The notes under the pieces: generated by a model
Database searches by the model: none
What the model saw: only the letters and a program-made list of their open reading frames with translations
What the model was told of the DNA's origin: nothing
Position numbers and translations under genes: made by a program
Source of the DNA: Promethearchaeum syntrophicum
GTDB lineage: Archaea > Asgardarchaeota > Lokiarchaeia > Sigyniarchaeales > Promethearchaeaceae
DNA length: 32,000 nt
Assembly: GCF_008000775.2 (NCBI RefSeq)
Contig: NZ_CP042905.2
Location: 2,340,001 to 2,372,000, forward strand
Reading direction: 5' to 3'
Shown here: piece by piece, positions 1 to 32,000 of the stretch
How positions within the stretch are numbered: position 1 is the first letter of the stretch
How the letters are laid out: each line of letters begins with the position of its first letter

Positions 1-645
1 TGTTCTTTGAAAAAATGAATACCTATCTTTTAATTCTTGCTCGGTTAATTCTTTCTTTTTTGCAATTTTCTCTTGTTCATCATTCAGCCGTAAATGTTTT
101 TCCCATTCTTCCCCGGGTATTTTTACAGTAAAACGAATTAACGAATCAATATAATTTTCAAGATCTTTTAAGATCTCTTCAGGTTCCTTCAATAATATTA
201 AACCAGTGTAGTTCTCTATCTTTTTGGAGATAAATTCTGCCATTTTATGAAATGAATTGAATAAATGAACTTCAGAATTCTTAACGGTATATGTTGGCGT
301 ATATTCATAAAAAATAAGATCTTCATAGTTAGTAACAAATCCGATTTTACAATTCAGTTCCTTACAATATTTCTTTAGTTGTAACTCGTCTTGTTCTAAA
401 TTGCCCTTTCCTTTAATTTTTGTTTCAATTATTGCTGAAACCGCGTCTTTATTATCCCAAACTATCCTATTTTTGTCTAGCTCAATTTGGATCAGTTCAG
501 TTTTGAATATAACAATATCTTCCTGAAAATGTTTTTTTTGAAATATTAACTCTTGAAAGACTCTAAATTGAATGCCTAATCTACTTTTCAAGAAATCTAT
601 TAGCTCAGGGCGGTCTGTATGTTCTGACATTTTCAGATTTGGCAT
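1..645 (-). CDS. Partial CDS (N-terminus in window, continues past the left edge): restriction-endonuclease-like PD-(D/E)xK protein resembling the HsdR_N / type I-IIG restriction enzyme N-terminal domain
   Basis: I checked the frame triplet by triplet and it is open from 657 down to 1. ATG is at 645 (alternative at 630). It is missing from the ORF track because it has no stop in the window. The translation contains ...AVSAIIETKIKGKGNLEQDELQLKKYCKELNCKIGFVTNYEDLIFYEY. This fits the ExK ... Q..Y ... TN(G) pattern of HsdR_N-type nuclease-like domains. Confidence 0.45.
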   Translation of the reverse strand, partial: MPNLKMSEHTDRPELIDFLKSRLGIQFRVFQELIFQKKHFQEDIVIFKTELIQIELDKNRIVWDNKDAVSAIIETKIKGKGNLEQDELQLKKYCKELNCKIGFVTNYEDLIFYEYTPTYTVKNSEVHLFNSFHKMAEFISKKIENYTGLILLKEPEEILKDLENYIDSLIRFTVKIPGEEWEKHLRLNDEQEKIAKKKELTEQELKDRYSFFQRT

Positions 646-1114
646 GTTTTTAAACCACTATAATGAAGTTTTTTGTATAAATCAGAAGTAATTAATGAAT
701 CTTCTTTTTTAATACTTTAATTATCTCTTTGTTATCAATCTTTTCCAAAAAATCTTAAGTTTCATGATGTGAACTTTGGTTATCTATTAACTCGAGGTTA
801 TACCAAAGTAAACTATATTACTCAGTTAAAGAATGAAAACATTGAAATAGATAAATTAGAACTTTCAACTTTGTAATGACTAAAACCTAATCGCTAACCA
901 AATCATTATGTTATGACTCTCGAAAACCAAAATGATTGGAATTAAACCTATAGATCAGATTAATAATTAGATTCTAATATTCAAAAGTAAGTAATTAATT
1001 TATAATGACATTCTTTGAAGTTTTGACTGTAGTCGGGTTTTTATTGATTTAATTGGATTTATTTATTTAATTATCACTATTTTAAGAAAAACAAAGCAAA
1101 TTGAAGATAGAATC

Positions 1115-1318
1115 TTGAAATTGGAAGAAATAAGATTAGACTATGAAAAATCCATAGAAAGAATAAAAGCAGATGTAGAAAAATCGAAACATTCAGATAA
1201 TATAGACCTACAAAAAGTTTTTGCGAGGAAATTTGCAGAAATATCAATTCCAGATTTAATTAAATTGATTAAAGATGAAGATGTGCGAACCTTCCTTGAG
1301 AAAAGTAAGAAAAAATAA
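1115..1318 (+). CDS. Small hypothetical charged/coiled-coil protein, possibly the 3' part of a frameshifted 1005..1318 gene
   Basis: 67-aa ORF with a TTG start. The same frame is open upstream to 1019 and encodes a TM-like LIGFIYLIITIL segment without a start codon. An ATG at 1005 in another frame ends at 1050-1052, next to a T5 run. Confidence 0.3.
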   Translation: MKLEEIRLDYEKSIERIKADVEKSKHSDNIDLQKVFARKFAEISIPDLIKLIKDEDVRTFLEKSKKK

Positions 1319-1439
1319 TATTCTATTGGAATATCTATAAACTGGTGGTCCTATTCGCGATTACCTTTCCCATGTTATCTTATTGATTTATTTGATTATT
1401 TTTTTCAATTTCATCTCTTTTATTAAAAGAAAATATAAA

Positions 1440-1919
1440 TCACCTTCCAACATCACGTGCGGCTTCTTCAATCCAAGATCCAATATTATATTTTCCCTTA
1501 TCATCAAACCAATCATAAATTGGAACATGATCTGATAAAGGTTGATTATAATCATCATAAACATATTCAAAAGGATTATTTCCCTTTGTATCCCTTTTTC
1601 TATATTTATTTCGCAATTTGTGGATATAAATGCCCAACAATGCATTATTTTTGAGATAACTTTGTTTAATTTCATATTTAATCCATCTTCTATAAGACGT
1701 TTCTTGCCCAATTAAAACTACGGTCACTGAAGTTCCATGAAGAGTTTGATTTATTAGTTTTTTTATTTCTTGATCATTAAAAGTAGGATGATTTTCTTCG
1801 ATCGAACCATCCCAAAAACCAGCAGCTTCTCTTGTTTCAGCATAGTACCAAGAACTTTTGATATATCTTGCTCTCCAAATATCTCTTTGATAATGAAAAC
1901 TAAAAAAAACTACCCTCAT
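1440..1919 (-). CDS. thsB: ThsB-like TIR-like domain protein (DUF1863 / ThsB_TIR family)
   Basis: The N-terminus MRVVFFSFHYQRDIWRARY... and the core TSVTVVLIGQETSYRRWIKYEIKQS...LLGIYIHKL match the hallmark FFSFHYQ.D and VLIG..T..RRW..YEI motifs of Thoeris ThsB proteins. The putative catalytic Glu is included. This rests on recalled family motifs; no search was run. Confidence 0.75.
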   Translation of the reverse strand: MRVVFFSFHYQRDIWRARYIKSSWYYAETREAAGFWDGSIEENHPTFNDQEIKKLINQTLHGTSVTVVLIGQETSYRRWIKYEIKQSYLKNNALLGIYIHKLRNKYRKRDTKGNNPFEYVYDDYNQPLSDHVPIYDWFDDKGKYNIGSWIEEAARDVGR

Positions 1920-2018
1920 AATGTTGAATCATTCCATTTTTTTGATTTTTTGTCTGTTTGATTTAGTTAATTTAAGTTAAAAAATCTAAAAGAAAATAAC
2001 AAATAATTAGTAATCCCA

Positions 2019-2468
2019 TTAAGTTAGATGAACAATCATAAATATTATGCTTATTACCTCGATTGGTAAATAGAAAAGACATTCTGTTGTGGAAAACATA
2101 ACTCCAAAAATATTCTTCACTTTTTGTTTATCTTCTAAGGACGACTGAATTTTTTTAGTATCCATATCAAAGAGATTCTTATTTAATTCTTCCCTATCAT
2201 TATTGAATAAATCCACTTTTTTTTCCCAAAGTTTGCGAAATAACCTTTCCTGTCTTAAATAATACGAATCTAATACCCAAAAAAATCCTATGATAATGAT
2301 TGCATTAAGAAAAAATACCCACTGCAAATTTGCTAAATTAAATGCAATTACTACTGAATATATAGTCAAGGACCAACCTTTGAGCATAAAGGAATTTTGT
2401 GCCATTCGTTTAATGATATCTTGAATCATCAAAAAGTATTTTCTCGCATTTTCATTATCTTGAATCAT
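2019..2468 (-). CDS. Small membrane protein (about 3 TM helices) between two TIR-like genes; candidate effector, function unknown
   Basis: 149-aa ORF with hydrophobic segments GWSLTIYSVVIAFNLA, WVFFLNAIIIIGFFWVL and CLFYLPIEVISIIFMIVHL. It has an amphipathic N-terminal helix and an LDSYYLRQERLFRKLW motif after TM2. It shares the strand of both flanking TIR-like genes. Confidence 0.55.
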   Translation of the reverse strand: MIQDNENARKYFLMIQDIIKRMAQNSFMLKGWSLTIYSVVIAFNLANLQWVFFLNAIIIIGFFWVLDSYYLRQERLFRKLWEKKVDLFNNDREELNKNLFDMDTKKIQSSLEDKQKVKNIFGVMFSTTECLFYLPIEVISIIFMIVHLT

Positions 2469-2551
2469 TTTGTTTTCTCATCTCTACACAAATTTTATTT
2501 TATAAAAAAGATATGATTAATTAATTTTAAATTAATCCATATAACTACCTT

Positions 2552-3034
2552 CTATTCTTCAAAAATATCTTCAATTTCTTGTGCAATATTTGATGTATTC
2601 CAATCTAATAAAAGTAGTTCTCGTTTTATGAATAAATTTGGACCACCACCGGAAGTATTTGGGATTCTTACTCCAATAATTGGAATTTGTTTTGATGTGG
2701 CAACATCCATTTCGTAATCGACATAAGTGCTATTATGTGAATCATTCCCAATTAGACATATCATTAAATCACTCTCAATGATTTTTTCTTTAATATAATT
2801 TTTAACAGCTTGTTCCCCTTTTGCTCTAACGTCGTTTCGAGAAGAAATCGGAATTCCTCGTAATTCACTATTTGGATTTTGAAGTAATCCTTCAAATCCC
2901 TCCCGATAATCACGTTCAGTTTCTCTATAACTAATAAAAATTTTAATATTTTCCATCTCCTTTCTATTTCTAAAATCTTGTTTGAAATTATACATTTCTG
3001 ATATAAAAATATGCTTATTTATTAGAATTGACAT
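2552..3034 (-). CDS. Second TIR-like (DUF1863-type) domain protein
   Basis: Motifs are IKIFISYRE..., ...ESDLMICLIGNDSHNSTYVDYEMDVA...IPIIGVRIP and ...LLLDWN. This is a beta1 FISY motif, an LIG strand followed by a conserved Glu, and a PIIGV strand. The true start may be the internal ATG at 2956 (MENIKIFISY). Confidence 0.65.
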   Translation of the reverse strand: MSILINKHIFISEMYNFKQDFRNRKEMENIKIFISYRETERDYREGFEGLLQNPNSELRGIPISSRNDVRAKGEQAVKNYIKEKIIESDLMICLIGNDSHNSTYVDYEMDVATSKQIPIIGVRIPNTSGGGPNLFIKRELLLLDWNTSNIAQEIEDIFEE

Positions 3035-3146
3035 ATATAAATTTTCTAGTTGTTAGTTAGAAATCCTTCAAAACCCGGTGTTTGAACAATATTCTGAGAT
3101 TTTTAATTGGAATAATAAAATTTTATTATTCAAAACTAACCTTTTG

Positions 3147-4076
3147 TTACTTTTTTCTTGTTTTTGATGATCTTTTGCGTTTTGAGGGTTTATTTTGAGT
3201 AGTTTTATTTGAATTTTTTTTAATATTTTTTGAATTAGTAGACTTTGATTTCTTATTAGTAATAATCTTTGTTTTAAAACGAGATGATTTTTTTATTGAT
3301 TTTGATGATCTTTTGTTGTTTGAGGGTTTTTTTTGTCTAGATTTATTTGAACTTTTCTTAATATTCTTTGATTTACTAGATTTTGATTTCTTGTTTTCAA
3401 TATTCTTTGTTTTCGAAGGAGATGATTTTATTCTTGATTTTGATGATCTTTTTTTGTTTGAGGGTTTTTTTTGTCTAGATTTATTTGAACTTTTCTTAAT
3501 ATTCTTTGATTTTCTAGATTTTGATTTCTTGTTTTCAATATTCTTTGTTTTCGAAGGAGATGATTTTATTCTTGATTTTGATGATTTTCGACCTAATTTT
3601 AATCCTTTCTTATTCAAATCTTTAATTCCTTGTTTAAATCCTGTTTCTAAATTTTCTTTTGGTTTTAAATGTACTTCAGTCTTTTTTTTATAATTTTTTT
3701 CTGAAATGTTTCTGTTTGGAGAATTTCGAGCTCCTTTTTCAAAAATTTCAATTATCGGTTTTTGTTGTCTTATGGCTTTTCTGATTTCTCTTTTAGCCCC
3801 TTCGTGTCTTTTTTCTCCTGTTTTTGATGAGGGAGGAACGATTCTTACCACAACATCAGCATCCTTTACCATTTGTTTTTCTCGTTCATTTGTCTCTGTA
3901 GGACTAGTTTTTTCTCCCTTTTTCCATTTTTTCTGATCATGAATTGTCTTATATTTTGAATCTTTGTCTAGCCTTTCAGAAAATTTATGGGCTTTAGTTG
4001 TATGGCCAGGAGTTTTATTATCGTGAGCAACCATTATTTTTAATGGTTTTTTTTTAGATTTCTTCTTTTTTGCCAT
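3147..4076 (-). CDS. Bipartite protein: N-terminal TIR-like/flavodoxin-like domain plus a ~190-aa Lys/Ser-rich polycationic repeat tail
   Basis: The ORF track gives 3147..4088 with a TTG start; the ATG at 4076 gives MAKKKKSKKKPLKIMVAHD. The N-domain pattern is KIMVAHD ... DADVVVRIVPP...GAKREIRKAIRQQKPIIEIF, which is strand / strand+Glu / PII strand as in the two neighbouring TIR-like proteins. The C-terminal half is 46-aa K/S/N-rich repeats. Confidence 0.6.
   Translation of the reverse strand: MAKKKKSKKKPLKIMVAHDNKTPGHTTKAHKFSERLDKDSKYKTIHDQKKWKKGEKTSPTETNEREKQMVKDADVVVRIVPPSSKTGEKRHEGAKREIRKAIRQQKPIIEIFEKGARNSPNRNISEKNYKKKTEVHLKPKENLETGFKQGIKDLNKKGLKLGRKSSKSRIKSSPSKTKNIENKKSKSRKSKNIKKSSNKSRQKKPSNKKRSSKSRIKSSPSKTKNIENKKSKSSKSKNIKKSSNKSRQKKPSNNKRSSKSIKKSSRFKTKIITNKKSKSTNSKNIKKNSNKTTQNKPSKRKRSSKTRKK
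3150..3590. repeat. Coding tandem repeat, 138-bp unit, about 3 copies (two near-identical, one diverged)
   Basis: The protein unit KSRIKSSPSKTKNIENKKSKS(R/S)KSKNIKKSSNKSRQKKPSN(K/N)KRSS occurs twice. A diverged third copy reads KSIKKSSRFKTKIITNKKSKSTNSKNIKK.... The landmark gtctag recurs at 3335 and 3473, 138 bp apart. Confidence 0.85.
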
Positions 4077-4211
4077 ATTTATCAACAATTGATACCTAAT
4101 TTAATTGATTTAAAGACATATATAAACTACAAGACGACATTAAATAACTAACATTCTTTGTTATGTTAATTTATTTACCATTTCCACTGAATTAACAGGA
4201 TAAAAAAAAAA

Positions 4212-4733
4212 TCACTGATTTTCTAATCTTTTTAATCGCTCATGGAAAACCTTCAAAATTAAAGTTTTGTTCAAATGTCGATTTAATTGTCTACTATGTT
4301 CTCTAAATTCTTCGTTTACTTCTTTAAATTCATTTTCGACAATTGAAATTAGATGGTTAGTGTCATATTCTTTAATTTCTCGATCTTCTCTTATATTTTT
4401 AATATCGTGGTCTGGAAATTCTTTTCCACATTCACAAATATAATAATCAAAATTTCTTGGATATACTACTTCAAAAGCATTATTTTTACAACAATGTGGA
4501 CATTCTCTTCTTTTTGCTTGACTAATTAAATTTGATTTTTCAAGTAATTCTTCCCATTTCTCCTTTGGAGATCTTCTCATAATTTCTGTGAAAAATCTGC
4601 TACAACCTGGATTGAAGCATTTGTAATAATGAGAACCATCAGAAGAACTAGTACTCCTGCCTATCATAAATATTTCGATTGCTGATTGTTTATCGCAATA
4701 TATACATTGAATTTTATTAATCATAGTTATCAT
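4212..4733 (-). CDS. Hypothetical double zinc-ribbon protein with a helical C-terminus
   Basis: 173-aa ORF. Cys pairs are CIYC...CFNPGC and CPHCC...CEC, followed by a charged helical tail. Confidence 0.5.
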   Translation of the reverse strand: MITMINKIQCIYCDKQSAIEIFMIGRSTSSSDGSHYYKCFNPGCSRFFTEIMRRSPKEKWEELLEKSNLISQAKRRECPHCCKNNAFEVVYPRNFDYYICECGKEFPDHDIKNIREDREIKEYDTNHLISIVENEFKEVNEEFREHSRQLNRHLNKTLILKVFHERLKRLENQ

Positions 4734-4912
4734 ACTTTTTTGTTTGTATACTTAAAAAATGTAATCTAAATTCACTCCTCGTTTAATATCTTTTTTTAAC
4801 ATAAAACATCAATAGAAGGATCAAATTGGCATATTTAAACCTATGGTTTGATTATTGAGATTTTACTGGATTAACCAAAGTCATATTATACCCAAAAAAA
4901 TTTCCTGAATAA

Positions 4913-6040
4913 TTAATTTGTAAGTAGTTGGTTTAGATATTCTGTGATCGTTTTAATGGATAATTCATGATAAAAATCATGGATTTCCTGAATAGAATTT
5001 GGTTGTTTACCTTGAATTTCAAAAAGCTTAAGTATTTCGGAAAGTGAAAAATTATGCAAGAGATATCCTTTGATAATATATTTTATAGTAATCAAAACAC
5101 TTTTTTTGGTATCTTCTCCATATTGATCTAAGTGAGAATGATTTAATTTCAGATTTACATTTCCATCTTCATCAAAATCAAGATAATCGTATCCGGATTT
5201 GACTATTGGATAATGAGGGGTGATTTGGACGAGATTGTGGAACGCATGGGAAATGAAATATTTATACATTTGGTCCTTGATCTTTTTTGGACCAGTTTGG
5301 GCTGTTTTTGCTTCTCCTCCAATATAACAATTTTGATCTTTCACTGAAAATTTTTGCTGGGTTTTGGTCTGTGGTAAATGCCTTAACAAGGCTAATCGAA
5401 ATAAAAAACCTCCATCTATCTCAAAATTTGCTTTATTCAGTTGGTTTAGCAAGGATGGAACATAAAAAGCGCCAAAATCTGGGATTCCTTCAATGTTAGT
5501 ATAGGGTAGAACAATTTCATTTTCAGTTAAATAATTATGTTTATGATATAAGGTCGAAGTAATATATTGTAAGAATCCTTCATTGTTTCCTCCAAATGTA
5601 GGTGCCATCTCGATAAAAATACAGTTTTTGTATCCCAATTTTGATTCTTCTACTTTATCAGAAAAAATTTTTAATAATTTATTTGAAGGTCCATTTTCGG
5701 TACGTGAATATTGGTAAGGAATAATAAATTTGTCTCCTTTCAGGAGAAATGGATATTTTTTTAGTTGATCAGTAAACGGAAGATTGGAGATTTTTGGATA
5801 AATATTAAATAGATTATATTTTAAGTCTGGGATAAAACATGTTTTATAATCTATTAGATAATATGTATGTCCAGATAATCCATAAGAACCCATCACTAAT
5901 TCTAAGGCTGCAAGTGCATTAGTTTTCAATACTCCAAAAGGAAATATTTGCTGTAATTCATTGATAATATGGAAACGATCATCTTTTGCAAGAATTCGGA
6001 ATATCATATCAGCAGTTAATTCATTTATCATCTTTTTCAA
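4913..6040 (-). CDS. Hypothetical protein, possible PD-(D/E)xK-type nuclease (weak)
   Basis: 375-aa ORF with no overlapping competitor of similar length. It contains IPDFGAFYV ... YIGGEAKT (PD ... ExK), but the spacing is long and the family is not recognised. Confidence 0.5.
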   Translation of the reverse strand: MKKMINELTADMIFRILAKDDRFHIINELQQIFPFGVLKTNALAALELVMGSYGLSGHTYYLIDYKTCFIPDLKYNLFNIYPKISNLPFTDQLKKYPFLLKGDKFIIPYQYSRTENGPSNKLLKIFSDKVEESKLGYKNCIFIEMAPTFGGNNEGFLQYITSTLYHKHNYLTENEIVLPYTNIEGIPDFGAFYVPSLLNQLNKANFEIDGGFLFRLALLRHLPQTKTQQKFSVKDQNCYIGGEAKTAQTGPKKIKDQMYKYFISHAFHNLVQITPHYPIVKSGYDYLDFDEDGNVNLKLNHSHLDQYGEDTKKSVLITIKYIIKGYLLHNFSLSEILKLFEIQGKQPNSIQEIHDFYHELSIKTITEYLNQLLTN

Positions 6041-6223
6041 TTATATTATATCAATAAAGATTTATTATTCTTTTTTAATATATATTTAAAATTTATCCCG
6101 CTATATTCTCATAAAGGGAATTTCTCATCTTGTAGAATCTCGATCTAACAATAAATCAGAAATATAAAAAAAATGAAGATATAAAGAAGTAAAAAAAAAA
6201 TTAAATTAATAAATTATTCATTA

Positions 6224-6510
6224 TTAGAATTTAATTTCGCCCATCTTGGCGCGCTCGTCAACTAAAGCTTTAACAACCTCAGGATTTGCCAATGTCTTAA
6301 CATCACCAATATCACCCATGGTCACACTTGCCTTCAAAACACGTCTCACAATCTTTCCTGAGCGGGTCTTTGGTAAAGCATCGGTAAACATGATAATTTC
6401 GGGTTTGACTGTTGGTCCGGCAACATTACGAACTTATTTGACAATTTCACCTTTCTATTCTTCAGTTTTCTCCACAACTTGCATAAGAGTGATATATGCG
6501 AAAATTGTTG
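6224..6510 (-). pseudogene. Truncated, stop-containing 3' fragment of an acetyl-CoA synthetase gene (last ~95 codons)
   Basis: It aligns without gaps to 22531..22817, the intact acs 3' end, at a constant offset of 16307. It encodes ...VRNVAGPTVKPEIIMFTDALPKTRSGKIVRRVLKA...NPEVVKALVDERAKMGEIKF*. In-frame stops lie at 6434-6436 (TAA) and 6455-6457 (TAG). Similarity ends abruptly near 6511. Confidence 0.85.
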
Positions 6511-6599
6511 AAAGCACTTAAAAAAGATACATAAAAATGTCAAATTTAATAAATATTGTTAAATATTTAATTTATAAACAAACAATAAAATGAGATAAA

Positions 6600-7652
6600 A
6601 TGGCAATAGAATTAGTTACTTTTGGAGTTAGATTATTTATAAATAGATGGATTGAATCAAAAAAAAAAATTACTCAAAATATCACAAATTATCTTGAAGC
6701 AGCAGCCAGAGATAAAAAAATTTCAAATACAGATTCAATAATATTAAAAACAAAAATTCTTGATATGATTAAGGTTACGGAAAATTTAAATCGCACAATA
6801 AATAAATCAAAGAAAAATATTGATTATATTTCACAAGAATTAATTGAAGATGCAGAACAATATATATCTACACTTAAAGACATAACTAGTAAGTTAAAAT
6901 ATGAATACCTTAATGAATTATTAAAAATGGAAGGCTCTATTAAAGATATTTCAGTAAAGGATTTACAAATTTCTACAGTTGAAGAAGAAATTGCGATATT
7001 ATGCATATTTGTAGCTGACCAATTACTAATTTGGATTTTTGAAGACATTATGGGATTCAAATTTTTAGAAGATAACTATGAAACATCAAGAATTGGAATA
7101 AAATATATTTTAACTGCTAAAAATAATATAGCTTATAATAGAAATGTAAAAGATGAAATTAAATCATATATTTCAAATTATTTAATTTTATATAAAGCGA
7201 TTGCGCAATATTTTCTATGTCGAAATAATCTTAAAAATATGTTGGGAATTACAAAGGAAATTGATACTATAGCAAATTATTTAAATTTTGTAATCAGAAA
7301 AACGGAAAATATTTTAGAATCAAGTGAATTTCTTAATGAAAAGAACAATCACATCTTAAAAATAATAAAAGAACACTCCATTGCTTTATTATGTGAAATT
7401 CAAGGAATAAAATTCAGTTTGAGAAGTTTAAAATCATATAAAAATTTAAACGATTTAATAAATAAAATAAAAAATAATTGGTATTACTCAGAATGGGAAT
7501 TTTTGGGGGAAAAACTAAGTTTAAATTGGGGGAATGATAATCTCGAAGAAAATAATATTGATTATAGTGTTGGAGAATCAGTTAATGAATTTAAAGGTAC
7601 TAAACAAGAATTCAATAATGAGATAAATGAAATAACTCCCTATAATATTTAG
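6600..7652 (+). CDS. Hypothetical all-helical Asn/Ile/Lys-rich protein, first gene of the OLD cassette
   Basis: 350-aa ORF with an ATG start. It ends in TAG at 7650-7652. No recognisable motifs. Confidence 0.55.
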   Translation: MAIELVTFGVRLFINRWIESKKKITQNITNYLEAAARDKKISNTDSIILKTKILDMIKVTENLNRTINKSKKNIDYISQELIEDAEQYISTLKDITSKLKYEYLNELLKMEGSIKDISVKDLQISTVEEEIAILCIFVADQLLIWIFEDIMGFKFLEDNYETSRIGIKYILTAKNNIAYNRNVKDEIKSYISNYLILYKAIAQYFLCRNNLKNMLGITKEIDTIANYLNFVIRKTENILESSEFLNEKNNHILKIIKEHSIALLCEIQGIKFSLRSLKSYKNLNDLINKIKNNWYYSEWEFLGEKLSLNWGNDNLEENNIDYSVGESVNEFKGTKQEFNNEINEITPYNI

Positions 7653-7817
7653 AAAATTAATCATGATAAACCTTATTGCTATGAATGTTATTCGGTGTGG
7701 AAAGAATACAAAAATGCAGATTTCGGAGAATTTAATTCCAATTTATGTGGGAAATATGAGAATTCAAGCATGAATAGACCCCTGTGTTATTACTGTTATA
7801 AAAATATAAGCAAATAG
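7653..7817 (+). CDS. In-frame post-TAG extension encoding a Cys4 zinc-ribbon-like peptide with no start codon of its own
   Basis: Directly after the TAG the same frame reads KINHDKPYCYECYSVWKEYKNADFGEFNSNLCGKYENSSMNRPLCYYCYKNISK*. It has CxxC ... CxxC. There is no ATG, GTG or TTG before the first CxxC. Confidence 0.3.
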   Translation, partial: KINHDKPYCYECYSVWKEYKNADFGEFNSNLCGKYENSSMNRPLCYYCYKNISK

Positions 7818-7850
7818 ATACAAATAATTTAACTAAAATATAACCAAAAG

Positions 7851-8360
7851 GTGAGAATTATTAACGAAGAATTAATTCCCAAAGAGAAAGAGTTTATTAT
7901 TTATAATGGGGGAATAATATTTGCTTTATTATTACCGATATTATTCAAAATTGATGATTATATCCCAAAAGAACTACAAGTTTTTTTTATTTTGGCATTT
8001 AATATGTTATTTATCTCATTTAATTTGGTTTTTCTACGGGCTATAATTCGATTTAAAGGGGGGTTTTTTTTACAAGGAATTTTTTTAACTTTCACTTTTG
8101 GAATGATTTTTCTATCTTCTCTTATATTAGTATATATTTCCCAATTGGATCCAGATACTTCTCGAGTTTCCTTAATTATAACAGGAGTAGGTTTAGCATT
8201 TCCAATTATTAATGCAATTTCTGCAATAGGGAAATTCTTTTTCGAATATATTTTAATTAAAAGTATTCAAAATGTAAGAAATTCAATTAAAAACAAGGAA
8301 AAACATAAAAACACCTTAAAGATTCTTGATTATTTTGAAAAATTTTTATCAAAATCATAA
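7851..8360 (+). CDS. Hypothetical membrane protein (about 4 TM)
   Basis: 169-aa ORF with a GTG start preceded by aaaagg. It has four long hydrophobic segments and a basic C-terminal tail. Confidence 0.55.
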   Translation: MRIINEELIPKEKEFIIYNGGIIFALLLPILFKIDDYIPKELQVFFILAFNMLFISFNLVFLRAIIRFKGGFFLQGIFLTFTFGMIFLSSLILVYISQLDPDTSRVSLIITGVGLAFPIINAISAIGKFFFEYILIKSIQNVRNSIKNKEKHKNTLKILDYFEKFLSKS

Positions 8361-8462
8361 TCGAAATAATTTTTCTAAAACACAATTATACCAAAAAGAT
8401 ATTTCAGAAAATTCATATGTAAAAATGAAAAATAGAATACAATTAACTCAAGTTGGCAAATT

Positions 8463-10610
8463 ATGAAAATCAAACATATTAAAATACAAGGGTATCGATC
8501 TTTAGACAATTTTTCAATAAATCTTTCTGATTATACTGTTATTGTAGGTAAAAACAATGCAGGAAAGTCAAATCTACTTTCTGCGATTAATTCTTTTTAT
8601 CATCCAAAATTATTAACAATAAACGACGCAACTCGCAATGGATTAGGAGATATAATTCGTAGTGAAATTTCAATAAAACTAACCTTTGACAAATTGTTGG
8701 ATTCAGAAAAGCAAAACAATCAGAAATATGTAGAAAACAATCAAATAATTGTTGAATTAGTTGCAAAAGTGAGGGATGAAGAAGATAAAATTGTAGAAAA
8801 ATTGAAACCTGAGCATCATGGATACATAAAGAAATATGATTATGAATTTAGTGATTCAATTGAGTCAAAGATAAGAGAATTAGTTTGTTCTGAAACTGTT
8901 CCATCACAAGATGTTGTTAGGGATGTTCCAATTCTCAATATTATTGCACAAGTTGAAGCTCCGAGTGGTAGAATAACTAAAGAAAGATGGAATAATATCT
9001 TAACGAAATTTATTGATCAAGTACCAGGTATCCGAAAAATTCCAAAGATAGTAAGGGATGATGATCATAAATATCAAGGATTTATCGGCTCTAATTCGGC
9101 CGAAAACAGTGGGAGATGTCTTTTTATTCCTGCTATATTAAATCCATCAGAAAACTTAGATGAAACCAAACAAAATAGTCAAATTTATCGATTAGTATCA
9201 TCTTTGATGAATAAATCTATACCCCAACCATTAGAAGATGAATTTTCAAATTTTGTGGAAAAATTAAATAACGAAAGGGATTCAACTCGCCAAGATCTCA
9301 TTGACCGTTTTGATGAAGAATTAAGGGTCTGGGATACGAAAATTGATATTACTTTAGATAAACCCTCACTTGAGAATGCCTTACCTGTAGCTTTCAAAAT
9401 TAACTTCAACGATGGTGTTCCTACTGATTTAAGACATAAGGGCACAGGTTTACAGAGATATATATTCTTTAAATTCTTGAAAATTTATAATGAATTAATG
9501 CAAGATTCGGAAATTTCTTTAATACTCTTATTTGAAGAACCAGAAGCTCATCTGCATCCCCACTTCCAAAGAGAAATAGCTGAAATCATTGAGGGTTTAA
9601 AATCATCTCTTATCCATCATTATCAAATCATTCTTACAACACATTCACCTCAATTTATCGATGTAACTCGGATGGAGAATCTCTATCGTTTTAGTCGTCT
9701 TGATAATCATTGCACTGATTCCGAAAATTGCTTCTTAGATTTATCTAATATTAATGACAAATTAAAAACTGCATATTTCTTTAATCCTCATGTTCGAGAA
9801 GTTTTTTTTGCTGACAAGGTCATATTGGTTGAAGGAATTAGCGAAATTCAATTCTTTGAATATCTAAAAAATCAAGGTGTAATTTCATTCTCAAATTGTT
9901 CGATTATTGGAATGGGAGGTAAGCAAAATTATCGTTATTTCATACCTATTTTAAATGCTGCAAAAATTCCTTATTGCATTGTTGTAGATGAAGATCCCTA
10001 TTTTGAACCGCATTACAAAATAAAAAATGAAAATTCTTTAAGACTAAAAAGGAGGGATTATTTGATTACGAAAGATATTCTAAACAAAATAGATTCTAAC
10101 TTAGGAAAATTGTGTGTAATTTCCCCCGATTTTGATACCTTGATTGGTACTTCTAAGAATCAACTATCAAGTAGAGGAAAACATATTGCTACAAACTACA
10201 GATTAAAAAAAATATATACATCTGCTTTACCAGATTTTTCAAGTAAGAAAAATGAGTTGGAAACAATAGCTAAAAAAATACTAAATTTTGAGACGATTTC
10301 AGATCAATCAATTCAATTTCCAGGAGAGAATCTTTGGACTCCAGTTGATCAAAATGCTGTGTCTTTAACTGAAATTAATGAAAAATATATCGTAACGAAA
10401 TTAATTGGAGCTATAAAGAATTGGAAAAATTCAATTAAAACATTTACTCCTATTCAAGCGAAAAATTTTCTGATTGAATTGCGTAAACAAACACAAACGC
10501 ATTTAGCTGATCTAAGCAAAAAATTCAGAAAACCTTTGGATGCAGTCTCAGAAAAACATAAATCCACGCAAACTAAATTAGGTAATTTTATTCGTAAAAA
10601 AGATATCTAA
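8463..10610 (+). CDS. OLD-family nuclease: N-terminal ABC/AAA_15-type ATPase fused to a Toprim domain, with a long helical C-terminal extension
   Basis: Motifs are Walker A VIVGKNNAGKSNLLSAI, Walker B LILLFEEPEAHLHP, H-loop IILTTHSP, Toprim Glu KVILVEGISEIQFF and DxD-type IVVDEDP. Confidence 0.85.
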   Translation: MKIKHIKIQGYRSLDNFSINLSDYTVIVGKNNAGKSNLLSAINSFYHPKLLTINDATRNGLGDIIRSEISIKLTFDKLLDSEKQNNQKYVENNQIIVELVAKVRDEEDKIVEKLKPEHHGYIKKYDYEFSDSIESKIRELVCSETVPSQDVVRDVPILNIIAQVEAPSGRITKERWNNILTKFIDQVPGIRKIPKIVRDDDHKYQGFIGSNSAENSGRCLFIPAILNPSENLDETKQNSQIYRLVSSLMNKSIPQPLEDEFSNFVEKLNNERDSTRQDLIDRFDEELRVWDTKIDITLDKPSLENALPVAFKINFNDGVPTDLRHKGTGLQRYIFFKFLKIYNELMQDSEISLILLFEEPEAHLHPHFQREIAEIIEGLKSSLIHHYQIILTTHSPQFIDVTRMENLYRFSRLDNHCTDSENCFLDLSNINDKLKTAYFFNPHVREVFFADKVILVEGISEIQFFEYLKNQGVISFSNCSIIGMGGKQNYRYFIPILNAAKIPYCIVVDEDPYFEPHYKIKNENSLRLKRRDYLITKDILNKIDSNLGKLCVISPDFDTLIGTSKNQLSSRGKHIATNYRLKKIYTSALPDFSSKKNELETIAKKILNFETISDQSIQFPGENLWTPVDQNAVSLTEINEKYIVTKLIGAIKNWKNSIKTFTPIQAKNFLIELRKQTQTHLADLSKKFRKPLDAVSEKHKSTQTKLGNFIRKKDI

Positions 10611-10640
10611 TAAGCCATTCGATTCTGGCAAATTAAATGG

Positions 10641-10750
10641 TGGAAACTAAAAAGAAAACTTAAGAAAACTTAAGAAAACTTAAGAAAACTTAAGAAAACT
10701 TAAGAAAACTTAAGAAAACTTAAGAAAACTTAAGAAAACTAGAAACTTAG
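10641..10750. repeat. 10-bp tandem repeat TAAGAAAACT, 8 perfect plus about 3 degenerate copies (phased A-tracts)
   Basis: Read directly. Perfect units run 10661..10740, with degenerate units on both sides. The array starts 31 nt after the OLD gene stop. Confidence 0.9.
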
Positions 10751-10804
10751 AGATGCATAGATTAACTTGTTATCTCATGAAAAAAATTGAAATTAATTAC
10801 ATTT

Positions 10805-10832
10805 GTTATTAGAATTTCATTACCCCGAGCTT
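10805..10832 (-). pseudogene. 28-nt remnant of the acs 3' terminus (last 7 codons, stop and flank)
   Basis: gttattagaatttcattaccccgagctt versus the intact gttattagaatttaatttcaccgagctt at 22527..22554 is 25/28 identical. It reads KLGVMKF* versus KLGEIKF*. About 35 nt of A/T-rich flank to the left also resembles the flank left of 6224. Confidence 0.65.
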
Positions 10833-10834
10833 CA

Positions 10835-10881
10835 ACGAAAAAATTCGTGCTAATCCCAATTTTCAACACGAAAAAATTCGT
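10835..10881. promoter_or_regulatory. Two identical 14-bp palindromes ACGAAAAAATTCGT, 33 bp apart; candidate operator or recombination-site element
   Basis: Copies lie at 10835..10848 and 10868..10881. Each is ACGAA-N4-TTCGT inside a longer direct repeat TTCAAC(AC)GAAAAAATTCGT. The pair is upstream of the 10938 gene and abuts the acs remnant. Confidence 0.35.
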
Positions 10882-10937
10882 TAAAATACCTTAAATCGCA
10901 CCGCGACAAGTGATAGTTGGTGACAAATGTGAACGCA

Positions 10938-11285
10938 ATGTATGTATTCATCGTTGGGCTGGTGTTATGCGCCCTTGGTATCTTGATGATCTTTGGTCAA
11001 CCGAGTTTCCTCCTTGCGAGATATGAATGGTTTCAAAAATTGTTCCGAAAAACCATGACGAGTGCGAATCGAAAATCACTCTCGAAATTTTATGCCATCA
11101 TGTTTTTGGTGACTGGAATCCCCCTCAGTATTGGCGCCATCGTCGGTTATATTCTACCCGATACCTTCGAATTGGTTTCTCTTTGGTTAGTGTTGGCGGT
11201 GGGGGTAATCGGGATTAATCTTGCCCTTTTTATCAATGTCAGTAAACGATTTATTATATATGAGGGAACAACTCCTTCTGATTAA
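10938..11285 (+). CDS. Hypothetical small membrane protein (about 4 TM)
   Basis: The ORF track gives 10917..11285 with a TTG start. The ATG at 10938 gives MYVFIVGLVLCALGILMIF.... It is visibly GC-richer than the sequence to its left. Confidence 0.5.
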   Translation: MYVFIVGLVLCALGILMIFGQPSFLLARYEWFQKLFRKTMTSANRKSLSKFYAIMFLVTGIPLSIGAIVGYILPDTFELVSLWLVLAVGVIGINLALFINVSKRFIIYEGTTPSD

Positions 11286-11388
11286 TCTCTTCATTTTTTT
11301 TGTACCAATCAATTCCCCTAGCGATAATGATTGAACTCATTCCAATCAATAATGTTTAATAACTGAATTTTATTAACTCTAAAGTAAG

Positions 11389-13374
11389 ATGGCAGAAGAA
11401 GTTAACCGATCCAAGTTTAGTCCAATTCAACAGCTCGTCCTCAATCGGTTAAACCACCAGTACATGCAGTTTGATGATGATGAAACGATTTTATGTGCCA
11501 AATATGTATATGAAATTCCGTTATTTAATCGGTATTGGTTTTATGGTATGTTTTATGGATTATTTTTATTATTTATCGGCCCTCCCTTCTTGTATGTACA
11601 TCTGAACAACGTGAATATGTTCTACCTATATGATATTTTACTCGGTTGTATACTTATTCTCGGATTTTATCCCGCAATGAAACTTAAAAATATCTTAACC
11701 ACGATTACCCTATATATTTTTACAAATAAAGCAACTTATCTGCTCACTCTTTCCCGAAAAGCGGCAACTCCCGAAAAATTAAAGCACCAAGACCTCGATT
11801 ATTGTAATTGTTTTGTAAGACCGAAGCCTTTAAACAAGAAGAAGTATATCTATCGATGTGTCTTCGGAGTGAATTATAAAGATAGTGTGCGCTTTGATTG
11901 TAAAACCCTCACAGAATTTCAATTCTTTAAAAATGTGCTTCAACAGATTTATTTTCGGAATGCCAAACTTTTTCAAAACTCACCCGTAGCTCTCAAAGAA
12001 TTTCCGCATATAGAACAATATAAACAAAACATGATCTTTAAGCCTGAAAAAGTTAAGATTAAAAAAGCAACCAGGATGAAACGTAATAATCCATTTTATA
12101 TTATTTTCTCTCTTATCGGGGGAATTATTGGGATATATAAGCTAAGTATCTTCATTTGGGAGTTAGCCCAGCAAGAAAGTGATTCCTATGTTATGTTTAT
12201 CTTTGTTTTTCTTGGAGTCTTCTTAGTTTTCTCGGTTATTATGGTTATTTTTGATAATTGGAGATATGCTGTGAGGTATCTAAAATCAAACAGAGATCAT
12301 CAAATTGAATTAACTAAGGACCAAATTAAACGAATAATCAACCCAAAAGATCAAGATTTAGATGAACAAGATGTTCATATCCTGCCCTTTAAACAAGATT
12401 TGACTTATGAAACATTTGAAACACGGCCTCGTCGATCTCCCTGGGTAGGAAGTACCAACGACAAATCGTATAAATTAACATATTTCACTCCATCTTTATC
12501 TATAGAAGATATTGTGGAACTTGATGATATAGATGATTTTCAATATGGATTTCAATGGAAATATTATCACTGGCTTGAAGAACAGAACTATTTCTTAGAA
12601 GATCACACAATTGAGAGTGCTTTTGCGAACCTGACACCAAATGACTTCAATGAAACATTAAAACGGGCTTTATTACTCGCTCATGATGCTTATTCTGAAC
12701 GAAATCAAACTTATCTTTCGCAAATTCAACAACATCAACAAAATCAACCAAGAGAAAAATCTTACGAAAACCATAGTATAAAGCACAATCTCTATCCACT
12801 AAATGATTATCGAAAAAATTTAGAAGAAAATGATGAAATTCAAAGCATTTTTCGATCAGGATTAAGCTTTAAAGAATATCTAGATATGAACAAAGTTAAA
12901 CGGGTTGGAATAATTCTCGGATTTCTCATTATAGATGTGCTCATATTTGGGGTTTTGAATAATCAAGGTTTGCTTGATGATATCGGCAATTTTATGTATA
13001 TTTTTACGCCACTCCTGTTTTTTGGTATCTTGGGTATTATGGCAATTCTGATTCTAATCTATTATGTTATTTTTGGGGCTAATCTCAATTACTTTGATTA
13101 TTTAAGTGATAAAAAGCAAGAATACGTACTTACAAATAAAACAATTCAAATTCGTGATCGCTATGATTTTATGGTAATCCCATTTGAAAAAATCAAAAAA
13201 GTTGTCTATACAAAACCCACGAGCTATTATGTCCCGAAAATTATGATTTTTCTCAATGTAGATTCTCTGAATGTGAAAGAAAGGGAACCCTTAAAAAAAG
13301 TTATGTTGAAAACGGTTCCATTGAAATCTCCGATTTTTAAAGCATTGATTGAAATTGGGATGGTATTAGGATAA
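11389..13374 (+). CDS. Large multi-pass membrane protein with repeated 2TM + PH-like (YdbS/YdbT bPH_2-like) modules
   Basis: 661-aa ORF. TM hairpins are followed by motifs such as YIFTNKATYLLT and EYVLTNKTIQIRDRYDFMVIPFEKIKKVVY, fitting the pattern Y.LT..i.i....iP...I..V. The domain call is inference only. Confidence 0.55.
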   Translation: MAEEVNRSKFSPIQQLVLNRLNHQYMQFDDDETILCAKYVYEIPLFNRYWFYGMFYGLFLLFIGPPFLYVHLNNVNMFYLYDILLGCILILGFYPAMKLKNILTTITLYIFTNKATYLLTLSRKAATPEKLKHQDLDYCNCFVRPKPLNKKKYIYRCVFGVNYKDSVRFDCKTLTEFQFFKNVLQQIYFRNAKLFQNSPVALKEFPHIEQYKQNMIFKPEKVKIKKATRMKRNNPFYIIFSLIGGIIGIYKLSIFIWELAQQESDSYVMFIFVFLGVFLVFSVIMVIFDNWRYAVRYLKSNRDHQIELTKDQIKRIINPKDQDLDEQDVHILPFKQDLTYETFETRPRRSPWVGSTNDKSYKLTYFTPSLSIEDIVELDDIDDFQYGFQWKYYHWLEEQNYFLEDHTIESAFANLTPNDFNETLKRALLLAHDAYSERNQTYLSQIQQHQQNQPREKSYENHSIKHNLYPLNDYRKNLEENDEIQSIFRSGLSFKEYLDMNKVKRVGIILGFLIIDVLIFGVLNNQGLLDDIGNFMYIFTPLLFFGILGIMAILILIYYVIFGANLNYFDYLSDKKQEYVLTNKTIQIRDRYDFMVIPFEKIKKVVYTKPTSYYVPKIMIFLNVDSLNVKEREPLKKVMLKTVPLKSPIFKALIEIGMVLG

Positions 13375-14286
13375 TTTTTTGGCTAATGTTCTAAGGACTG
13401 AGGACAATTTTGATTACGATCAAATAAATTTTTCCGTGTCAAAACACCTAAGCTGATAATTATTGAATTGGGTTCGGATTCTGATGAGCACTACTGAATG
13501 ACACCGTGAAAAAATATTGAATCGAATAAAACCAGGAAATACATGAGAAGAAAAAAATCATCCCAAGTTAAAATTTAGTTTTCGTTGGTTCTGAGAAAAA
13601 AAATATTATCCGCTATACGCTCTCGCGTTTTTTTTCGAGGTTAATAAGGATTGATGGTTGATTTGGCGTCGTATTTCATTGTCATGTTGTTGATCAAGGA
13701 GTTCTTGATCAAGCCGTCGATTTTCTTCGGATATCCATTGTGTTTGTGCTTGTATCATATAATTCAACTCGTAAATAAAGATTGTCAAACGCCGAAAAAC
13801 GGTTGTTTGATGATTATTTAAAATTTAGAAAAATTATCTTAGGTTAATAAATTCAAGCTATCTATTAAACTTTGCGAGATTTCTTCTTTTTTTCTCAATC
13901 TTTATATTTTTTAAGGCAGAGATCGTGCTTTTTTTAACAAGATAATCTTCATATCGAAATCTAAAAACTATTTCCAATGATCCATACTTATAGTCTTATG
14001 ATCCCATTTTCTCCATTTTTGGTCAAAAATCAAGAATAAATGATCCATTTTGCGATGATTCACAGGGAGAAAGTCCGATCGTGGATCTTTTAGCAAGTGG
14101 CTTCCAAAAAAATTATTTTTACTTTTTATAAGCCACCTACCACGCTATCACCTTCCCTATTTGGCAGGAGTTGTGAGTCATACAAGTTTTTGAATAAAAA
14201 TCGCCTATATGATTAGAAATCTGAAAAAATTTCAGTTTCCTTTTGGTTTATTGTTTTTCACAATTGGATGGCATTTTCTATCAAAA

Positions 14287-15027
14287 TCAACAATTTTTTT
14301 TTAATCTACAAATTTCAATTTCTTCATCTATAAACATATCATAATGATTTTTCCGTAAATAAACTTGAAGAAATCCAAGTGCTCGTTGCCGATCTTTTCC
14401 AGAAATAAACATTTTTCCCAATTCTACTTGTAGGAGGTCTTTATGGAAAAATTTATAATATTGATATTCTTCCTCTTCACCGGGATATTTTGTAGACATT
14501 TGAAGAAGCGGGTCCTTAACAATATATAACCGTAGTCTATAATCTCTACTTTCTATTTTGATAAATAATCCAAAAAAATCTTTATTCCCCGTCATTGTAT
14601 CAATTTTTCCTTCTTTTCGGTTAGTGTAATAGATTTTAACACCAGATTTTGATAAAATAACTCGAGTAGGCTCTTTTTTTTTAGGTGGAGGGATCAGTAA
14701 AGCTAAAATATCTAGTAACTTACTTCCCAATAACATACATATAAACAAGGCAAGAATAACAAATCCCATCAAAATACCGGAAAGGGTGGGAAAGTCATCC
14801 ATAACTTGACCAGGAGTTAAAAAAAGGTTAAACTTTTCAAAAAATAATAAAGGAGAGAATAGTAAATGATAATATGAATCACTTAATAAACCCGTAATTC
14901 CCGCTACTAAGTCAATCATAAGATATATGAAAATAAGTAACAAGAATACTCGAAGAAATAGTTTTTTGAGAGGATAAGTATAAATTGAGATTGAATCGGT
15001 AGTTATTGAGTCTGTATCAATTGGCAT
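14287..15027 (-). CDS. Hypothetical membrane protein (N-terminal TM helices plus a soluble beta-rich C-domain)
   Basis: 246-aa ORF with about 4 hydrophobic segments, followed by RVILSKSGVKIYYTNRKEGKIDTM.... Confidence 0.5.
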   Translation of the reverse strand: MPIDTDSITTDSISIYTYPLKKLFLRVFLLLIFIYLMIDLVAGITGLLSDSYYHLLFSPLLFFEKFNLFLTPGQVMDDFPTLSGILMGFVILALFICMLLGSKLLDILALLIPPPKKKEPTRVILSKSGVKIYYTNRKEGKIDTMTGNKDFFGLFIKIESRDYRLRLYIVKDPLLQMSTKYPGEEEEYQYYKFFHKDLLQVELGKMFISGKDRQRALGFLQVYLRKNHYDMFIDEEIEICRLKKNC

Positions 15028-15282
15028 ATGGAAATAAAATCTTAATTAATTTATAAAATTACCCGAAACATTCATTTTTTTGCTGATTAGACTTCTATAT
15101 AGTCACCTTGTTAAACATTTGATTAGGTTTGTATCGTATAAAACGATCTGGAATCTGTCGTGGAGGCTACCATGTAATTTCAGAATTTCTTACCGGTAAT
15201 TTTATTAAATCAGATCTTGAATGTCAAACGGTTTAAGCTTATAAAAGGAAGAAGTTGCAGAATAAAAATTTCTCAAAAAAAA

Positions 15283-15738
15283 TTACTTTTTCTTGGATTT
15301 TAAATGATCTCTCACAAAATCTTCAGGGTTTATAATGTCAAATTTATTTTCCCAATTAAAGTGCTTGATATTATACGTAATCAATTTATCAATTAAGGTT
15401 TCACATTCTGTTGCAATAATATAATCTCTAAAATGTTGCCTAAAGGGTAGGGTTCCTCGATTTTTATATGCATTTTCAATGATTCTTGAAGGTTCAAAAT
15501 TTTCCCACTTAATCATTTTACAATCAAATTTATCTAAATCTTCTTTAAATTTATTCCAATCTAAGTTTTTGGTTTTATAAAAATACCCCACTTCTAACTG
15601 AACAATAGTTGGTAAGTAAATTTCGAAATCCGTTGAATATAGGGTTAAATAATTAATGAAATCATAGTTTCTAAAAACATTAGAATCTAACGCAATTTTT
15701 GAAAAAACTATTTTTATTCCTCCAATCCTGTGATCCAT
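15283..15738 (-). CDS. vapC: PIN-domain toxin (VapC-like)
   Basis: Motifs are IALDSNVF (Asp1), TIVQLEVGY (Glu), RDYIIATE (Asp) and LITYNIKHF. It overlaps the upstream RHH gene by 25 nt, which is a typical TA arrangement. Confidence 0.7.
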   Translation of the reverse strand: MDHRIGGIKIVFSKIALDSNVFRNYDFINYLTLYSTDFEIYLPTIVQLEVGYFYKTKNLDWNKFKEDLDKFDCKMIKWENFEPSRIIENAYKNRGTLPFRQHFRDYIIATECETLIDKLITYNIKHFNWENKFDIINPEDFVRDHLKSKKK

Positions 15739-16037
15739 TCACTTAATAGAAAATTATCAATAGTTTGAGACCCATTTTCCAATAATTTTTGATTTTTTTC
15801 ACGTTCTGGGAACCTTTTCCAGATTTTTTTAGTTGTTTCCTCTAATATTTCTGAAATATCAATATTATCGCTTATTGTCATTTTCTTCTTTGGATACTTA
15901 TTTTTAATCATTTTTTCTTCTAAATTTGCTATTGCCTTTTCAATTACTGCACTTTGTGGTATATCTAACAGTGCAGATAATTTTTTTATTTTTTTTCGGA
16001 GCTTCTGATCTACAGCAACAGTAGTTTTAGATGCCAT
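15714..16037 (-). CDS. vapB: Ribbon-helix-helix (CopG/Arc-like) antitoxin, VapB-like
   Basis: The N-terminus MASKTTVAVDQKLRKKIKKLSALLDIPQSAVIEKAIANLEE has the beta-strand plus two-helix RHH pattern. It lies immediately upstream of the PIN gene and overlaps it. Confidence 0.6.
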   Translation of the reverse strand: MASKTTVAVDQKLRKKIKKLSALLDIPQSAVIEKAIANLEEKMIKNKYPKKKMTISDNIDISEILEETTKKIWKRFPEREKNQKLLENGSQTIDNFLLSEWITGLEE

Positions 16038-16513
16038 AATAATATAAAATAAATATTAATATAAAAATATATATTTATAATTCTAACCTGTTCCCCTTCA
16101 TATATTTTTTTTCCTAAACCTTAAAATATTGAAATATTTTTTTTTCCGTTTTAAAAACAAGCAATCGGAAAAGTCGAACTGAATATAGATTGTTTCCTCT
16201 TAAATTGAACCCACCAATTCCCTTCTTAAATGCGTATCACCATTAATTACGGAAATGAAATTTTTCTCAAAAATTATAAGATTTCACAGTTTCACATACT
16301 CTGAGTGATTGCGATCATCCGTAAACACATTGGTGAGTTGGAGCAAGGTAGTGACTAGAAACTGCTTGATAATTTTATTAAACCTTGTTCAGTCTAGAAA
16401 TCTGGATATTTAAGGGTATCACATTTGTAATACAAGAAGGGCGGTTCTCGAGGGGAATCGGTTGTGAAAAAATGCTCCTTCTTTCCAAGAAGCATAAGAG
16501 GATATCGTCTAGT

Positions 16514-16648
16514 TTATTTCTTTCTCTCATTAATTTTCTGTTTCAGATATTCATAATAAGGTTTTATTTTGGCAGATTCTTTCTTCAATTTATAGTAAAT
16601 GATTAGTGTAGGAATCATACCGAGAACGAATCCAATCCCTCCCCACAA
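16514..16648 (-). CDS. Small single-TM ORF in the same frame as the upstream zinc-ribbon gene, directly after its TAA
   Basis: (L/M)WGGIGFVLGMIPTLIIYYKLKKESAKIKPYYEYLKQKINERKK* was verified codon by codon. It is below the ORF-track length cutoff. TTG is at 16648 and there is an internal ATG at 16618. Confidence 0.3.
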   Translation of the reverse strand: MWGGIGFVLGMIPTLIIYYKLKKESAKIKPYYEYLKQKINERKK

Positions 16649-16651
16649 AAT

Positions 16652-16945
16652 TTATTGTTGATTATCAAATAATAACCCACTTACTACATACAAACCACTA
16701 ACTATGTCAAAGATTACTAAACTTATTAGAAGAATGGTTACAAAAGCATTACCACTAAAAAAAGATTTTTTTTCTTGATATTCTTCATTTATGATTGCCC
16801 TTCTGCAGTGGTTACATATTCCACAGTCCATACATTCAAAACCAATGGTCCGATTGCATATCTCACATTTTGGAGGTTCTGCACCTGGAGTATGGGTAAT
16901 CTTATGACAATTTGGACAATCATACATCAGAAATTTGGTTTTCAT
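16652..16945 (-). CDS. Zinc-ribbon protein with a C-terminal TM anchor
   Basis: 97 aa. Cys pairs are CPNC...CEIC and CMDCGICNHC, followed by the hydrophobic FVTILLISLVIFDIVSGLYVVSGLLF. Confidence 0.55.
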   Translation of the reverse strand: MKTKFLMYDCPNCHKITHTPGAEPPKCEICNRTIGFECMDCGICNHCRRAIINEEYQEKKSFFSGNAFVTILLISLVIFDIVSGLYVVSGLLFDNQQ

Positions 16946-17012
16946 AAAAAAAAAACTAGTTCTGTAGTAATAAAAGATTTGTTATGTATTGCATTAACAA
17001 CTCAAACATATG

Positions 17013-17822
17013 TTACTCCTTTTTTGGCACATTTTTACCTTCCCCACTCCAAGAAATAACTATGAGGATTGAAAGCACCAAAAAAAGTATCGTTCTGATA
17101 AGGGCTATGCGGGGAGAGGGTCCAAATAATTCTCCCGCTATGTTATTCGCAAAATGGGCAATCATCGCGGATATAAGGCTATATTTCGTTTTCTTGAACA
17201 GATAGGTAATAAGAAACGTAAATAGAAACGCTTGACTTAAATATATGTAAAAATCGGGGGTAAACAGACCTAATCCGTTTTGGTATGTGCCAGAAATAAA
17301 AAACAAGGGGATATGCCAGCATGCCCAGAGTAATCCTAAAATGCTACTCGAAACAAACGGAGTTGTGGATTGTAGTAATTTCGGTAACGCAAATGCTCGC
17401 CACCCAAATTCTTCAATCAAAATCGCGACAATCCCAAATCCCAGGATTGTGAAAAGTCCAAGGGGCTCTAGAAAAACTCCAATTATATTATCAAATTGAG
17501 TGGTATACCCGAAAAATACAATATCAAGAAGAATTGCTATACAGACAATTACAATCGGACCGAAAAATGCAATGAGCCCCCAAATCCATGAGAAGCGTTT
17601 TATGTCAGTAAATCTCCTCCAATATTCTGTCCGGTCTAGGTTTTCTTCCTGGAATGAAAGAATGATACCTACCGCCGATGGCGCAATTCCTCCAAGAGCA
17701 TAGAGAAGGAAAAAATACCAGGTTGCAAGAGATCCTTTCAACAAGATTGTTAACCCCCAAAAACTCCAGCTCCAGCAATATGTGAATAAGAAAAAGTAAA
17801 ATATTTTTTTTATCTGTGCCAT
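17013..17822 (-). CDS. CPBP family intramembrane glutamic endopeptidase (CAAX protease / Abi, PF02517-like)
   Basis: Motifs are LIEEFGWRAF (EExxxR), LWACWHIPLF (FxxxH-like) and MIAHFANNI (HxxxN). It is a multi-pass membrane protein. The start was chosen at ATG 17822 (MAQIKK...), because the track's 17957 start adds 45 non-hydrophobic residues. Confidence 0.8.
   Translation of the reverse strand: MAQIKKIFYFFLFTYCWSWSFWGLTILLKGSLATWYFFLLYALGGIAPSAVGIILSFQEENLDRTEYWRRFTDIKRFSWIWGLIAFFGPIVIVCIAILLDIVFFGYTTQFDNIIGVFLEPLGLFTILGFGIVAILIEEFGWRAFALPKLLQSTTPFVSSSILGLLWACWHIPLFFISGTYQNGLGLFTPDFYIYLSQAFLFTFLITYLFKKTKYSLISAMIAHFANNIAGELFGPSPRIALIRTILFLVLSILIVISWSGEGKNVPKKE

Positions 17823-32000: not shown

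Follow-up and report, generated by a model that had tools for sequence, protein, structure and literature searches.

Immune signalling through TIR domains occurs in bacteria as well as in plants and animals, and no known prokaryotes are more closely related to eukaryotes than the Asgard archaea. The closest described counterpart of the locus analysed here is type V Thoeris, in which a TIR protein is paired with the 'DUF2270' effector ThsF and which has been experimentally verified (Yirmiya et al., bioRxiv December 2025, 10.64898/2025.12.03.692087). According to this preprint, ThsF has three transmembrane (TM) helices, shows 3'cADPR-triggered toxicity, confers defence in B. subtilis, and is described as a homo-oligomeric, channel-like assembly with positively charged pockets between protomers. 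In the ThsF configuration, the TIR protein alone produced 3'cADPR in an infection-dependent manner, and 3'cADPR toxicity required the system; two type V systems were validated, and one of them was unresponsive to 3'cADPR. The preprint also describes multiple ThsB genes per Thoeris locus as normal, with ThsF plus two ThsB listed for other genomes. A second precedent is PDC-M50 of PADLOC-DB v2, a two-gene candidate (A + B) with no described mechanism; a literature search for 'PDC-M50' by name gave no match. The layout of a TIR protein beside a small membrane protein is already known, as a PADLOC candidate since 2023 and as a verified Thoeris type since the December 2025 preprint, and the novelty of the present cluster is therefore lower than its preliminary description assumed. 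Thoeris goes unmentioned in the main text of a 2024 survey of Asgard defence systems.

The window, a 32,000-nucleotide stretch of the Promethearchaeum syntrophicum genome, carries four intact, co-oriented open reading frames on the minus strand between positions 1440 and 4088, in the order g4-g3-g2-g1. The gene g2 (2019..2468) encodes a 149-aa predicted ThsF-family effector with three TM segments and is 100% identical to P. syntrophicum DSAG12_02662. It is flanked on the same strand by genes for ThsB-type TIR proteins, the 160-aa 'short-type' g3 (2552..3034) 83 bp upstream and the 159-aa 'long' g1 (1440..1919) 99 bp downstream, and g4 (4088/4076..3147) precedes g3 by 112 bp. No Pfam match to SIR2, SLOG or Macro was obtained on any window ORF of at least 100 aa, no ThsA-type protein of these kinds lies within the 4.2 kb beyond the left end of the window, and neither Rfam families nor tRNAs were found within the window. 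The preliminary description, which had proposed four co-oriented genes, a strong ThsB-like TIR protein, a second TIR-like protein, and a small three-TM protein acting as the effector of a Thoeris-like system that lacks a canonical ThsA, is borne out in these respects by the results below.

The two TIR proteins are readily assigned. The g1 protein matches Pfam ThsB_TIR at 7.1e-23 (81 bits; cut-off 21.2), the PADLOC models PDC-M50B and ThsB at 4e-59 and 8e-53, and the B. cereus ThsB structures 6LHY/9B7D at 3e-28. In its motifs FFSFHY...RRWIKYEI, the Glu at the catalytic position is E83, which the alignment pairs with the Glu of 'RYEI' in B. cereus ThsB. It shares 42% identity with TIR 2517691597, to which Table S1 of Yirmiya et al. 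gives the label 'DUF2270 - Type V'. The g3 protein matches ThsB_TIR at 2e-12, above the Pfam cut-off, TIR_2 at 2.6e-6, and the PDB TIR structure 8FZ9 at 1.6e-4. Its motif is IFISYR...CLIGNDSHNSTYVDYEM, and its Glu E108 falls in the sole invariant Glu column of a 16-TIR alignment (A5), a column that is invariant across both TIR subtypes; the 'short' subtype is also present in the related loci L089, L091, L092, L096 and L097. In its similarity to B. cereus ThsB, g1 resembles the type I systems, with which the locus shares the logic of a TIR-made signal driving a killing effector; unlike in type I and type II Thoeris, the putative effector here is neither a SIR2-SLOG nor a Macro-TM protein but a membrane protein of 149 aa that lacks a recognizable sensor domain.

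This putative effector, g2, contains hydrophobic segments at about residues 32–48, 45–71 and 128–149, the three that are demanded of a type V effector. The AF2 model, of high confidence (pLDDT 89.8), consists entirely of helices, with a long helical hairpin and a C-terminal helix. The motif FWxLDSYYLRQERLFRKL after TM2 is conserved in the family, as are R21, K30, R72, R75, R78 and K79 in helices predicted to be cytosolic in the monomer model; these conserved Arg and Lys residues are compatible with ThsF-like positively charged pockets but prove nothing. The adjacent g2 and g1 together make up a PDC-M50 pair (PDC-M50A, 5.6e-43; PDC-M50B as above), and g3 and g4 fall outside that candidate. The connection to ThsF runs through homologues. 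On a Natrinema pellirubrum plasmid, the gene that begins at the end of a TIR gene encodes a g2 homologue, with 34% identity and E values of 2e-21 in pairwise comparison and 2.7e-38 against the family profile; the TIR itself matches entry 2509886574 of Table S1, 'DUF2270 - Type V', at 100% identity. In B. thuringiensis, the g2-family member P0305 is encoded 2 bp downstream of a TIR gene whose product is 75% identical to the validated type V ThsB of Bacillus sp. 1NLA3E. In a plasmid tblastn with the ThsB of B. thuringiensis DAR 81934, the two closest homologues adjoined SIR2 or Macro genes and not ThsF, and more distant homologues abutted g2 homologues. From its PDC-M50A match and the adjacency of its homologue to a Table S1 type V TIR gene, g2 is assigned by sequence comparison to the ThsF family.

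With 5819 clusters at 50% identity, the g2 family is large. The genome scan used a narrow alignment of it (A2), since an earlier one (A1) was too diverse. Among 78 species-level g2-family loci, a same-strand ThsB-type TIR ORF lay no more than 150 bp away in 38, and 42 had such an ORF anywhere in the locus; in the remaining loci, the neighbours included TIR_2 (7), Nuc_deoxyri_tr2 (2) and SEFIR (1), and a TIR-like neighbour was absent from about a third of all loci. In P0261 the g2 module is naturally fused to a SLOG sensor domain, which fits the idea of g2 as a signal-gated effector module. Pfam PF10028 (DUF2270), with a curated gathering cut-off of 25 bits, did not match g2 at E<=5, and it gave matches below that cut-off in 8 of 49 family members (E 0.0022–0.16); those of P0019 and P0305 scored 14.4 and 12 bits and lay in register over profile positions 23–91. 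These weak matches point, at most, to a remote similarity to PF10028 and are, beside the two neighbourhoods above, a third link to the published type V. The 'DUF2270' label of g2 comes from the authors' annotation and from neighbourhood because no PF10028 match exceeds the cut-off. With a small multi-TM, apparently signal-gated and membrane-disrupting effector beside a signal synthase, the arrangement would be analogous to type VII Thoeris (SLATT effector ThsH), CBASS and Pycsar. The g2 family is distinct from the SLATT effectors; among the matches listed at E<=5 for g2 and its 49 aligned relatives, which covered the 25 commonest families out of 39, no SLATT Pfam family appeared.

Taken together, the cluster is probably an antiviral Thoeris system of type V to which further components have been added. 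As in type V loci, a ThsB TIR gene adjoins the gene for a small three-TM protein of the g2 family, and no effector of the SIR2, SLOG or Macro kind is found. Unlike the validated Bacillus systems, it resides in an Asgard archaeon, and it differs from described type V loci in combining two different ThsB subtypes with g4. By analogy with their families, g1 and g3 would sense infection and turn NAD+ into a cyclic-ADP-ribose-type signal, which is 3'cADPR in the sole biochemically resolved type V system, according to the preprint (10.64898/2025.12.03.692087). The signal would bind the conserved Arg/Lys-rich cytosolic helices of g2, and g2 would then oligomerize, breach the membrane and halt growth of the infected cell.

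The less ordinary part of the cluster is g4, a further TIR-like protein, undescribed so far, that carries a long tail rich in lysine; no description of a g4-like protein appears in the text of Yirmiya et al. as available to us. Its N-terminal domain (3582..4076, minus strand; about 165 aa) is predicted to adopt a divergent TIR/nucleoside-2-deoxyribosyltransferase (NDT) fold. The AF2 model (pLDDT 85.9) is a beta-alpha Rossmann-like fold, for which Foldseek returned MilB (3.9e-5), nucleoside 2-deoxyribosyltransferases and DNPH1 as best PDB matches, followed by SARM1, ThsB and SPARTA TIRs (to 2e-3). Against MilB, BcmB, NDT and DNPH1, with which the domain shares a strand/Glu-helix/strand core, E values were 4e-5 to 1e-3 and TM scores about 0.6 (MilB 0.57–0.62). 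Judged from the model, g4 is no less similar to nucleotide N-glycosidases (MilB, NDT, DNPH1) than to TIR domains. Sequence profiles do not place it among either group. ThsB_TIR aligns with the domain in register at E=0.15 and 12.9 bits, under the 21.2 cut-off, and matches 4 of 35 g4 relatives, all at E>=0.015; an hhalign comparison of the g4 family with the TIR alignment gave a probability of 9%. No Pfam match was found on the N-domain in any of 34 homologues, and Nuc_deoxyrib_tr gave no above-threshold match for g4, with one family member at E=0.07. The proposal that the third protein repeats the TIR layout thus stands at the level of fold and not at that of sequence. Similarly, a Glu at the TIR catalytic position had been claimed for all three proteins, and alignment supports it in g1 and g3; in g4, the candidate E97 is invariant in its family, and its pairing with g1 E83 comes from that 9% hhalign comparison. 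The other invariant polar residues of the domain are H18, N20, T26, K28, H30, D47, S58, R78, K100, E110 and Y129. A SLOG assignment for g4 was rejected; the sole PF18180 match, in P0289, lies in an N-terminal extension absent from the rest of the family.

The C-terminal tail of g4 (3147..3581, minus strand; about 143 aa) is strongly polybasic, with 42% K+R, 26% S and 1.4% D+E, and is encoded by a 138-bp tandem repeat of 3.2 copies with 90% matches (3151-3585; Tandem Repeats Finder). Similar K/P/T-rich tails occur in g4 homologues at either the N- or the C-terminus, and the tail probably binds nucleic acid or another polyanion.

The g4 family comprises about 34 clusters, from Asgard archaea wherever the source names an organism, and the viral contigs scanned contained no g4 relatives. 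On 35 mostly short metagenome contigs, g4 homologues were found with a TIR gene in 18 cases, with ThsF in 16 and with both in 12, and they also accompany TIR or ThsF genes in loci L087-L092 and L096. The set of g4 family, short TIR, long TIR and ThsF recurs in shuffled order on many independent contigs. In many contigs, a Cys-rich protein of roughly 350 aa, here called X, is encoded 0–6 bp upstream of the g4 homologue; it has no Pfam or PDB sequence relative, and a Guanylate_cyc match (E=0.056) was discarded for want of a supporting stretch. The X gene, the usual predecessor of g4 homologues, is missing at the P. syntrophicum locus. The upstream gene g6 was rejected as an X-family member, with BLASTP values of E=0.068 and 0.77 and no X-profile match at E<=10.

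Two roles of g4 compete within the type V reading. The likeliest role, held tentatively, is that g4 serves as one more ThsB-like protein that senses infection or generates a signal and feeds ThsF. The main alternative, a nucleotide-hydrolase effector, is possible but somewhat doubtful: by analogy with MilB-, CMP-hydrolase- or DNPH1-like enzymes, g4 would be a signal-activated nucleotide N-glycosidase working alongside g2 in a two-effector Thoeris. MilB, BcmB, NDT and DNPH1 all rank ahead of the TIRs among its fold matches, and by sequence inspection and the AF2 model its strand - S.TG...E helix - strand layout matches the catalytic arrangement of DNPH1 and NDT. CMP-hydrolase effectors and two-effector operons have also been described, and the type VIII effector ThsI is a CMP hydrolase with a TPR sensor domain that occasionally shares an operon with a membrane effector (10.64898/2025.12.03.692087). 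Unlike ThsI, g4 has no TPR domain or recognizable ligand-sensor domain and ends in a polybasic repeat tail; unlike MilB/BcmB, NDT and DNPH1, it forms its own conserved family, throughout which Nuc_deoxyrib_tr stays below threshold. A further argument against an effector role comes from metagenome contigs L125 and L128, which have X-g4-ThsF with no TIR detected, so that any signal would have to come from g4 or X. A bolder version of the sensor or signal-generator role, which we consider unlikely, is that the g4 family forms a new TIR/N-ribosyltransferase-fold branch able to replace ThsB as the signal source of ThsF, often together with X, with the polybasic tail sensing or docking viral nucleic acid. 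In that case MK-D1 would have a hybrid system, its canonical ThsBs and the new synthase or sensor both acting through a single membrane effector.

It is very unlikely that the four genes merely share a defence island without forming one system, for instance if g1 were a TIR gene standing on its own and g4 and g3 belonged together but not with the rest, or if the cluster were decayed or inactive in a slow-growing archaeon. Against this reading, several ThsB genes are normal for Thoeris loci, the four-family set recurs on independent contigs, and the ORFs are intact and co-oriented. In its favour are the 83–112 bp gaps, which could hold separate promoters, the absence of X, and the closest relative contig (82–88% identity), where g4-g3-g2 is kept and a convergent gene takes the place of g1. 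The upstream genes g5 and g6, rejected as system components, have homologues in none of the related loci, another point in its favour. Bacterial TIR proteins that carry this catalytic Glu can act simply as NADases, and the least probable reading makes the TIR proteins here NAD+-depleting effectors, as in CBASS, Pycsar, SPARTA and some Avs, with g2 as a membrane sensor or anchor. Although the preprint itself raises this caveat for unverified TIR configurations, its TIR-made 3'cADPR and system-dependent 3'cADPR toxicity in the ThsF configuration (10.64898/2025.12.03.692087), the proximity of g1 to the signal-producing B. cereus ThsB and the SLOG fusion of the g2 module all speak against it.

If the cluster is merely type V Thoeris with spare parts, its value is modest, namely the annotation of four hypothetical proteins and a case for checking 'orphan ThsB' clusters against the new Thoeris types. 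Because the strain is a cultured Asgard archaeon with an entire TIR-to-membrane-effector system, it offers a concrete, clonable example, with which it can be asked which TIR signals this lineage uses. Beyond that, g4 and its frequent partner X in related contigs are uncharacterised components repeatedly found with ThsF, and if g4 does make or sense a nucleotide signal, more folds would be known to drive Thoeris-type signalling.

The cluster had been placed in a defence-type neighbourhood, between an HsdR_N-like gene and an OLD nuclease. At the left, the HSDR_N_2 nuclease-like sequence (1..657, minus strand; 9.5e-6) was correctly recognized but is not a separate gene: it runs off the window and is the N-terminal domain of a 959-aa methyltransferase fusion, whose full gene, with N6_Mtase matches (N6_Mtase/MmeI/Eco57I-type), was recovered from a Logan contig of the same organism and looks like a type IIG enzyme. 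At the right, the OLD-family ATPase-TOPRIM nuclease is present at 8463..10610 on the plus strand, with matches to AAA_15 (1.2e-38), OLD-like_TOPRIM (2.6e-15) and PADLOC Old (2e-57).

The gene cluster at 1440-4088 in MK-D1, a cultured Asgard archaeon, is very likely a type V Thoeris-like system that links TIR proteins to the membrane protein ThsF. The preliminary description had claimed four co-oriented genes for this region, and all four ORFs are intact on the minus strand. In transcription order, they are g4 (4076..3147, with an alternative upstream TTG start at 4088), g3 (3034..2552), g2 (2468..2019), and g1 (1919..1440), separated by spacers of 112, 83, and 99 bp, and the G+C content around the cluster is 26-28%. 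The last of them, g1, matches Pfam ThsB_TIR with 81 bits (7e-23; cut-off 21.2) and the PADLOC ThsB model at 8e-53, confirming the ThsB-like TIR identity first proposed for it. Its residues 3-141 align to the solved B. cereus ThsB (6LHY/9B7D, 3e-28), and its 'RRWIKYEI' lies opposite 'RRWVRYEI', placing g1 E83 at the position of the Glu that is catalytic in B. cereus ThsB. The other ThsB-type protein, g3, matches ThsB_TIR at 2e-12 and also passes the TIR_2 cut-off. Aligned together, 16 TIRs from the cluster and from loci related to it divide into two subtypes, 'long' (g1-like) and 'short' (g3-like), and the Glu column (E108 in g3) is the sole invariant acidic column.

The protein encoded between the two TIR genes, g2, is 100% identical to the Promethearchaeum syntrophicum hypothetical protein DSAG12_02662 and has three hydrophobic segments. 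No Pfam, NCBIfam, or PDB-fold relative was found for g2; the PADLOC model PDC-M50A matches it at 5.6e-43, and g1 matches the partner model PDC-M50B at 4e-59. The AF2 model of g2 is confident (pLDDT 89.8, pTM 0.81) and predicts an N-terminal helix leading into TM1, a hairpin to TM2, an extension of TM2 into a long cytosolic helix, and a TM helix at the C-terminus. The two cytosolic helices hold the invariant residues R21, F27, K30, and W32 and the motif FW.LD.Y.L..E...R. The g2 family is very large, with 5819 clusters (50% identity) at E<=1e-3. In one 378-aa metagenomic protein (P0261), a SLOG cluster-2 domain (LD_cluster2, 1.7e-15) is naturally fused to a ThsF-like module at C-terminal residues 246-375.

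A recent preprint by Yirmiya et al. (bioRxiv, December 2025, 10.64898/2025.12.03.692087) widens Thoeris to eleven verified types and defines type V as ThsB plus ThsF, a three-TM protein annotated DUF2270. For the system from B. thuringiensis, it reports 3'cADPR production by the TIR upon infection and toxicity of 3'cADPR to system-bearing cells; its AF3 models predict that ThsF forms a ring in which there are basic pockets. Three observations tie g2 to ThsF. One Table S1 entry, 2509886574 ('DUF2270 - Type V'), has 100% identity to a TIR encoded on the Natrinema pellirubrum plasmid pNATPE01, and the unannotated ORF beginning at the end of that TIR is a g2 homologue (34% identity, 2e-21; family profile 2.7e-38). 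In B. thuringiensis, a g2-family gene follows, after a 2-bp gap, a TIR gene whose product shares 75% identity with the ThsB validated from Bacillus sp. 1NLA3E, and Priestia and Terribacillus plasmids carry the same arrangement of TIR and then g2-family gene. Another Table S1 TIR labelled 'DUF2270 - Type V' is 42% identical to g1. Because the g2 family has no above-threshold match to Pfam PF10028, with weak in-register matches in some members only, we assign g2 to ThsF in the sense of the preprint rather than to the Pfam family. By analogy with the type V literature, infection would cause the TIRs to produce a cADPR-type signal, and ThsF would bind this signal and then breach the membrane.

The pairing of TIR and g2 recurs widely. 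Our sample comprised 80 genome loci, taken at species level, that encode a relative of g2. They were chosen by one conserved peptide pattern and represent a wide range of bacterial and archaeal phyla, with the Asgard MAG Borrarchaeum among them. ORF calling in these loci was crude, taking the longest ORF and starting it at its first start codon, and a g2-family ORF was callable in 78 of the 80. A ThsB-type TIR ORF lies within 150 bp of the g2 relative on the same strand in 38/78 loci, directly downstream as in g2-g1 in 33 of those 38, and a ThsB-type TIR occurs anywhere in the locus in 42/78. Thirty-five neighbours of g2 relatives in the remaining loci include TIR_2 (7), SEFIR (1), and Nuc_deoxyri_tr2 (2) domains. 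TIR adjacency, neighbour domains, and SLOG fusion together give g2 the hallmarks of an effector module gated by a signal. What the analysis shows directly is the identity of the domains and folds, the placing of g2 in its family, and the conservation of the neighbourhoods. The core of the cluster is a fresh example of a very recently described system that was earlier a PADLOC candidate.

Some of these loci have features of their own. The pNATPE01 locus (NC_019967.1, 173300-175685) comprises the TIR, the unannotated ThsF homologue, a HIT-domain protein, and, on the other strand, another TIR, bringing type V and type XI-like effectors together in one haloarchaeal locus; its ThsF gene is absent from the plasmid gene table. 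On a Klebsiella plasmid (NZ_AP021974.1, L083 among our loci), a ThsF homologue beside a type V-like TIR at L083:3270-5297 is interrupted by an IS3 insertion, leaving fragments at 3270-3539 and 5013-5297. Among Escherichia/Klebsiella plasmids, largely conjugative, ~76 bear a ThsF homologue and ~79 a protein related to the validated type V ThsB, with adjacency of the two checked in L083 alone.

The first gene of the cluster, g4, belongs to a small family. Its N-domain (~165 aa) has only 34 relatives among 5.8 billion proteins, every one of 157-267 aa, and the named sources are Helarchaeota or Promethearchaeota. Conservation within the family is strong and extends to many invariant polar residues, and K/P/T/S-rich tails occur at either terminus; the g4 tail is 143 aa long with 42% K+R, and its coding DNA consists of 3.2 copies of a 138-bp repeat. 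The AF2 model (pLDDT 85.9) has a five-stranded beta-alpha fold whose top PDB matches are the CMP N-glycosidases MilB and BcmB, nucleoside 2-deoxyribosyltransferases, and DNPH1, followed by the TIR domains of SARM1, ThsB, and SPARTA. At the sequence level, g4 aligns with ThsB_TIR in register but below threshold (E=0.15), and hhalign places g4 E97 opposite g1 E83 with a probability of just 9%. Thus, the strand / Glu / strand layout that g4 was said to share with the TIR proteins is real at the fold level, and it is only at that level that g4 is TIR-like.

Relatives of g4 keep similar company. In their loci, the g4 relative, short TIR, long TIR, and ThsF recur in shuffled orders. The nearest contig, at 82-88% identity, keeps the order g4-g3-g2, and its next gene, in the place of g1, is convergent. 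We examined 35 metagenome contigs that carry a g4 relative, most of them short: a TIR is present on 18, ThsF on 16, and the two together on 12. A conserved ~350-aa protein, here called X (L110:418-1467, L128:1745-2851, L125:3324-4442, L090:3868-4995, and L092:3946-4998, among others), is encoded close upstream of g4 relatives: the gap is 0-6 bp in 13 loci and 51-135 bp in another two. Its N-terminus is Cys-rich (CPF..LC..C....CCL), it has no Pfam or PDB sequence relative, and it is absent from the window. In two contigs, X, the g4 homologue, and the ThsF homologue abut (L128:1745-3870 and L125:3324-5449), and no TIR is detectable anywhere on either (5.8-6.6 kb). This arrangement favours g4 as a signal source or sensor over an effector. 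Within the type V-like reading, we therefore tentatively give g4 a ThsB-like role, as sensor or as generator of the signal. A role as a nucleotide-hydrolase effector, kept alive by the N-glycosidase-like fold, is a somewhat less likely alternative. No account of the four-gene layout, including the g4 family and the ties of that family to X and ThsF, is given in the available text and tables. Upstream of g4 lie two more co-oriented minus-strand genes. The product of 4212-4733 is 173 aa long and has two Cys4-type zinc-ribbon motifs, and that of 4913-6040 is 375 aa long; related loci hold no homologue of either, nor does either match a known family.

The setting of the cluster is a defence island. 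No window ORF of at least 100 aa matches SIR2, SLOG, or Macro, which bears out the reported lack of these ThsA-type signatures in the window. The first 4.2 kb past the left window edge is covered by a Logan contig (L098) from this organism. The 'HsdR_N-like gene' noted there (ORF 1-657, minus strand) does carry an HSDR_N_2 domain (9.5e-6), but it is not a separate gene: it is the N-terminal part of a 959-aa N6_Mtase/MmeI/Eco57I-type enzyme (L098:2716-5595), probably a type IIG restriction-modification fusion, whose gene is co-oriented with the Thoeris genes. To the right of the cluster, the OLD-family nuclease is present as described. Further right, the acetyl-CoA synthetase (acs) gene occupies 22531..24558 on the minus strand, and its 3' end occurs in three copies: 6191-6490 (300 nt, 83% identity, with a 55-aa fragment ORF at 6224..6391), 10801-10832 (32 nt), and 22498-22797. 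This threefold occurrence suggests a tandem pair of mobile islands, both inserted at the 3' end of acs. The first putative island (~4.4 kb) contains the OLD nuclease, and the second (~11.7 kb) an IS110 transposase, an MFS transporter, and an Rce1-like protease. Just 3' of the OLD gene, ~50 bp ahead of the short acs 3'-end copy, AAGAAAACTT is repeated perfectly in tandem (10-bp unit, ~10 copies, 10632-10751).

Follow-up and report, generated by a model that had tools for sequence, protein, structure and literature searches.

A class-1-like OLD gene in a cassette bounded by acs 3' repeats in Promethearchaeum syntrophicum

In the Asgard archaeon Promethearchaeum syntrophicum, a gene for an OLD-family ATPase-Toprim protein (hereafter OLD) is preceded by two smaller genes, ORF1 and ORF2, and the three lie between two remnants of the 3' end of acs, which raises the question of whether they form one system or whether OLD merely shares its location with the other two. 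We analysed the arrangement within a window of 32,000 nucleotides (NZ_CP042905.2:2340001-2372000; Table 1), and consider it rather probable that a class-1-type OLD acts alone in this cassette, with ORF1 and ORF2 as passengers.

Table 1. Positions of the features in the window, counted from its first nucleotide
Feature	Position	Strand	Description	Basis
acs 3' remnant 1	6227..6511	-	last 95 codons of AcsA, two in-frame stops	tblastn, translation
ORF1	6600..7652	+	350 aa, predicted all-helical; small Lokiarchaeial family	AF2 model
Zn-ribbon-like CxxC…CxxC segment	7653..7817	+	in frame directly past the ORF1 TAG stop	
ORF2	7851..8360	+	169 aa, four hydrophobic segments, charged C-terminal tail	Kyte-Doolittle
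OLD-family ATPase-Toprim nuclease	8463..10610	+	715 aa	Pfam and PADLOC matches, clade alignment
Tandem array (AAGAAAACTT)	10652..10740	.	period 10 bp, 8.9 copies, 100% identical	
acs 3' remnant 2	10780..10832	-	core only: last ~9 codons and ~25 nt of downstream flank	
23-nt repeat, two copies	10835..10890	.	each with palindrome ACGAAAAAATTCGT; kept in L169	
DUF3784 membrane protein	10917..11285	+	first gene of the next cassette	
IS110-family RNA-guided transposase	20211..21746	-	185 bits, above the 140-bit cut-off	NCBIfam
Intact acs (acetate-CoA ligase)	22531..24558	-	TIGR02188, 802 bits, above the 725-bit cut-off	NCBIfam

The domain matches of OLD (AAA_15, 1e-38; OLD-like_TOPRIM, PF20469, 3e-15; Pfam) suggest that a two-metal Toprim nuclease is joined to an ABC-type ATPase carrying a dimerisation insert. 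Its N-terminus contains the Walker A, signature, Walker B/D-loop and H-loop motifs of ABC-type ATPases, and its C-terminus the catalytic glutamate and the DxD metal-binding motif of Toprim domains. The ATPase motifs GKNNAGKS, KGTGLQR, LLFEEPEAHLHP and THSP are kept across 22 clade members, with Walker A (G29-S36) nearly invariant and the ABC signature, Walker B/D-loop (F357-P366) and H-loop (H394-S395) invariant; the same is true of E457-G458 and D509-E510-D511 in the Toprim domain, which align with the Toprim of TsOLD. All catalytic motifs of OLD are intact.

Judged by pairwise and profile scores, the sequence affinity of OLD is class-1-like. PADLOC, a check proposed in the earlier note, recognised it as 'Old' (2e-57, 193 bits), ahead of AriA (2e-39) and the best GajA model (3e-34, 116 bits), and the best match among solved structures is 6P74 (class 1, Thermus scotoductus; 2e-19), followed by GajA (1.5e-8) and PtuA (4e-5). 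The OLDs from Heimdall and Loki that carry the label Class 1 (Dataset EV1, PMC12796447) score 103 and 87 bits, respectively, as against 44 bits for Cran1 (local matches only) and 40 bits for clade U4, while identity to archaeal class 1 sequences is 23-26%. In this ranking, the PADLOC 'Old' model, 6P74 and the Heimdall and Loki class 1 proteins all outscore GajA, PtuA and Cran1. Class 1 is defined by context, as a single gene with no conserved partner genes (PMC10568477), and a single gene with no conserved partners is also what we observed for OLD across 28 clade loci; for its one close relative, P0002, the upstream context is missing, as the contig begins 16 bp ahead of the gene. As in the class 1 proteins of phage P2 (Old), Thermus scotoductus (TsOLD) and Vibrio cholerae, a single polypeptide holds an ABC ATPase with an insert and a C-terminal Toprim; these are the best sequence matches of OLD, and neither they nor OLD have a conserved neighbour. 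However, OLD is longer than TsOLD (528 aa) and lies within a defence-type island, whereas class 1 genes are described as being located away from other defence genes.

The other OLD classes fit less well. No UvrD-type helicase, retron or PARIS-type partner had been recognised near OLD before, and domain scans together with Rfam likewise find none nearby: no helicase domain (class 2, Gabija) and no RT domain (class 3, retron) occur in the window ORFs scanned, there is no Rfam match, the NCBIfam model retron_eff_Eco8 reaches 74 bits against a cut-off of 250 bits, and the split of class 4 (PARIS) is absent, with ATPase and Toprim both within one ORF. OLD resembles Gabija GajA in its ATPase-Toprim architecture, and GajA HMMs match it at 1e-34, but GajB is lacking from the neighbourhood and the scores are weaker than those for class 1. 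In class 5 (Cran1, SiRe_0086, Sulfolobales), the OLD gene forms a conserved putative operon with the membrane-protein gene SiRe_0087 (PMC12796447). An OLD with a membrane partner, which the earlier note took to be undescribed, has therefore been described already. Both cases combine an archaeal OLD-family ATPase-nuclease gene with an adjacent small membrane-protein gene of unknown function; class 5 OLDs, however, are vertically inherited and essential (PMC12796447), whereas the window OLD lies in an inserted variable cassette and has low similarity to Cran1. Membership of OLD in class 5 (Cran1, Sulfolobales clade U11) was rejected on its score, its variable inserted cassette and the 36%-identical allele at the same spot in a relative.

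OLD belongs to an Asgard-specific clade of ~50 proteins that is separated from all else by a large score gap, and a scan of genome contigs for related loci, in which an empty insertion site might have been seen, returned only distant bacterial OLD loci. Together with P0002 it constitutes the basal branch of this clade, which has only these two members (50% identity). The OLDs of the sister sub-clades are 36-41% identical to it and have motifs in common with it, and most of these other sub-clades are not solitary.

The sister genes form tight operons, in some cases with HerA and in others with NurA, HerA and Mre11. An OLD-HerA operon is found in 5 loci, while the combination of a NurA-like gene, OLD and HerA occurs in 10-11 loci, the NurA-like gene ending 18 bp ahead of OLD and Mre11 coming next in the 4 loci that are long enough; in the only locus searched beyond Mre11 (L100), a Rad50/SbcC-like gene follows. 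No report of HerA-linked Asgard OLD operons was found in the literature searched. Solitary clade members are L002 and also L185/L186, which lie beside a Type ISP restriction enzyme. Unlike its sisters, the window OLD adjoins neither HerA nor a NurA-like gene, Mre11 or Rad50/SbcC.

The two co-oriented genes upstream of OLD were recovered as previously described, one predicted by AF2 to be all-helical and the other with four hydrophobic segments. The ORF1 model has helices throughout (mean pLDDT 69), but its predicted fold gave no significant match in the PDB, and the sequence has no match in Pfam, PADLOC, PHROG or NCBIfam. The ORF1 family is Lokiarchaeial and comprises eight proteins including ORF1, the others being 37-48% identical to it. 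Homologues of ORF1 were located on six contigs, in five different settings with McrBC, a Pycsar-like pair, HNH/Smr genes or DUF998 beside them, and an OLD gene is present on none of the six; proteins of this family occur singly in other variable or defence-type neighbourhoods. A relationship of ORF1 to the NurA-like family was ruled out (hhalign probability 0.2%).

The Zn-ribbon-like segment noted earlier behind the ORF1 stop codon is indeed present in frame. It reads KINHDKPYCYECY…RPLCYYCYKNISK and has no ATG, GTG or TTG ahead of the first CxxC, and within the window TAG serves as a normal stop. Stop-free CxxC-(10-45)-CxxC stretches are rare by chance (4 observed, compared with a mean of 0.13 per shuffled window). 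The segment is missing behind each of the three ORF1 homologues that were inspected, and is probably a relic of another gene. As for ORF2, shuffling the region 300 times never gave a run of at least 169 stop-free codons (longest 148), and searches of 5.8 billion clusters and of 1.84 billion representative proteins returned no true homologue; it is a lineage-specific ORFan with four predicted transmembrane segments. With respect to SiRe_0087, what was observed is a 4-TM gene ahead of OLD for which this exhaustive search of public proteins gave no relative of any kind.

Conserved linkage among ORF1, ORF2 and OLD is absent. Homologues of ORF1, ORF2 or the Zn-ribbon-like segment were detected at none of the 28 Asgard-clade OLD loci (tblastn, E<=1), and no other clade member at these loci has a transmembrane protein directly upstream of OLD. 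A new three-gene OLD system, and with it a new OLD class context, was hence rejected, the upstream genes being unlinked to OLD elsewhere (28 OLD loci and six ORF1 contigs); the earlier note had made its proposal depend in advance on such linkage, which the survey of neighbourhoods did not find. ORF1 and ORF2 are separated by 198 bp, and ORF2 and OLD by 102 bp, in contrast to the 18 bp seen in the sister operons with a NurA-like gene. All three genes have the same orientation and very low GC3 (0.15-0.20), which fits a common origin and is compatible with co-transcription.

The 4.3-kb unit bounded by acs 3' repeats looks like an inserted cassette. It lies exactly between the two remnants and contains the phased A-tract array (10 bp x 8.9), in agreement with the previous description, in which the intact acs ~12 kb away was overlooked. 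This gene is the source of the repeats. The order in the window is remnant 1, OLD cassette, remnant 2, a second island of 11.7 kb and intact acs, and there are three copies of the acs 3' core (6191-6247, 10780-10832 and 22498-22554), so that the cassette is flanked by direct repeats of the target site with a core of ~50 bp. Remnant 1 is 81% identical to AcsA residues 581-675 (tblastn) and has 83% nucleotide identity to 22498-22818, and ~35 nt from downstream of acs are kept as well (6191-6226). Of 28 bases aligned with the real acs 3' end, remnant 2 shares 25, a match that never occurred in 100 shuffles. The tandem array carries A4 tracts phased at 10 bp, and a second assembly, made independently for this organism, is broken within it; the 23-nt repeats separate remnant 2 from the DUF3784 gene. 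In the stretch from the remnants to acs, the IS110 transposase, at a distance of 785 bp from the stop codon of acs, was the sole recombinase to be found, and no tyrosine or serine integrase domain was detected between 6.2 and 22.5 kb. We suggest that the OLD cassette (4.3-4.6 kb) was inserted at the acs 3' end, and that this site may have been used repeatedly, with an incomplete duplicate of this end left behind each time.

The repeat architecture recurs in a related metagenomic genome (L169), where three acs 3' remnants bound small gene sets, just as the ~50-bp core delimits further small sets of genes in the window besides the OLD cassette. Both genomes possess an identical core-DUF3784 junction (89% nucleotide identity), and the DUF3784 protein is 86% identical to that of L169, whose gene is itself beside an acs 3' core and an OLD-clade gene. 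The OLD allele at the same spot in L169 is 36% identical to the window OLD, and has the opposite orientation, different small neighbours and a position distal to the core. In the window, two ThsB-TIR genes are located at 1440-3034, with an RHH gene and a CAAX protease nearby; the setting of OLD is a variable, defence-type island in which TIR, toxin-antitoxin-like and IS genes occur. Of the idea of a self-contained moved module, the inserted cassette bounded by acs 3' ends is supported, given its recurrence in L169, but the trio as a functional system is not, given the lack of linkage elsewhere.

We weighed three other readings of the locus. The trio, or at least ORF2 together with OLD, may be a real lineage-specific defence system, in which the 4-TM ORF2 would anchor or gate OLD or be a membrane effector and ORF1 would be a sensor or regulator. 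The compact, co-oriented arrangement with low GC3, enclosed as one unit by the acs 3' repeats, is in keeping with this, the putative Cran1-SiRe_0087 operon provides a precedent (PMC12796447), and the P0002 contig gives no upstream view beyond its 16 bp. Nevertheless, the co-occurrence counts at OLD-clade loci and on ORF1-homologue contigs are zero throughout, other clade members lack a transmembrane protein directly upstream, the intergenic gaps are loose and the relic Zn-ribbon-like segment lies inside the unit. Moreover, selection on the pairing is unsupported because ORF2 has no homologue, and even the membrane partner of Cran1 can be deleted with no antiviral phenotype (PMC12796447). We regard such a system as unlikely. 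ORF1 and ORF2 would rather be co-passengers of the cassette than obligate partners of OLD, which most likely acts alone, as an anti-virus or anti-plasmid nuclease of this Promethearchaeota (Loki-type) archaeon.

A partner-dependent ancestry of OLD is conceivable because most sister sub-clades sit in tight operons, and OLD might accordingly be a stripped-down descendant of an OLD dependent on HerA/NurA/Mre11/Rad50 end-processing machinery, having lost its neighbours at the junction past its stop codon and being now inactive or served by partners encoded elsewhere. The conservation of the sister operons, up to Mre11 and the Rad50/SbcC-like gene, agrees with such a history, as does the rearrangement junction of tandem repeat and acs remnant where HerA would be expected. 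However, the branch formed by OLD and P0002 is basal and lies apart from the HerA-linked sub-clades, no HerA follows P0002 either, and both HerA and NurA are missing at L002, L169, L171 and L185 as well; the intact catalytic motifs and the unrelatedness of ORF1 to the NurA-like family likewise argue against it, and we find this descent quite improbable. Cran1 is also an example of a non-defensive archaeal OLD encoded beside a membrane-protein gene, and a housekeeping role of this kind (cell-cycle or chromatin nickase) could be imagined for the window OLD. The weak, local similarity to Cran1, the inserted cassette in an island of TIR, toxin-antitoxin-like and IS genes, and the divergent allele at the same spot in the relative, which is the opposite of the vertical inheritance of class 5, make that role very improbable. 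The reading of a class-1-type OLD that acts on its own is the one we retain.

The cassette can also be compared with known islands. Genomic islands accrete in tandem at the 3' ends of target genes, and those at tRNA genes carry partial duplications of the target. Here, too, direct repeats of the target 3' end delimit the inserts, the intact gene is at one end, and older remnants decay, remnant 1 having two stop codons. In contrast to the islands at tRNA genes, the target is protein-coding, no integrase was detected in the stretch searched, and the remnants are of unequal length (about 28, 75, 186 and 287 nt). L169 also has some very small cassettes (0.8-1.8 kb), which in this respect are nearer to an integron-like array than to islands of the tRNA-gene type.

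The OLD protein of the cassette gave its best PADLOC match to the ‘Old’ model (2e-57), followed by AriA (2e-39), with all GajA models at 3e-34 or weaker. Among solved structures, the nearest in sequence is that of the class 1 OLD from Thermus scotoductus (TsOLD, 6P74; 2e-19), ahead of GajA (1.5e-8) and PtuA (4e-5). OLD classes are set by genetic context, class 1 comprising single genes, class 2 those with GajB, class 3 those with retrons and class 4 the split AriA/AriB pairs (PMC10568477). When scored against proteins carrying the class labels of Dataset EV1 of PMC12796447, the window OLD reached 103 and 87 bits with “Class 1” OLDs of Heimdall and Loki lineages, respectively, over the whole ATPase domain, and only 40 bits with clade U4; the NCBIfam model of the retron Eco8 effector, at 74 bits, stayed under its 250-bit cut-off. 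The neighbourhood of OLD contains no helicase, reverse transcriptase or separate Toprim gene, which bears out the earlier note in seeing no helicase, retron or PARIS-type partner. By sequence and context the protein belongs with class 1, in an Asgard-specific clade, and the evidence points to a stand-alone, class-1-type OLD. The outcome hence adds only an Asgard representative of a known type, not a further class of OLD defence with a membrane partner.

The clade is sharply delimited, with about 50 proteins at 36-50% identity before the next scores drop to 28% identity, and the nearest relatives are annotated as Promethearchaeota or Odinarchaeota, which places the organism among the Loki-type Asgard archaea. 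A profile search of genome contigs with the clade alignment recovered no Asgard loci, its matches all being distant bacterial OLD loci (21-30% identity). The exact protein is also present on a contig assembled from DRR199588, whose end falls inside the tandem array downstream of OLD, indicating that the organism was sequenced independently. The Walker A, signature, Walker B/D-loop, H-loop, Toprim glutamate and DED motifs are kept in 22 clade members and in the window OLD, and since both the ATPase and the Toprim motifs are conserved and present, the enzyme looks active. The OLD domains and motifs are plainly there, while activity, target and trigger are what we infer: the protein may form an ATPase-gated dimer or oligomer, in which the Toprim domain would use two metal ions to nick or cleave invading nucleic acid, the mode of catalysis shown for TsOLD and P2 Old (PMC10568477). 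For P2 Old, a recent study also describes tRNA cleavage (PMC12445682).

We gathered 28 loci for the OLD clade, and they show that it is not uniformly solitary, although none of the partners seen elsewhere is present in the window. In a neighbour-joining tree the window OLD and its homologue P0002 form the basal branch, and the other branches fall into three context groups. In the first, OLD is solitary or has small, unrelated genes upstream: the OLD of L002 is solitary, those of L185 and L186 adjoin a Type ISP restriction enzyme, and a 98-aa gene in L169 and a 198-aa gene in L171, both without TM segments, lie upstream of OLD. In a second sub-clade (L003, L004, L089, L091 and L101; OLDs of 664 aa, one annotated as Odinarchaeota) a DUF87/HerA-like ATPase of about 555 aa follows OLD, at a distance of 60-150 bp in four loci and about 1.9 kb in L091. 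A further sub-clade has a tight operon in 10-11 loci (L092, L094, L095, L097-L100, L102, L103 and L105; for instance L100:3165-11429), where a NurA-like gene (377 aa) ends 18 bp upstream of OLD (685-695 aa) and HerA (about 530 aa; best PDB match 4D2I) comes next. In the four loci whose sequence extends far enough, Mre11 (436 aa; best matches 4HD0 and 1II7) comes after HerA. Only L100 was followed beyond this point; there, a 697-aa Rad50/SbcC-like ATPase overlaps the Mre11 stop by 4 nt, and HEPN and CARF genes flank the operon. The idea that OLD replaces Rad50 in this operon was therefore rejected. As L100 carries NurA-like, HerA, Mre11 and Rad50/SbcC-like genes, OLD is an addition to a complete archaeal operon of the herA-mre11-rad50-nurA type, an arrangement for which no description was found in the literature searched. 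The HerA and NurA-HerA-Mre11 contexts (with Rad50 in one locus) hint that some OLD nucleases cooperate with the DNA-end resection machinery.

All features described in the earlier note, namely ORF1, the Zn-ribbon segment, ORF2, OLD, the array and the acs remnants, are present in the window (see the table). The proposal that ORF1, ORF2 and OLD form a system, and with it a new class context, finds no counterpart in the relatives. Neither ORF1, ORF2 nor the Zn-ribbon segment gave a tblastn match at E<=1 in the 28 OLD-clade loci, and in no other clade member is OLD directly preceded by a TM protein; in the single close relative, P0002 (50% identity), the contig begins 16 bp before the gene. None of the three has a family match in Pfam, PADLOC, PHROGs or NCBIfam. 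Only seven homologues of ORF1 were found, each of 350-361 aa, and their contigs (L005-L008, L173 and L174) represent five distinct neighbourhoods, all of them lacking OLD. In the loci and contigs covered, the upstream genes are thus not linked to OLD elsewhere, which is an outcome that the earlier note had named as refuting its proposal. ORF2 has no homologues at all: none was recovered in a word search of 5.8 billion clusters or in an exhaustive HMMER search of 1.84 billion representatives, and four other HMMER matches, which are multi-stretch and lie inside much larger proteins, are read as compositional. An open frame as long as ORF2 did not arise in any of 300 shuffles. On a less probable reading, set out below, ORF2 could be a lineage-specific membrane partner of OLD, which would add an OLD context beside the HerA-linked operons of the sister clades. 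An OLD next to a membrane protein is no longer undescribed, as the earlier note had assumed, because class 5 (Cran1 of Sulfolobales), which is vertically inherited and essential, shares a conserved putative operon with a membrane-protein gene (PMC12796447). The window OLD scores only 44 bits against Cran1 and is not a class 5 relative.

The ORF1 family (n=8) has a strongly conserved N-terminal helix, MAxELxxxG…F[IN]xRW, and an AF2 model built from the eight members predicts a wholly helical protein (pLDDT 69, pTM 0.67). A PDB fold search with this model gave nothing at E<=0.001; its best-shaped matches, Bro1 domains (TM 0.3-0.43, E 0.27-0.9), would be a lead only, too weak to use. A diverged NurA, suggested by analogy with the sister operon, was rejected at an hhalign probability of 0.2%. 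The neighbours of the ORF1 homologues include HNH/Smr genes, GIY-YIG, a 1404-aa protein, a Pycsar-like pair of PycTM and cyclase, a convergent McrBC and DUF998, so that a small family defined by ORF1 recurs in defence-type neighbourhoods and deserves follow-up. Profile searches of viral contigs found no member of the ORF1 family and only distant relatives of the OLD clade, hence these searches give no sign of a viral nature of the cassette.

Directly past the TAG of ORF1, in the same frame, 54 codons read KINHDKPYCYECY…RPLCYYCYKNISK, with no ATG, GTG or TTG before the first CxxC. An open stretch of this length is expected by chance, but the stop-free CxxC…CxxC pattern is not: it was observed four times, against 0.13 per shuffled window. 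Read-through or recoding of the TAG, adding a Zn ribbon to ORF1, was rejected as a conserved feature, because the three homologues translated past their stops all finish at this position and lack a downstream Zn ribbon, and because TAG also serves as the stop of several other genes in the window.

What delimits the cassette is the 3' end of acs. The intact acs, overlooked in the earlier note, carries at its 3' end the sequence copied in both remnants. Remnant 1 retains 95 codons and about 35 nt of flank, is 83% identical and is decaying; remnant 2 agrees with the acs terminus in 25 of 28 bases, where chance would give no such match. The pattern recurs (L169:1900-4800) in L169, a 205-kb metagenomic contig with the OLD homologue P0041. 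A module of about 510 bp, consisting of the acs-3' core, two palindrome-containing repeats and a DUF3784 gene, is common to both genomes at 89% identity (86% for the DUF3784 proteins), and the homology breaks off abruptly on either side. Two more acs remnants, 62 and 25 codons long and both in direct orientation, are present in L169. In both genomes an OLD-clade gene lies distal to the core-DUF3784 junction; the two OLDs share only 36% identity, are in opposite orientation and have different small neighbours. OLD alleles swapped at the same acs-3' spot with different passengers argue against ORF1 and ORF2 as obligate partners. The ORF1-ORF2-OLD unit is a cassette, neither a system nor a new class; the repeats support the view of the earlier note that the unit was moved as a module, while the three-gene system finds no support.

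Altogether, the six acs 3' copies of the two genomes comprise the full gene and pieces of 287, 186, 75, 28 and 28 nt, with one core of about 50 bp in all, and AAGCTCGGTGAAATTAAATTCTAATAA with a T-rich flank is common to 6/6. The copies delimit small cassettes of 0.8-11.7 kb without an integrase. The simplest reading would be that DNA was inserted at the acs 3' end several times over, acs being restored each time while earlier inserts were pushed outward together with a partial 3' copy. Being distal, the OLD cassette would then be the older insert, in keeping with the two stop codons of remnant 1. A search for integrases across the island found none, and the only recombinase is the IS110 RNA-guided transposase. 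Candidate mechanisms may include a trans-acting site-specific recombinase, homologous recombination of the Campbell type by circular DNA that bears a piece of acs, or a part played by IS110; the 23-nt palindromic repeats may serve as an operator or in recombination. A promoter/terminator scan remained at chance level, using a sigma-70 model that is inapplicable to an archaeon. The acs 3' end, at which cassettes have been inserted repeatedly in at least two genomes, may be a recurrent cassette-accretion hotspot, and possibly one for new archaeal defence genes. It is rather doubtful that the whole of a more specific picture holds, in which the acs 3' end of Loki-type Asgard archaea is an integrase-less, integron-like hotspot, its core (the last 9 acs codons and downstream flank) delimits swappable cassettes, OLD alleles are exchanged, ORF1-ORF2-OLD is one mobile cassette and ORF2 a lineage-specific partner.

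Features of the OLD cassette and its surroundings in the window
Feature	Position	Strand	Details
ThsB-type TIR proteins (n=2)	1440-1919 and 2552-3034	-	7e-23 and 2e-12; left of cassette
Lys/Ser-rich ORF	3147-4088	-	313 aa; 138-bp tandem repeat, 3.2 copies, 90% identical
acs-terminus copies (n=3)	6191-6511, 10780-10832, 22498-22818	-	
acs remnant 1	6227-6511	-	last 95 AcsA residues, two in-frame stops
ORF1	6600-7652	+	350 aa
ORF2	7851-8360	+	169 aa, four hydrophobic segments
OLD	8463-10610	+	715 aa; AAA_15 and OLD-like_TOPRIM
Tandem array	10652-10740		8.9 perfect copies of AAGAAAACTT
acs remnant 2	10780-10832	-	~9 codons and 25 nt flank
23-nt repeat, two copies	10835-10890		each with palindrome ACGAAAAAATTCGT; between acs core and DUF3784 start; conserved in L169
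Membrane protein	11389-13374	+	661 aa; three TM-helix pairs
Ribbon-helix-helix gene (107 aa) overlapping 151-aa ORF	15283-16037	-	layout resembles toxin-antitoxin pair
IS110 RNA-guided transposase and spacer to acs	20211-22530		511 aa, unusually long
Intact acs	22531-24558	-	3' end at 22531

In the remaining surroundings, the two TIR proteins make up a Thoeris-like pair, near which no ThsA was recognised. In the 661-aa membrane protein, residues 210-299 have a weak PADLOC match (E 0.0017) to the SLATT domain of an RT-associated effector, and the protein could be a pore-forming effector. Between the IS110 start and the acs stop is a non-coding-looking stretch of 785 bp, and Rfam gave no match there or anywhere in the window. 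GC content is low in most of the window (26-31%; the source contig is 4.32 Mb) and rises to 35-45% between 17 and 24.5 kb. This block (17000-24500), which carries genes for a CAAX protease, an MFS transporter, DUF4760, IS110 and acs, has a GC3 of 0.35-0.43, against 0.15-0.29 elsewhere in the window.
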